The translations under genes and the position numbers were made by a program. Below are positions 1 to 64,000 of a stretch of 64,000 bases of DNA, one piece after another. The DNA comes from Coleofasciculus sp. B1-GNL1-01 (GTDB lineage: Bacteria; Cyanobacteriota; Cyanobacteriia; Cyanobacteriales; Coleofasciculaceae). The notes under the pieces are model-generated. The model worked only from the letters and a program-made list of their open reading frames with translations, did not search any database and was not told where the DNA came from. Position 1 is the first letter of the stretch. Each line of letters starts with the position of its first letter. The stretch lies in NCBI GenBank assembly GCA_040220235.1, contig JAVJTO010000081.1. One strand, 5' to 3'.

Positions 1-1
1 T

Positions 2-565
2 TATCCGGCGGCGGTTGTGGCGGGGAATGTGGAAACATCCCAGGTGATTACCGATGCGCTATATGGGGCGTTGGGGGTAATGGCTGCATCTCAGGGAACA
101 ATGAATAATTTTACCTTTGGTAATGAAAATTATCAATATTATGAAACCATTTGTGGCGGTTCCGGTGCTGGGGTAGAGTTTAATGGGGCAGATGCAGTAC
201 ATACCCACATGACCAATTCTCGTTTAACCGACCCAGAAGTTTTAGAATGGAGGTTTCCGGTGATATTAGAACAGTTTGGCATTCGTGGAAATAGTGGTGG
301 AAAGGGGAAGCAGTGTGGGGGGAATGGTGTGATTCGGCGGATGCGGTTTTTGCAACCGATGACAGCCGCAATTTTATCCGGACATCGAGTTGTTGCACCC
401 TTTGGATTACAGGGGGGAGAAGCGGGTGCTGTGGGGAAGAATTATGTGGAACGTCAGGATGGAACGATTGAGGAATTAGGAAATACGGCGGTTGTGGAAA
501 TGGAGGCGAGAGATGTGTTTGTGATTGAGACGCCTGGGGGTGGAGGATTTGGTAGTTCTGAATGA
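2..565 (+). CDS. Hydantoinase B/5-oxoprolinase, C-terminal part (gene begins before the window)
   Basis: Motifs GNVETSQ, SQGTMNN, YYETICGG, HTHMTNSRLTDPE and ETPGGGG; frame is open back to the window edge. Confidence 0.9.
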   Translation, partial: YPAAVVAGNVETSQVITDALYGALGVMAASQGTMNNFTFGNENYQYYETICGGSGAGVEFNGADAVHTHMTNSRLTDPEVLEWRFPVILEQFGIRGNSGGKGKQCGGNGVIRRMRFLQPMTAAILSGHRVVAPFGLQGGEAGAVGKNYVERQDGTIEELGNTAVVEMEARDVFVIETPGGGGFGSSE

Positions 566-654
566 ACCGGAAAGTGTAGGGGCGCACGTCAGTACATTGG
601 TGTCAACTTAAGGTTAAAAGCTTTCTGTGTGAAATGTTGAATCTCGTTACCTTG

Positions 655-735
655 AAAATAACCCCCCTTAATCCCCCCTTGCTAAGGGGGGAAATGTTCC
701 CTCCCCTTTGTAAGGGGAGGGTTAGGGTGGGGTTG
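655..735. repeat. Pair of GC-rich intergenic hairpin repeats
   Basis: CCCCCCTT-GCT-AAGGGGGG and CTCCCCTT-TGT-AAGGGGAG between convergent genes; related sequences near 8300 and 28430. Confidence 0.6.
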
Positions 736-753
736 TTTTGGGGAGGACAAAAT

Positions 754-1356
754 TCAGTTCAAATTGCCATAAAAGGCGTACTCTGCTTCGGATCCAGACA
801 CATTCAAACGCCAACTATCAAATTGTTCAGAACTCATACATTTATTTCCCGTACTCTGTAAGATGAGTTTGAACCGGGTATTATCAGTTATTCCCGGAGC
901 AAAAATCCCATTACCAGAAACTTTTCCCTCAGCGCGGTATTCTTTGTAAAGGTCTACTTGCCCTTCCAATTGACTACCGAGGGAACTGCGAAAATGAGTC
1001 ACAGTTTGGGGATAGGAGAAGGACAGATTTCCGGTTCGCCCTTGGTCATCAGTGAACTGGAAATTCCACTTTTTGCCATTAGTTGATCGTGATATTGTAT
1101 AGGGAGGTGATGGTTTGCCTAGTCCTTCAATAAGGCTTGCCCCAGCAGGAGTCATGTAAAGTTCAGCTTGGGGGGCAAATTGGAGTTCATTGAAGGTTTT
1201 GAGTTCGTAGTCTCCGACATCTTGCGAGTATTGCTCCCAGGTTCCTGCATCGACGCAACAGGCGCAGGCTGATGCTGGCTGCGGTTGCGGTGCAAATAGG
1301 TAAGTTAGGATAGCGAACGTTACCAGTAGAATGGCGTAGATTAAATTTCGTCTCAT
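754..1356 (-). CDS. Hypothetical secreted protein
   Basis: 200-aa ORF with an N-terminal hydrophobic signal ending ASA, followed by a CACC motif. Confidence 0.7.
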   Translation of the reverse strand: MRRNLIYAILLVTFAILTYLFAPQPQPASACACCVDAGTWEQYSQDVGDYELKTFNELQFAPQAELYMTPAGASLIEGLGKPSPPYTISRSTNGKKWNFQFTDDQGRTGNLSFSYPQTVTHFRSSLGSQLEGQVDLYKEYRAEGKVSGNGIFAPGITDNTRFKLILQSTGNKCMSSEQFDSWRLNVSGSEAEYAFYGNLN

Positions 1357-1696
1357 CCGATATTCAACCTCTAATTTGACAATAGAGCTAAAATAAAGGC
1401 TGAAAAGATTTAGGTCAACCCACCTCAGAGGGAGAGGGGGAAATTAAAAGTGGTATAGGTTTGAGTCAAATTTGAGCCAGTTTTCGTGTAAAATAGCTGC
1501 GATTGTAACTGGGATGATAATTCAGGTTTGTCGGAAACTGATCATCTTAAAAAGAGAACAGATTGTTCCTATTCAGTTAGGGCGCATGTCTTTGCGCCCC
1601 TACGAGGAACATTGAAAGGTTACCTGAGGATTTTCCTTGATATGAGATAATCAGTCTTTTGTCATGAGCAAGCCTTTTGTAGTAGGCGAGTTCGTA

Positions 1697-2125
1697 TTAC
1701 TCGATCCCAAAATCGTCCTCAGTTCCCGCTTCCAAATCGGACTCCCTGTCTATAAAATCGTCCTCAGTTCCCGCTTCCAAATCAGTCATAGCATCCCAGG
1801 TTTGATTCCCAATGATGCCATCTCCAAATAAGCCTCGATCCTCTTGGAAGGTTCTAACGGCTTCACGAGTTCTTTCACCATAAACGCCGTCAATTGCGCC
1901 ATTATAATACCCTTGCTCTTTTAAGAAGCTTTGCACATCGGCAACGGTTTCTCCCGTATTACCATAGCCTAGTGTGGGTGCTGTAGTGTCATATTCCTCT
2001 AGATCAGTAGCAGCCTCAGGGACTTGTGCGTTTATGGGGGCGCTAGCTAAACCGACAGAGGCTAGAGACATCACAGACACCACACCGACAGATACAAAAC
2101 TGGATGGGAAAATTCTGGTACTCAT
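1697..2125 (-). CDS. Secreted peptidoglycan-binding domain protein
   Basis: Signal peptide; PG_binding_1 pattern G..V..VQ..L...GYY.G.IDG.YG..T..AV..FQ...GL..DGI.G..TW; duplicated DLEAGTEDDF tail. Confidence 0.85.
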   Translation of the reverse strand: MSTRIFPSSFVSVGVVSVMSLASVGLASAPINAQVPEAATDLEEYDTTAPTLGYGNTGETVADVQSFLKEQGYYNGAIDGVYGERTREAVRTFQEDRGLFGDGIIGNQTWDAMTDLEAGTEDDFIDRESDLEAGTEDDFGIE

Positions 2126-2516
2126 AATTATAATCTCCTTACAAAATGAATTTTTTAACGTTTTGGGTCTTATCTAGTCAGTCTCGATGAATCTTGAACA
2201 GAAATTAGGCTGGAAAAATTGCCTCATCAAATAAAACTTGTTAAACCTGTCCCAACAATTTAACTGACTATACTTTTAATCTATATAAAATCTTGAGAAG
2301 TAACATTGATCTTAAGTCAGACTTATAATTTACTCCTTTTGAATCCTAAGTAAGGAGCAAGATAGTGTTAAAACTAACCTAAAGGAAGATGCTTTATTAT
2401 CAAGGCAAAGGTACTAAGTAGGTGGACACAATTAAGGTTAACGGTTGAGATTAGGGAACTAATAATATTTTGAGTTGAGGCAAGGCAGAGGGCAGAAAGC
2501 AGAAGTACAGATAATT

Positions 2517-3428
2517 TTAGTCTTTTGATATTTGTGGTTCAGGATTAGATTTGAGTTGAAGAAAATGTCGAATCCTTTGCTGATAGTCTTTGCCAGCTAC
2601 AGTAGCCACATTATCATGATCCGCATCAGGAACCAGGAAGAGTTGTTTTGAACCTGTTATAGTATCAAATAAAACTTGGCTCATGTAAGCAGGTACAACG
2701 GGGTCATCTGTGCCGTGAATTAAAAGAATCGGCATTTTAAGAGCAGGAACTTTGCTTTTCGAGTTAAACTTTTGCGTCAGCAGCAAATCAGCCGGAAATA
2801 ACCCATAGATTCCTTGATGATCGACCATATCCCGCATTGAGGTAAATGTACTTTCCAAAATCAAACCCTGAATGCTGGGATTTTTCACCGCTAAATCGAT
2901 CGCGATCGCGCCCCCTAGAGATTGACCATAGACGACAATATTCTGGGGCGGAATACCCTGTTGCTGCACCAGATAATCCCACGCCGCTTGAGCATCTTGG
3001 TACACTTGGGTTTCAGTGGGAAACTTGCCCTCACTTTGACCATAGCCTCGGTAATCAAATAACAAGACATCCAAACCCAATTGGTGAAATTCCATTGCCC
3101 GTTCGATATTCGCGCCAATATTCTCCCCATTTCCATGTAAATACAGCAGTACCCCGGTTTTGGGCGAGGTGGCGGGAATCCACCACCCATGGAGACGTTC
3201 TGGCTGATCAGAAGTTACAGGTATCCACACCTCCTGATAACTTAAGCCCAAGTCTTCTGGTGTAGTTTTAATGGTCTTAGTGGGAACAAAAACTAGGCGA
3301 TTTTGCCCTAACCAGATAGAGATACAGGCTAACAGATAAATGATGGCGACAATTCCCGCTAGAATTAGGAACCTCTTTCCCAGCAATAAAATATAATTAT
3401 TCATTCCCGTAATACTCTCCCAGGGCAA
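2517..3428 (-). CDS. Alpha/beta hydrolase (ABHD13/Bem46-like)
   Basis: LYLHGNG, DYRGYG, GQSLGG nucleophile elbow, HGTDD and a C-terminal His; start may be 3404. Confidence 0.9.
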   Translation of the reverse strand: MPWESITGMNNYILLLGKRFLILAGIVAIIYLLACISIWLGQNRLVFVPTKTIKTTPEDLGLSYQEVWIPVTSDQPERLHGWWIPATSPKTGVLLYLHGNGENIGANIERAMEFHQLGLDVLLFDYRGYGQSEGKFPTETQVYQDAQAAWDYLVQQQGIPPQNIVVYGQSLGGAIAIDLAVKNPSIQGLILESTFTSMRDMVDHQGIYGLFPADLLLTQKFNSKSKVPALKMPILLIHGTDDPVVPAYMSQVLFDTITGSKQLFLVPDADHDNVATVAGKDYQQRIRHFLQLKSNPEPQISKD

Positions 3429-3622
3429 ATCAAAGCGTTAAACGACTACAAACTTGATGCTGTTTTTGACTCACCTTGTTTTCCAATTAGGGCGGGTTGA
3501 GTCAAGTTATCAGTTTTCTCGATAATGTTATCGGTCAAACCCGCCCCTACAAATTATATCTCCTTGCCCCTGCACCTCTGCCTCCCTGCACCCAGACGTG
3601 CCATGGCACGTCTCTACATGTT

Positions 3623-5080
3623 CTATTTAAGCGGTGGTTGTTTGAGATGCCAATCCGTAGACTGTTCGTAAGCGTAAGCGACTTGAAATACCTGTTCTTC
3701 GCCCAATACTTTCCCAATTAGTTGCATCCCAATGGGTAATCCTTGGTCATCAAATCCACAAGGAATACTCATTCCTGGTAATCCTGACAAGTTTACGGGA
3801 ATTGTCATTAAGTCCGATAAGTACATAGTTAACGGATCTGAGATTTTTTCTCCGGCTTTAAATGGAGGAGTTGGGGCGGTGGGACAAACTAAAACATCTA
3901 CCTTTTCAAAGGCTTGCTCGAAGTCTTGCTTAATTAGGGTACGAACTTTTTGCGCTTTAAGATAATAAGCGTCATAATAGCCAGCGGATAGAGCATAGGT
4001 TCCCAACATAATCCGGCGCTTGACTTCCGCCCCGAACCCGGCTGCACGAGTTTTCTTGTACATTTCTAAAAGATTTTCGGCTTCCGGCGTGCGAAACCCA
4101 TACTTGACGCCATCGTAGCGAGCGAGGTTGGCTGAGGCTTCACTGGGAGCAATAATATAGTAGGCGGGCAATCCATAGCGAAATCGGGGACAAGAAATTT
4201 CTTGTACTTCAGCACCTAGGCTTTTGAGCTGATCAATGGCTTGTTGAACGGTTTGGGCAATGACAGGATCTAAGCCTTCACCAAAGGTTTCTTTAATAAT
4301 GCCAATTTTGAGACCTTTGGATTTTAAATCAGGTTGCAGGGATTGGGTGTAGTCGGGAATCTCCAGCTTGAGACTGGTTGAGTCATTTGGATCATAGCCT
4401 GCGATCGCGTTAAGTAAAATAGCCGCATCTTCTACGCTTCGTCCAAACGGACCAATTTGATCCAACGACGATGCATAAGCGACTAAACCATAACGAGACA
4501 CTAACCCATAGGTGGGTTTCATGCCAACAATCCCGCAGAATGATGCAGGTAGACGAATTGAACCCCCTGTATCCGAACCGATCGCAACCACACATTCGCT
4601 AGCCGCAACCGCCGTAGCCGAACCCCCAGAGGAACCCCCAGGGACGCGGGACAAGTCCCATGGATTCGCTGTCTGTTGATAGCCAGAGGTTTCGCAGGAA
4701 CTCCCCATAGCAAATTCATCCAAATTAGTTTTGCCCACCATGACAGCCCCCGCATCCTTAAGTTTTTGAGTCACGGTAGACTCATAAGGTGGGACGAAGT
4801 TTTCCAGGATGCGAGAGGCGCAGGTAGTGGGAATACCTTGAGTACACATATTATCTTTGATGCCAATCGGAATCCCCGCCAACATGCCGATTTCTTCCCC
4901 CGCTGCGATTTTGGCATCCACTTGACGCGCCTGTTCAAGGGCATAGTCGGCTGTAATATGCAAAAAGCTATGGATTTTCGGTTCTAGCGCCTGAATGCGA
5001 TTGAGGGCGTCTTGCGTGATTTCAACACTGGTGCGTTCTTTGTCGATAAGTTGTTGGTGCAGCTCACGAATGGATGCCAT
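3623..5080 (-). CDS. gatA: Asp-tRNA(Asn)/Glu-tRNA(Gln) amidotransferase subunit A
   Basis: Amidase signature [23 protein letters not shown] and [20 protein letters not shown]. Confidence 0.98.
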
Positions 5081-5203
5081 GCTTGTACCTATTTATATTG
5101 ATTTACCATGTTTGCCTTTCGTATTTTGGCAAAAATTCACCGAAAAAGGGGTTTGGTGACAAAAAGGGGTTTGGAAACCAAACAGGGTTTGGAGACCAAA
5201 CCC

Positions 5204-5602
5204 CTACTGCTGTTGCGCCTGATAGGTCAAAAATTGTTGCAAAACTCCCACCGTTTCAAAATGGTAAGCGGGCAATAAGGGGCTGATGTTAATATCGGTG
5301 CGGTAAATGCTGAAAATTACCCAGTTTTGTCGTTCAGTCTGCTGGTCAATAATTTGCTGGATTTGGGGACGTCCCGTATCCACGAGGGATTGGCATTGAC
5401 GCTTGAGGAATTCTGGATCAGGATTGAGAAACTCTAATTGCTTGGGGGTTTGAGTGCAAACTTCATCTTTGAGGTAGGTGCTGAGTTTTTCAACGGCGTA
5501 CTCCTCATAAGCCTCCTTACCCGGATTCATCCATGCCAATCCAACTCCTAGCACAACTAGCGCGGTTCCACCCAATGCTGTAATAATTTTTAACGATTTC
5601 AT
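5204..5602 (-). CDS. DUF4359-like cyanobacterial membrane-anchored protein
   Basis: N-terminal TM followed by NP...Y..YA...L; T.R.N..IFSIYRT; FETVG....F. Confidence 0.75.
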   Translation of the reverse strand: MKSLKIITALGGTALVVLGVGLAWMNPGKEAYEEYAVEKLSTYLKDEVCTQTPKQLEFLNPDPEFLKRQCQSLVDTGRPQIQQIIDQQTERQNWVIFSIYRTDINISPLLPAYHFETVGVLQQFLTYQAQQQ

Positions 5603-5719
5603 GCCACTCCGTTAAGCCTCCATGGGTTATGACTTTCGCCTCTAACGTATGAGTTCCGGTAAATTGCCAAGAAATACTGTTGCAACTCACCGACTTGATG
5701 CTATACTAAAAAACTGTAT

Positions 5720-5793
5720 GGCGAGCGTAGCCAAGGGGTTAAGGCAGTGGATTGTGGTTCCACCATTCGTGGGTTCGAGTCCCATCGTTCGCC
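5720..5793 (+). tRNA. trnH: tRNA-His (GTG)
   Basis: G-1 plus GCGAGCG/CGTTCGC acceptor stem, anticodon loop TTGTGGT, T-loop GGTTCGAGTCC; CCA not encoded. Confidence 0.97.
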
Positions 5794-6033
5794 CTTAAAT
5801 TAAAATCATCTCAGTCCTGATGTACGATACTTATCGTTAAGCTTGATCCTGTAAGGGTTTAAGCGACGATAGGTTCAACGCTTATAAAAATTTCTGCTTC
5901 GATGGCTGAAGCTCCATAATAGCTCCCATCCTTGGTGTGCGTTAAGCGAAGCCATGCCGCAGGCTTTGCATCTTGCTCGCTACCTATACCCAATTTAAAC
6001 GCGAAATAATACCATTAAATCCAGATTTTGTCA

Positions 6034-6072
6034 AGAAAATGCCCCGTTCTCTCTTCCAGAGTAAGAACGAGG
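6034..6072 (-). terminator. Probable intrinsic terminator downstream of the DUF4278 gene
   Basis: Minus-strand stem CCTCGTTCTT/GAGAACGGGG (10 bp including 2 G-U pairs) followed by CATTTTC. Confidence 0.5.
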
Positions 6073-6217
6073 AAATTGGGAGTGGCAAGGAATCACCAAA
6101 ATCAATTTAAGAACTTAGCTATTCCGCTAATCAGCAATGTAAGTGGGAAAACAATGATACACTTCTATCCCTGTTTATTTTAAAATAGCTAAGTCAACAT
6201 GTTGTTCTTTTTAGAAA

Positions 6218-6475
6218 TTAAGCTTGTGCTTTTATAGGTTGAACAAATACATGGGAAATATTGTATTTGCACCCCAAAAATTGTACGGTATGCTTACCTT
6301 TATCTTCAGGAACACCTCGATAAACCAATCCTGATTTATCCTGGGGGGCTAAATTCATCGCTGTCCGGTGAACCATATAGTAACCTCCCCGGAATTTTGC
6401 GACCTCACCTGTGTCAACAATTTTAAATTGAACAGGCTTTTTTTCGTAAGAGACACCGCGATAGCAAAACTTCAT
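6218..6475 (-). CDS. DUF4278 family small protein
   Basis: Repeated YRGV.Y / KFRG / LVYRGV motifs. Confidence 0.8.
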   Translation of the reverse strand: MKFCYRGVSYEKKPVQFKIVDTGEVAKFRGGYYMVHRTAMNLAPQDKSGLVYRGVPEDKGKHTVQFLGCKYNISHVFVQPIKAQA

Positions 6476-6585
6476 TGGTTCTTATTGAATTCATAAACTT
6501 TTATCTATCATATACAGCTAACAATTTCTCAGCAAGTATTCCACCCCTGTTTTTGTTCACAATTCATTTAAAGGGGGTGGGGTGG

Positions 6586-6874
6586 TTATATCGGTTCAAA
6601 CTGTGCGATCGCGGCTTGAACAACCACAGCACAAGCTTCATACTGTGCCAAGTTTCCCTTTAAGCTCAACGTAGTTGTCTGTCGTTCCCACTCATATCCC
6701 AGTTCAACACCGATTGGATCAGGGAGTACATGCACAGTTACGCCTGTGTCTAGTCAACCGGATGTGGCGACAGATTGTTGCTGATAGAGCAGGGTGATGG
6801 GTAAATATGGACGAAAGCCAGCTTCACCGAGTTACCACATCAGCACAGATAAAAGGATATCGCTGGGCGTTAAG
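6586..6874 (-). pseudogene. Pseudogene of a small cyanobacterial retropepsin-like (DTG) aspartyl protease family protein
   Basis: Manual translation LNAQRYPFICADVV/frameshift/LGEAGFRPYLPITLLYQQQSVATSG*LDTGVTVHVLPDPIGVELGYEWERQTTTLSLKGNLAQYEA...FEPI*; start lost, one frameshift, two stops. Confidence 0.7.
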
Positions 6875-7032
6875 CTGTCATGCATTTAAATTGGGAATGG
6901 GTAGCGAGCAAGATGCTCGCACTGAACGTGATTTCGCCATTATTGACATTAAGGTTTAAATGCCGAACAGCAGTTTATCGGGTAGCGGAATTAGAGAATA
7001 TCTATTAATGTATAATATCTTATTGACTCACT

Positions 7033-7959
7033 TCATTTTATTTGTTTGGGAAATGTCCGATGAGTCAAGATCCAAGGATCATCCGGCGTAGCTTTGAAGT
7101 CTTTACGAAAGTTACGATCGCTAAACTGGCGTATAATTTCACCGCCAATGAACTGGGTATTCATCAAAAAACTCCCAAGAGCTAAACGGGAAAAATCTTT
7201 GGCTTCATACCGACTTTCAACATAGTCTGGAAGTTGCTTAACGGCGAATAATACAGTTTTTTGATCGAGGTTTGGTAACTGTTGAGCAGTTTTATATACC
7301 AAGTTTTCCAGGTTGTGTCCATAACCCTGTTTCTTGCTTTTCAAAGTTTCCTCATTAATCCCTTTAGCCATAAGAGCGCCCTTTAATAGCAGTTCTGTCG
7401 ATATACAACAATTTTGGATTACAGCATATTTATTGAATGAACCTAATACAGTCGCTGCCGCTGCCTCAAGTTGCTGTTTGGCTAGAAACCACCATTCCAC
7501 CGTTTTACTAGGGAGTTTACTTATTTTATTAATGTCATCAAGTCCATACACAAAATCCAGAATATCAATGACTTGATCAAAGAAAGCAAACCCAGATTGT
7601 TGATCATTAAACAGCCATTTTTTTTGTCTCTCAGGTACATCTATGAAATCCACTGGTTTGATTGCAGGTGTGCCAACAATGAGTGGAATGCGTATAGGAA
7701 AAAATACATCCCGGAACATAAAGGCTCCTATATGCATAGGCGGCTTATGAAGATCGGAGGAACGATATAATTCACTGTATATCTGATTAACGGCGTTGAA
7801 AAGTGGATCGTTTTCAAGAGTAGTGCTACTACCAGGGTGCAAACGCTGTGCAATTTTCATGTATGTCCCTATAGGACGTTGCCAGGGTTCTGCCCCCTCT
7901 TGAATTAGTTCGTCATCTACTTCAATGACAAGCTTCAACAACTCATTTTTTTCTGTCAC
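7033..7959 (-). CDS. Hypothetical protein with C-terminal HEPN-like domain
   Basis: AT-rich 308-aa ORF; helical C-terminus with ELLLKG...GHNLENL...SRY pattern. Confidence 0.6.
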   Translation of the reverse strand: MTEKNELLKLVIEVDDELIQEGAEPWQRPIGTYMKIAQRLHPGSSTTLENDPLFNAVNQIYSELYRSSDLHKPPMHIGAFMFRDVFFPIRIPLIVGTPAIKPVDFIDVPERQKKWLFNDQQSGFAFFDQVIDILDFVYGLDDINKISKLPSKTVEWWFLAKQQLEAAAATVLGSFNKYAVIQNCCISTELLLKGALMAKGINEETLKSKKQGYGHNLENLVYKTAQQLPNLDQKTVLFAVKQLPDYVESRYEAKDFSRLALGSFLMNTQFIGGEIIRQFSDRNFRKDFKATPDDPWILTHRTFPKQIK

Positions 7960-8261
7960 TTCTACACTTAAACTAGAAACTTATGCCACTATGTTACACA
8001 ATTCTAGGCGTTAAAAACCCAACAATTCAATGTAAAGGTTGGTTGGCAATGCCCACCCTACGGTATGTCAAGGGTTGTGGCGACTCCAAAATGCAAATTT
8101 TCAGTGCTATTCTACTTAGGTGAGGGCGCAAGCCTTGCGCCCCTATGTTTGGGTGTATCGTTAGCAGTTGAGAGCCGCTACAGAGTTTTCTGCCTTAGGT
8201 AAGGTAGGAGTGATCGCGTCATTGATTATTGTGCTACTGTTTTTCAGAAGTTCTAGCATCG

Positions 8262-8369
8262 ATACAGCGCTTAATTCTGTAATAAAGTACAGTAGATCAA
8301 AGTCCCCCTTTTTAAGGGGGATTTAGGGGGATCGACAATGTATCGCATAGCAGAGCAAACTGCTGTATC
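8262..8369. mobile_element. MITE-like element with TACAGC...GCTGTA ends
   Basis: An inverted second copy with an internal insertion lies at ~28312-28510 and shares CTGTAATAAAGTACAGTAGATCAAAGTCCCCCT and GGGATTTAGGGGGATCGACAATGTA. Confidence 0.65.
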
Positions 8370-8586
8370 TTTTGTTGAGTTTCCTGGCGTCAACCCAACC
8401 TACAACTACAACTAGCATCGATTTCGATTACTGGACTACTGTTCTAGAGCGTCAGTCGGCGTAATAGCAGTTAGCGGTGGGTAATACAAATCTGGGTTGA
8501 TTACCTCCTTTATAATCCAGTCCGCGCAGGCGAACTTTGTTTGTGTAGCAGCGATTTTAATCGCCGTGACTTCTTGAACTGATACG

Positions 8587-10422
8587 CTATAAATTATGCT
8601 CGATCGCCCGATTCAGATTCCACGCCGCACTAATTAAAGATACATGGGTAAACGCTTGGGGAAAATTGCCCAACGCTTCACCACTTGATCCCGTTTCCTC
8701 GGCATACAATCCTAAATGGTTGGCATAACTGAGCATCTGTTCAAAAATCAGTCGAGCGCGATCAAGTCGCTTAGTGTCTGCTTTTCCCGCCCTTGTCAAC
8801 GCCTCAACTAGCCAGAATGTACAGAGATTAAACGTTCCTTCTGTCCCTGAAATACCATCTGGCGCTTCTTCGGGATTATACCGATACACTAAACTATCGG
8901 AAACCAGTCCCCCTATTTCTGGGGGGGAATTAATCGCATCCAGGGTTTTCAACATGCGAGGATCAGTGGGAGACATGAAGAAAATTAAGGGCATAATCAG
9001 ATTACTGGCATCTAGGGACGTGCTACCGTAATATTGAACAAAAGCTTGACGCTCCTCACTCCATCCCTTTGTCATAATTTCTTCATAGATGCGATCGCGT
9101 TCCTTAAGCCATCGCTGGTGATCTGCTGGCAATGAGCGCTTTTGAGCCAAACGTAAACCACGATCAAGTGCAACCCAACACATGAGATTAGAGTAAATAA
9201 AGTCTTTACGTCCCCCGCGTGTTTCCCAGATTCCTTCATCTTGGCGTTGCCAATTATCGCAAACCCAATTCAGTAACCGCCGTAGGGATAGCCACAAGTC
9301 ATAGGAAATCGGCGTGCCATATTTGTTGAACAAATATACCGAGTCCATCAATTCGCCATAAATATCAAGCTGTAACTGCTTATAAGCCCCATTGCCAATC
9401 CGAACCGGGTAAGATCCCTTATACCCCTCAAGATGATCCAGAATCTCTTCATCGAGATCATGATAGCCATCAATACCATACATAATCTGCAACGGATCTT
9501 CTGCATCCAACTCCTGACAGCGATTTTCCAAGAACAGCATGAACTGGGCGGCTTCCTCGGTAAACCCGATACGGAGTAGGGCATACAGGGTAAAGGATGC
9601 ATCTCGAATCCAGGTATAGCGATAATCCCAATTTCGGGAACCCCCAATCATTTCTGGCAAGCTGCAAGTCGGCGCGGCTATAATTGCTCCCGTAGGTTCG
9701 TAGGTGAGTAATTTTAACGCCAGGGCTGAACGTTCCACCGTCTCGCGCCATCGACCTTCATAAGTACATTTGCCAATCCAGCGTCGCCAATACGCCACCG
9801 TATCGTCAAAGAGTTGAATCGCTTCTTGATGGCGCAGGGGCAAACTACACCCCCCATCCTGGTCAGTTTCTTGCAGCACAAAAACGGCGGTTTGTCCAGA
9901 CTCTAACGTAAATTCGGTGAAGACACCGCATTCATTTTGTTTTAAAGGAACATCCGTCACCAACCCCAAACTCAGAGACGGCGACTTAAAACACGCCCCC
10001 GTGGATGAGAGAATCGTCTCGTGGCGATCGCGGGCATAATTAAAAGCAGGATAGCACTCTAAGCGAAACTTCATTTTGCAGCGAACGACTTTAACCTGCC
10101 GCACTAACCAGTGATACCCTTTCTGATTCACTGGCATACCAACAGGCATAAAATCAATAATCTCACCTACCCCACAAGACGCCAGGAAGCGAGTCACCAA
10201 CACATTCGTTTCGGGCCAATATAACTGTTTATGAGTGACGCCATCCACACAGGGAGCAATCTTAAAATGACCCCCTTTCTCAGCATCCAGTAATGCGGCA
10301 AAAACACTCGGAGAATCGTGTCGAGGAAAGCAAAACCAGTCAATTGAACCTCCTAAGCCAACTAAGGCTGTGGTGTGCATATTGCCGATAATGCCGTAAT
10401 TCTCGATAGATTGATATGCCAT
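8587..10422 (-). CDS. Glycoside hydrolase family 15 (trehalase/glucoamylase-like)
   Basis: [25 protein letters not shown] and [10 protein letters not shown] motifs. Confidence 0.95.
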
Positions 10423-10556
10423 TGAATTATGAATGTTTAATGTTCAATTTTGAAGTTTAAACCACCGTCCATTAATCAAGGAAAAATGACAAATGACGTA
10501 GCTTGCTTCTTTTGGGAAGCGAGTATGACGAATGACGAATGACGAATGACATAAGA

Positions 10557-12485
10557 CTATTCCCCAATTTCCGCCAATTCCAACCAACGTTCTGTGGCTG
10601 TATCAATAGTATGAGTCAAGGTTTCTAATTTCTGATAAAGTTCCTGCACCTGATCCACTTTACCAGGAGATGAATTATACAGCGCTTTTTCCACCTCTGC
10701 CTTCTCCGCTTCCAGTTGGGGAATTTTATCCTCTAATTCTTCAAACTCGCGCCGTTCCCAATTAGAAAGCCGACGCGGTTTTCCATTACCAGACGATTGC
10801 GTTGTCAGCGTTTCCCCATTTGCCGACTTTTCTGACTTCTGTTGCATCTTAGCACTGGCTTCAGCCGCTGCTGCTTCCGCTTCCTTGTAATCCAGATACA
10901 CAGAATAGTTACCCGGATACTGACGCAGAATTCCTTCTGATTCTAAGGCAAAAATTTTGTTGACGGTGCGATCTAAAAAATAGCGATCGTGAGATACCAC
11001 AATCACACAGCCATTGAAATTTTCTAGGTAATCTTCTAATACCGAAAGCGTTTGTACATCTAAATCATTGGTCGGTTCGTCCAAAATTAACACATTGGGA
11101 GCGCTCATTAAAACACGTAACAAAAATAGGCGGCGCTTTTCTCCTCCAGACAGTTTATGAATGGGAATGTATTGTTGATTCGGTGGAAACAGAAACCGTT
11201 CTAACATTTGTGACGCCGTAATCAGCGTTCCATCCCCAGCTTTCACATATTCTGCCACTTCTTTGAGGTAATCAATCACTCGTTGATCTTGATTGATTGC
11301 CATTAGTAAATCATCAGAATGCTGGTCAAAATAGCCGATATGAATCGTTGCGCCAATATCCACCTCACCTGAATCCGGCTCAATTCGCCCAGTGATAATA
11401 TCCATTAATGTGGATTTACCACTCCCATTTTCGCCAATAATGCCAACGCGATCGTCGGGACTAAATTCGTAGGTAAAGTTTTGGATTAACGTGCGATCGC
11501 CATACCCTTTAGAGACATTCTCTAACTCAATCACTTTCTTGCCAATCCGACGACTGGCTGTGGAAATATCGACTTTGCCTTGAGCCTGTTTAAACTCTTG
11601 ATCCTGCATCTGATGGATGCGGTCAATTCGCGCTTTCTGCTTCGTACTCCGCGCTTTTGGACCTCGTTTCAGCCATTCCAACTCTCGCCGCAATACATTC
11701 TGATGTTTCCGTTCTTGACTGACGGCAGTTTCTTCAGCTAGGGCTTTTTTCTCTAAGTAGTAGGCATAGTTGCCATTGTAGGTATAAATATCACCTCTGT
11801 CAATTTCAATAATCCGATTGGTGACTTGATCCAAAAAATAGCGATCGTGGGTAATTAATAGAATGGCTCCCGGATAAGATTTTAAATATCCCTGTAACCA
11901 TTCTACCGACATAGCATCTAAATGGTTGGTGGGTTCATCCATCAGTAAAACATCGGGTTCTGATAGTAACGCTGTCGCCAAGGCGATGCGCTTCCGATAA
12001 CCTCCGGATAAATTACCAATGGGTGTATCAAAGTCTTGAATTCCTAGCTTCGTGAGGATGACTTTGGCACTGGTTTCTAAGTCCCAAGCGCCTAGAGTTT
12101 CGATGCGCTGCGTCACCTGAGATAAACGTGCCATCACTTGTTTATCGTCTGAATTTCGTGCCAATTTGTGGGATAATTCCTCATAATCCCGGATGAGTCT
12201 CATCTGTTCACCACTATCGGCAAAGATCTGTTCTAATACGGTACGATTTTCATCTAAGTCCGGTTGTTGGGGTAAGTAAGCAATTCTCGCGCCGGGATTG
12301 ACCAGAAATTGACCACCATCAATGGGTTCCAGTCCAGCAATCATTTTTAATAGAGTGGATTTACCCGATCCATTCGTACCGATTAAGCCGACTTTATCGG
12401 TAGCATCGAGGCTAAAGCTGGCATCTTTGAGGATTTCTTTAATGCCAAAATCTTTTTTAACGGATTGCAGCGTGAAGATACTCAT
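10557..12485 (-). CDS. ABC-F family ATP-binding protein (Uup-like)
   Basis: Two ABC cassettes (GTNGSGKS/LSGG/DEPTNHLD and GENGSGKS/LSGG/DEPTNDLD), coiled C-terminus, no TM. Confidence 0.95.
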   Translation of the reverse strand: MSIFTLQSVKKDFGIKEILKDASFSLDATDKVGLIGTNGSGKSTLLKMIAGLEPIDGGQFLVNPGARIAYLPQQPDLDENRTVLEQIFADSGEQMRLIRDYEELSHKLARNSDDKQVMARLSQVTQRIETLGAWDLETSAKVILTKLGIQDFDTPIGNLSGGYRKRIALATALLSEPDVLLMDEPTNHLDAMSVEWLQGYLKSYPGAILLITHDRYFLDQVTNRIIEIDRGDIYTYNGNYAYYLEKKALAEETAVSQERKHQNVLRRELEWLKRGPKARSTKQKARIDRIHQMQDQEFKQAQGKVDISTASRRIGKKVIELENVSKGYGDRTLIQNFTYEFSPDDRVGIIGENGSGKSTLMDIITGRIEPDSGEVDIGATIHIGYFDQHSDDLLMAINQDQRVIDYLKEVAEYVKAGDGTLITASQMLERFLFPPNQQYIPIHKLSGGEKRRLFLLRVLMSAPNVLILDEPTNDLDVQTLSVLEDYLENFNGCVIVVSHDRYFLDRTVNKIFALESEGILRQYPGNYSVYLDYKEAEAAAAEASAKMQQKSEKSANGETLTTQSSGNGKPRRLSNWERREFEELEDKIPQLEAEKAEVEKALYNSSPGKVDQVQELYQKLETLTHTIDTATERWLELAEIGE

Positions 12486-12824
12486 TAAGTTTCTAACTTG
12501 ATCCTATTTCTAAATTTGCCCTATTTATTGATTGATGGGAAAACAGTGGGTGCGTCTCTGCACGTAAAACTGTTTCATGTCATCTGCAGTTGTGTCGTTT
12601 GTCTATCATACCTGTAGTTATTGGGACAAAAACCTTACTCTTCTATTCTTTTACCCTTTTACCCCTTCCCCACTCTATACAACCAATGTTACCGGACTTG
12701 ATATTATCCCTCATCCTTATTTTCACGCTAACACGTTCAAATTAAATTCGCGATCGCAACACAGACAGATCCCCGACTTCTTCAAGGGGATCTTGCTTAG
12801 GCTGTAGTAAGTTGACACAGCTAG

Positions 12825-13286
12825 CTAAGTCTCCTCCCCAATTCTGCTGCACTCAGTTTGTGTCACCTGATGGCGATAGCTAAAGAGTTGTTCGAGTTGG
12901 GCGTCTACCCACCAATCCAACAGCCTCTCAACTAGCCATCCTCCCGGTAATCCATATTCAATCCTATCGGTTAAGCGGGTTTTGCCTGCTTCTGGATTAA
13001 ATTGGTGGCGATGAACCCAATACGCCATCGGTCCTTCCTTCTGTTTATCCGTAAAGATGGAATAGGGTTCGCATTCGATGTGAATCGCTACCCAGCGCAG
13101 CGGAATTGGACCGACAAATAGACGAAATTCCGAAATCGCACCCACACCTAACCCACCTTCGCGACGTACAACCTGAACAGGTTGCCAAGGCGGAGTAAGT
13201 CGTTCTAGGATATCTGGACGCTCGTGAAAGTTCCAGACAACCTCCACGGGTGCGTCAATGAGCGTGGACTTGCGATAGTGCAACAT
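12825..13286 (-). CDS. SRPBCC family protein
   Basis: VWNFHE.P..L..LTPPW, F.D.Q..GP...W.H.H.F and LF.YRH motifs. Confidence 0.88.
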   Translation of the reverse strand: MLHYRKSTLIDAPVEVVWNFHERPDILERLTPPWQPVQVVRREGGLGVGAISEFRLFVGPIPLRWVAIHIECEPYSIFTDKQKEGPMAYWVHRHQFNPEAGKTRLTDRIEYGLPGGWLVERLLDWWVDAQLEQLFSYRHQVTQTECSRIGEET

Positions 13287-13487
13287 AAAACTATTATCAC
13301 TGATTTTTCAGGTTGATTCCCAGCGCGTTGAACTTGGCACGATCTAGGGTATCGTGATGTCAGACCCATAAGTTTGATCTAAGTTCAGTATCAAGTTACA
13401 CAATACGTCAACGCGATCGCTAACATCTCTTTTCCATACTGAAAACAGCACAGCAAACAGCGTTGAAAACAGGGAATTGGGGGATTT

Positions 13488-13841
13488 ATGACACAGAATT
13501 TGACCAAGCTGCAACTGACGAACATCGGCTGGACAGATGGTTTTGCTATTTGGCGAGTCCGGAACCTGAATAATGTCGATATTCAGTATAATTGGGATGT
13601 TTATGAAACTGGTCAGGCGGGTCAGGGGATTGCTTTAGCCAAATACGATGTATTTTTCTACACGTCTTTAGTCAGAGGACCAAATACAGCGAGAGTATTA
13701 GTCAATGGTATCCAGCAAATGGTTAAATCCGCCCATTTAAACTATGCATTTTATCACAGTATTGAACCCCTGCCTGAACCCATTCCTCCTAGTTTAGAAC
13801 TCCAGAGTCTTGATCAGAAACAGCTTTGTGTGATGATTTAG
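13488..13841 (+). CDS. Hypothetical protein
   Basis: 117-aa ORF with a GGGGA RBS-like sequence; beta-rich composition. Confidence 0.6.
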   Translation: MTQNLTKLQLTNIGWTDGFAIWRVRNLNNVDIQYNWDVYETGQAGQGIALAKYDVFFYTSLVRGPNTARVLVNGIQQMVKSAHLNYAFYHSIEPLPEPIPPSLELQSLDQKQLCVMI

Positions 13842-13987
13842 GGATCTCTTAATTAAAATGAGGACAAGGGGATAATGGAATAAGGAAGATAGGGGAGATG
13901 AGGGAGATGGGGTGTAGGGGGAAGCTTCTGGGAACAGAAAAGACAAGGATATTTCAAAATTATCTTAATCACAAATCACTTATAGCC

Positions 13988-14554
13988 ATGCAACAGTTAG
14001 AAAAAAAACTTACACTTGAAGACTTTCTGGCAATGCCAGAGTCAGATGTAACTCACGAATTAGTCAAGGGCGAGGCAGTACCAAAAATGTCACCAAAACG
14101 ATTTCATGCTAGGGTAACGGGTGCTTTGTATACGCTTTTGAACCAGTGGTGTCAGGAACAGGGAGAAGTGAATCCCGAATGGGCGATCGCGTTAAAACGT
14201 CGGGGTGAAGACTGGGTTCCTGTGCCAGATTTAACCTATATTTCTTATCAGCGACTACCGACAGACGTGATGGAAGATGAACCTTGTCCAGTTCCCCCAG
14301 AATTAGCCATTGAAATTATTTCACAGGGACAAAGATTTGGCACATTGATCGAGAAAGCCACCGATTATCTAGAAGCGGGAGTCTTACGAGTTTGGATTGT
14401 CGATCCTCACGCCAGAAGTATCACCGTTTTCTATCCCGATGCGCCACCGCGAACCTATACGAAAGATATGGTGATCACCGATTCGTTGTTTGAGGGATTA
14501 GAATTGACGCCGCAGCAGATATTTGGCGAAGCGAGATTACCTGAGAAGGATTAA
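13988..14554 (+). CDS. Uma2 family PD-(D/E)XK endonuclease-like protein
   Basis: LTLEDFL, ELVKG, VPDL, PELAIEIIS and Y..AGV..VWIVDP; start moved to ATG 13988. Confidence 0.92.
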   Translation: MQQLEKKLTLEDFLAMPESDVTHELVKGEAVPKMSPKRFHARVTGALYTLLNQWCQEQGEVNPEWAIALKRRGEDWVPVPDLTYISYQRLPTDVMEDEPCPVPPELAIEIISQGQRFGTLIEKATDYLEAGVLRVWIVDPHARSITVFYPDAPPRTYTKDMVITDSLFEGLELTPQQIFGEARLPEKD

Positions 14555-14812
14555 TCTGCTTTTGAAACCCCTTTTTATAGCTTGGGTATTTTTTCCTTCT
14601 GCCCTCTTCTGCCCTCTGCCTTGTTCCTTACACCGCTATCAGAAAAAATGTACCCCTTGCTCCTCCAGCTTCCCCGGCTTCCCTCGCTCCCCCTCACCAC
14701 AGCACTTATTCAGCAGCCCCTACTTACTCACCAGGCGGTTGGGTAAACCTCACCCCCCGACTCCAGGAGTCACGCTAGGATATTTACATAAGTTAACAAT
14801 CCTAGCGTAACC

Positions 14813-15073
14813 ATGATTAATCTGATCGAATCCACCAAAGACTACTGGAGAAAGCTTGACGAGTTAGAAGCCGCCTACAAGCGAGGCGATGTCTCCGTTG
14901 AGGAAGTTGATGTTAGAGTGGCTCAACTCATGGATGAACTCGGTCATGAACGTAGAGTAACCTTAAGTTCCATAAGGCAAAGTATACTTCGGCTTTGGCA
15001 AGACCAACGCGAAACTCTCCTTGGCTTCGCGTTTCTGGCAATTTTGACTTATGCTTGGTTCATCTTCAATTAG
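14813..15073 (+). CDS. Small hypothetical protein with C-terminal TM helix
   Basis: 86-aa ORF; YW..LD.LE.AY..G..S.EEVD.RV..LM.ELG. Confidence 0.7.
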   Translation: MINLIESTKDYWRKLDELEAAYKRGDVSVEEVDVRVAQLMDELGHERRVTLSSIRQSILRLWQDQRETLLGFAFLAILTYAWFIFN

Positions 15074-15207
15074 GCTAAGTCGGTGGAGACAATTAAAGTG
15101 AATGATACTGACTGGTATGCTGGTGGGCAATGCCCACCCTACGGCATGTCCGTTGATTTCCACCACTATACTTATACCCAGTTGTTGGAAAAATAGGTGA
15201 ATATCTT

Positions 15208-15666
15208 ATGGAAAAAGCGACATTTGGAGCAGGCTGTTTTTGGGGAGTAGAGGCGGCATTTCGTCGATTAAATGGCGTTACTTCTACATCCGTCGGCTAT
15301 ATGGGAGGACATTTTGAGAACCCTTCCTATTTGGATGTTTGTGCCAGAATTACTGGACATGCAGAAGTGGTGCAAGTGGAGTATGATCCGTCTCAAATTT
15401 CCTACGATGACCTGCTGAATGTTTTTTGGTCAATTCATGACCCTACCCAGTATAATCGTCAGGGACCCGATCGCGGCGAGCAATACCGCTCGGTTGTATT
15501 TTTCCACAATCGGGATCAGGAGAAAGCTGCCAGAGAGTCAAAGCGCAAGCTTCAGATGTCTGGTAAGTATGACCAGGATATTATGACCGAAATTAAACCC
15601 GCTTCTGATTATTATTTCGCCGAAGAGTATCATCAGCAGTATTACGAGAAGAAAGGACGACCTTGA
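15208..15666 (+). CDS. msrA: Peptide-methionine (S)-S-oxide reductase
   Basis: GCFWG, TGHAE, HDPT..NRQG.D.G.QYRS and AEEYHQ.Y. Confidence 0.97.
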
Positions 15667-15989
15667 TTGTCATTCGTCATTCGTCATTCGTCATTCGTCA
15701 TTCATCATTCATCATTTGTCATTTGTCATACTTGAAGAGCGCGAGAAGCAAGCTACGTCATTCCTCATTTGTTAAATTATGCCTTCTAGTTGATGCGTTA
15801 CGCTACCCTTCGCGAACACTGCACGAACGCTAACACACTACTGGATTGGCACTACCTAAATTGATGGTAATAATTGGGTTCGTAGTAGGGAACCTTAGCC
15901 CTAGATCCGGTTGGGTTGAGCGAAGTCGAAACCCAACCTACAACCTATTCCACCATTTTAGCTGGGTCACGCTACTACGGTTGCTAGAG

Positions 15990-17633
15990 TTAACTGGGTT
16001 GGTTTTCTAGCTGGATGACGACTTTAACGTTATACTCCTCTTCAAACACGACTTTTTTATCTTCTAAACTCCAAACTTCTAAGGCACAGGTATCATTGGG
16101 ATCTACAGGTGTCAGACGCAAACATAATTCTTTGTCCTCTGGTATATAGTGGCAGCGGATTTTAGAAATTGCCCCAATCTGTCGGCGATCTAGAGCAACA
16201 GCCAAACGTAAGAAAGGACTGATTTCTTTGACTAGATGCCGATAGTATTTGTTGGGTAAATTATTGTAATTGTCGTGCTTTTTCTTGGGTGAACTCTTGC
16301 GATGGTAACGAGCTAAGTTAGCGATCACTTCAATTTCAATATCGGTGAAACCCAGTAATTCACCGTTGCGAATCAGGTAATAGGAATGCTTATGATGTGA
16401 AGAATGACTCACATACAAACCACAATTGTGCAAAATTGCCGCCGCCCACAACAATTCTCGTGCTTCGGTTCCCCAATTATTTAGCTGTCCTTTGGTTTGA
16501 TTAAATAAGCTGACGGCAAAGTTAGCCACCCGTTCACTAGAGGCTAAATTAACGTGATATTTTTGCGCGACTTTAATGATATTGCGTTTGCGAACTTCGC
16601 CTTGATACCGCAGTCTGTCTTCAATTAAGCCTTGGGAAAGCATCCAGTCTACGATAACTCCCTCTCGCAAAGCGCGTTCTCCGACGGTGAGGGACTGAAT
16701 GCCTAACATCGTCATGGCTTCTAGTAAAATAATTGCGCCCGCCACGATAATTTCGGCTCGTTTATCCGCAAGTCCAGAGAGTTTTTCCCGTTCAGCACAG
16801 GTGAGTGCGGCAAGGTGTTTGACGATATCTTTGAGATCATTGCGGTTGAATTCATAGCCATTCAGGGGACTAGGTATTACCCCTAAATGTTCTTTGGCGT
16901 GAAGGGCGGCTAGGGTTTCAATTGTCCCCGAGGTTCCAACTAAGCGAGGCTTTTCTCCGGGTTCGATATTGGCTAAGATATCTTCAACGGCGCGTTCGAT
17001 GCGTCCCCGAATATAGGCTTGTAAATATTGAAACTCGCGATCGCTAATCGGATCAGTGGTAATGAATTCACGGGTTAAGCGTACTGCGCCGACTTTGGTG
17101 CTGGTGAGGGAACGGGGGGCGTGGCTGTCGCCTAAGATTAATTCCGTGGAACCGCCGCCAATATCGATGATGATGTGAGGTTGGTTATTAAATTCCATTC
17201 CCGACAAGACGCCCAGATAAATCCGCCTTGCTTCTTCTTGACCGGAAATGAGGTTGACAAATAACCCTAATTGTGAATCAACTTGTTGTAAAAAGTCGCG
17301 TCCATTGGGGGCTTCCCGTACCGCACTCGTCGCCACAGCAACCAGGTGATCCGCCTGAAAACTTTTCGCTAACGCCTGACAACGTTGCAACGCCGCGATC
17401 GCACGTTTGATGGCTTGGGGGGTTAAATTTCCGGTGTGGGGATCACGTTCCCCCAGTCGCACCGTATCTTTTTCTTTCGCGATAATCGTAAACGAAGGAA
17501 GCGTCGGGTCAATCCGGACAATGACCATGTGAATCGAATTCGTGCCAATATCAATGGCAGCCAGAATGCGATCATTGTCTGTGGTTGGAGTCGAAACTCC
17601 TGCTGAATTCCCTTTGGCAGCTAAATCGATCAT
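15990..17633 (-). CDS. ppx: Exopolyphosphatase Ppx/GppA
   Basis: IDIGTNS, ATSAVREA, DIGGGSTE, ALREG and a C-terminal HD-like region; start placed at MIDLAA. Confidence 0.93.
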   Translation of the reverse strand: MIDLAAKGNSAGVSTPTTDNDRILAAIDIGTNSIHMVIVRIDPTLPSFTIIAKEKDTVRLGERDPHTGNLTPQAIKRAIAALQRCQALAKSFQADHLVAVATSAVREAPNGRDFLQQVDSQLGLFVNLISGQEEARRIYLGVLSGMEFNNQPHIIIDIGGGSTELILGDSHAPRSLTSTKVGAVRLTREFITTDPISDREFQYLQAYIRGRIERAVEDILANIEPGEKPRLVGTSGTIETLAALHAKEHLGVIPSPLNGYEFNRNDLKDIVKHLAALTCAEREKLSGLADKRAEIIVAGAIILLEAMTMLGIQSLTVGERALREGVIVDWMLSQGLIEDRLRYQGEVRKRNIIKVAQKYHVNLASSERVANFAVSLFNQTKGQLNNWGTEARELLWAAAILHNCGLYVSHSSHHKHSYYLIRNGELLGFTDIEIEVIANLARYHRKSSPKKKHDNYNNLPNKYYRHLVKEISPFLRLAVALDRRQIGAISKIRCHYIPEDKELCLRLTPVDPNDTCALEVWSLEDKKVVFEEEYNVKVVIQLENQPS

Positions 17634-17784
17634 TCTTGTATTCGGGATTACAACTCTAGCCGTGATGCTATTGACAACGATAACTTTAAATCTGCTCAAA
17701 TCGACAGTAGCAAAGTGTTGCGTTATCTTAACGATATAGATTTACCCTAATTTAGTGAAGACCCGATAAAAGACCTGAGCATCG

Positions 17785-18669
17785 ATGCTGACCGACCAAC
17801 ACCCTCCCTCAATACCAACTTGGCTAGCGATCGCGCGGCTGTTGCGCTGGGATAAACCAGCCGGACGCTTAATTTTAATGGTTCCGGCGCTGTGGGCAGT
17901 TTTCTTAGCCGCCCAGGGTACACCCCCGATTCCCCTCGTCGGTGTGATTATTCTGGGAACCTTAGCCACGAGTGCGGCGGGTTGCGTGGTTAACGATTTG
18001 TGGGATCGCGACATTGATCCGCAAGTCGAACGCACCAAAGAACGTCCCTTAGCCTCTCGCGCCCTGTCTGTACAAGTTGGCGTGGTGGTGGTGTTAGTGG
18101 CGATGAGTTGTGCAGGTATCCTCGCCCTGTATCTCAATCCCTTCACCTTTTGGCTGTGCGTCGCCGCTATTCCCGTGATTGTATTTTATCCATCCGCCAA
18201 GCGCGTTTTTCCGATTCCTCAGTTAGTCTTATCCATCGCTTGGGGGTTTGCGGTTTTAATCAGTTGGAGTGCGGTTACTGGGAATTTACAACCCGCCACT
18301 TGGTTATTGTGGACAGCAACGGTAATGTGGACATTAGGATTTGATACTGTTTATGCGATGTCTGATCGGGACGATGACCAGAAGCTTGGGGTTAAGTCTA
18401 GCGCCTTGTTTTTTGGGGACTACGCCCCGGAAGCCGTGGGTCTATTTTTTGCCGCCACAGTGGGATTTTTGGCGAGATTGGGATTTGTCATGCAGCTACA
18501 CTGGGGCTTTTGGATTGCTTTAGGTATAGCCACGATCGGGTGGATTTGGCACTATACGCGACTGCGCCAACCTGATATTCCCAAACCCGTTTATGGGGGA
18601 ATTTTCCGCCAAAATGTCTGGATTGGTTTTGTTCTATTGGCAGGGATGATTGGGGGTTTGGTTTTGTAG
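17785..18669 (+). CDS. plqA: 4-hydroxybenzoate solanesyltransferase (UbiA family)
   Basis: RWDKPAG, NDLWDRDID..V.RT..RPL and DTVYA.SD..DD; multiple TM helices. Confidence 0.92.
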   Translation: MLTDQHPPSIPTWLAIARLLRWDKPAGRLILMVPALWAVFLAAQGTPPIPLVGVIILGTLATSAAGCVVNDLWDRDIDPQVERTKERPLASRALSVQVGVVVVLVAMSCAGILALYLNPFTFWLCVAAIPVIVFYPSAKRVFPIPQLVLSIAWGFAVLISWSAVTGNLQPATWLLWTATVMWTLGFDTVYAMSDRDDDQKLGVKSSALFFGDYAPEAVGLFFAATVGFLARLGFVMQLHWGFWIALGIATIGWIWHYTRLRQPDIPKPVYGGIFRQNVWIGFVLLAGMIGGLVL

Positions 18670-18835
18670 AGATAACTATACCAAAAGGCAGAAGACAGCA
18701 GGTGATTGATTACTGATAAGCTGATGTGCATTGAAATTGTATATCATCTGTTCCCTGTTCCCCGTTCCCTGTTGCCTTTTAAGTATTCAACCGGACATGA
18801 TATCATTCATCTAAATAGCGCTCATCAAAAGAATC

Positions 18836-19168
18836 ATGAAAAAAATCCACACCTTATCGGCGGTAATGAGTACCTTAATCTTGGTACTTATGAGCGCACC
18901 TAGAGGAAATTCGCAAACGCCTGATGTAACACCCCAAGAACCGACGAATACCTATCCTCCTGAGATGGTTCAAGTTTATATCGAGAACTGTGTTGGCGAT
19001 CGCCCAGAGGAAATCAGGGCATTTTGTACCTGTACGATTGAGAAGATTCAAGAGACTTACACCCTAGATGAATTCATGCAAATTGGTCAAGACTTGCAAG
19101 CCGGTCAGCCCGAACCGGAGGAGTTTAGGCAAATCATCACCTCTTGTGTACCCAATCAAGTTAATTAA
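18836..19168 (+). CDS. Hypothetical secreted Cys-containing protein
   Basis: Signal peptide; YP......Y...C...C.C....IQ..Y....F...C. Confidence 0.7.
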   Translation: MKKIHTLSAVMSTLILVLMSAPRGNSQTPDVTPQEPTNTYPPEMVQVYIENCVGDRPEEIRAFCTCTIEKIQETYTLDEFMQIGQDLQAGQPEPEEFRQIITSCVPNQVN

Positions 19169-19220
19169 GTAGTCGGACAAAAGAAAACGGTACTGTGTTA
19201 AGTTTTGCAAATTTCCCTTC

Positions 19221-20006
19221 ATGCTACATCGCTCATCCAAAGAGGGACTTATCTGCATCACACAACCGAACCACGCCTGGGTTTCCGGTGAATTAGCCCG
19301 GGCTTGGGGAAATGAACAGTTCGGTCAGTTTGTCCCACCCAAAGAACTCTGTCTCGCCGCCGAACAACATGATATCGGCTGGCTGTTGTGGGAACAAGCG
19401 CCCACTCTCAACCCCGAAACTGGCTATCCCTATAGGTTTACTGAACTCCCAACCCAAGTCCATATCGATATCTGGACGGGTGCGAAACAGCTAGCAATGC
19501 CTTGGGGGAGGTATGTGACGTTATTCGTTTCACTCCACGGTACTGGGCTATATGAGCGATATCAAAGTTGGCAGAAAAACCCGGAGTCTAGCCGAATTGT
19601 ACAGGATTTTCTGAACAGTGAGTATGCCTTTCAAGAACAGCTTATTGCTACGTTGAAAAACGACCCCCATTATGTCCCTTATGTGACACCAGAAATTATC
19701 AAACGCAACCAAAAACTGGTAGCGACTTGGGATGCTATTTCACTAATTTTGTGTCAGAATGTGTCAGGTGAACAGCAGGTTGAGCAGGTTCCTACGGCTG
19801 AGGGTGAAACTGTTCTAACGTTGACTCATGTTAATGATGATCCTCATCAAATCATTCTATCTCCTTGGCCCCTTCAGGAGAATGAGGTAACGCTGGTTTA
19901 TGAAGGACGGCTATTACGAGAAACGTTTACAGATGAGATGGCGATGCGAGAGGCGCTGAGGCGCGATGGCGGGTTAACTCTAACCACTATTCTGACACCA
20001 GAGTAG
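19221..20006 (+). CDS. DUF3891 family protein
   Basis: ITQP.HA..SG.LA.AWGN, A..HD.GW..WE, SLH and WD..SL..C. Confidence 0.85.
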   Translation: MLHRSSKEGLICITQPNHAWVSGELARAWGNEQFGQFVPPKELCLAAEQHDIGWLLWEQAPTLNPETGYPYRFTELPTQVHIDIWTGAKQLAMPWGRYVTLFVSLHGTGLYERYQSWQKNPESSRIVQDFLNSEYAFQEQLIATLKNDPHYVPYVTPEIIKRNQKLVATWDAISLILCQNVSGEQQVEQVPTAEGETVLTLTHVNDDPHQIILSPWPLQENEVTLVYEGRLLRETFTDEMAMREALRRDGGLTLTTILTPE

Positions 20007-20170
20007 GTTTCAGGTACTTTTCCAGAGTTGACCTTAACAGTTGAGTAGATTATATTTGGGCTGGGGTAATACCAAATTCGCTTTCATAGCCCCCCTTTAA
20101 ACTTTACGTGTAGGATAAGTGGCAACGCACGATAGCGGTATATTACATTGAGTCTTAACCTGCTGTATCC

Positions 20171-21342
20171 TTACTTACTACAACTGTCAGCGCACTTACC
20201 AACTTGCGCCCAAACTTCCTTACGAGGAAAATTGGAATCCACTCTTACTAAAGGTTCTATAGCAATCCTATTTAGGTCGTGGCAATTTTCAAAAATGAAA
20301 CCCTTGCTATACCTGGGTTTCGAGCATTTTGCTTGTTGCATCCTATTTAGGATTGCTATAATTTAATAATAACGAGCTTCTCTCCAGGTTTAAGTAAACC
20401 CACACTCTCTGGTAAATATGGCTTGGGTCTATATTTCCTTAAGTTCACAGGGTTTTTTACGGTTACGGCGTCTCCTATTGATGGAACACTAAGAGCATCA
20501 ACACTAGGAGCAAATCGAGGATTTGAAGATTGAATCAGTTGCTCTTTAACAGATAAACTATTTGAGGCATTATCAACAACACCTATTCTAATCCAGCCAA
20601 TTGGAGTTATGTTTTTTATTGAATTATAAGTTGCAGTAGGTACCAATAAAGGTATCCCTGATATATGGGTTAGGTGATTGATTGCGGTTACACTCACGAG
20701 AGCAATCATAGCAGGTACGATAATAGTCTTTAGGTTTGCCTTCTTGTGCCAACGAGACTTCACTTTTTTAGAGAAGACAAAAGCATCGACAGTTGGTATA
20801 GATGCCAGATTTCTTGCAACAGAAGTTGCACCTGCTCTAAGCCATGGATAAGATTTTAGAGAAAAGGGCGAAGTGCTTTGTTCTTCAATTAAGCGCCTAA
20901 TACCTTTAGCGATATTTTCAAAGGCATTATCATAAGGTTTCCAATCGGTTACAGGTTTTTCCCCTTCAGGCAAGGCTTTGAGATTAAGATTGTCGAACGC
21001 ACTCTTCCAATTATCGACTCGGCGAAGGAGAATAGGAATGAGAATAGCTTCTTTATCCTTATGCCTTTCTTTAGCAGTTTTCAGAACGATGTCCCAGTTA
21101 TAGTCTAAAGCAAAAAAGTCTGAACTAATTAGTAACAGAATTATATCAGCTGTTCTCAATTGTGTATATGTCTCATTTTCCCATTCTTTTCCCGCACCAA
21201 TCTTTTCTGGATGCCAGGTATTGATCAAGCCTTTCCGCTGCAAAATATTGAGCTGCTTGTCTAATTTTTTTAGCATGTATTCGTCATTTTTAGAATCAGA
21301 GCAACAATATAATACTTTGATAGGTTTAGCAGGCGACATCAA
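20171..21342 (-). pseudogene. TIR-TM-SH3-like protein interrupted near its 3' end by a MITE (current ORF 20356-21342)
   Basis: N-terminal TIR (W....I.AG.EW, ADIILLLISSDF, ILIPILLR, LP...KPV..W), one TM segment and an SH3-like tail; removing 20258-20358 restores 28 in-frame residues. Confidence 0.8.
20260..20358. mobile_element. 99-bp MITE with TA target duplication
   Basis: Ends TAGCAATCCTA...TAGGATTGCTA flanked by TA on both sides (20258-59 and 20359-60). Confidence 0.85.
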
Positions 21343-21420
21343 TTTCAGTACCTCTAAATTCGATATTAAATAGAGTTTACTTTGAACATCTATAGATCTT
21401 ATTAGAAGACAGCTATGTGT

Positions 21421-22893
21421 TTACACGCTGGCAACCAGTTCCTCAACTACCGCACGGATACCTCGAGCAACATTGCAAAATGCTTCGTCACGATTTCCCC
21501 ACTTGCTTACAGGTTTACCATCTTTAGGCAGTGGTTTAAGCTTGCCAAACGGTGCATTTTCCCAATTATCAGTGGGGTGGAGAATTATAGGAATAACCCG
21601 GGCTGTCTTCGCTTCATGTTTCTCCATTGCCCGCCTTACCTCAACACCCCAGCAATAATTTGAAGCCAGAAAATTTGTACTAATTAACAGTAAAATTACA
21701 CTAGCTGTATCTAGGTGGGGGTTGATTTCATTTTGCCATTCTTTTCCTGCTCCAATTTTACGTTTGTGCCAAGTTGTAACCACGCCCTGCCGTTTCAAAA
21801 TAATGAGGTGTTTTTCTAGCTCATCGCGTAGCTTTTCGTCTTGGCTAGCAAATGAGAAGAAGACTTCAATTGGTTTAACAGACGTAACTTGGTTGTCTAC
21901 TACATGCAAACTATTAGATGAATGAGAGCTTATAACTTTCTTGCTGGCGTCTATATTTTTGGGGAGGGAATTTAATTCCTCTGTAATACATGCTAATGGT
22001 TTAGTTACTACAGTTTCTTCTTCTAATTCTGTAAGATTTTTACCTTTTTTAGAATTAAAGTCAATCTTAGGTAGCTGTAAAGGTACTCTTAAACACTCAC
22101 AAATAAACTTTTTGACTCCAAGATAGATTTGATTTTCCTGGGAATTAGGCTTAAAGATGCAAATATGGTTATCTGCGATGGCGACAGGCTTCACCCCTTC
22201 AATACCTGGATTAGCGCTATCCGGGTCTACAACCAAGATTCCCTGTATCGGCTTCGTCTCATAATAAACCTTTGTTTGAATTTTCAGATGACGAACATTT
22301 TCCCGATACCATTCATTTAGTTCACGCAACTGAGGAGCGTGTGCTTTTAGTTCTTCAACGCTCACTGTGCTTCGCGCAAGAATGCCAATATTATCGATTA
22401 GTTGAGCTAGATGAGAACCGGTGTGTGGAGTGGCTAGAAACACAATACCCTTAGTCTTTTCTATAAGGGATTGTTTTCTGAAAGTCTGAGCGGTTCTCAG
22501 CATTGCTTTTACCACTAATCCACCCAAGCTGTGAGTAACGAATATCAGCGGACGCTGACCAATATCACGATTTTCTAACCAATCTAGTAAGTTGCTAGCT
22601 TGGTCAAAAAGTGGCATTGTTGAACCTTTCCATTCAAAAGCTTCAGCCGCATACCCAAAAGACCATATCCCAATATCTAACAAATCTGTTCCCAGCCAAG
22701 TCAGCCAAAAGTTATCATCATATAGCTCTTGCGGATGCCAAGTACTCCGAGCATTCCCACCTAAACCATGAATAAAGATGACATCGCCACTCCGACTAGC
22801 ATTTTCGCAACCTGATATTTTAATCAAACCCCTCTTTGTTTGCAAATTTTTATCGTATGAATTAGGCTTTTTACGACGCTTGAAAAAAAACAT
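21421..22893 (-). CDS. Alpha/beta hydrolase (PGAP1/SERAC1-like lipase) fused to a C-terminal TIR domain
   Basis: FIHGLGG, THSLGG, FLATPH.GS, YYET and NH..I.KP; TIR motifs VFFSFA..D, LLLIS.NFLAS.YC...E and VIPIIL. Confidence 0.88.
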   Translation of the reverse strand: MFFFKRRKKPNSYDKNLQTKRGLIKISGCENASRSGDVIFIHGLGGNARSTWHPQELYDDNFWLTWLGTDLLDIGIWSFGYAAEAFEWKGSTMPLFDQASNLLDWLENRDIGQRPLIFVTHSLGGLVVKAMLRTAQTFRKQSLIEKTKGIVFLATPHTGSHLAQLIDNIGILARSTVSVEELKAHAPQLRELNEWYRENVRHLKIQTKVYYETKPIQGILVVDPDSANPGIEGVKPVAIADNHICIFKPNSQENQIYLGVKKFICECLRVPLQLPKIDFNSKKGKNLTELEEETVVTKPLACITEELNSLPKNIDASKKVISSHSSNSLHVVDNQVTSVKPIEVFFSFASQDEKLRDELEKHLIILKRQGVVTTWHKRKIGAGKEWQNEINPHLDTASVILLLISTNFLASNYCWGVEVRRAMEKHEAKTARVIPIILHPTDNWENAPFGKLKPLPKDGKPVSKWGNRDEAFCNVARGIRAVVEELVASV

Positions 22894-23074
22894 ATTAGGC
22901 TTTCCTTTGAAAATAGCGTAATTTTAATGCAACTATTCAATTAGTAATACTGGCTACTATGTTAGCTGTATTAACGATGATTGAGATTATTGGATGTGCC
23001 AGTTGAAAGAGTAGAACGCATTGTTAAAATACAATCAATGTGGGGTTAGTGAGAAGAATCTAGCGATCGCCCTG

Positions 23075-23461
23075 CTAACCTGATCCTCCCTGACTCAACA
23101 CAGACACAATGTACTGATTGAGGCTCACATTTTCCCTGTCCGCTTTCTCAGCCAAACGACGATGCAACGATTTCGGCATCCGCAGGAGTAGCTTACCACT
23201 GTAAGTATCATCCGTACTGGGTAAAGGAATCTCATCTCCAGCTTCATAAGCTGTCTCAATCCACAACTCTCGCGCCTCATTTATGTTTGCGATCGTCTCA
23301 TCCAACGTTTCACCTTGAGTCAGACATCCAGGCAAATCTTTAATCTGAGCTACATATCCCCCCTCTGGATCGGGGTAAAGTGTTACTGGATACTGAAGAT
23401 TCAAATAATAGTCCAATGGCTGCTTCTCACTCAGCTTGTTCTTCTGGTTCAGTGTCTTCAT
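23075..23461 (-). CDS. hicB: HicB family antitoxin
   Basis: DLPGC.TQGET..E...NI.EA..LW plus RHH tail YSGKLLLRMPKSLH..L...A..E.VSLNQY. Confidence 0.93.
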   Translation of the reverse strand: MKTLNQKNKLSEKQPLDYYLNLQYPVTLYPDPEGGYVAQIKDLPGCLTQGETLDETIANINEARELWIETAYEAGDEIPLPSTDDTYSGKLLLRMPKSLHRRLAEKADRENVSLNQYIVSVLSQGGSG

Positions 23462-23702
23462 CGCTCCATTCCTCCAAGTTCAATAACTCAACGATTTGCT
23501 TGACATAAACCCCTTTAACTTTCTGTCCGCCTTTTTTGGGTACAGTAATTTTTCTACCTTGTGAATCTCGAAAACTATGGTGGCTACCCTTCGACCTTTT
23601 CTCTTCAAAGCCGAAAGCTTCCAGAAGGTAGCGCACGTCCTCAAACCGCACTTCTGGCGGTTTATTCAGGAATTGCTCTACTAATTTCTCTAATTTGCCC
23701 AT
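23427..23702 (-). CDS. hicA: HicA family toxin
   Basis: LL..FGF.....KGSH..F and ITVP; overlaps hicB by 35 nt. Confidence 0.92.
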   Translation of the reverse strand: MGKLEKLVEQFLNKPPEVRFEDVRYLLEAFGFEEKRSKGSHHSFRDSQGRKITVPKKGGQKVKGVYVKQIVELLNLEEWSDEDTEPEEQAE

Positions 23703-23788
23703 CCAGCAACATGATCACAGGTAGTATCATAGCAAGGATTTAAACGCGCTGTTCTGCTCTAAGTCCACTCTTCCACAGCCGAAGCAGT

Positions 23789-23918
23789 AAGTAGGTGGAC
23801 ACAATTAAAGTGAACGGTTGAGATTAGGGAACAGGGAACAGGGAACAGGGAACAGTAAGGGTTTGAGGGCAATTTGCAAAACTTAACACAGTACCGTTTT
23901 CTTTTGTCCGACTACTTA
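23789..23918. mobile_element. MITE with TAAGTAG..GGACA.AA terminal inverted repeats and an internal (GGGAACA)n tract
   Basis: TAAGTAGGTGGACACAA ... TTTTGTCCGACTACTTA; partial copies near 2415, 19166, 28294 and 57565. Confidence 0.75.
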
Positions 23919-24082
23919 GGAGATGCGATCGCCTTGGCGATGGTGGCGTGAGCGCATATATTTCTGTTGAGTATGGCTTTGAGAGGGGATTGCGATCGCG
24001 CGATTTTACTTTGCCAGGACTATAGATCTGCCCCCCGGAAGAACTGCCGGATCTAGAATAGAAAGAGTTTCTGAGGTTCTCT

Positions 24083-24703
24083 GTGAAGCTAAAGCACTTA
24101 CTGTTACCCCTAGGAATTCTAGCCGTCGTTGCGATCGCCTTCTTCGCCTACGATGCGGCTACGGCTCCCTTGCCAGAAGGATTCCCGCCTCCAACAGCAG
24201 AGGGGAAAATTGAAGTCAAACACTATCCAGCCTACCGCTCTGCCACAGTTCGCTACTCAGGAGAACTCTCAATGGCAGCCAATAGAGCATTTGATCCTCT
24301 CTATCGCCATATCAGTTCTAACAATATCTCGATGACGGCTCCAGTCGAAACCCGTTATCCAGTTAGCACCCTGGAAGCCAATCAAATGGGTCCACCTGAT
24401 GAACAAGGGGAAGCGCTGGTTTCATTCCTCTACCGCAACACGGATATCTACCCCGACGAAATTAGCCAAAACATTCAAGTAGAAGATATTCCACCCATGA
24501 CAGTCGTCAGTCTGGGGTTAAAAGGCAGTTACGATTACTCCAGCTATCAACAAAATATCCAACGGTTACGAGAGTGGTTAGCACAGCATCCAGAATGGAC
24601 TGTTGTTGGCTCCCCTCGCCGTTTCTTCTACGATGCTCCTTATGTCCCCGAACCTGCCAAGCGCAGTGAAATCCAAATTCCGATTCGCCGGGTAGAAGGT
24701 TGA
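24083..24703 (+). CDS. SOUL family heme-binding protein
   Basis: IEVK.YP.YR.A, AF..L..HI..N.I.MTAPV and R...Y..P.......R.EI.IP. Confidence 0.85.
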   Translation: MKLKHLLLPLGILAVVAIAFFAYDAATAPLPEGFPPPTAEGKIEVKHYPAYRSATVRYSGELSMAANRAFDPLYRHISSNNISMTAPVETRYPVSTLEANQMGPPDEQGEALVSFLYRNTDIYPDEISQNIQVEDIPPMTVVSLGLKGSYDYSSYQQNIQRLREWLAQHPEWTVVGSPRRFFYDAPYVPEPAKRSEIQIPIRRVEG

Positions 24704-24915
24704 TGAAGGGGTTGGTGTTAAGCGCGATCGCGTTTCATCCTGTGCTGTTCGCCACAGATTCATCAAGTCAGATAAACGCTGTCCTTACCTGAGAGCCTCT
24801 TGTTCACCAACTAGAGTTAGTTATACTTTAGATGAGCGATCGCTCTGGGTTTCCTGGTTGTAAATATGAATGGTAGCATGAACAGTTACTTGGAACACTT
24901 TACCCTATAGCCATC

Positions 24916-25209
24916 GTGTTTGAGATTGAGTTAACAGACCAAGCTATTGAGGATTTGCAGTGGTTTAAGAAACACCAACAGAATGTAATTATTGATGGCA
25001 TTGAGGCAAACCTTGGTTATGAGCCAGCTACCGAGACGCGCAACCGGAAGCGCCTGCGTCCAAACGATACAGCGGAATGGGAATTGAGGCTGGGTGTGTA
25101 CCGCGTTCTGTATAACGTTGAGGAAAAAGTTAGAATCGTCAGTATCGAGCGCATAGCTGCCAAGCAGAGGAACAAGTATATATTTCAAGGAGAGGAGGGA
25201 GAACTATGA
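24916..25209 (+). CDS. RelE/ParE family toxin
   Basis: FEIELT..A.EDL, L..EP..ETRNRKRL and WELR.G.YRVLY.V. Confidence 0.88.
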   Translation: MFEIELTDQAIEDLQWFKKHQQNVIIDGIEANLGYEPATETRNRKRLRPNDTAEWELRLGVYRVLYNVEEKVRIVSIERIAAKQRNKYIFQGEEGEL

Positions 25210-25502
25210 TGCACTGGGATTATCGGGTGTTCTTTGAGGATGATGGCTACACAATCCGCACTGTGTATTATGATGATCGCGGCGCGATTGCTGCCTGTTC
25301 AGAAAAGCCGATTGAGCCTTTCGGAGAGTCACTAGAAGACCTTCAAGATGAATTAAATCTTCTACAGGCGGCTTTAAAAAAGAAAGTTCTTTCGGCTTCT
25401 GATGTGCCAGATCAAAGCCTTCGTCCGAAGGTAAAGAGAGGAAAATCATTAAAGGCAGTGCGTGAGCAATTTGGCTTACAGGCAGAAGTAGCTCAGGAGT
25501 GA
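25206..25502 (+). CDS. Hypothetical protein, candidate antitoxin
   Basis: ATGA overlap with the toxin stop codon; W.YRV...I..VYYD...P..P.GE..E.L...L..L..AL. Confidence 0.65.
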   Translation: MMHWDYRVFFEDDGYTIRTVYYDDRGAIAACSEKPIEPFGESLEDLQDELNLLQAALKKKVLSASDVPDQSLRPKVKRGKSLKAVREQFGLQAEVAQE

Positions 25503-25538
25503 TAGGCGATCGTTCACGGACAACGATGGAATCGATCC

Positions 25539-25682
25539 GACGATTTTACCTCTGAGGAGATTTTCAGCGAACCGATTGGTGAGTTGGTGATGCGGGAGTT
25601 ACCGATGAAATTGCTTATTGTAGATGTAGAAGTGGTAGAGGTGAAGCGATGGATACCACCACGAGAGAGCAGGACATTGTAA
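25539..25682 (+). pseudogene. xisH: xisH 3' remnant
   Basis: Manual translation [41 protein letters not shown] matches the XisH C-terminus and overlaps the xisI start; 5' part absent. Confidence 0.7.
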
Positions 25683-25972
25683 AACAGGTGATTCAACGAT
25701 ACGCTAAGTTCAAACCTTCTCATGGCGATATTCGACTCGACACGGTGTTTGACGACGCGCAAAATCGCTATGCATTGATGCAGGTAGGTTGGGATAGAGG
25801 ACAACGGGTGAGGGGAAATTTGATTTATGTGACTTTGAGTGAAGGCAAGGTTTGGGTGGAATATGACGGGATGGAACAGGGAATCAGCAAAGACTTAATC
25901 GCCGCAGGTATTCCTCCAGAGCGAATTGTTCTAGCATTTCTCCCGGAAGAGCAAACTGCTGCAACGGCTTGA
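25649..25972 (+). CDS. xisI: XisI family protein
   Basis: VFD.....Y.L..VGW....RV, GKVW.EYDG.E.GI..DL...GIP...IVLAF. Confidence 0.92.
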
Positions 25973-25992
25973 ATTTAAACAAGGAAAACATC

Positions 25993-26766
25993 ATGAACGA
26001 GGAAAAGAAATCGATTCACGACTTTGATTTTAAATTAATCTGCGAATATTTTTCAAGCCTAGAACGACAAGGACCTGGGAGTCCTGAAGTAACGATTAAA
26101 GCGTTGAGCTTTATTGATAATCTGACCAATGAATCACAAATTGCTGATATTGGTTGTGGCACCGGTAGTCAGACAATGGCAATGGCTAGTTGTACGTCAG
26201 GGTATATTACAGGAATCGACTTATTTCCCGGCTTTATAGATCTATTCAATCTTAACGTACATAAACGGAATCTTCAGGATAGAGTCAAGGGTATTGTTGG
26301 TTCAATGGAGAATCTTCCTTTTCAGCATGAAGAATTAGACTTAATCTGGTCAGAAGGAGCAATCTACAATATCGGGTTTGAACGAGGCATAAACGAATGG
26401 CATAAGTTTTTGAAGACAGGAGGCTTTATTGGCGTTTCAGAGGCATCATGGTTTACCGAAGAGCGACCTGATGAAATCGACAAATTTTGGAACGATGCTT
26501 ATCCGGAAATAGATACTATTTCAAACAAGGTTGCACAAATGCAAAAAGCCGGATATATTCCAATTGCCACTTTTGTCCTGCCCGAAAATTGTTGGACTGA
26601 ACATTTTTATACGCCGCAAGTTTCTGCACAGAAAAACTTCTTGGAAAAGTATGCAGGCAATAAAACAGCCGAAGAGTTCATAGAAAACGAAAGACATGAA
26701 TCCGAATTATATTACAAATACAAAGATTTTTATGGCTATGCTTTCTATATTGGCAAAAAGATTTAA
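25993..26766 (+). CDS. Class I SAM-dependent methyltransferase
   Basis: [14 protein letters not shown] and [14 protein letters not shown]; start placed at MNEEKK behind AAGGAA. Confidence 0.9.
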
Positions 26767-26849
26767 ATTGAACGATTGAATGTTTGATGGTTTTGTCAAC
26801 CCTTTAATACTCACTTAAAACTGATATTTGTTTGATTACGGTTTTGGCT

Positions 26850-27518
26850 ATGCTCGACAATCTTGCGCGAAAACGCTTGATCAGCATTGAAGATGCTGCT
26901 GAAGCGATTGTTCGACAGCGAACAATTATTCCAGATCACCAGGCGCTTCTAGTCGCGATTTCAGGGATAGATGGTTCAGGGAAAGGCTATCTCACCGACA
27001 AAATTGCCACCCTACTTTTGAAACGAAGTCTCAATATCGCAAACATCAATCTTGATGGTTGGTTAAATCTGCCTGAAAAACGCTTTAGTAAAATTAATCT
27101 ACCGGAACACTTCTACCAACATGCGATTCGTTTTAAAGAGTTATTTGATCAACTCGTCTTTCCATTACGCGATCGCCGCTCCATTTATCTTAAGGCAGAT
27201 TTCACGGAAGAAACAGCTACGAAATATCGAAAACATATCTACAGCTTTGAGGAAGTAGACATTATTTTGCTAGAGGGAATCTACTTACTAAAGCATCAAT
27301 TTCAGTCATATTACAATCTCTCTTTCTGGATTGATTGCAGCTTTGAGACAGCCCTAGAACGGGCGATTGCTCGTTCACAAGAGGGATTGTCTCCAGAAGA
27401 AACAATTCAGGCATATCAGACGATTTACTTCCCGGCTCAGAAAATTCATTTTGAGCTTGACCGACCGCAACAATCTGCGATCGCAATAATTAACAACGAT
27501 CCCAGATTAGAAGGGTGA
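26850..27518 (+). CDS. Uridine kinase-like P-loop kinase
   Basis: Walker A GIDGSGKG, LLEGIYL and Y.PAQ..H. Confidence 0.8.
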   Translation: MLDNLARKRLISIEDAAEAIVRQRTIIPDHQALLVAISGIDGSGKGYLTDKIATLLLKRSLNIANINLDGWLNLPEKRFSKINLPEHFYQHAIRFKELFDQLVFPLRDRRSIYLKADFTEETATKYRKHIYSFEEVDIILLEGIYLLKHQFQSYYNLSFWIDCSFETALERAIARSQEGLSPEETIQAYQTIYFPAQKIHFELDRPQQSAIAIINNDPRLEG

Positions 27519-27602
27519 GTTTTTTTCAGCAGCAGAAATTGAGGAGTATCTACTCTCCTTACTAAGATTTATCTATCATCCCTACATACAGCTAGAACCA
27601 AT

Positions 27603-28226
27603 CTACGCGATCGCGCCCTCAAAATAAATTCTAAATGGTTCAGCAAGAATGCCTAATATTTGATTTAACTGAGTGATAAAATATTCAGTCAAATCAATTT
27701 TAACAATCTGATTTTCTAACATAATAAACTTCCAGTTCGTACCCGTTGAAACTGCACCATATACTACTGGCTGTTCCAGCCCCTTACGGATATTAAATAT
27801 TTGAGCAGCGACCATTTGAGCGACACATTGTCCTAACCCAATGCGGATATCATTATCTTTCGCTTCAACCAATGTTAAAACAGGAGCAGTAACTAGGGAT
27901 TGATTTTTTGATGCACTTAAGATAAAGTCACAAGCACCCGTTAACCCTTTTGATTCGTCAACATTAAACGTATTACCCGAAAAATAACCAATTTTATTAT
28001 GAAACTTACGTCTTACTTCCAATAAAACCGGAGTAATAATTAATTCAGATCGAGCTTTTTCTGTACTAATACTTGCCGCTAAATCCAAGGTTTCATCCAG
28101 CGTTTCCTTAAGGCGTTGTGAAGCTTCAATGGGTGCAATGTGACTAAATAAATGGGAAATATCCTCGACTGTTAATTCGAGGGTAGAAACGGCTTGGTCA
28201 ATGGTTTTGAAATCACTGTATGACAT
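27603..28226 (-). CDS. Cyanobacterial PD-(D/E)XK-like hypothetical protein
   Basis: EKARSELII.PVL, G.CDF, VEAK, GQC.A.M.AAQ.FN and G.VSTG..W.F; start placed at MSYSDF. Confidence 0.8.
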   Translation of the reverse strand: MSYSDFKTIDQAVSTLELTVEDISHLFSHIAPIEASQRLKETLDETLDLAASISTEKARSELIITPVLLEVRRKFHNKIGYFSGNTFNVDESKGLTGACDFILSASKNQSLVTAPVLTLVEAKDNDIRIGLGQCVAQMVAAQIFNIRKGLEQPVVYGAVSTGTNWKFIMLENQIVKIDLTEYFITQLNQILGILAEPFRIYFEGAIA

Positions 28227-28578
28227 ATTTCCAGAGTTAGCAGCACTGACAATGCTACTACAATCATTTTGCCACACTCTAAGTAGTCGGTGATAAGTGG
28301 GTGGACACAATTACAGCAGTTTGCTCGGCTATGCGGTACATTGTCGATCCCCCTAAATCCCATAAGCAAAAAAAGCGAAGCATCCTTTGGCTTCCCCATG
28401 GAACAAAAAGCGAAGCATCCTTTGGTCTCCCCCTTTTGAAGGGGGACGGGAGGGGGATCTGAAGGGGGACTTTGATCTACTGTACTTTATTACAGCGCAA
28501 AGAGCTGTAGACCAGCGCGAAGCGCTATAAAAAAAGGATCACACAAAAAACGGACGAAAAAAATTTTCGCCAAGCGTG

Positions 28579-29490
28579 TCATTTAGAGACAACAATATCA
28601 GCTAACGCAGGTTTGACATTGGCATAGTCATAGTTAAAACCACTGCTAGTTGTCCGCTTAGGCAACACCTTTTGACCCTCTAGCACAACCTTAGCCCCCT
28701 CTCCCAGTAAGGCTTCTAGGGCAATGCTGGGAACGGGTAACCAGGAGGGACGATTCATGACATCTCCCAAAGTCTGACAAAATTCCGACATCCGCACGGG
28801 GTTAGGTGCTGTTCCATTAAATACCCCTTCCATATCATCGCGGGTGAGTGCATTGATAATCAAGTTCACCAAATCCTCTCGGTGAATCCACGAAAACCAC
28901 TGACGCCCACTACCAATTGGACCTCCAGCAAACAGTTGAAAAGGAGGTAACATTTTCGCTAGTGCGCCACCATTTCCTAAAACAATGCCAAACCGCAGGA
29001 TAACCAAGCGGACTCCAGCCTCTTTTACCTTTTGCGCTTCCGCTTCCCACGCCTGACAGACTTGGGCAAGAAAATCATCTCCAGGGGGGCTGGTTTCAGT
29101 GTATGTTGCCGTTTCGCTAGTCCCGTAATAGCCAACAGCCGACGCATTCACTAAGACACTGGGTTTGGATTGCGCTTGGTTGATTGCTTCAACAATTCGC
29201 CGGGTTCCCAGTTGGCGGCTATCGAGAATTGCTTTTTTCCGTTCCGGTGTCCAGCGATTCTCACCGATGGGTTCCCCCGCCAAATTTACCACCCCATCAC
29301 ACCCGGCGATCGCGTCTTGCCAAGATCCCGATTCGGTGGGCGTATAGCCGACAATCTCTAAATCAGGAAACAGCCGAGTTGCTTTGGCTCGGTTTCGGGT
29401 TAAAATCATCGGTTGATGCTCTAACTCAAGCAGACGCTTGACTAAACGAGAACCAATAAATCCGGTTGCTCCAGTAATAGCGATTTTCAC
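28579..29490 (-). CDS. TIGR01777 family NAD-dependent epimerase-like protein (ThyD/YfcH-like)
   Basis: ITGATGFIG, VNLAGEPI...RW, SAVGYYG and G.G.QW.SWIH..D; GTG start at 29490. Confidence 0.92.
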   Translation of the reverse strand: MKIAITGATGFIGSRLVKRLLELEHQPMILTRNRAKATRLFPDLEIVGYTPTESGSWQDAIAGCDGVVNLAGEPIGENRWTPERKKAILDSRQLGTRRIVEAINQAQSKPSVLVNASAVGYYGTSETATYTETSPPGDDFLAQVCQAWEAEAQKVKEAGVRLVILRFGIVLGNGGALAKMLPPFQLFAGGPIGSGRQWFSWIHREDLVNLIINALTRDDMEGVFNGTAPNPVRMSEFCQTLGDVMNRPSWLPVPSIALEALLGEGAKVVLEGQKVLPKRTTSSGFNYDYANVKPALADIVVSK

Positions 29491-29497
29491 GATTAAC

Positions 29498-29887
29498 TTA
29501 CTCTGCTCCCTGTGCTTGTTTTGTATCACCGTAAGCCATACCATTGGCTTCGGCATAGCGGTGCATAAAGCGCATGAAACGATCCCAGTGATCTTGGCGT
29601 TCGACTTCAAATTCGCAGTCTACCCGCTTTAAATCATCGCCTTCTGGACCACCGAATATAAATTTAACTGACGAGGGTTCCACACTAATTTGCCCTTCTT
29701 CATCAATCAAGAGTAAGGCATTGGCGAATCGTTTGGTATAACTCTGAAATTTTTCTATCGCTTTTAAGGAATCGAAACTCATTAATACTGAACGCACACC
29801 CGAACTTCGATTGCGCCGTAAGCTAACATTGCTCAGTTCTTCAGGAAGTCCTTCAAAAAATTGAATTGATGGTGTTTGGGATGTCAT
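29498..29887 (-). CDS. psb28: Photosystem II assembly factor Psb28 family
   Basis: IQFF.G..E....V.L.R, L.DEEG.I and WDRFMRFM.RYAEANG. Confidence 0.93.
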   Translation of the reverse strand: MTSQTPSIQFFEGLPEELSNVSLRRNRSSGVRSVLMSFDSLKAIEKFQSYTKRFANALLLIDEEGQISVEPSSVKFIFGGPEGDDLKRVDCEFEVERQDHWDRFMRFMHRYAEANGMAYGDTKQAQGAE

Positions 29888-30003
29888 TTTTATAAGGAGA
29901 ATACTATATTGTTCAGTATACAAAACTTTATGCCTCTCACCGAAGAGATCCCCGACTTCTTCAAGAAGTCGGGGATCTAACACTCACGAGAAATGACTCA
30001 AAA

Positions 30004-32802
30004 CTACACGGCTTGCGGTTGCACTTGCGGCTGGAATTGGAACAGGGAGTACACCACATTGCGGCGGATGTCAATCATCATTTCCAAGAAGGTTTCATAG
30101 CCTTCTTGCTTATACTCAATCAGTGGGTCTTTCTGTCCATACCCCCGTAACCCCACTGATTCGCGCAACGCATCCATCGACTGCAAATGTTCCCGCCATA
30201 GGGTATCAATTTGCTGCAAGATGAAGAATCGTTCTGCTTGTCGCATCAATCCCGGTTGAATTTGATCGATTTGGGCTTCTTTAATGTCATACGCTTTGCG
30301 GACTTCTTCATGTAAGAAGGTTTTAATCTCCGTGACTGTCATATCATCGAGATGCTCTGGCTTGAGATCTTGCAACAAATAGACAAATTCTTGTACCTTA
30401 GACACCAAGCTGCCTAAATCCCATTCTTCCGGCGGCAAATCTGGGTTGACGTAGGCGTCTACGATATCATCCATTGTCTTCTCCGCATATTGGATGACTT
30501 GTTCTTTAAGATCTAATCCTTCTAACACCCGACGACGTTCAGCATAAATTGCCCGCCGCTGATTATTCATCACCTCGTCATATTCAAATACCTGTTTCCG
30601 GGTGTCATAGTAGAAAGTTTCCACTTTTTTCTGCGCCCCTTCTAAGGAACGAGTCAGCATTCCGGATTCGATCGGCATATCTTCCTCAACTCGGAACGCA
30701 TTCATCATCCCCGCCACGCGATCGCCCCCGAAGATTCGCAGTAAGTTATCCTCTAAGCTGAGGAAAAACTTGGTTGAACCCGGGTCACCTTGGCGTCCCG
30801 CCCGTCCCCGGAGTTGGTTATCAATCCGGCGAGATTCGTGGCGTTCGGTACCAATGACGTGCAATCCGCCGATAGGCTCGGTGTTGATTACCTCATCATG
30901 TTCTTTATGAGTAAAGGCTTCATATTCCTTTCGCACCGCCCGACAAACCTCCCGCAGCTTTTGAATCACGGGGTCATCCGTCGGGGCATTTTCCGCCGCG
31001 ATCGCTATTTTTTCTTCAGCTTCTAATTCCGGTAGACTGCGTTCCCCATACTGCTGCACCGCAAACTTCACCGCCTCAATCAGCTTTTGCTCGGTTTCCG
31101 GAGACAACTGAGTCGGGTAAATCTGGGGACTTACCTTCCAAGTTTTCACTTTTTTACCGGGTGCAAACCCTTGGGCTTGGGAGCGTTTTCCGCTACCGGA
31201 TGCCATAGCCGCAAAAGAATCTTCTTCTTCGGGGATGACAATCTGCGGCATGAAATATTCCCGCACTTTCAGCCGCGACATATAATCCGCATTACCCCCT
31301 AAGATAATATCGGTACCACGTCCTGCCATGTTGGTGGCAATCGTCACCGCCCCTTTGCGCCCCGCTTGTGCCACAATTTCTGATTCCCGTTCCACGTTTT
31401 CGGGTCGGGCATTGAGCAGATTATGGGGTACGTCTAATTGGCTTAACAAACGCGAAAGCACTTCTGATTTTTCCACACTGGTTGTACCCACCAATACTGG
31501 GCGTCCTTGCTCATGCATGTCCGCACATTCTCGTGCCACCGCTTTCCATTTGGCTTCCTCAGTTTTATACACCACATCCGACATATCCCGCCGTCCGGGG
31601 GGCTTATTGGTGGGGATAATCGTGACTTGTAGGTTATAGATTTTTTCAAATTCGGCTTCTTCTGTTTTGGCTGTTCCGGTCATCCCGGCTAGCTTGGGAT
31701 AAAGCAAAAAGAAATTTTGATAGGTAATTGTAGCTAGGGTTTGGGTTTCTTTTTGAATCTCGACACCTTCTTTTGCCTCAATCGCCTGGTGCAGTCCATC
31801 ACTCCAACGCCGTCCCTGTAAGACCCGTCCGGTAAACTCATCGACGATGACCACTTCGTCGTTACGCACGATATAGTTTACGTCATTGGTAAACAGTTCC
31901 TTTGCCTTAATCGCGTTGAAGATATAGTGCGCCCACGGATTTTCCGGGTCATACAAATCCCCAACCTCTAGGAGTTTTTCCGCCTCGATAAAGCCTTCAT
32001 CGGTGAGAATGACATTACGCGCTTTTTCATCCACCTCGTAATGCTCTTCCGGCTGAAGCATTTTAGCGATTTGAGCCGCTTTCATATAGTTCTGGGTGGG
32101 GCGTTCCACCTGTCCGGAAATAATCAGGGGGGTGCGGGCTTCGTCAATGAGTACGGAGTCTACTTCGTCAATGATGCAGTAATTGAAGGGACGCTGCACC
32201 ACCTCATTCATTGAGGTTGCCATATTGTCCCGCAGGTAGTCAAAGCCCAACTCGCTGTTCGTGGCGTAGGTAATATCACAGGCATAGTTGCGCTGTCGTT
32301 CCGCAGGACCCATCCCTGACTGAATCAGTCCTACCGTTAATCCTAAGAAGCGGTGTACCTGTCCCATCCATTCCGCGTCCCGGCGTGCCAGGTAATCGTT
32401 GACGGTAACAATATGTACCCCTTTGCCACTTAGAGCGTTGAGATAAGCTGGGAGGGTGGATACAAGGGTTTTTCCCTCACCCGTTTTCATCTCCGCGATT
32501 TCTCCTCGGTGCAGCACCACGCCACCTAATAGCTGCACATCAAAATGGCGCATTCCCAAAACCCGCCATGCAGCTTCCCGCACTACGGCGAAGGCTTCGG
32601 GTAGGAGATCCTCTAACAGTTCTTCTCGCTCGCGATCGGTTGTCGCTTTTTCAAGCTGCTGCTTGAATTCTGCGGTTTTCCCTTGGAGTTGCTCATCGGA
32701 GAGCGATCGGATATCTTCTTCCAGAACGTTGATATCGGCAACGAACGGTTGGTATCTTTTAAGTTTGCGGGTGTTTGGATCGCCAAGTAAGTTTTTTAAC
32801 AT
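30004..32802 (-). CDS. secA: Preprotein translocase subunit SecA
   Basis: [39 protein letters not shown] and QKDPLIEYK. Confidence 0.99.
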
Positions 32803-33012
32803 AGCAGGAGAGGGATACGTCTAATCGCGCTTTGTCTAGGGTTAAGGTTAGACACTCAAGACTAAGGGCATGAATAGGGGAGTCAGCGTTCACAGGCAAT
32901 CTTGCACGAGTCCTAGTGGCTAACGGCTAACCCATGATAAACCACCGCTTAGGGCGGCATTTTTATGATCATCCTACCATTTTTACTCAGATTGAGGGGC
33001 GCTTCGTCCTTC

Positions 33013-33960
33013 CTACTGGCGATCCTCCAACCAACTGGCTAAATCGGGTAAACTTTGAAAATCGAAAATTTCTTCAGTTAACCGTTCCAAATCGCTCAAC
33101 GGTAATTCTTCAATTTTGCGGCTGATTGCCAAGGGAATTTCGCCAAAACGCTTCAGAATTAGACGCGCTACTAGAGTTTTGCTCTGTTGTAGTCGCCCTT
33201 CTTCCCTACCTTCTTGTCTACCTTCTTCTTTGCCTTCTTTTTTTCCTTTTTCTTCAGCATAAGCAAGCCGCCCTTTTTCATCTTGCAACATCATGCCTCG
33301 CCGATCAACCACCTCCAATTCTTCTACCGTCATTGTGGCTTGGTTAGCAAGGTTTAAAGCAAGTTCTATCTCTGAAACTTCCCCTAAATTATCAGGGACA
33401 CTCTCCAAACTCGCTGCTTCTTTCAGGAAATAAATCCATTTATCGGTTAAACTCTGTAGTTCAGACAAGGTTTTATTGAATTTGGGAAGTTCGACAAAGA
33501 TGAGCTGTAATTCACCATCGAGAAGCTCAAATTTTTGGGTTTTCTCTTGAAAGACAAATTGATTAATTACCTGCTCTGTGTTGGCAAACAAGATAAAATC
33601 AGTAATTGTTACGGCAATTGCTGGATTCAGGAAAGGATAATCATCGCCTGTTTTTAACTGGTTACTATAGGCTTTTGCCAAGTTATAAGCTACCCGCTTG
33701 TTAAAGGCAGTCATTGGCGCTATTTGCATTTCAATGACTACAATAGACCCATCCGCTAAAACAGCTTTTACATCTAAATACGTTTCTTTTAAGGTCATCA
33801 CCTGACCCGGATTATAGGGATTAACAATTGTTAGAGATTGAATGATTTTTTCTTCGTTATAAATTATTGCATTGAGAAAACTGATTAAAATCTCTTGGCT
33901 TTGTTCGGAACCAAATATTTTTTTAAAGGCATAATCGATCTTGGGACTAATAAACCTCAT
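33013..33960 (-). CDS. Rpn family PD-(D/E)XK nuclease/putative transposase with DUF4351-like tail
   Basis: PK.DYAFKKIFG, LDV, IEMQ, FVELPKF, (EG..)n repeats and KRFG...L.L..LE.L. Confidence 0.9.
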   Translation of the reverse strand: MRFISPKIDYAFKKIFGSEQSQEILISFLNAIIYNEEKIIQSLTIVNPYNPGQVMTLKETYLDVKAVLADGSIVVIEMQIAPMTAFNKRVAYNLAKAYSNQLKTGDDYPFLNPAIAVTITDFILFANTEQVINQFVFQEKTQKFELLDGELQLIFVELPKFNKTLSELQSLTDKWIYFLKEAASLESVPDNLGEVSEIELALNLANQATMTVEELEVVDRRGMMLQDEKGRLAYAEEKGKKEGKEEGRQEGREEGRLQQSKTLVARLILKRFGEIPLAISRKIEELPLSDLERLTEEIFDFQSLPDLASWLEDRQ

Positions 33961-34069
33961 TTTAGGTCTCCCGTTTCAGTATAAATAGATGGAATAGAGT
34001 CCGATCCTAGCACAGCGATCGCCCCGTCTTCTATTTACTAAAAAGTGATAATTTTGTTGAGGTGATACA

Positions 34070-34561
34070 TCAAACAATTTCCAACTCTAAATTGTGACTT
34101 TTCAGGAAATTATGAGTAAAGTGGTCAACCTCATTTGTGTCACTCAGTTCCAAATTATAGAAATCGACAACATCATGTTCAAAATAGGGACCGGCGTGCC
34201 AAGTTCCTAGTCCTAACTTGATGAAACAGTTTCCGGGAATTCGAAAAACTTTAATTTCATCAATTGCAGGTTGGTTCTGTTCACAAGCAGGTGCAACCGC
34301 CATCCACCAGTCTTTCCCTTCCAGAGAACCCAAACATTGGGTACAGTGCTGATGGCGCGTGATTTTGTGAAATTTGCGACCTCTGTGATACAAGCGCATG
34401 ATGTAAAAGCGGGGAGTACCGTTGTGCAGAACTAATTGTGCATCTTTTGCATCATAGGGTTTATCATCGGCTGTCGGCGTGATTAATTGACCGAAGGGTT
34501 GAAAGCGTTCGGCGCTAATTTCTTCTACTGAAAGCTGTTTCACTGAAATGGTGCGATTCAT
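34070..34561 (-). CDS. Ureidoglycolate lyase family protein
   Basis: F.PFGQ, G.PRFYIM, ITRH..CTQCLGS, GTWHAGP and NLEL.DTN..DH. Confidence 0.85.
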   Translation of the reverse strand: MNRTISVKQLSVEEISAERFQPFGQLITPTADDKPYDAKDAQLVLHNGTPRFYIMRLYHRGRKFHKITRHQHCTQCLGSLEGKDWWMAVAPACEQNQPAIDEIKVFRIPGNCFIKLGLGTWHAGPYFEHDVVDFYNLELSDTNEVDHFTHNFLKSHNLELEIV

Positions 34562-34595
34562 GACAGATATCGATAGTGCAACACAAAGCTTACTG

Positions 34596-35231
34596 CTATT
34601 TTGTCCCAAACAGGCGATCGCCTGCATCCCCAAGTCCGGGCAAAATATAACCATGCTCGTCTAAGCTTTCATCAATCGCGGCGGTATACAGAGGGACTTC
34701 CGGATGATGATCATGGAAATTGGCGATTCCCTCCGGTGCAGCTAGCAAGCACAAAAACTTGATGGACAAGGGAATAAAATCCTTCACCCGATCCACGGCG
34801 GCTACGGCTGTATTCCCTGTAGCCACCATGGGATCAACAACCAAGATGTCTCGGTGTTCAATATCATGAGGCAGTTTGCAATAATATTCAATCGGAATCC
34901 GAGTCGTTGGATCGCGATACAAGCCAATATGCCCTAAGCGGGCGGAAGGGATCAGTTCTAAGATTCCATCAACCAGCCCTTGTCCTGCCCGCATAATCGA
35001 AACAATCACCATTTTCTTATCTGAAGCCAGCATGGGAGCGTGCATGGGAGTCAGGGGTGTTTTAATCGCTGCGTATTTAAGCGGTAAGTCCCGCGTTACC
35101 TCGTAAGCCAGTAAGCCGCCAACTTCTTTCATCAGTTGACGAAATTTAGCCGTACTGGTGTCTGCCTGACGCATAAGGGTTAGCTTGTGCTGTACGAATG
35201 GGTGATCGATTACTGTAACTTGAGGGATCAT
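34596..35231 (-). CDS. upp: Uracil phosphoribosyltransferase
   Basis: HKLT.MR, MRAG.G, DPM.ATG.T and [17 protein letters not shown]. Confidence 0.97.
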
Positions 35232-35557
35232 CTGTTAATAGTAGACAGCTTTTTATCTGTATAAAAGTTAATCTTCCTGAGAGTATACCACTCCTGTTGC
35301 CAAATCACAGCAAAGAAAGTAACATAACCTAAAATACAGTTGCAAAATGGATTTAAGTCATTTTTGCAACTGCCAAAATAAAAACAATATAACAGTGAGA
35401 CTATTAGCCTATTTTAGAATAGCAAAGTCAATGGGTAACGTCATAGTTGGTGAGCAATGAACTCAAACTCTTATCCAGTCATCTAAAGACGACTGGATCT
35501 TGGGAGTCCTGGGATTTTAACCCAAAGCTATTGGAGAGACTGATGCAAGATGCGAGT

Positions 35558-35801
35558 TATATCGCACTACGCACTAAGGTTAGGACATAAAAGAAAAATT
35601 AAAATCGCTCAACACCGAGCGAAGCCGAGGTGTTAACCCTGAGCGACTTGTACCGAGCGTGTTACTGAGCGTGTTACCGAGCGAAGCCGAGGTAAGCCGA
35701 AGTAAGTCGAGGTAAGTCGAAGGGTCAATCCCTTGTAAGGTAAGCTTTTTTCTTCACTATTGCCTATTGCCTATTGCCTATTCCCTGGCGCGTAGCGCTA
35801 T
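35558..35801. mobile_element. MITE-like element containing nested micro-repeats and (TATTGCC)n
   Basis: Imperfect terminal inverted repeats (TATATCGCACTACGCAC ... GCGCGTAGCGCTATA); the right end supplies the stop codon of the response regulator. Confidence 0.55.
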
Positions 35802-36223
35802 ACTTTTGATGCAGAAGAGGGAGAAGGGATCTCCGTTAACACTCGCTTCACCATGCTGATAAACTCCTCCAATACATAAGGTTTTGTTACATAAAGATTC
35901 GCTCCTAGACGTATACCACGTTCAATATCTCTGGGTTCAGATTTTGCTGTCAAAAAAATAAACGGAGTTTGGCGACCAAAACGGCGCAGTTGTGATAAGA
36001 CGGTATACCCATCAAATCCGGGCATATTAATGTCGCAAATAATTAATTCTGGATTCAGACATAAGCTGAAATTGATGCCACTTGATCCGTTATCTGTGGC
36101 AATGACATCATAGCCATTGGCGGGATTATATCCTTCCATTGCTAAAATTTCAGATAAATTATCCCGTAGGCTTATGTCATCTTCAATGATTAGAATTCTT
36201 CGCATTGTCTCGCCTATTTCCAT
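35798..36223 (-). CDS. Single-domain response regulator (receiver)
   Basis: ILIIEDD, LIICDINMP..DG, FIFLTA and YVTKP. Confidence 0.92.
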   Translation of the reverse strand: MEIGETMRRILIIEDDISLRDNLSEILAMEGYNPANGYDVIATDNGSSGINFSLCLNPELIICDINMPGFDGYTVLSQLRRFGRQTPFIFLTAKSEPRDIERGIRLGANLYVTKPYVLEEFISMVKRVLTEIPSPSSASKV

Positions 36224-36623
36224 ACTGGCATTTGAGTTGGATTGAATTAGGTTATCTTTCTTTATTGTTCCCTAACAATTGAGAGTTTACATCCGTGAAT
36301 TCTCTGGTTTTTTCAAGCTTTCGGGAAAACTAGACCTTGCTTATCGTTGGGGAACTCTCTCCTAGAATTTACCGATCGCTATCCTTATAAAGATTTGCAA
36401 ACAAAACTTGACGCCAGCGAGTTGATCAGTGAAACTACAGACAAGAGCGTAATACAGTGTAAACAGCCGTATTACGTAAGTTGTGGTTAACTCCAAAGGC
36501 TGATTTATCCTCCAATGAGCCGGAAGCTGGGATGGAACAGCACGTCTTGCCCAGAAATACTGTCCCCATCCAAGCAACCCGCGAGATGGACGGATTGAGC
36601 CTATTGATGAAGGATAACCTCTG

Positions 36624-37565
36624 CTATACCGTTTGCACCTCCTCAATCATTTCTAGTGTGTCTCCCTTTTGGTGTCCGGTATGGTAAGCAGCAAGGAGAA
36701 TTTGGCTGGTTTTTCCGCAGGCGATCGCCCCCCTAGCGTCAATGGCGATCGCACCTAAATCCCGCTGATTCTCCTTTGCTTCTTTTATGGAACGTTCCAT
36801 GGCTTCGGCTAAGGATAAGCCGTCGGTGACACGCACCACCACCCGTGCAGCGAAGCATTCATCAATAATATCTTCCCCAATTCCGGTACAGCTTACCCCA
36901 GCGTTTAGGTTAGCGTAATTCCCCGCAGGCATGGCTGAGTCGCTGACTCGACCAATGCGTTCAAATCCCTTCCCTCCGGTGGATGTACCCGCCGCCAAGC
37001 CGCCCTGACTATCTAATGCCACAACTCCAATTGTGCCACGTCCGGCTTCCGAAGAAAGGAGTTCGGGTTCGCTAACCACATCCGCCATCGTCCGTTCAAA
37101 GTTGTCCTGTCTATCCTGTAACCATTCCTGTAATCGCTTCTCAGTCAACGGGTTGTAAATCGGTGCATTCACTTCCCGCACCAATTCCGCCGCCCCAAAA
37201 TCCGAGAGAATGCGATCGGGACAATCTTGCAAAATCTTCGCCAAATCGATGGGATTTTTAACCCGCGAGACATTAATCACACCGCTAAAGCGTTGAGGTT
37301 TACCATCCATCAGTGACGCACTCATGCGAATCTGTCCATCGGATTGTAATACCGAACCCGTTCCGGCATTATAGCGAGGTTCGTCTTCTAGGAGTTGACA
37401 GCCTCGAATCACCGCTTCACGGGCGTTTACACCCGATGATAACAGGGCATAGACATCATCAAGTATTGTATAAAGCGAATCGCGCACCGCTTGGGTGGCG
37501 TCTTTGGTTTTCAGGGCGCTTCCGGCACCACCATGAATAATTAATTTGGGTTGCATTGAATTCAC
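36624..37565 (-). CDS. Isoaspartyl peptidase/L-asparaginase (Ntn hydrolase)
   Basis: IIHGGAG, NAG.GS, GTIGVVALD, TSTGG, GRVSDS and SCTG.GE. Confidence 0.93.
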   Translation of the reverse strand: MNSMQPKLIIHGGAGSALKTKDATQAVRDSLYTILDDVYALLSSGVNAREAVIRGCQLLEDEPRYNAGTGSVLQSDGQIRMSASLMDGKPQRFSGVINVSRVKNPIDLAKILQDCPDRILSDFGAAELVREVNAPIYNPLTEKRLQEWLQDRQDNFERTMADVVSEPELLSSEAGRGTIGVVALDSQGGLAAGTSTGGKGFERIGRVSDSAMPAGNYANLNAGVSCTGIGEDIIDECFAARVVVRVTDGLSLAEAMERSIKEAKENQRDLGAIAIDARGAIACGKTSQILLAAYHTGHQKGDTLEMIEEVQTV

Positions 37566-37579
37566 GAACTCCTTTACAG

Positions 37580-37732
37580 TTAACAGGCTTGGGATTTGCG
37601 TCGGCGGCAGCGTTCTGAGCAGAACTTTACATTATCCCAGCATTTCGCCCATTTTTTGCGCCAAGTGAAAGGACGTTCGCAGACGGGGCAGATTTTGGTC
37701 GGTAGATCTGACTTAGAGCGTACTCGTGCCAT
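37580..37732 (-). CDS. DUF2256 family small zinc-finger protein (absent from the ORF track)
   Basis: Manual translation [50 protein letters not shown], 50 aa. Confidence 0.9.
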
Positions 37733-37804
37733 GTTACGTGAAGGAGTAGTTAACTCTTCAATCGTAAAAAACGGTTAATTCTCTTGTCAAAGTAAACCGC
37801 CATC

Positions 37805-37958
37805 GTGGGTTAGGCGGAACTTGATTTGGGAAAATATCATTTAATGGACTATCCGCCGTAACCCACCAATAATTAATTTCCCAAGACACCGTAGGGTGGG
37901 TTAGGTGGAACTTAATTCGGGAAAATATCATTTAATAGACTATCCACCGTAACCCACC
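37805..37958. repeat. Tandem pair of ~63-bp REP-like hairpins
   Basis: GTGGGTTAGG(C/T)GGA...TCC(G/A)CCGTAACCCAC at 37805 and 37896. Confidence 0.8.
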
Positions 37959-38120
37959 AAAGCATTGAATAACGGTGCGTTAGCAAAGCGTAACGCACCC
38001 TACAATTGAGTGGGATTGAAAATGATGCCAAATAACCTGTAGGGGCGACCCGCCTGCATTAATTAACAACTCCAATCCCTTCAATAAAATCGGGTCGCCC
38101 TCAAACTTTGATGCCAGACG

Positions 38121-41100
38121 TTAGGCAACAGTTAAATCAACCTGGAAGGTGAAATCATTAAAATCTTCGTCACCACCTCCATACAAATCTTCAAAGCCAA
38201 AGGTGTTATCACCCAAGAGGCGAATGTGGTCAACCCCATCAGGATTCGCACCTAAATGGGCAAAGTAGGCAATGGGTTCTCCATAACCCAGGTACTGATT
38301 GTTAGAATTCTCGGCAAGCCATTCCTCCGTGGTGCCATTGGCGATAATGTAAGGCGCCAGCAGACTTCCTCCCTCTAATTGGGTGTCAAACGTCGCCATC
38401 CCCCGATTTACATCACTAACCACCGATTGAGCAAGGGCGGCTTGGGCATAACCTTCGTCTTCTGGGTAAATCAGTTGACCCGTCATTGGATCTTCAACTG
38501 CTCCCTCTTCATTTTCAATCACATACAAGCCGACGGAATTATCGAAACCAGCATGACTCTTGATCTCGATAAAATTCGCGTCTACCGGACTGCTTTGTCC
38601 ACGTAAATCAATGAGTTCTCGTTCTCCTTGTAATTGAGTTCCTAACGCAGGTAATTCGTTCGTCGATTCAACCATTAGAGTCAGAGTATCGTTACCTTCT
38701 GCCATTGGGTTTTGCCAATTGAGAGTAAACTGATTGTTCTCTCCATTCAATACCTCAAAATAATCCGTATTGTTGGCATTAGCGCTGGGAAGACTAAACC
38801 AGACATTACTTGGCGTTTGTCCTGAATCTAATGCGGCTTGGACATTATCCGTTGTGCTGTTTTGCACCAGATAAAATCCCAGATTGGAAGTCGTCTCACC
38901 GAAAACTTGCTCCACATCCAAAATCCGAGTTAGGTTATCGCCAGCAAAATTATTGGGCAAACTGGAGAACAGAACGTTCCCTTCATCCAAAGCGGCTTGC
39001 AGATAACCAGTTTCTCCGGGTTTAATCCCATTAATCTTCCCAGCCGCATTATCCACTTCAAAAATGCCAACTTCACTGACAAAGGATGAGTTATTACCCG
39101 TAAGCGTGAACAGGAGTTTATCGGCTGGAGATTTGCCATTGAGAAACAACAGATCATTTTTGAAGTTGAGTTTAGGTTTGGCATTGCCATTATTCCTTGT
39201 TCCCCGATTGACCGTTAAGTCAAAGTCATCACTGATTTCCCCGCCATTACCATCATTAACGGTGAGAGTAATCGAGTTAGTACCGATGGCTTTGTTGCGG
39301 GGAGTACCACTAATTACACCCGTTTCCGGATTCAGGTTTAATCCTTTGGGTAAACCCGTAGCCGAGAAGGTGAGAGTGTCGCCATCAGGATCAGTGAAAT
39401 AGTCACTGATGTCTAGACTGTAAACTTCTTTGGTCTGAGCCGTTTGGTCAGCGATAGGAGAGACTAAGGTAGGGTCATTGTTAACTACAGGTGCAGGAGT
39501 AATATCTAACTCAAACTCATCAGTTTTTGTACCCCCTTGCCCATCTGATGCTGTGACAAAAATATTCAGTGTTTCATCTCCACTGTCTGGTGTACCGCTA
39601 AATGTACCAGCTTGTGAGTCAAAGGTTAACCAGGAAGGAAGATCATTTCCATCTGCTAATGTGGCGCTGTAGGTTAAATTATCGCCATCCGCATCATTAA
39701 AGTTATTGGTGATATCCAAACTGAAGGAGTCTTCTGCCTCAACCGTTTGGTCAGCAATAGGCGAGACTAAAGTGGGGTCATTGTTGACTACAGGTGCAGG
39801 AGTGATATCTAACTCAAACTCATCGGTTTGTGTACCTCCTTGTCCATCTGATGCTGTGACCAAGATATTTACTGTTTCATCACCTGTGTCTGGTGTACCG
39901 CTGAATGTGCCAGTTTGTGAGTCAAAGGTTAACCAGGAAGGAAGGTCATTTCCATCTGCTAATGTGGCGCTGTAGGTTAAATTATCGCCATCAGCATCAG
40001 TAAAGTTATTGGTGATATCCAAACTGAAGGAGTCTTCTGCCTCAACCGTTTGGTCAGCGATGGGAGAAACTAAGGTGGGGTCATTGTTCACTACAGGTGC
40101 GGGAGTGATATCTAACTCAAACCCATCAGTTTTTGTACCCCCTTGTCCATCTGAAGCTGTGACCAAAATATTTAGTTGAGTTTCATCACCTGTGTCTGGT
40201 GTACCGCTGAATCTACCTGTCTGTGAGTCAAAGGTTAACCAGGAAGGCAGAGTATTTCCATCTTCTAAAGTGGCGCTGTAGGTTAAATTATCGCCATCAG
40301 CATCACTAAAGTTATTGGTGATATCCAAACTGAAAGAGTCTTCTACCTCAACCGTTTGGTCAGCAATAGCGGTGACTAATAGCGGGTCATTATTCGTCAC
40401 CTCACCGCCACCAATTAAGCCGGAATCTTCAAAGAAAGCCCCTGCTGTTACCTCAGGATTTCCCACAGTATGCGTCGGAACCGGACCCCCGTTATCCTGC
40501 AATGGACTCAATTGGGCATCGATTATTCTAATTGTGGCAGTCGCATTGTAATCGTTCCAGTTATTGGTAGCTTTCGGTGGATATTGGACATTCCCACCCT
40601 TGTCAGTTAATTCCTTATTCGTGTGTTGCTGAATCCCCCAATCATTTGTGCCATTATCGGCTGTATTCTCGTAAAAGATGGTATTCTTGACGCTGACATC
40701 GGCATTCTTGCTAGCCGATACTCCACCACCAACCCAGCTCGCGTTATTGTAAGCAATAGTCGAGTCAATAATTTCCGTGGGACTGTACAATGTCATTCCA
40801 CCGCCGACACTTCCTGATGTATCGCCTGTGGTTTGATTACCCGAAAACGTGCTGTTAATTATTTTCGTTGGGGCATCATACGTCCATAAACCACCACCCT
40901 GATTGGCTGCTGTATTATTGGCAAAAGTTGTGTCACGAACAACTAATCCTTTGTTGAGTCCATTGCTGAGTTGGACAACGGCACCTCCGTTCCCTTTATT
41001 TCCGCCATTGGGGAGTGCTAAAACTTCGTTATTTTCAAAGAGACTGCCTTCAATAATTACATTGTCCTGAGTCCCCGTGTAGAGATAAGCCGCACCGCCT

Positions 41101-41891
41101 TCACCCCGACCTTTATTTCCTTCAAAGACACTATCAATAATCTGAATTGTGCCAGAGGTGGCATCACTTCCATTACTGGCGCGGTCAGTGTAAACGGCAC
41201 CACCGTACCCTCTTAAGAATGGATTTTTGTTGCCATTATCGTAAAATGCAGCGGTAGTGTCGTTGTTGAGGAACGTGGAGTTTTCAATGGTTAATTTGCC
41301 TTGGAGACTATTAATTGCCCCACCGTTAATTCCCTGGTTGTTGGTAAATTCACTATTGGTTACAGTGATTTCGCCGGGACTGACAAAGGCAATGGCACCA
41401 GCGCCGCGTTCATCATTTCCGGCAACGGCTTTATTGTTATCAAATGTGCTGGCGTTAACAATTAAGTCGGTTTCCCAAGCGCTGTAGATTGCGCCGCCCC
41501 CCTTATCGGCGACGTTGTTCTTAAACTGAACATTATCGACCGTTAATGCGCCTTGGTGGGTGATTTCAATGGCACCGCCGCGTTCATTGGTATACCCGTT
41601 GATCAGGTCAAGGTTTTTTAACGTCAGACTGGCGTTGAAATCTTGATTCGAGTTGACATAAAAAATGCGGGATTGTTTGTTCCCGCTAATTTTTAGACCG
41701 GGAGCGTCCGCCCCATCAATGGTTATATTTTTCCCAGGGCGAATTTCCAGTTGACCTGTTCTGAGAGTAAGAGTTTCTCCGGCAAGGCTGGAACTGAATT
41801 TAATCGTATCTCCTGATTGTGCTAGGGTAAGCGCTTCTCTTAAGGAACCTGATCCATTGTCTTTTGTGTTGGTAACAATGATCTGTGGCAT
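38121..41891 (-). CDS. Large surface protein: beta-helix (GGAI/FxxN) N-terminus, four cadherin/Ig-like repeats, DUF4114-like C-terminus
   Basis: GSLREAL, repeated F..N....GGAI, F.D.DGD.LTYSATL..G..LPSWL.FD...G.FSGTP and FGFEDL.GGGD.DFND. Confidence 0.88.
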   Translation of the reverse strand: MPQIIVTNTKDNGSGSLREALTLAQSGDTIKFSSSLAGETLTLRTGQLEIRPGKNITIDGADAPGLKISGNKQSRIFYVNSNQDFNASLTLKNLDLINGYTNERGGAIEITHQGALTVDNVQFKNNVADKGGGAIYSAWETDLIVNASTFDNNKAVAGNDERGAGAIAFVSPGEITVTNSEFTNNQGINGGAINSLQGKLTIENSTFLNNDTTAAFYDNGNKNPFLRGYGGAVYTDRASNGSDATSGTIQIIDSVFEGNKGRGEGGAAYLYTGTQDNVIIEGSLFENNEVLALPNGGNKGNGGAVVQLSNGLNKGLVVRDTTFANNTAANQGGGLWTYDAPTKIINSTFSGNQTTGDTSGSVGGGMTLYSPTEIIDSTIAYNNASWVGGGVSASKNADVSVKNTIFYENTADNGTNDWGIQQHTNKELTDKGGNVQYPPKATNNWNDYNATATIRIIDAQLSPLQDNGGPVPTHTVGNPEVTAGAFFEDSGLIGGGEVTNNDPLLVTAIADQTVEVEDSFSLDITNNFSDADGDNLTYSATLEDGNTLPSWLTFDSQTGRFSGTPDTGDETQLNILVTASDGQGGTKTDGFELDITPAPVVNNDPTLVSPIADQTVEAEDSFSLDITNNFTDADGDNLTYSATLADGNDLPSWLTFDSQTGTFSGTPDTGDETVNILVTASDGQGGTQTDEFELDITPAPVVNNDPTLVSPIADQTVEAEDSFSLDITNNFNDADGDNLTYSATLADGNDLPSWLTFDSQAGTFSGTPDSGDETLNIFVTASDGQGGTKTDEFELDITPAPVVNNDPTLVSPIADQTAQTKEVYSLDISDYFTDPDGDTLTFSATGLPKGLNLNPETGVISGTPRNKAIGTNSITLTVNDGNGGEISDDFDLTVNRGTRNNGNAKPKLNFKNDLLFLNGKSPADKLLFTLTGNNSSFVSEVGIFEVDNAAGKINGIKPGETGYLQAALDEGNVLFSSLPNNFAGDNLTRILDVEQVFGETTSNLGFYLVQNSTTDNVQAALDSGQTPSNVWFSLPSANANNTDYFEVLNGENNQFTLNWQNPMAEGNDTLTLMVESTNELPALGTQLQGERELIDLRGQSSPVDANFIEIKSHAGFDNSVGLYVIENEEGAVEDPMTGQLIYPEDEGYAQAALAQSVVSDVNRGMATFDTQLEGGSLLAPYIIANGTTEEWLAENSNNQYLGYGEPIAYFAHLGANPDGVDHIRLLGDNTFGFEDLYGGGDEDFNDFTFQVDLTVA
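39475..40392 (-). repeat. Three near-identical ~303-306-bp intragenic repeats
   Basis: The NNDP anchor recurs at 39475, 39778, 40081 and 40387. Confidence 0.9.
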
Positions 41892-42632
41892 GATTAAATC
41901 TCCGAGACTATTTTGCGAAATTACAGTGTTTTGCTTTTTGTTTTCAGCGGGGTGGTCAGGGTAGAGAGTCGTGTAGCGATAGTTGATTCCTTATTCTTTT
42001 CCAACCAAATGAGATAAACAAGTTTCGCTCCTGTTTCTAGGGTAACGTATGGAAATTACACCCTCTATATCTATAGATAGAACAATAATTGGAAAATGAC
42101 AGGGGGGATTGAGGGCAATTCACTAAAACTTCATAAAGACTTTTTGTTTCTATGATGAAGACTTTATAAAGTGAAAGTAGAATAAACCCGGTCAGGTAGG
42201 GTTGATCAAGCTCTCTCAAGTGACCCGAGTTCAATCGGGTCGGTCAGGTGATCAGCGTTGACTAATATACAGGGACATAAATACCTAGTACAGCCGTGCA
42301 TAATGTATCGAGTAATTTTCTTTCAGATAAAACTTTTTCTGCTAAAATACGACCGATTTTCGCGGAGCCGTATTCGTGCGTGAGGCTGGTTATTTGTCTG
42401 GGGTCATTGAGGCTTGGTCGGGATTGACATCGTGATTACAAAACCTAACAGCGTTGAGTTTATGTCTACCTATTTTTTAGTGTAGGACAATTCCAAATTT
42501 CTAACCATCGTTCTGAAGACAGGCAACGGAAGGGGTGGAGAAGCGGCTCTATTCGTCTCGAAAAGTGCGATATATATCCGAGAATAAGAACAAAGGCAGT
42601 AAATTAGCAGACTATCTGTCCGCAGACAAGGC

Positions 42633-43421
42633 ATGACGTTAGCGAATGTACGAATTATCTTAGTTGAACCCGCAGGTGCTTTAAACGTAGGCTCAGTTGC
42701 TCGGGTGATGAAAAATATGGGGTTGCACCAGTTATGGCTGGTCAATCCCCATTGTAATCCAAGGGCATCAGAAGCGCGGCAGATGGCGGTTCATGGTGTC
42801 GATGTTTTAGAATCAGCCCAACAGGTGGCAACGTTACCGGAAGCGTTACAAGGATGTCAACGCGCGATCGCAACCACTGCCCGTACTCGTCATTTGCCGA
42901 CGACTCTAGAACCGCCACGCTTAGCATTACCCTGGTTATTGGCGGAGAATATCACCTCTGCCCTGATTTTTGGACCTGAAGATCGGGGGTTGAGTAATGA
43001 TGAACTCAACTATGCCCAGCGATTTGTCTGTATCCCAGCCAATCCAGAGTATCCCTCGTTAAATTTAGCTCAGGCTGTAGCCGTTTGCTGTTATGAACTG
43101 TCTCAACTCGCCTCCCCATCTCCCCAGACGCGCCATGGCACGTCTCTACAGGCTCCCCAGACGCACCATGGTACGTCTCTACATACCACCGCTTCCTTAG
43201 ATGCAATCGAGGCTTACTTCCAACACCTAGAAGCCGTACTATTAAAGATTGGCTACCTACATCCCCATACCGCGACATCCCGCATGGAAAAGTTCAGACG
43301 CCTATACTACCGAGCTATGCTTACCCCAGAAGAAGTCGCCATGCTCAGAGGGATTCTCCGTCAGACAGAATGGGCGGTACAATTTATGCCGAGGTCAGAA
43401 CCGGATGATTCAGAATCCTAG
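42633..43421 (+). CDS. trmJ: TrmJ/TrmH family SPOUT RNA methyltransferase
   Basis: LVEP....NVGS.AR.MKNMG, FG.E..GLSN.EL and YPSLNLAQAV; repeat-derived insert in the linker. Confidence 0.88.
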   Translation: MTLANVRIILVEPAGALNVGSVARVMKNMGLHQLWLVNPHCNPRASEARQMAVHGVDVLESAQQVATLPEALQGCQRAIATTARTRHLPTTLEPPRLALPWLLAENITSALIFGPEDRGLSNDELNYAQRFVCIPANPEYPSLNLAQAVAVCCYELSQLASPSPQTRHGTSLQAPQTHHGTSLHTTASLDAIEAYFQHLEAVLLKIGYLHPHTATSRMEKFRRLYYRAMLTPEEVAMLRGILRQTEWAVQFMPRSEPDDSES

Positions 43422-43532
43422 CGGCTGTATTAGACTATAGACTTTCAGTCGATAAATTGGGAAAATAGCCAGGTTCACATCGTCAGGAAAGGATTGATGG
43501 TGGCTTGAAGATTAGAGATTTAGACGTCAGTT

Positions 43533-45140
43533 GTGTTGGAGGTATGTTCAGTGGCAATGTCTAGGGGCAATCCGTATAAACCCGATCGCAACGAGTCCAA
43601 ACCACGAGGAATCTATCGTTCTCGTCGGCTTTCTCGTCAACGTCGCCCTCGACAAACTCAGGATCTTGATCCTCCCTCCTCTTCTCCCTCACCACGTCGT
43701 CTGCGCCCCGTTCAACTGCGTGCGGTTCAGCCTAATTCCTCCAATCCCAGTCGCCCCAAACCCATACCCCTAAACCGTTCTAGCGGGTATCTCAGTGAAC
43801 CCTCGATTTACCCAAATCTTAAACTACCCAAACTGCGGACGATTAACGGGATACCCATCAGAGAAACGCCTCTGGGGAATCGGAGTCGAAATCATCGCCC
43901 TCCGGCTGCAACCCCCTTATCCCAACCCTTGAACCCACGTCGAGACAATAGCCCCCGTCGGCAAACGCGGCGTTCAACGGTTCCCACTCAATCCGAGGCG
44001 AAACCGAAGCGTCAATTGTCTCGTTCTCAACCCGCCCAGACAGGGAAATCCCGGCGCAGTCGGCGTTCCAAAAAGCGCTCGGCGGGTATATGGATTCACG
44101 TTATCCGTCTCCTGATTCTCGGCGTGGGCATTGGCGCGATCGCAGGCACTCTATTATCAGTATTAGATCCCACCAGCAAAATGTCGATGCGCTCCAGTGA
44201 GGCGGCGCAGGAAAATCCTCAAGAAAGCCCGACGAATCAAAGCATTACCCCAATACTCCCATTGCGCCAAGAAATCTCCCCTCTGAAAGCCCAAGTCCAA
44301 ACCTTAGTCGCCAAAAATCCGAAATTGCAACCCGGTGTTTTTGTCGTGGATTTGGATACTGGTGCCTACTTAGACTGGGAAAGTCACTCCATTTTTCCCG
44401 CCGCCAGCACGATTAAAGTCCCGATTCTGGTGGCATTCTTTCAAGATGTCGATGCGGGTAAAATTCGCTTAGATGAACCCCTAACCATGGAACCGGAAAT
44501 GATCGCCAAAGGTTCAGGGGACATGCAATATCAAAAACCGGGGACGCAGTATAGTGCCTTGGAAGTGGCAACCAAGATGATCACGATTAGTGATAATACC
44601 GCCACCAATATGATTATTCATCGCCTCGGCGGTATCCAAGCCGTTAATCAACGGTTCCTATCCTGGGGATTAACCGCAACGGCAATCAATAACCCCTTAC
44701 CGGATTTAGAAGGAACAAATACAACTAATGCCAGAGATATGGCAAACTTGCTGTATAAAGTGAATCAAGGAGAATTATTGAGTCTGCGATCGCGCGATCG
44801 GTTGTTGGATATCATGCAGCGTACTGTGAATAATTCTCTGATTCCTCAAGGATTAGGTACAGGGGCGGCGGTTGCCCATAAAACGGGGGATATTGGTTCA
44901 GTATTGGGAGATGTAGGTATTGTGGATATGCCTACAGGCAAACGCTATCTCATCGTCACCTTAGTAAAACGTCCCCACAATGATGCTAGCGCCTCGGAGT
45001 TAATTCGCAACCTTTCCCGCACGGTTTATGAGTATTTCAATAAACCAACGGCGACACCGACTCTGAACTCCATGCCCATTAGCACGCCTGCCATGATGGT
45101 GAGTGGATTGCTGATTGGTTTGCAGGGGACGATTTTGTAA
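43533..45140 (+). CDS. Membrane-anchored class A beta-lactamase-like serine hydrolase
   Basis: Basic disordered N-terminus, one TM, S-T-I-K, SDN and HKTG motifs; start uncertain. Confidence 0.88.
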   Translation: MLEVCSVAMSRGNPYKPDRNESKPRGIYRSRRLSRQRRPRQTQDLDPPSSSPSPRRLRPVQLRAVQPNSSNPSRPKPIPLNRSSGYLSEPSIYPNLKLPKLRTINGIPIRETPLGNRSRNHRPPAATPLSQPLNPRRDNSPRRQTRRSTVPTQSEAKPKRQLSRSQPAQTGKSRRSRRSKKRSAGIWIHVIRLLILGVGIGAIAGTLLSVLDPTSKMSMRSSEAAQENPQESPTNQSITPILPLRQEISPLKAQVQTLVAKNPKLQPGVFVVDLDTGAYLDWESHSIFPAASTIKVPILVAFFQDVDAGKIRLDEPLTMEPEMIAKGSGDMQYQKPGTQYSALEVATKMITISDNTATNMIIHRLGGIQAVNQRFLSWGLTATAINNPLPDLEGTNTTNARDMANLLYKVNQGELLSLRSRDRLLDIMQRTVNNSLIPQGLGTGAAVAHKTGDIGSVLGDVGIVDMPTGKRYLIVTLVKRPHNDASASELIRNLSRTVYEYFNKPTATPTLNSMPISTPAMMVSGLLIGLQGTIL

Positions 45141-45263
45141 TGAGGGCTTGTTGAATAAGTCTTGTGGTGAGGGGAGGGAACAGGGAACAGGGAACAGTAC
45201 AGAATGTCCTAACCTGTCTGGGTACTGACAAACTTCTGCATTTTATAACCCTTTTTCCCTGAT

Positions 45264-45292
45264 TGTAGAGACGTTGCATGCAACGTCTCTAC
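45264..45292. repeat. GTAG-type REP palindrome GTAGAGACGTTGCATGCAACGTCTCTAC
   Basis: Perfect palindrome; identical copies at ~54617 and ~63832, variants at ~3594, 43125 and 49976. Confidence 0.9.
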
Positions 45293-45326
45293 AATGTTTT
45301 TAGGGAATTTTAAACTGTGTCATTTC

Positions 45327-46517
45327 TCACCCCTTCAAAACCTCAGCCTTATCAGTCTTTTCCCATGGTAATTCCAGATCCATCCTGCCCACATGACCAT
45401 AAGCCGCCAACTTTTGATAAAATCCTCCCTTAGTCAACGACGGCAGAAATCTTAAATTAAAGTGGCGAATAATTCCCGCCAGACGAAAATCAAAATTATC
45501 CTTTAAACGGGTAATAATTTCCTGTTCATCAACTTTACCTGTACCAAAGGTTTCCACTTCAACACTCACCGGTCGAGAAAGTCCAATCGTATAACTCAAT
45601 TGCACCTCACATTCATCGGCTAAATTTGCCGCCACCACATTTTTCGCCGCATATCGCGCAGCATACGCGCCGATTCTATCAATCCGAATCGGATCTTTTC
45701 CACTTAATGCTGCACCACTATGTTTAGAATATTCGCCATAAGTATCGATCGCGTTTTTCCGTCCCGTCAATCCGGAATGCAGTGAGGGACCGCCGCCAAT
45801 CACCAAGCCATCGGGATTCACGAAGATGCGACTGTTTTCATCCGGGTGAATCGCTTCGTCGTTTAACGCAGGCTGAATCACCGCCTCCTGAATATCATGG
45901 CGCAGTTGCTGGAGATTAGGTTTTTTCTCAGTATTTTGACTAGCAATAATCGTCAGGCTATGAATGCGAGTCGGTTGACGATTTTTATATTCAACTCCAA
46001 CCTGAGTTTTGCCATCGGGGGCGAGATAGGGCAGTGTTTTATCGCGTCGGGCAATATCTAATTGTCGTGCTAGTTTATGGGCAAACCATATCGGTAAGGG
46101 CATCAAAGCTGGGGTTTGATTACAGGCAAATCCAAAGACAGTCACTTGATTTTTAACTGGGATTTCTTCTATTTCTGCATCCGATAGCTTTTTTTCGTCA
46201 AAATTATGGATTTTGTCAGGGGGTAATTCTTCTAGACTGGTTAAAATACTACAGGTTTTGCTATTAAAATCCGGTCGGTCATACCCCACTTCAGCAATAA
46301 CTTTTCGGGCAATATTGGTGAAATCAACATTGGCATTGGGTTCAAATCGGGCAGCGAGAAAGACAATTCCGGTAGATACAGCGCATTCGGTAATGACCCT
46401 AGCATAAGGATCTTGCTGCAATAAACGATCTACAATAGCATCACTGATGCGATCGCACAGTTTATCCGGATGTCCTGGGGTCACGGATTCGGATGTGAAC
46501 ATGAAGTCTTTTTTCAT
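45327..46517 (-). CDS. Divergent methionine adenosyltransferase-like protein (MetK paralogue)
   Basis: FTSESV..GHPDK, PDGKTQV, GLTGRK..DTYG, SGKDP..DR and AAYGH are retained; the GAGDQG signature is replaced by PVKNQV. Confidence 0.88.
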   Translation of the reverse strand: MKKDFMFTSESVTPGHPDKLCDRISDAIVDRLLQQDPYARVITECAVSTGIVFLAARFEPNANVDFTNIARKVIAEVGYDRPDFNSKTCSILTSLEELPPDKIHNFDEKKLSDAEIEEIPVKNQVTVFGFACNQTPALMPLPIWFAHKLARQLDIARRDKTLPYLAPDGKTQVGVEYKNRQPTRIHSLTIIASQNTEKKPNLQQLRHDIQEAVIQPALNDEAIHPDENSRIFVNPDGLVIGGGPSLHSGLTGRKNAIDTYGEYSKHSGAALSGKDPIRIDRIGAYAARYAAKNVVAANLADECEVQLSYTIGLSRPVSVEVETFGTGKVDEQEIITRLKDNFDFRLAGIIRHFNLRFLPSLTKGGFYQKLAAYGHVGRMDLELPWEKTDKAEVLKG

Positions 46518-46734
46518 ATTCTTTCTCCTTAAATTGGGAACAGGGAACAGGGAACAGGGAACAGGGAACAGGGAAGATGAGGGAGATGGGGAAGATTAGG
46601 GATTTGTAGGGGCGGGTTTTACCGTTAACATTTGATTTTGACCCTGATGTCCCTAAACCCGCCCTGACAGAGTGCAAGAAGTTTTCAACAAAGGACGAAT
46701 GACAAAGGACGAATGACGAATGACAAATAACAAA

Positions 46735-49700
46735 TTACGCCTCCTGCTGTGACACTTTCAGATCAAAATTTTGCTTCTTGGTGCTTTCATTCACCAGCAA
46801 AGGAACTAAAGCACTACTCCCAATTACCACACAATCTAGAACATCCACTGACGCCAGATTTAACAAGGTTCTTAACCCTGGAACCATTGTCGGTAAAAGT
46901 TGAATGGCAAAAGAACCAATAATTGCCCCATCCATGTAAGGATTGTGTGGCAAAGGATCTTGATCGAAATCAAAAATACTGTGGCTTTCCGAACGACAAC
47001 TTAGGGTGTGTAAAATTTGTGCCATGGTTAGACTCATAAAAATAATTGTACTTGCCCGTTGTCCCATACCATATCTTAAAAGACCATAACTATAAGCCGT
47101 CATCGCACTCAGGGAAATTGCCGCCGATTCCGAAGCAATTCGGGCAAAATCTGATTCCTTGATAATCGGTTCTTTCGGATCACGAGGGGATGATTCTAAA
47201 ACATTCGGTTCAGGCGGTTCTAATGCTAAGGCAAGTCCAGGGAAAATATCACTAACTAAATTTAACCACAACAGTTGCATGGCATTTAACGGTTCTCCTA
47301 ATCCCATCGCTGTCGCCATCGTCGTCACCATAATTTCACTTAGGTTCGTGGAGAGGAGAAAATGCACGGATTTTCTAATATTGTTGTAGATCGTGCGTCC
47401 CTGACTCACGGCATTAATTAGGGTTTGTAGGTTGTCATCTTCGATGACTACATCCGCAACCTCGTGAACCACCTCACCGCCGCCGGAACCCATGGCAACT
47501 CCTACATTCGCCGCCTTTAATGCGGGAGTATCGTTAATTCCATCCCCCGTCATTGCCACAACTTGTCCCGATGCTTGTAAGGCTTGGACAATTTGCAATT
47601 TATCGGCTGGACTAATTCGGGCAAAGACATCGACTTTATCAAATAAAGCTTGCATCTTTTCGGGATCAAAATGGGCAAGATCAGAGGAATCCAGGATTTC
47701 TAATTGCTGATCGCGACTCAGATTTAAGGTTTTGGCGATCGCATAAGCGGTGGGACTTTGATCCCCGGTAATCATTACCGTATTTATTCCCGCTTGATGG
47801 AACCCCTCCATTAACTGGGGAACCCCTTCGCGGATCGGATCTGCCATTCCCGTAAGTCCCAACCAAATGAGGTCAGTTTCTGCGTCTTCGTCGGGATTTT
47901 CTAGGGTGGTGTACGCCACTCCTAAGACTCGTAGCGCTTTACCCGCCATTTTCTCATTTTCTAGTTCTAATGCTTGTTTATCCTCGTCACTTAAAGGGAG
48001 AATTTTCCCATTTTTCATCCAAGAATTGCAGCGTTCTAAGACTTCAGCCGGACTCCCTTTCACGGCGACAAATTTGTGAGGTTCCTCAGTTTTGTGAACC
48101 GTACTCATCAGATTCCGCCCTTCACTGCGGGGATTCATGGTTACTAAAGGATAGTCCTGTCGCAGTGCGATCGCATCACTTCCAAACTGAATTGCCATAT
48201 AAATCAGGGCGTTTTCTGTGGCAGATCCTTTTACCTCATAGTCGCCGTTTTCAGTTCGATTTACCTCACTCTCACTACAGAGTATCGATACCTGAATCAG
48301 TTTGAACAGTTCTGGATAATCTTGGGGATTAATCGGTTGATCATCTTCGGTGACAAAGTGATCTTCAGATCGGCTAATAATCCCCATCGCCGTATGCACT
48401 TCTGCCACGATCATCTTATTCTGAGTAATAGTGCCCGTTTTATCTAAGCAAACCGTTTGCACTGAACCCAATGCTTCGACTGCATCCAAACCGCGAATCA
48501 GGATGTTATGCTCTTTCATATCCTGAATTCCCAATGCCAATGTGGTGGTGGCAATGGTTGGGAGTCCTTCGGGAACAGACGCCACAGCTAGGGATATGGA
48601 GGTTTTCAGCATCGGTAATAAACCATACCCTCGCAACAATCCTAAACCAAATACCAGGGTACAAATTCCGCCTCCTAGCATTACCAATTGAGATCCCACC
48701 TCATCTAGTTGTTTTTGCAGAGGGGTTTCGGTTGCAGTAGTTTCCCCCACCATTTTCTGAATTTTGCCGATTTCGGTAAATTGTCCCGTGGCGACAACCA
48801 CTGCTAATCCATTCCCGGCGGTGATAAATGTCCCTTTGTACGCCATATTTTCCCGTTCAGCTAAGGGAATGTCTTGACTTTCTAGGGGTTTTGTGGTTTT
48901 GTGAACGGGCAGACTTTCACCCGTTAAAGCCGACTCATCAATTTGCAAATTATCGGCTGCAATTAATCGGGCATCAGCCGCAACATAATTACTCGCTTGC
49001 AAGACTAAAATATCACCGGGAACAAGAGTATCGGCATTAATTTCTTGCTGTTTATCTTCTCGGATCACCAAGGCGGATAAGTCGCGATCGCCTTTGAGAG
49101 AACGAATGATTTTTTCCGACTGACTTTCTGTGGTGTAGCCAATCGCCGCATTCACGCCAATCACACCCACAATCGCCAACATATCGGCAAATCCGCCCGT
49201 TAACAGCGAAATACCTGCGGCTGCACCGAGTAAAGCGACTGGTAAGGAGTTAAACTGTTCGCTTAAGATTTCCCAATCAGAACGAGACTCGGATTCAGCT
49301 AGGGTGTTTGTGCCATAATTGTTCAGGTTTGTTTCCGCTTGATCTGGCGATAATCCGGACTCTTTTGAGGTATTCCACGCTGCTAAGACTGCCTCACTAT
49401 CCATCAAATGCCAGTCTTTGGCTGGTTGATCTTCACTGGGTTCAACCGCTGGTTTTGTTTCCGGTTGGGCTTGAGGGGGTTTGGATTCAGGTTGCGGTTT
49501 TTTTTCATACTCTAATACCGCGTCTTCGATCAACGAGGCGATTTGATGGTGACGTTGATCAGGATTAAATAAAACCAGAAGATTTCCGGTTAGGGCGCTA
49601 GCCGAAACTTGCTGAATTCCCGCCCGATCCGAGAGTTGGCGTTCTAGGTATTTCTTCAGGGATGGCGAACGGTAAAGAGGATTAACTTTATATCTTGCCC

Positions 49701-49743
49701 TCCCCTTTACACGAGTATGAATGGCTTGAATGTGGTTGGTCAT
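46735..49743 (-). CDS. Cation-transporting P-type ATPase (P2A-like) with N-terminal HMA2-like domain
   Basis: TGES, PEGL, DKTGT, KGSP, TGD, GDGIND, STNLSE and LWLNLVSD; N-terminal H..V.GR.R...S.LTG.LLV. Confidence 0.93.
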   Translation of the reverse strand: MTNHIQAIHTRVKGRARYKVNPLYRSPSLKKYLERQLSDRAGIQQVSASALTGNLLVLFNPDQRHHQIASLIEDAVLEYEKKPQPESKPPQAQPETKPAVEPSEDQPAKDWHLMDSEAVLAAWNTSKESGLSPDQAETNLNNYGTNTLAESESRSDWEILSEQFNSLPVALLGAAAGISLLTGGFADMLAIVGVIGVNAAIGYTTESQSEKIIRSLKGDRDLSALVIREDKQQEINADTLVPGDILVLQASNYVAADARLIAADNLQIDESALTGESLPVHKTTKPLESQDIPLAERENMAYKGTFITAGNGLAVVVATGQFTEIGKIQKMVGETTATETPLQKQLDEVGSQLVMLGGGICTLVFGLGLLRGYGLLPMLKTSISLAVASVPEGLPTIATTTLALGIQDMKEHNILIRGLDAVEALGSVQTVCLDKTGTITQNKMIVAEVHTAMGIISRSEDHFVTEDDQPINPQDYPELFKLIQVSILCSESEVNRTENGDYEVKGSATENALIYMAIQFGSDAIALRQDYPLVTMNPRSEGRNLMSTVHKTEEPHKFVAVKGSPAEVLERCNSWMKNGKILPLSDEDKQALELENEKMAGKALRVLGVAYTTLENPDEDAETDLIWLGLTGMADPIREGVPQLMEGFHQAGINTVMITGDQSPTAYAIAKTLNLSRDQQLEILDSSDLAHFDPEKMQALFDKVDVFARISPADKLQIVQALQASGQVVAMTGDGINDTPALKAANVGVAMGSGGGEVVHEVADVVIEDDNLQTLINAVSQGRTIYNNIRKSVHFLLSTNLSEIMVTTMATAMGLGEPLNAMQLLWLNLVSDIFPGLALALEPPEPNVLESSPRDPKEPIIKESDFARIASESAAISLSAMTAYSYGLLRYGMGQRASTIIFMSLTMAQILHTLSCRSESHSIFDFDQDPLPHNPYMDGAIIGSFAIQLLPTMVPGLRTLLNLASVDVLDCVVIGSSALVPLLVNESTKKQNFDLKVSQQEA

Positions 49744-49805
49744 TGGTCATTGGTCATTGGTCATTGGTCATTGGTCATTGGTCATTGGTCATTCGTCATT
49801 CGTCA
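49735..49805. repeat. STRR heptamer tract (TTGGTCA)n/(TTCGTCA)n
   Basis: Direct tandem heptamers; other heptamer/nonamer tracts near 10490, 15668, 46535, 50010, 56420-56560 and 57620. Confidence 0.9.
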
Positions 49806-49892
49806 TATCATGTCCGGTCAAACACCCCTCATAAAAATTTATCCGTGTCTGGAGCGTCTGTCCTAATTATGGGTAATCGTTAGGATATGATA
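49806..49892. mobile_element. Small MITE with ATATCATGTCC...GGATATGATAT ends
   Basis: Terminal inverted repeats; lone ACCGGAC(A/T)TGATAT ends near 12691, 18790 and 56144. Confidence 0.6.
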
Positions 49893-50118
49893 TCATTCGT
49901 CATTTGGTCAGGGCGGGTTTTGCAGCCACTCTAAGGAAAACCATCAATATTAGTCCCTAAACCCGCCCCTACACACAGATACACCATGGTACGTTTCTAC
50001 CATGACTGTTCTCATCTCCCTCATCTTCCCCATCTCCCTCATCTCCCTCATCTCCCTCATCTCCCTCATCTCCCCCATCTCCCCCAGCTTCCCCAGCTTC
50101 CTACCCGCCCCTACATTT

Positions 50119-50706
50119 TTATGCTTCATCCGCCATCATCCTAGCTTTCTCCCTAGCCTTCTCCTTTCCTGGAGGTAATGGCGATTTATCTCGGTCATGG
50201 AGTTTCACAAAGCTATCAAAGGAATACCAAGCAAACGTAATCCAAGGAACCTCATCTAGTTGTAATCCTTTGGTCAGTAACTGTCGTACCGCCAACGCGC
50301 CAAATCCTATGGATAAAAACACCTGTAAATCGGCTACTCCATTGGTTAACCGTTTCACTTGTTCATTAAGGTCATCCATTGAATCCATGACCTCAGTAAA
50401 TGCTTGGGCTTTTGTATGAGGAACATAGGTGGGTTGGGCTTTCCCATTGGCTTCTGCTTGCTGTTGTTCCCCTAAATCCGCCTGAATTTCCGCCATCGCA
50501 TCATCGAGGCGTTCTCTGGCTTGGGCTACGGCTTCCTGACAGCGTTGGGAAAAAGCAATGCTTTCTTTAAGTGCAGCTTTAGCTAACGGCTGTTCCAGTA
50601 TCGCGGCGGCGGGAAGTACAATTGGTGCGAGTGCGATCGCACTGAGTCCTTCTATCGTTAATGTCTCTGTTGCGTCTTGAGTTTCATAGTCTGACGCCAT
50701 GATCAA
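50119..50706 (-). CDS. DUF5132-like protein with C-terminal membrane segment
   Basis: LAP..LP.......PLAKA..K..I......EA.A.A.E...D..AE motif; C-terminal G..DL......G..A.RQL.....PW....WY.F..F. Confidence 0.7.
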   Translation of the reverse strand: MIMASDYETQDATETLTIEGLSAIALAPIVLPAAAILEQPLAKAALKESIAFSQRCQEAVAQARERLDDAMAEIQADLGEQQQAEANGKAQPTYVPHTKAQAFTEVMDSMDDLNEQVKRLTNGVADLQVFLSIGFGALAVRQLLTKGLQLDEVPWITFAWYSFDSFVKLHDRDKSPLPPGKEKAREKARMMADEA

Positions 50707-50898
50707 GCCTCCTCTGATTACCCACAGAGGAACTGTAATTCAATTTATTTTTGAATTCATCACTCTTTAGATTTAGATTAGAAAAGATTCCCGGACAAAC
50801 CAATGTTAACTAGATCACAAAGTTAGATAAGAAAAGGATATTCATGGTTCATCGTTGATGGTTGATAGCGATGAACTATGAACCATCAACCCTGACAA

Positions 50899-51693
50899 TT
50901 ATTGGAAGTTATAACCGACTCCCACCAACAGTCCGATCGCGGGATCATCAAACAGGGAGGCGCTGAGGGAAGCCGTTGCTGTCACTTGAGTCGTCAACGG
51001 TACATCCACACCTCCCGTAGCCAACAAATCCACTGAACTGTCATCTCCTGTAGAGATAGCGATTCCAGCGCCAACATAAGGAGAGACTCTAGCGCCCAAG
51101 TCGTCGGTTACATCGACAGTCACGTCGGTGACAGCAGGGGTAAAGTCGAGGGTTACAGGTAGCAAAATTGTCGGATTATCTTCGATAAGCACTGATGGAC
51201 GAACCGATACATTGCTAGTTAAGCCAATTTTGCTGAAGACAGCGAAGCTTCCTTCACCCAGCGCCGTATCACCATCTCCCACTCCGATATTACCGCCAAT
51301 TCCGATATAGCTAGAACCTGAACGAGTTGTTCTACCTGGCGATACATCTGTTGTATCAATGTCCAAGGGTTCCGTCGGAGCATCCGGTGGAGGTACGGTT
51401 TGTTGAGCTAGGTTTGGCGGAGGAGTCGCGGGGAGTCTATCGCCTGTATCGGGAGTTGGGTTGAGTTCTAGAGGAGTGCTTGGGAATCGCTTCTGATCGA
51501 GAGAAATTGCACGTCCAGGAGATTTTAAACTCTCCGCACTGGTTGAAACATTTTGCCACGGATAAGGTGAATCCATTCCCTGGTGAGGAGAGGATTCTGC
51601 CGTTTCCGCTCGAACTGATAATATACTCGACACTATCATCAACGCGACAGTAGTGACTAAAGAACAAGTTTGTCTGAAAGCGAAACTATTCAC
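50899..51693 (-). CDS. Putative small outer-membrane beta-barrel protein
   Basis: Signal peptide, Pro-rich linker, SYIG.GGNIG, PYVGAG and terminal VGVGYNF. Confidence 0.75.
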   Translation of the reverse strand: MNSFAFRQTCSLVTTVALMIVSSILSVRAETAESSPHQGMDSPYPWQNVSTSAESLKSPGRAISLDQKRFPSTPLELNPTPDTGDRLPATPPPNLAQQTVPPPDAPTEPLDIDTTDVSPGRTTRSGSSYIGIGGNIGVGDGDTALGEGSFAVFSKIGLTSNVSVRPSVLIEDNPTILLPVTLDFTPAVTDVTVDVTDDLGARVSPYVGAGIAISTGDDSSVDLLATGGVDVPLTTQVTATASLSASLFDDPAIGLLVGVGYNFQ

Positions 51694-51859
51694 ACGTATA
51701 CCTTCTGAGTAAAGAAATCATTTAAAAACGTGCGATTAAGGCTTCCGGGTATCCTTAGCTACCAAATTTGGAAGAAAATGGCACGATTCACTAGATTTAG
51801 CTAAAAGAAGCTTACCTGTGATCAGTTCGTTTGACTTCTACCCAGAGAAAAACATAATA

Positions 51860-51875
51860 TCTACCTTAAGGTAGA
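51860..51875. promoter_or_regulatory. Perfect 16-bp palindrome TCTACCTTAAGGTAGA, candidate operator
   Basis: Lies in a divergent promoter region; degenerate copies at 51837 and 51969. Confidence 0.5.
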
Positions 51876-52048
51876 GGGTAAATCAGGAAAAAACTCCTAA
51901 AGCGTTGGTCTAAGTAATTGGGGAACAGGGAACAGCAAAGACTTTAAAATTCAACATTCAATCATGTTTCTACCTTAAGTTGAATTGCCTGTTTCGCTGA
52001 ATTCAGTTAACAATGCCAGTGAGGGACGCCTAAGGGGAACAAATTATT

Positions 52049-53263
52049 ATGGATATTAGTACAGTTTGGGAAGACTTAGCTTGGCAACAAGGTGGCAAGA
52101 TTGTCTATTTAATTCTAGATGGGGTGGGCGGATTGTCTGATCCAGACAAAGGTGGGACAGAATTACAAGTCGCCCAGACACCGAATTTAGACCAATTAGC
52201 AAACGAATCCAGTTGTGGTCTATTGGAAATTGTTGGTCCAGGAATTACACCCGGTAGTGGTCCGGGTCATTTGTCTTTATTTGGTTATGATCCCCTGAAA
52301 TATAATGTGGGTCGCGGTGTTTTATCGGCATTGGGAATCGAGTTTGACCTGAAGGAAAATGATATCGCAGCGCGGGTTAATTTTGCCACGATTGATAAAC
52401 AGGGTAATGTTTCCGATAGACGGGCGGGTCGAATTGCCACTGATGTGAATCGTCGTCTTTGTGAAAAGATTCGGGACAAGGTTAGCTTGGATGTTGAAGG
52501 GGACTATTTCTTTGAAACCGTCAGCGAACACCGGGCGGTATTTGTGTTGCGAGGTCAGGGATTAGGAGGAAATTTACCGGATACTGATCCGCAAACCACA
52601 GGGGTTCCGGCTAAAGATCCGACACCTGAATCAGAAGACTCCAAGAAAACCGCCGAATTAGTGCGATCGTTTATTGATCAGGTACAGCAGGTTTTAGCCG
52701 ATGAAGACCAAGCTACTGGGATTTTAATGCGCGGGTTTGAGAAATATCAACCCTTGCCCGCTATCCGCGATCGCTTTAAACTTGATGGGGTTTGTGTGGC
52801 TGATTATCCCATGTATCGCGGCGTGAGTCGCTTAATCGGCATGGATGTTGTGCCGCGTCCCGGCGGCATGAAGCAACGGTTTCAAGTGCTACAAGATGTC
52901 TATGGGGAGAAGTACAACTTCTATTTCCTCCATGTTAAACATTCTGATAGTAAGGGAGAAGATAGTAACTTCGAGGGTAAGGTAAAAGTCATTGAAGAAG
53001 TAGATCAGCTTTTGCCGTTGGTTACTGGACTCAATCCCGATGTTATAGTCGTGAGTGCGGATCATTCCACCCCGGCGGTAATGGGACAACACAGTTGGCA
53101 TCCTGTGCCCGTAATGATTCATAGTAAATATGCCAAAGTGGATGATGTCGCAACATTTGATGAATATGCTTGTGGGCGGGGGACGTTAGGATTGCGTCCT
53201 GGAGTGCAGTTGATCGGGTTAGCGTTGGCACATGCGGGACGATTACGCAAGTACGGGGCGTAA
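52049..53263 (+). CDS. apgM: 2,3-bisphosphoglycerate-independent phosphoglycerate mutase (ApgM type)
   Basis: LDGVGG, TPNLD, PGSGPGHL.LFGYDP, DRRAGRI, H.K..D, ADHSTP and HSWHPVP. Confidence 0.92.
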   Translation: MDISTVWEDLAWQQGGKIVYLILDGVGGLSDPDKGGTELQVAQTPNLDQLANESSCGLLEIVGPGITPGSGPGHLSLFGYDPLKYNVGRGVLSALGIEFDLKENDIAARVNFATIDKQGNVSDRRAGRIATDVNRRLCEKIRDKVSLDVEGDYFFETVSEHRAVFVLRGQGLGGNLPDTDPQTTGVPAKDPTPESEDSKKTAELVRSFIDQVQQVLADEDQATGILMRGFEKYQPLPAIRDRFKLDGVCVADYPMYRGVSRLIGMDVVPRPGGMKQRFQVLQDVYGEKYNFYFLHVKHSDSKGEDSNFEGKVKVIEEVDQLLPLVTGLNPDVIVVSADHSTPAVMGQHSWHPVPVMIHSKYAKVDDVATFDEYACGRGTLGLRPGVQLIGLALAHAGRLRKYGA

Positions 53264-53754
53264 TTCATCAACATAAATCCGACACGTAGGGGCGCATAGC
53301 GATGCGCCCTTCCCATAGCGATACGCCCTCGGCATAGCAATGCGCCCTTCAAAGTGAGAAAGAGGGAAACAGCAGGGCGGAGCAGCATTTTCTTTTATAA
53401 AGATTGTATGAAGCTAAGACTTCTACTTCTATTGGAACAAGTATTAAATTCAATTATCTGTCCGACGAAATCTGGCAGGTATATGAAGAGTATTTATTTA
53501 AATTTTGTAAATAATTTTCAGGACATTAGTCAGAAGCTAACGAATTATAGCTGTTTTTCTGGTCAAATCGATAGTTTTCACTTACTCATAAAAATTAATA
53601 TTTCTTAAACTTGATAAGCTTGTTTAATTTGTGCCGATATGAAAACCATGTGAAGATTAAACTTTATCAAAATTTTATGTTTGAGTTGGCGGTAATATAT
53701 ACCTATAGGGAAAATTCCAGCAAGTAAACGGCTAGGACGGAGTGTATTGTCGAT

Positions 53755-54534
53755 ATGGTTAACCTTCCTCAAAAAATAGCAGCAATAACCGCTGGTGCAG
53801 TTTTGGGATGTTTAGCATTAGAGGCTAAACCAGCACAAGCCGCCGAGTTTTATGATTATGCCGAGTTTGAATTTGTATTTGAAGATGAATATTTTGGCGG
53901 AGGATCGTTATCGTTTGAGGTCGTCAATGATAATCTCAGTGCCATTCAAAAATTATTAGCAGGTGTTGACACAAAAGAAATTAGTTTAGAGGAGTTAAAA
54001 GCAGCAACAACTAATCTATATTTTGATTTTACTTATGATGGATTGTGGTATTATCCATACAGGGAAATCGATTTGGGTGGAGGGAATGGAAATTGGACGA
54101 GTAATAGTTTAATCAGTGATCCTATTTTTACGTTTAATTCAGGTGAATTAGTAGGTCTAGAACTAGAATTACCAACTAACATTACTTCTTATGATTATGG
54201 TGGCTCTTCTGGACACCAAGAGTATTCGGGAGAATATACGGCCTATAACAATCTTTTTATTGATGGGGAGCAGTTTTCCCAGGAAATAGATGTAGATGAT
54301 TACTGGTGTAGCACTGTATACTATCCTCCATATCCAGTTACCACTGAATGCTATGGACCTGAATCGTTTTACAGTTATGATTATACAGGTGACATCAATT
54401 TCACTACGATTGATCCCCTCGAACTCCCCCCTCAAAGTGTTCCAGAACCCAGCACCTTAGCGGGTTTATCCTTACTCAGTCTAGGTTTACTTATGAAGAA
54501 AAAAAACGTTAATAATCGTCAGAAAAGAGACTGA
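53755..54534 (+). CDS. PEP-CTERM sorting domain protein
   Basis: Signal peptide (PAQA) and C-terminal VPEPS + TM + KKK; Tyr/acid-rich body. Confidence 0.9.
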   Translation: MVNLPQKIAAITAGAVLGCLALEAKPAQAAEFYDYAEFEFVFEDEYFGGGSLSFEVVNDNLSAIQKLLAGVDTKEISLEELKAATTNLYFDFTYDGLWYYPYREIDLGGGNGNWTSNSLISDPIFTFNSGELVGLELELPTNITSYDYGGSSGHQEYSGEYTAYNNLFIDGEQFSQEIDVDDYWCSTVYYPPYPVTTECYGPESFYSYDYTGDINFTTIDPLELPPQSVPEPSTLAGLSLLSLGLLMKKKNVNNRQKRD

Positions 54535-54672
54535 AGATAAATTAAAAAACGGATACGGAAATGTGATAGGTGCGGATATCCAATCCGCTAGCATCAACCT
54601 TTTCTCTGCCCCGATTGTAGAGACGTTGCATGCAACGTCTCTACAATGTTGGTGTTGGTGAGCCGAAAAGGG

Positions 54673-54825
54673 GTGAAATATTTTCGTTCTGGCGAACACT
54701 ATAGGATGATCAGATTGGCGTATTTAACAGCAGCAGAAACCGTGCAAGTAGGGATAATGTGTGCGTCACCGGAATGGGAAGGGTTTCAAGTCATCTTGGA
54801 AAATTTCCATATCCAGGCACTTTAA
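54673..54825 (+). pseudogene. 3' fragment of a DUF1349-like gene
   Basis: Manual translation VKYFRSGEHYRMIRLAYLTAAETVQVGIMCASPEWEGFQVILENFHIQAL*. Confidence 0.55.
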
Positions 54826-54960
54826 ACATTGAATCAGAAAGGAGATGGAAACGGTACGCGATCGCAGATAAAATAAACTAAGGTTGGACACTCCCGGTGA
54901 ACATCCGCTACATCCGCGACAACATCCACTGCTAACGTTTAAGGAAACCGATGCCTTCCC

Positions 54961-55126
54961 CATTTGATGAATATGCTTGTGGGCGGGGGATGTTAGGATT
55001 GCGTCCTGGAGTGCAGTTGATCGGGTTAGCGTTGGCACATGCGGGACGATTACGCAAGTACGGGGCGTAATTCATCAACATAAATCCGACACGTAGGGGC
55101 GCATAGCGATGCGCCCTTCCCATAGC
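54961..55126 (+). repeat. 166-bp direct repeat of the apgM 3' end and trailer (53154-53319)
   Basis: Base-by-base comparison shows one mismatch. Confidence 0.95.
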
Positions 55127-55477
55127 TTTGTTTGTGTGGTTCCGCGATTTCAATCGCCTCCTCATACCGAGTTGCGTTCTATCATGTCATTCTGAGCGAA
55201 GCGAAGAATCTGGATAGATGCTTCGCGTCACTCCGTTTCACTGCGTTCTGCTCAGCATGACAGATTCTACGTTAGACTGCAACTTGGTATCAGCTATTGG
55301 GGAAGCTTGAGAGAGGGGAGCACGAGGAGAGCAGTTTTTCAAACATGTTGTTGAAGCGTCTGGAATAGGGGGAAAGTAGGGGTAGATTTAGGTGATTCCG
55401 TTTCAGGGTACTTTAGCGTAAAATCGAAACATAAGTACATAATTAGAACTAAAACGCAACAGGGGCATCTGTCAACG

Positions 55478-55765
55478 ATGGAAAGTAAAAGCACTCAAAG
55501 TCAGCCAGATATGAAAAAACCTGAAATGCAAATGAGACGGATTACCAGTTATCAGGCACTGTGGAGACCCCTGGATAATAAAGGTCACTTTTGGTTTACC
55601 TATTTTGATGGCGACAGAGAACGCACAGAAGATTTAGATGCAGACAATTTCCGAATCATGCTCGATATCTTAGATACAGAGAAGCCGATTTTCGGCGATC
55701 ACTCCACATCTGCTGTTGCCGTACATTGGCCCGACAATGATATCCAGACTGGAGCATGGGCATAA
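55478..55765 (+). CDS. Hypothetical protein (paralogue 1)
   Basis: Shares RITSYQALW..L.N.GHFWFTY.DG..ERT.DLDA.NF...L..L.T.KPIF.D with the 56170 ORF. Confidence 0.78.
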   Translation: MESKSTQSQPDMKKPEMQMRRITSYQALWRPLDNKGHFWFTYFDGDRERTEDLDADNFRIMLDILDTEKPIFGDHSTSAVAVHWPDNDIQTGAWA

Positions 55766-56169
55766 TTGGAACAGAGATAGGCAAGATGGGGGAGGTGAAA
55801 AAAGGAAAGTGTTGTGAAGGGGCGAGTTTTATAGCAGTACCAAGACAGGTTAGGACATTTTTCCCTGTTCCCTGTTCCCTGTGACACACCGAACGTGTTA
55901 CCGAGCGGAGTCGAGGTAAGTCGAGCTGTTCCCTGTTCCCTCTTGGGATCAACTGATGTGCTAACGTATCCTCGTAGTGCTATACAACTATCATTTTTAA
56001 CCTCTCCCAGATGCCACTAAACCCGCCCCGATTAAGTGCAAGCATTAAAGAGAGATTCCCTCATTCCCTCATTCCCTCATTTATCTTGGAATCCTGGAGC
56101 CATCTGCCATCTGCCTTGGGCAGTACCAACGTGTAAGTATTCAACCGGACATGATATGAAGCAGGTGGG

Positions 56170-56415
56170 ATGAAACGAATTACCAGCTATCAGGCATTGT
56201 GGAAATCTCTGGAAAACCAAGGTCACTTTTGGTTTACTTATGCTGATGGTGAACAAGAACGCACCGCTGATTTAGATGCCAAGAACTTCCAGATGATTCT
56301 GGAAATGCTGGGAACCCAGAAGCCAATTTTCGCCGATCGCACTACCTCAACAGTGGAATTACACGGGGAGGTTTCCCAGAAACGCCTAACGGTTCTGCTG
56401 AAAGACGCGCCTTGA
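56170..56415 (+). CDS. Hypothetical protein (paralogue 2)
   Basis: Protein-level conservation with the 55478 ORF despite many third-position changes. Confidence 0.78.
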   Translation: MKRITSYQALWKSLENQGHFWFTYADGEQERTADLDAKNFQMILEMLGTQKPIFADRTTSTVELHGEVSQKRLTVLLKDAP

Positions 56416-56678
56416 GGAGGGGAGATGAGGGAGATGGGGGAGATGAGGGAGATGAGGGAGATGAGGGAGATGGGGAAGATGAGGAAGCAAAGGACGAATG
56501 ACAAAGGACAAAGGACAAAGGACAAAGGACAAAGGACAAAGGACAAAGGACAAAGGACAATCCTCACCCCTGATGACTGAGTGAGAGAACTCGATCTAAC
56601 ACAATTGTTAAGATATTTCACCAATGATGCCGTTCCCCGGAATAATGATATAAGGAGAATTTTATTGGAGAGGTTGTT

Positions 56679-57251
56679 ATGGCTTACGTATGCGAGATAG
56701 GCACGGGCCAAAGAGTTTACCTCGATAATCAAGGAACACAAACCGTTGTCACCACCCTCAGTGGAAGTCCCGGACAGCAGCAACAAGCCAGTAACGGGTT
56801 TCAAACGGGAAACTGGACATCACCGCCGGAGATATACCGCACGCCTAACGGTGTGGTGTTAAAGATTTCGACAGCGCAAGGTGACCATTTCATCCAAGTG
56901 CAAGGAAGCAGCATGAGTGTGATCAGTGGAACTCCCTCTATGGGTAGTTCCCAACAAATGCAAGTGCAACAAGTCGATAGCACACCCGCTTCATCCATGC
57001 CTTCAATGGAACCGATGCAGCCGATGGAACCAATGAAACCCATGGAACCGATGAAGCCGATGAATATGGGAGACATGCAAATGAACATGAACCCCATGGA
57101 AATGCGGATGGGCAATATGGAGATGCGGATGGGATCACCAATGTCATCATCATCTTCAGCCCAAAGCAGCAAACGGTTTTGCCCTCAATGCGGCTCATCC
57201 CTGACGCCTAGCGATCGCTTTTGTTCAAGTTGCGGACATCAGCTAAATTAA
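56679..57251 (+). CDS. Zinc-ribbon protein with Met/Pro-rich repeat region
   Basis: GGAGAGG RBS; (M.P)n tract; C-terminal FCPQCG......DRFCSSCG. Confidence 0.88.
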   Translation: MAYVCEIGTGQRVYLDNQGTQTVVTTLSGSPGQQQQASNGFQTGNWTSPPEIYRTPNGVVLKISTAQGDHFIQVQGSSMSVISGTPSMGSSQQMQVQQVDSTPASSMPSMEPMQPMEPMKPMEPMKPMNMGDMQMNMNPMEMRMGNMEMRMGSPMSSSSSAQSSKRFCPQCGSSLTPSDRFCSSCGHQLN

Positions 57252-57680
57252 CTGCGATCGAAGAAACTCGAACAAGGTACACCATCGATTGTCAAGTCAT
57301 CGTGGTGTAGCATAGCTAATTCGGTGGATTAGATTTCGTTGGGTTTCCTTGCGTCAACCCAACCTACAACTTCCATTCAGAAACCGTAGGGGCGCATAGC
57401 GTGCGCCCATAAAATCGACAAAGCTAATCCACCATTTTAGGTGTGTCAATCCAGTCGGTTGGATTTAACTCAGATCTTGCCATTGTGTAGGTTGGATTTC
57501 GACTTCGCTCAACCCAACAAAATCTGGTTTGCTTCCAAACTCTAATCCAACCTACGCCTTAACATAAGTAGTCGGACAAAACTAATGTTGACGGTTGGGA
57601 TGAGGCAACAGGCATAACGAATGACAAATGACAAATGACAAATGACAAATGACAAATGACATAAGATAAAAGGATGACCA

Positions 57681-60600
57681 ATGCCGATTAAAGTTAGCCT
57701 AAATCATCAACTTGCTTATCACTTCCAGCGCCCCGTTATTCTTGGTCCTCACACCCTAGGATTACATCCATCCCCTCACTGTCGCACACCCATTCAAAGT
57801 TATTCTCTAACCATCCAGCCTCAAGAGCATAGTTTAACCTGGCAAAATGATCCCTACGGGAACCGCCTAGTCCGCTTGAATTTCCCCAAGCCTACCGATA
57901 CTCTCGCGATTGAAGTCGATATTATTGCCCAACTGCAACCGATTAATCCCTTCAATTTCTTAGTTGAACAGTATGCTGAACGCTATCCCTTTAACTATGA
58001 TCCCCACCTCCAAAAAGAACTGAGTCCCTTCCTAGATATCAGCGAATCAGGAAAACTTTTATCTGGTTGGGTAGAAGAAAATCGAAAAAATGATATCTAC
58101 ATTACCGGATTTTTAGGGGCAATTAATCAACAGCTTGCCCAAGATATTACTCATACTATCCGGTTAGAAACTGGGATTCAATCCTGCGAAGAAACCCTGA
58201 CCAAAAAAGTCGGTTCTTGTCGCGATACCGCCTGGTTACTGGTGCAAATCTTGCGACATTATGGTTTAGCGGCGCGATTTGTTTCCGGCTATCTGATTCA
58301 ACTCAAAGCAGACAATCCCCCTGTTGATGGACCCCCAGGCATCGAAGCCGATTGTGCCGATTTTCATGCTTGGGCAGAAGTCTATCTTCCCGGCGCTGGC
58401 TGGATTGGTTTAGATCCCACATCCGGGTACTTAGCGGCGGAAGGACATATTCCCCTCGTCTGTACTCCCAACCCAGAGGCGGCGTCTCCGGTGAGGGGTA
58501 CAAGTGAACCCTGCCCGTCTCGATTGGAGTTTGCGGTGAAGGTGTCGCGCCATGAGAACATCGCCAGCCCCAGTAAACCCTATACAGAAACCCAATGGCA
58601 ACAAATTGATCGCTTAGGCAAAGCGGTGGACGAAAGGCTACACCGTGCAGGTGTGGGCTTAACCATGGGAGGTGAACCCACTTTTGTCTCCATTGATGAC
58701 TTTGAATCTCCCCAATGGCAAATTGCCGCCCTCGGTGAGGAGAAACGCAAAATTGCTGGACAGTTACTCAAACGCTTAGAAGCCCGGTTTTCTAAGGGAG
58801 GAGGATTACTGCATTATGGGTTAGGAAAATGGTATCCGGGTGAGATTTTACCTCGGTGGGCATTAGGATGCTACTGGCGCAGTGATGGTACTCCGATTTG
58901 GCAGAATCGAGAGTGGTATGCAGAAGAAGGAAAGGATTATGGACATACAGCAAAACAGGGGGAGATATTTATTCAGGCGTTAGCGACGCATCTAGGTGTT
59001 AATCCTACCTGTATTATTCCGGCTTATGAAGATGAAGGAAACATCGGCGGGTATGTTTTACCAATATTACCTGTATTAAAAGATGAGCAATTGTATTGGA
59101 GTACCTGTCATTGGCGATTCCCTGATGAGAGGCTAAATTTGTTAGTGGGTGACTCTCCGGCTGGGTTCCGTTTACCCCTGAATTCCATCGATTGGTCTGA
59201 AGAATTGGTACAGGAAGGAATTGTCCCCTTGGAGGCGAATCCAGCCCGCCCCAGTCCGGAATTTATTGACTCGCCTGATAATACGATTCGGATTGGCTTA
59301 GGTGTAGAAGCTAGGCAAGGAATTTTGCATATCTTTCTCCCTCCTTTAACCTCGGCACGAAGTTTCTTAGATTTAATCACTGCGATTGAAGAAACAGCGG
59401 CAAAGGTGAAAATTCCAGTATTAATTGAAGGGTATACCCCTCCCGGTAATGGGGGAATTGAAGGGTTTCAAATTACCCCTGATCCAGGTGTGATTGAGGC
59501 GAATATTCATCCAGCCGGAAATTGGCAAGAATTGGTTGAAATTACCACAACCCTGCACGAAGAGGCGCGGCTTTGTCGTCTGGGAACTGAAAAATATACC
59601 TTAGATGGACGGCGGGTAAGTACGGGTGGTGGTGCCCATATTACGATTGGCGGCAAAACGCCCTTAGAGAGTCCCTTATTGCGGCGTCCGGATTTACTCA
59701 GGAGTTTGATTAGTTATTGGCAAAATCATCCCAGTTTATCCTATTTGTTTGCAGGATTATTTGTCGGACCCACCAGCCAGTCGCCCCGTGTGGATGAGGC
59801 GCGACATGAGAGTTTGTATGAGTTAGAGATTGCCTTTCAAACGTTACAACCGGGGGAGAAGGTAGCGCCAGAATTAGTAGACCGACTGTTACGAAATCTC
59901 TTAGTTGATGTAACGGGGAATACTCACCGCAGCGCTTTCTGTATTGATAAGCTATATCCGGTAGAAAATTACCGCAATCAGTTGGGATTATTAGAATTTC
60001 GGGCGTTTGCCATGCCTCCTAATATGAGAATGAGTTTACTCCAAATGTTGCTGATTCGGGCGCTAGTGGCGTGGTTTTGGGAGCATCCCTATACCCAGAA
60101 CTTAATTCGCTGGGGTACGATGTTGCACGATCGCTTTCTGTTACCGTACTACATTGGTGAGGATTTGCGACAGGTCATCGGTGAGTTACAGGAGGCGGGA
60201 TATCCGTTTCAATGGGAGTGGTTTGAGCCGTTTTTTGAGTTCCGGTTCCCGCGCTATGGCGAGATTAACCGAGAGGGCGTAGAGTTAGAATTACGACACG
60301 CGATCGAACCCTGGCACGTTTTAGGGGAAGAAACGGGTACTGGTGGAACGGCTCGTTATGTGGATTCTTCTATGGAACGGATACAGGTAAGATTGCGAGG
60401 AGCGATGGGACATTCCTCCAATCGAGATAATTTTTCCTCCCGTTATCAGGTGACTTGTAATGGGTATCCGGTGCCGTTAAAGTCTACCGAAACACCGGGA
60501 GACTATGTAGGTGGGGTACGCTTCCGCGCCAGGGAATATGCAGCTTTATTGCATCCTTCGATTAATTCGCATTCCCCGTTAGTCTTTGACATTGTAGATA

Positions 60601-60833
60601 CCTGGACACAACGGTCAATTGGGGGATGTCGCTATTATGTTAATCCTCCCAATGGCATCGTTTATGATAAATTTCCTGTTAATCACCGGGAAGCGGAGTC
60701 ACGGATGTTGGAACGATTTATTCCCCAGGATCATACACCGGGAATAATTTCGATTCCACCTTTATCATTGAGTCCGGAGTATCCGTTGACATTAGATTTG
60801 CGACGGGTGAATTCGTTTAATCAAGAGACATAA
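57681..60833 (+). CDS. Transglutaminase-like + DUF2126 (putative amidoligase) protein
   Basis: GSCRD, ARFVSGY, HAWAEVYLPGAGWIG.DPT, LTMGGEPTFVS, TPDPGVIE.N, GGG.H and LLEFRAF. Confidence 0.93.
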   Translation: MPIKVSLNHQLAYHFQRPVILGPHTLGLHPSPHCRTPIQSYSLTIQPQEHSLTWQNDPYGNRLVRLNFPKPTDTLAIEVDIIAQLQPINPFNFLVEQYAERYPFNYDPHLQKELSPFLDISESGKLLSGWVEENRKNDIYITGFLGAINQQLAQDITHTIRLETGIQSCEETLTKKVGSCRDTAWLLVQILRHYGLAARFVSGYLIQLKADNPPVDGPPGIEADCADFHAWAEVYLPGAGWIGLDPTSGYLAAEGHIPLVCTPNPEAASPVRGTSEPCPSRLEFAVKVSRHENIASPSKPYTETQWQQIDRLGKAVDERLHRAGVGLTMGGEPTFVSIDDFESPQWQIAALGEEKRKIAGQLLKRLEARFSKGGGLLHYGLGKWYPGEILPRWALGCYWRSDGTPIWQNREWYAEEGKDYGHTAKQGEIFIQALATHLGVNPTCIIPAYEDEGNIGGYVLPILPVLKDEQLYWSTCHWRFPDERLNLLVGDSPAGFRLPLNSIDWSEELVQEGIVPLEANPARPSPEFIDSPDNTIRIGLGVEARQGILHIFLPPLTSARSFLDLITAIEETAAKVKIPVLIEGYTPPGNGGIEGFQITPDPGVIEANIHPAGNWQELVEITTTLHEEARLCRLGTEKYTLDGRRVSTGGGAHITIGGKTPLESPLLRRPDLLRSLISYWQNHPSLSYLFAGLFVGPTSQSPRVDEARHESLYELEIAFQTLQPGEKVAPELVDRLLRNLLVDVTGNTHRSAFCIDKLYPVENYRNQLGLLEFRAFAMPPNMRMSLLQMLLIRALVAWFWEHPYTQNLIRWGTMLHDRFLLPYYIGEDLRQVIGELQEAGYPFQWEWFEPFFEFRFPRYGEINREGVELELRHAIEPWHVLGEETGTGGTARYVDSSMERIQVRLRGAMGHSSNRDNFSSRYQVTCNGYPVPLKSTETPGDYVGGVRFRAREYAALLHPSINSHSPLVFDIVDTWTQRSIGGCRYYVNPPNGIVYDKFPVNHREAESRMLERFIPQDHTPGIISIPPLSLSPEYPLTLDLRRVNSFNQET

Positions 60834-61133
60834 CTTGATACAATCCTGTTGGTTGTAGGCGAGAGAAGTTCCTGTGATCAGAGGACTAAAGTCCTCACTA
60901 CAAATTATCTATCGTCTGATTGTAACCTGAATCTATATCAGGGCATGATGGTATCGTGCCTCTACCCCATCTCAGGATAATTGATTGGGTAGGGGTACGG
61001 CATTGCCGTACCCTATGATAGTTAGTGATAATCTCTCAACAAAAACTGAAATCGCCAAGCGATCGCGTCTTCCGCCTACCCTCCCCAAAGCCTGTGAAGC
61101 CAAGCGATCGCGCCAGGGAATCGCACCCAAGAT

Positions 61134-61388
61134 TCAATCCACCATGATTTGTCGCCTCAACAGACTCATCATTTCTCCCGAAGCACCATAGGGAATCGGT
61201 GGACTCCATTCCCTCACCTCCGCAAACCGTAAGCGATGCAGCGTTTTGATAATGCTGTTAATCCCTTTACGGGAACCAATCACCATCACCTTGATCAATT
61301 CTTTCTGAGAAACCGGATCAGTAGAAGCCTGAATAGAAACCTCAGCAGAGGGCGATTGATTGTCATTCGGCACAAAGTACGCTTGCAT
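61134..61388 (-). CDS. Conserved small cyanobacterial hypothetical protein (copy 1)
   Basis: IGS...I...I..LH...FAEV.EWSP.......GE.MS.L; differences from copy 2 are mostly synonymous. Confidence 0.82.
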   Translation of the reverse strand: MQAYFVPNDNQSPSAEVSIQASTDPVSQKELIKVMVIGSRKGINSIIKTLHRLRFAEVREWSPPIPYGASGEMMSLLRRQIMVD

Positions 61389-61420
61389 TTGAGTTCACCT
61401 GATTGATTTTATACCTAACC

Positions 61421-61482
61421 ATGTTGTTGGTTCCAACAACGTTACGATCCATTCTGGCAGATGTTGTGAGTTCCAACAACAT
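61421..61482. promoter_or_regulatory. Two palindromic operators ATGTTGT(TG/GA)G-NN-CCAACAAC(A/G)T
   Basis: 22-bp inverted repeats whose starts are 40 bp apart, between the divergent small gene and the XRE gene; also at 63469-63530. Confidence 0.75.
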
Positions 61483-61517
61483 TTACTTGCGGATCATCCT
61501 CTGACACGATTAGAGGT

Positions 61518-61763
61518 ATGGGAAAAGCGGGAAAAGCTCTCAGACAAGCATTGGAGACATACGGCATCAGTCAAAACAAGCTAGCCGTAACTTTGAAGGT
61601 TGATCGTTCAGTTGTATTTCACTGGTTTCACGAAAATCGAGATCCCTCAGCCGAAACCGTGGTGCAGATTGCTGAAGCACTTCATAGTCTCAATCCTGAT
61701 GCAGCAGCAGAATTTATCCGATTGTACGTGGGTGATTTCCTCAAGAGTGATCAGGAAGATTGA
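61518..61763 (+). CDS. XRE family HTH transcriptional regulator (copy 1)
   Basis: ISQNKLA..L.V.RS.V..W....RDP. Confidence 0.9.
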   Translation: MGKAGKALRQALETYGISQNKLAVTLKVDRSVVFHWFHENRDPSAETVVQIAEALHSLNPDAAAEFIRLYVGDFLKSDQED

Positions 61764-61858
61764 AGGGAAGCGACTCCTGCACCCCTACACTCCTACCATC
61801 AGCGATTCGCTTTGGAGCTACGATAGAAACATTAGATGTTGTTATGAAGCGGACTGTT

Positions 61859-62074
61859 ATGCTCAGTTTTAAGAAAAAAATTGTCACTGATGAAGCGATG
61901 CGTCCTGTTGCGGTGTTGATTGATTATCAGGACTGGCAGAAAATTGAGCAATTATTAGAGGCTTATCAATTACAACAAAAACAAGACTTTAATTTAAACC
62001 AGTATGCTGGTGTGATTCAATTAACTCAAGATCCTTTGGAGTATCAGCAGCAAATGAGGGATGAGTGGCATTGA
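61859..62074 (+). CDS. Orphan antitoxin-like small protein
   Basis: VTDE...PVAV.IDY.DW plus YAG.I.L..DPLEYQ..MRDEW; no PIN gene follows. Confidence 0.6.
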   Translation: MLSFKKKIVTDEAMRPVAVLIDYQDWQKIEQLLEAYQLQQKQDFNLNQYAGVIQLTQDPLEYQQQMRDEWH

Positions 62075-62168
62075 CGCAGAATTTAATTGTATTGTAGACA
62101 ACAGGATTAAGTTGGGAAGCCGTTTGAGAACTGCACTAGAAAGAGTCTGAGAGTTTGTAGAACTAATC

Positions 62169-62585
62169 ATGGCGGCTAAAGACCTATTCCATAATTCTGT
62201 AAAACAAGCACTCCTCAAAGAGGATTGGGTGATTACAGCAGATCCCCTAAAACTCAAAATTGAGGGAGTTAAGTTGGAAGTTGATTTAGCAGCAGAGAAA
62301 ATCATTGCCGCTCAAAAAGCAGAACGGAAAATAGCCGTTGAAATAAAAAGTTTTCTCAATACTTCGGTGATTACAGATTTTCATGCCGCATTAGGTCAAT
62401 TCTTAAACTATCGCTTGGCATTACAAATGACCGAATCAGAGAGAATACTTTATCTGGCTGTTCCTATTGATACATTTGGAACATTTTTTCAAGAGGTTTT
62501 TGTTAAAGAAGCAGTTAAGCTTTATCAAGTAAAATTAATTGTTTACGATCCTGTTGAAGAGGTAATTAGCGAATGGAAAAATTAG
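62169..62585 (+). CDS. xisH: XisH family protein
   Basis: MAAKD.FH..VK.AL.K..W.IT.DP, DLAAEK, IAVEIKSF, ALGQF.NY and R.LYLAVP. Confidence 0.95.
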   Translation: MAAKDLFHNSVKQALLKEDWVITADPLKLKIEGVKLEVDLAAEKIIAAQKAERKIAVEIKSFLNTSVITDFHAALGQFLNYRLALQMTESERILYLAVPIDTFGTFFQEVFVKEAVKLYQVKLIVYDPVEEVISEWKN

Positions 62586-62914
62586 AAAAATATCGATCAT
62601 TAGTCCGCCAGCTATTAAAAAATCATACGACTGAAGATGCAAACCGCTCAGATTCAGAAATAGAGTGTCAACTCATTTTTGACACAGAACATGACCACTA
62701 TCAGCTTCTAGATATCGGTTGGGATGGACTAAAAAGAGTTTACAACTGTTTCATTCATATAGATATTAAAGATGACAAAATTTGGATTCAGCGAAATATG
62801 ACCGAAGCTGATTTGGCACAAGATTTGGTAGAAATGGGTATACCCAAAGAGGATATTATTCTCGGTTTACATCCCAGTTATAAACGTCCTTACACAGGCT
62901 ACGGAGTCGCTTAG
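62573..62914 (+). CDS. xisI: XisI family protein
   Basis: IFD...DHYQL..IGW...R, HIDIK..KIWIQ.N.TE and GIPK.DI.LG. Confidence 0.95.
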   Translation: MEKLEKYRSLVRQLLKNHTTEDANRSDSEIECQLIFDTEHDHYQLLDIGWDGLKRVYNCFIHIDIKDDKIWIQRNMTEADLAQDLVEMGIPKEDIILGLHPSYKRPYTGYGVA

Positions 62915-63181
62915 TGCGATCGCCTTCCTGATCCCTAAGTTTGTCAAACGCTTTGTGTGATTGGCATAACAGACGATAGCCGAGGTGATTATCGTCTGAT
63001 TTTAACCTGAATCTATATCAGGGCACGATGGTATCGTGCCCCTACCCCATCTCAGGGATAATTGATTGGGTAGGGGTACGGCAATGCCGTACCCTATGAT
63101 AGTTAGCGATAACCTCTCAATTTAATCAATAATAAACCTTCTGCCTTCTGCTATATCGCGCCAGGGAATCACACCGACGAT

Positions 63182-63436
63182 TCAATCCACCATGATCTGT
63201 CGCCTCAATAGACTCATCATTTCTCCCGAAGCACCATAAGGAATTGGTGGACTCCATTCCCTCACCTCCGCAAACCGCAAGCGATGCAGCGTTTTGATAA
63301 TGCTGTTGATCCCTTTACGGGAACCAATCACCATCACCTTGATCAATTCTTTCTGAGAAACCGGATCAGTAGAAGCCTGAATAGAAACCTCAGCAGAGGG
63401 TAATTGATTCTCATTCGGTACAAAGTACGCTTGCAT
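63182..63436 (-). CDS. Conserved small cyanobacterial hypothetical protein (copy 2)
   Basis: 82/84 residues identical to 61134-61388. Confidence 0.82.
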   Translation of the reverse strand: MQAYFVPNENQLPSAEVSIQASTDPVSQKELIKVMVIGSRKGINSIIKTLHRLRFAEVREWSPPIPYGASGEMMSLLRRQIMVD

Positions 63437-63565
63437 TTGAGTTCACCTGATTGATTTTATACCTAACCATGTTGTTGGAACCAACAACATTACGATCCAT
63501 TCTGGCAGATGTTGTGAGTTCCAACAACATTTACTTGCGGATCATCCTCTGACACGATTAGAGGT

Positions 63566-63811
63566 ATGGGAAAAGCGGGAAAAGCTCTCAGACAAGCATT
63601 GGAGACAAACCGCATCAGTCAAAACAAGCTAGCCGTAACTATGAAGGTTGATCGTTCAGTTGTATTTCACTGGTTTCACGAAAATCGAGATCCCTCAGCC
63701 GAAACCGTGGTGCAGATTGCTGAAGCACTTCATAGCCTCAATCCTGATGCAGCAGCAGAATTTATCCGATTGTACGTGGGTGATTTCCTCAAGAGTGATC
63801 AGGAAGATTGA
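63566..63811 (+). CDS. XRE family HTH transcriptional regulator (copy 2)
   Basis: 78/81 residues identical to 61518-61763. Confidence 0.9.
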   Translation: MGKAGKALRQALETNRISQNKLAVTMKVDRSVVFHWFHENRDPSAETVVQIAEALHSLNPDAAAEFIRLYVGDFLKSDQED

Positions 63812-64000
63812 CGGGAAGTTATGTTCCGATTGTAGAGACGTTGCATGCAACGTCTCTACACCCGCATTTCTCACAAACTAATTCTATAAGTCAATTTGCC
63901 GCTTAAAAGTTGAGCTTTTTAAAGAAGAATATAAAAATTCCAATTTATCAAACAAAATTATTCTAAAATTGCCAATCCCTGCCTGTTTTTTCCACTAAAA

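Follow-up and report, generated by a model that had tools for sequence, protein, structure and literature searches.

Why should a cyanobacterium carry, next to each other, one TIR domain that keeps the catalytic glutamate and another that lacks it? Bacterial TIRs are known chiefly as enzymes triggered by cytoplasmic cues, and animal TIRs as non-catalytic scaffolds. The question is raised by a 64,000 nt stretch of Coleofasciculus sp. B1-GNL1-01 (contig JAVJTO010000081.1; hereafter, the window), in which gene 1, the partner or executor (21421-22893), and gene 2, a predicted receptor (20171-21342), both lie on the minus strand. A sequence-only reading had placed the two co-oriented genes 78 bp apart. 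This was confirmed if gene 2 starts at the TTG at 21342; with the ATG at 21339 the gap is 81 bp. The AT-richness it reported was borne out (GC content 39.1%, in the lowest 1.8% among 16,475 genome windows). That no HIP1 site is present is true but uninformative; such sites are missing in 14% of all windows, and this absence was dropped as evidence because 49% of GC-matched windows also lack them. A promoter and terminator scan gave signals at chance level only. The pair lies in a variable slot whose edges, outside the module, are a DUF3891 gene on the left (19221-20006, plus strand) and a hicAB toxin-antitoxin pair on the right (23075-23702, minus strand); in the genus, this slot holds other cargo in genomes G002, G003 and G008. 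The two TIRs share 47% identity, and tblastn found no others of their subtype in the genome.

Gene 1 encodes a 490 aa protein with an alpha/beta hydrolase (aa ~21-275; 22069-22833), a linker (21880-22068) and a TIR (aa 339-490; 21424-21879). The hydrolase is SERAC1/PGAP1/DUF676-like: DUF676 scored above its cut-off, and PGAP1 and Abhydrolase_6 below theirs. It carries H42 in an HG motif, the nucleophile S122 in a THSLGG motif, and the conserved residues E212 and H243; S122, E212 and H243 form the putative catalytic triad. Sequence searches with the hydrolase found no solved relative. The TIR_2 profile matched aa 344-444, where the motif SNYCWGVE contains E418. Gene 1 is thus, as first described, a hydrolase fused to a TIR that retains the Glu; S347, S411, W465 and the alpha-A His are also present, and K377 replaces the BB-loop Asp. 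Full-length homologues of gene 1 (P0193-P0199; seven hydrolase-TIR clusters) were 71-89% identical to it, and comparison with locus L045 gave a dN/dS of 0.31. E418, S122 and H243 were present in 8/8 hydrolase-TIR fusions, and the BB-loop Asp in 0/8. The retained Glu had been taken as a sign of NADase activity, an expectation that did not hold up: this activity is doubtful in gene 1 because the lipase-fused TIRs lack the BB-loop Asp (8/8). Judged by these residues, the gene 1 TIR is probably a weak enzyme becoming an adaptor. Elsewhere, the hydrolase domain was found N-terminal to NB-ARC-TPR and AAA_35 proteins, or encoded next to NACHT genes; the available part of PMC9815663 counts such hydrolases among the fungal NLR effector families.

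Gene 2, when intact, encodes 355 aa arranged as a TIR, an amphipathic linker, a transmembrane (TM) segment and an ectodomain. Its N-terminal TIR (20869-21339) matched TIR_2 (E 3e-7) and lacks the Glu, as had been claimed: in the motif LDYNWDIV, V85 occupies the Glu column, and 0/37 receptors have Glu at this position. P44 stands in place of the BB-loop Asp, and CCSDS is found where the SYAH motif would be. The hydrophobic segment at aa 203-221 (20677-20733; Kyte-Doolittle value 1.84), preceded by a basic cluster, is predicted to form a single transmembrane helix with the N-terminus inside. A single-pass topology with a cytoplasmic TIR and an extracytoplasmic domain, also proposed in the sequence-only reading, was assigned from hydropathy (at least 1.6 in 33/35 receptor homologues) and charge bias (the flank before the TM segment was the more positive in 35/35). 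The linker preceding this segment is amphipathic (median moment 0.51). The AlphaFold model of the receptor was confident for the TIR and the C-terminal domain; aa 157-239, which include the TM segment, were unresolved.

The ectodomain (20171-20607) is a 110-aa all-beta domain with a GWI strand and a terminal CxxxC that was invariant in 28/28 aligned receptors. A profile search with this C-terminal domain matched 161 proteins; the 64 scanned included 12 Ser/Thr kinases, five TIR_2 proteins, four beta-lactamase-like proteins, two caspases and one phosphoesterase. The domain follows one TM segment in kinases, caspases, TIR proteins and a phosphoesterase, and is C-terminal in lipoproteins, while other proteins containing it start with signal-like peptides. 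This position behind one TM segment or a signal-like peptide therefore suggests that it lies outside the inner membrane. The SH3b-like character first attributed to this tail found support in the SH3_3 profile (11/28 ectodomain members matched, best E 8.9e-5; the relative P0113 was above the cut-off), in an Atlas search that returned SH3b clusters, and in the top structural matches, which were SH3b cell-wall domains. Each of these signals is weak alone, though (Z 3-4, best Z 4.0), and the ectodomain model had no Foldseek match at E<=0.001, so that an SH3b-like barrel is a tentative assignment. The ectodomain had no sequence match in the PDB, and no NCBIfam model scored above its cut-off for the eight proteins tested. 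SH3b domains bind peptidoglycan.

In the window, gene 2 is interrupted near its end by a 103-bp MITE (20258-20360; 101 bp net) with a TA target duplication at its two ends and 19-bp terminal inverted repeats. The genome contains 15 full-length copies of this element, three of them identical. The insertion introduces a stop after residue 327 of the receptor; the 28 codons past the MITE (20171-20257) encode the last 28 aa of P0002, an intact orthologue from Coleofasciculus. The insert is precisely missing in genome G004 (an empty site), and contigs from 4/4 sequencing runs bypass it. RNA-labelled runs gave flat depth and contigs of 57-78 kb, as did the DNA run; they therefore demonstrate the intact allele, not transcription. 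The receptor copy of this genome is broken by a small transposon.

To what extent the two genes belong together was assessed by a scan of genome contigs, in which 80 of 315 matches were kept, providing 36 homologues of gene 2 at full length, the majority from heterocystous taxa. A TIR gene lay directly upstream on the same strand in 32 of the 36 receptor loci; three had none, and one was at a contig edge. The 32 partners comprised 21 bare TIRs, eight CHAT-TIRs, two hairpin-TIRs and one hydrolase-TIR. Beyond these 36 loci, L129 has a second intact pair of the hydrolase type, L240 a partner of TIR-TIR form and L241 a receptor with no partner. The lipase, initially regarded as the core effector, thus occurs in 1/32 partners and is one among several cargoes. 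Residues 299-494 of the hydrolase-TIR P0197 are 69% identical to residues 174-366 of the CHAT-TIR of L046, from the last CHAT residues through the linker and the TIR; therefore, the hydrolase took the place of a CHAT protease domain. The second half of the gene 1 linker likewise resembles the CHAT-TIR linker in close homologues. On this comparative evidence the lipase is a swappable cargo on a TIR partner. Adjacency was retained across at least four cargo exchanges and at several sites (rtcA, purH-like and DUF3891); the pair adjoins rtcA in 23/36 loci. As a background, two TIR genes were present in 8/129 other loci of this TIR subtype, many of them on short contigs. A single-protein search at E<=1e-40 found matches in 2/52 genomes of the family only, a threshold that would miss the wider family.

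In five loci (L056, L061, L304, L317 and L318) a third gene has the same N-terminal helical hairpin as the hairpin-TIR partner (E 3e-9 when three sequences were compared by phmmer), and L035 has a distant version. The hairpin of L056 and L061 had no EAD match at E<=2, and that of L035 a weak match to EAD9 (E 0.07). There are also sister pairs, in which a consensus TIR is accompanied by a divergent one that carries a TPR or GUN4 fusion.

The two TIRs differ consistently at the catalytic positions. The closest solved sequence to the partner profile was Cat1 (E 7e-9), and the partner Glu and Asp align with its E74 and D33. The active site of Cat1 is lined by S7, D33, S68 and E74, and E74 and D33 are needed in vivo, according to the available part of PMC12162218. 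The Glu column had E in 33/33 partners and L or V in 37/37 receptors; among 141 background rows, 135 had E, two had Q and four ended before the column. The BB-loop Asp, at the position of D33, was present in 26/30 partners vs 0/30 receptors. By partner type, it was found in 22/22 bare TIRs, which are largely one clade, vs 8/14 cargo-bearing ones; all 22 bare partners have both the Glu and the Asp. The alpha-A His was conserved in 30/30 partners and 28/30 receptors, the window's receptor being one of the two with Gln. The receptor TIRs form a single clade (support 92 in a quick tree). For 17 Nostoc loci, pooled dN/dS values were 0.32 for the receptor TIR, 0.30 for the partner, 0.57 for the ectodomain, 0.88 for the linker plus TM segment and 0.13 for rtcA. 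The similar values for the receptor TIR and the partner therefore indicate purifying selection, not decay. Receptors were not closer to their own partner than to those of others (p=0.34), and the congruence of receptor and partner trees (Mantel r 0.55) is expected from linkage alone. A two-TIR complex prediction scored 0.29 vs a mark of 0.32, with no controls folded, and was used neither way.

Each TIR profile was then used separately to search 360 genomes of one heterocystous family, a match of at least 256 bits being considered a strong partner. Strong partners were found in 41/360 genomes, and in 41/41 of these the receptor was present too, counts that have to be read bearing in mind that the profiles were built from paired loci, that many of the 41 coincide with these loci, that kin are not independent, that scoring was limited to 10 candidates per genome and that the 256-bit cut was chosen once the scores were known. 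In 39 cases the partner was adjacent to the receptor (TIR matches 96-166 bp apart), and in two the genes lay at facing contig ends. Together with the 32/36 loci above, this supports the pair as a conserved unit. The receptor was present in 47/360 genomes, six of which had no partner; no intact partner without a receptor was found among the 360 (0 partner-only vs 6 receptor-only). Six weaker partner matches were set aside. Five of these were examined: one was a deletion that had joined the partner to the receptor (L302), three were in sister pairs with another TIR protein, and one was a CHAT-TIR whose genome carries the pair at another place. Taken together, the comparative evidence is strong support for a real, widespread module whose two genes are coupled.

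Losses were not symmetrical. Receptors orphaned by clean loss of the partner were found beside rtcA (L303), next to a purH-like gene (L306 and L307) and at L047, L050 and L054; the genomes of these last three had no other TIR of the subtype at E<=1e-25. Partners broken by stops or insertion elements were seen in L315, L319 and L314. The partner was broken or deleted about six times. In contrast, all three receptor breaks found (the window, L049 and L072) fall in the ectodomain, and in the sole case of a deleted receptor TIR (L302) the partner is cut as well. The asymmetry (about six vs zero events, p~0.016; 3/3 breaks in the ectodomain, p~0.027) rests on few independent events and post hoc thresholds. 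Survival of the receptor alone, and breaks confined to the ectodomain, form the pattern expected if the TIR-TM part has to be kept as long as an intact partner is present. The asymmetry might also arise because the partner is costly or the receptor has other functions.

The pairing, the residue pattern, the variety of cargoes, the hydrophobic segment and the MITE break are direct observations. The reading that we prefer, with a probability of roughly 0.4, is that the receptor TIR, which has neither the Glu nor the BB-loop Asp, binds and restrains the Glu-bearing partner until the putatively periplasmic SH3b-like domain senses a signal, probably from the cell wall. The two proteins would bind through their TIRs at the inner membrane, the receptor keeping the partner inactive at rest. 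The partner would be released by a trigger related to peptidoglycan, for instance when a phage enters or a predator attacks, and would then assemble and act. The output may depend on the cargo: bare partners would cleave NAD+, CHAT partners would be proteases activated by proximity, and hairpin partners would recruit a third protein via the common hairpin. In the lineage of the window, the hydrolase would be delivered to membrane lipid, the weakened TIR serving mostly as an adaptor. The hit cell would die or arrest, protecting the filament; the module is likely a trigger of defence by self-destruction. The copy in this genome, its ectodomain truncated, would still supply the TIR and TM segment, as a switch insensitive to its signal. 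Some observations count against restraint. The neighbourhood of rtcA (23/36) is a housekeeping-like site, not a defence island, and some receptors stay intact without a partner, three in genomes where a further TIR of the subtype was not found at E<=1e-25.

A pure Toll-like recruitment, the scheme of the sequence-only reading, is somewhat less probable. Here the partner would be idle alone; a ligand would cluster the receptor, whose inactive TIRs would seed assembly of the partner and turn on its NADase or cargo, and the receptor would have lost its catalytic residues so as not to fire when crowded in the membrane. The conserved pair and the receptor topology speak for this scheme, and the pairing, topology and residue data are equally compatible with it. 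Cat1 active sites arise between stacked TIRs, as reported in the available part of PMC12162218. The BB loop contains SPG in 13/36 receptors, reminiscent of the TLR Pro-Gly (PMC7075850, in its available part), and three-gene chains of hairpin-Y, hairpin-TIR and receptor have a receptor-adaptor-effector form. However, recruitment predicts both partner-only and receptor-only genomes, of which 0 and 6 were found, and no break of a receptor TIR was seen beside an intact partner; the loss pattern fits restraint at least as well. The preference for restraint over recruitment is a narrow one because the events are few and other readings exist. Against both alike stand the lack of an excess likeness of receptors to their own partner, the Gln for His in the window's receptor and the intact orphans.

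A role of the coupled pair in signalling of envelope stress or development, rather than in defence, is unlikely. The ectodomain is also found in Ser/Thr receptor kinases (12/64) and beta-lactamase-like lipoproteins (4/64), and the site beside rtcA is stable (23/36 loci), as such a role would have it; a patchy presence (47/360 and 2/52 genomes), repeated loss and breakage, the sharing of a variable slot with cargo of a toxin-antitoxin-like kind, and cargoes of the sorts usual in NLR-like proteins all argue against it. Even less credit is given to a reversed, Thoeris-like flow, in which the partner would sense infection in the cytoplasm and make an ADP-ribose signal, and the Glu-less TIR would bind it, making the membrane protein the effector. 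PADLOC rated both TIRs ThsB-like (PDLC00420 matched both genes, in the TIR part only, profile positions 3-147 of 319), and the linker ahead of the TM segment is amphipathic (median moment 0.51). In the available part of PMC13434031, a TIR beside a caspase-like or TM protein does occur in Thoeris, and type II systems have a TM effector. Yet the receptor TIR has lost precisely the nucleotide-lining motifs, the ectodomain would be left with no role, and the BB-loop Asp is lost in lipase-fused partners. In contrast to Thoeris types I, II and IV, the module has no SIR2-SLOG or Macro effector, the TIR itself carries the protease or lipase as a fusion, and the second gene also encodes a TIR. No match to ThsA was found among the 12 window neighbours scanned, nor SIR2_2 in the genome, and no gene for a SIR2-SLOG, Macro-TM or stand-alone caspase effector was seen beside the 36 loci. 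Identity with Thoeris was rejected, since the operon lacks the separate signal-binding effector that belongs to the definition in the available part of PMC13434031. Equally improbable is a co-inherited tandem TIR duplication with no functional contact, which would suit the 47% identity, the congruent trees that linkage alone predicts (Mantel r 0.55) and the orphan receptors, but not an adjacency that survived at least four cargo exchanges at several genomic sites, nor catalytic residues fixed oppositely across the family.

The module resembles several known systems in part. Like the plant pairs RRS1/RPS4 and CHS3/CSA1, it has adjacent genes, a sensor lacking the Glu and the BB-loop Asp, an executor retaining them, and the alpha-A His in both, with the caveat that its lipase-fused partners have the Glu, not the Asp. 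In Arabidopsis pairs, the sensor TIRs are without the Glu or the Asp, the executors have both, and a His interface is required for repression; RRS1 represses RPS4, and how it does so is stated as an open question (PMC13732033, in its available part). Unlike the paired plant TIR-NLRs, the module has no NB-ARC or LRR (Pfam, both genes), its genes run in the same direction rather than divergently, its sensor is predicted to be membrane-bound with one domain outside, and it is bacterial. With Toll/TLR-MyD88 and IL-1R it has in common a predicted single-pass receptor with a non-catalytic cytoplasmic TIR and, in some loci, a protein joining a TIR to a second adaptor plus a third gene with that adaptor, as in Toll-MyD88. 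The module's TIR is N-terminal and its ectodomain SH3b-like, whereas Toll/IL-1R have N-terminal LRR or Ig domains and a C-terminal TIR (available part of PMC7075850). The partner, in contrast to Toll/MyD88, keeps the catalytic Glu, so the likeness is one of analogy.

In EAD systems of multicellular bacteria, neighbouring genes each carry a homologous domain, which links a constant core to effectors that vary and include hydrolases and caspase-like proteases (Kaur et al. 2020, PMC7159879, and 2021, PMC8195603, in their available parts). The module similarly repeats one domain in adjacent genes, fused to variable effectors; unlike these systems, its coupling domain is TIR_2, not a named EAD or Death-like domain, and there is no NTPase. 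The available text of these EAD surveys treats TIR as an effector or signal generator. In the accessible supplement of PMC8195603, TIR+TM architectures are present, with no TIR+SH3 or CHAT+TIR; none of five architecture terms occurred in two supplementary files of PMC7159879. Finally, the partner TIR has the S, D, S and E active-site positions of Cat1, a CRISPR-associated TIR-CARF protein; the module differs in having no CARF domain and no CRISPR link.

A search confined to the open literature, and thus exclusive of subscription papers, found no description of this pair. Tentatively, the family may represent transmembrane immune receptors of filamentous cyanobacteria that work by heterotypic TIR-TIR assembly, an inactive sensor TIR gating an executor, some lineages with a complete receptor-adaptor-effector chain of TIR-TM-SH3b, hairpin-TIR and hairpin-effector, and the cell wall being sensed from the periplasm; it would then be a bacterial counterpart of both the plant pairs and Toll-MyD88. 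The module sets a catalytic-type TIR and a presumably inactive one, 47% identical, side by side, together with a membrane anchor and a domain outside, and would offer a two-gene system for testing how an inactive TIR may keep an active one in check or seed its assembly. With the Asp present in all bare partners and in none of the lipase-fused ones, it would also allow tests of how catalytic TIRs become adaptors. The module also points to cell-wall sensing in the defence of multicellular cyanobacteria.

The TIR pair lies in a variable slot (window 20046-23062) between the DUF3891 gene and hicAB. In the versions of the slot found in other genomes (L125, L126 and L127; L numbers denote loci on contigs of other genomes and P numbers homologous proteins or clusters) it is occupied by an antitoxin-like gene together with one whose 298-aa product carries a zinc motif, by a ParA-like gene, or by a PIN-type pair, all named from their sequence motifs. 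The DUF3891-to-hicAB block of the window is bracketed by a 53-bp inverted repeat (arms at 19166-19218 and 23866-23918, 98% complementary), which may be a dispersed repeat.

Sister pairs, in which a divergent TIR adjoins a consensus TIR, were present at L255:83-1950, L308:2-1654, L311:3342-6108, L173:1763-5870 and L033:7215-9848. The consensus TIR bears a C-terminal hairpin or an N-terminal CHAT domain, and the divergent one, in those pairs where it was read, is fused to TPR. At L032:5701-11525 a caspase-GUN4 gene is followed by an array of four TIR genes of the same subtype, one coding for a CHAT-TIR and two including a TM. In a single island (L034:5159-17604), genes for CHAT-TIR, ClpN-TIR(Gln)-GUN4 and a stand-alone hydrolase occur together with an nSTAND3 gene and two that are dynamin-like.

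In P0039 (five cluster members) CHAT is joined directly to a TIR remnant followed by a TM and the ectodomain; this is a single protein merging partner and receptor. The receptor homologues P0031, P0033, P0034, P0035, P0040 and P0041, of the orphan-type clade, start within the final portion of the TIR.

Upstream of hairpin-TIR genes, an unnamed cyanobacterial protein with a hairpin and a C-terminal KLKxxLPxxP motif is encoded at L056:1567-2280, L061:5431-6123 and L035:9737-10240. Pfam assigned it to no family, and the Atlas clusters matched were hypothetical throughout.

The receptor's SH3b-like ectodomain also occurs on other proteins. Genes of caspase-TM-ectodomain layout were found at L247, L248, L237 and L238, preceded in the first two by a small conserved gene. 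P0059, P0062, P0068 and P0082 start with a glycine zipper and end with the ectodomain, and between the two have apolipophorin-like repeats and a single TM (loci L243:6147-9131 and L244:1358-4407). A second glycine-zipper gene adjoins the gene of this layout, and together they possibly form a membrane-acting sister system.
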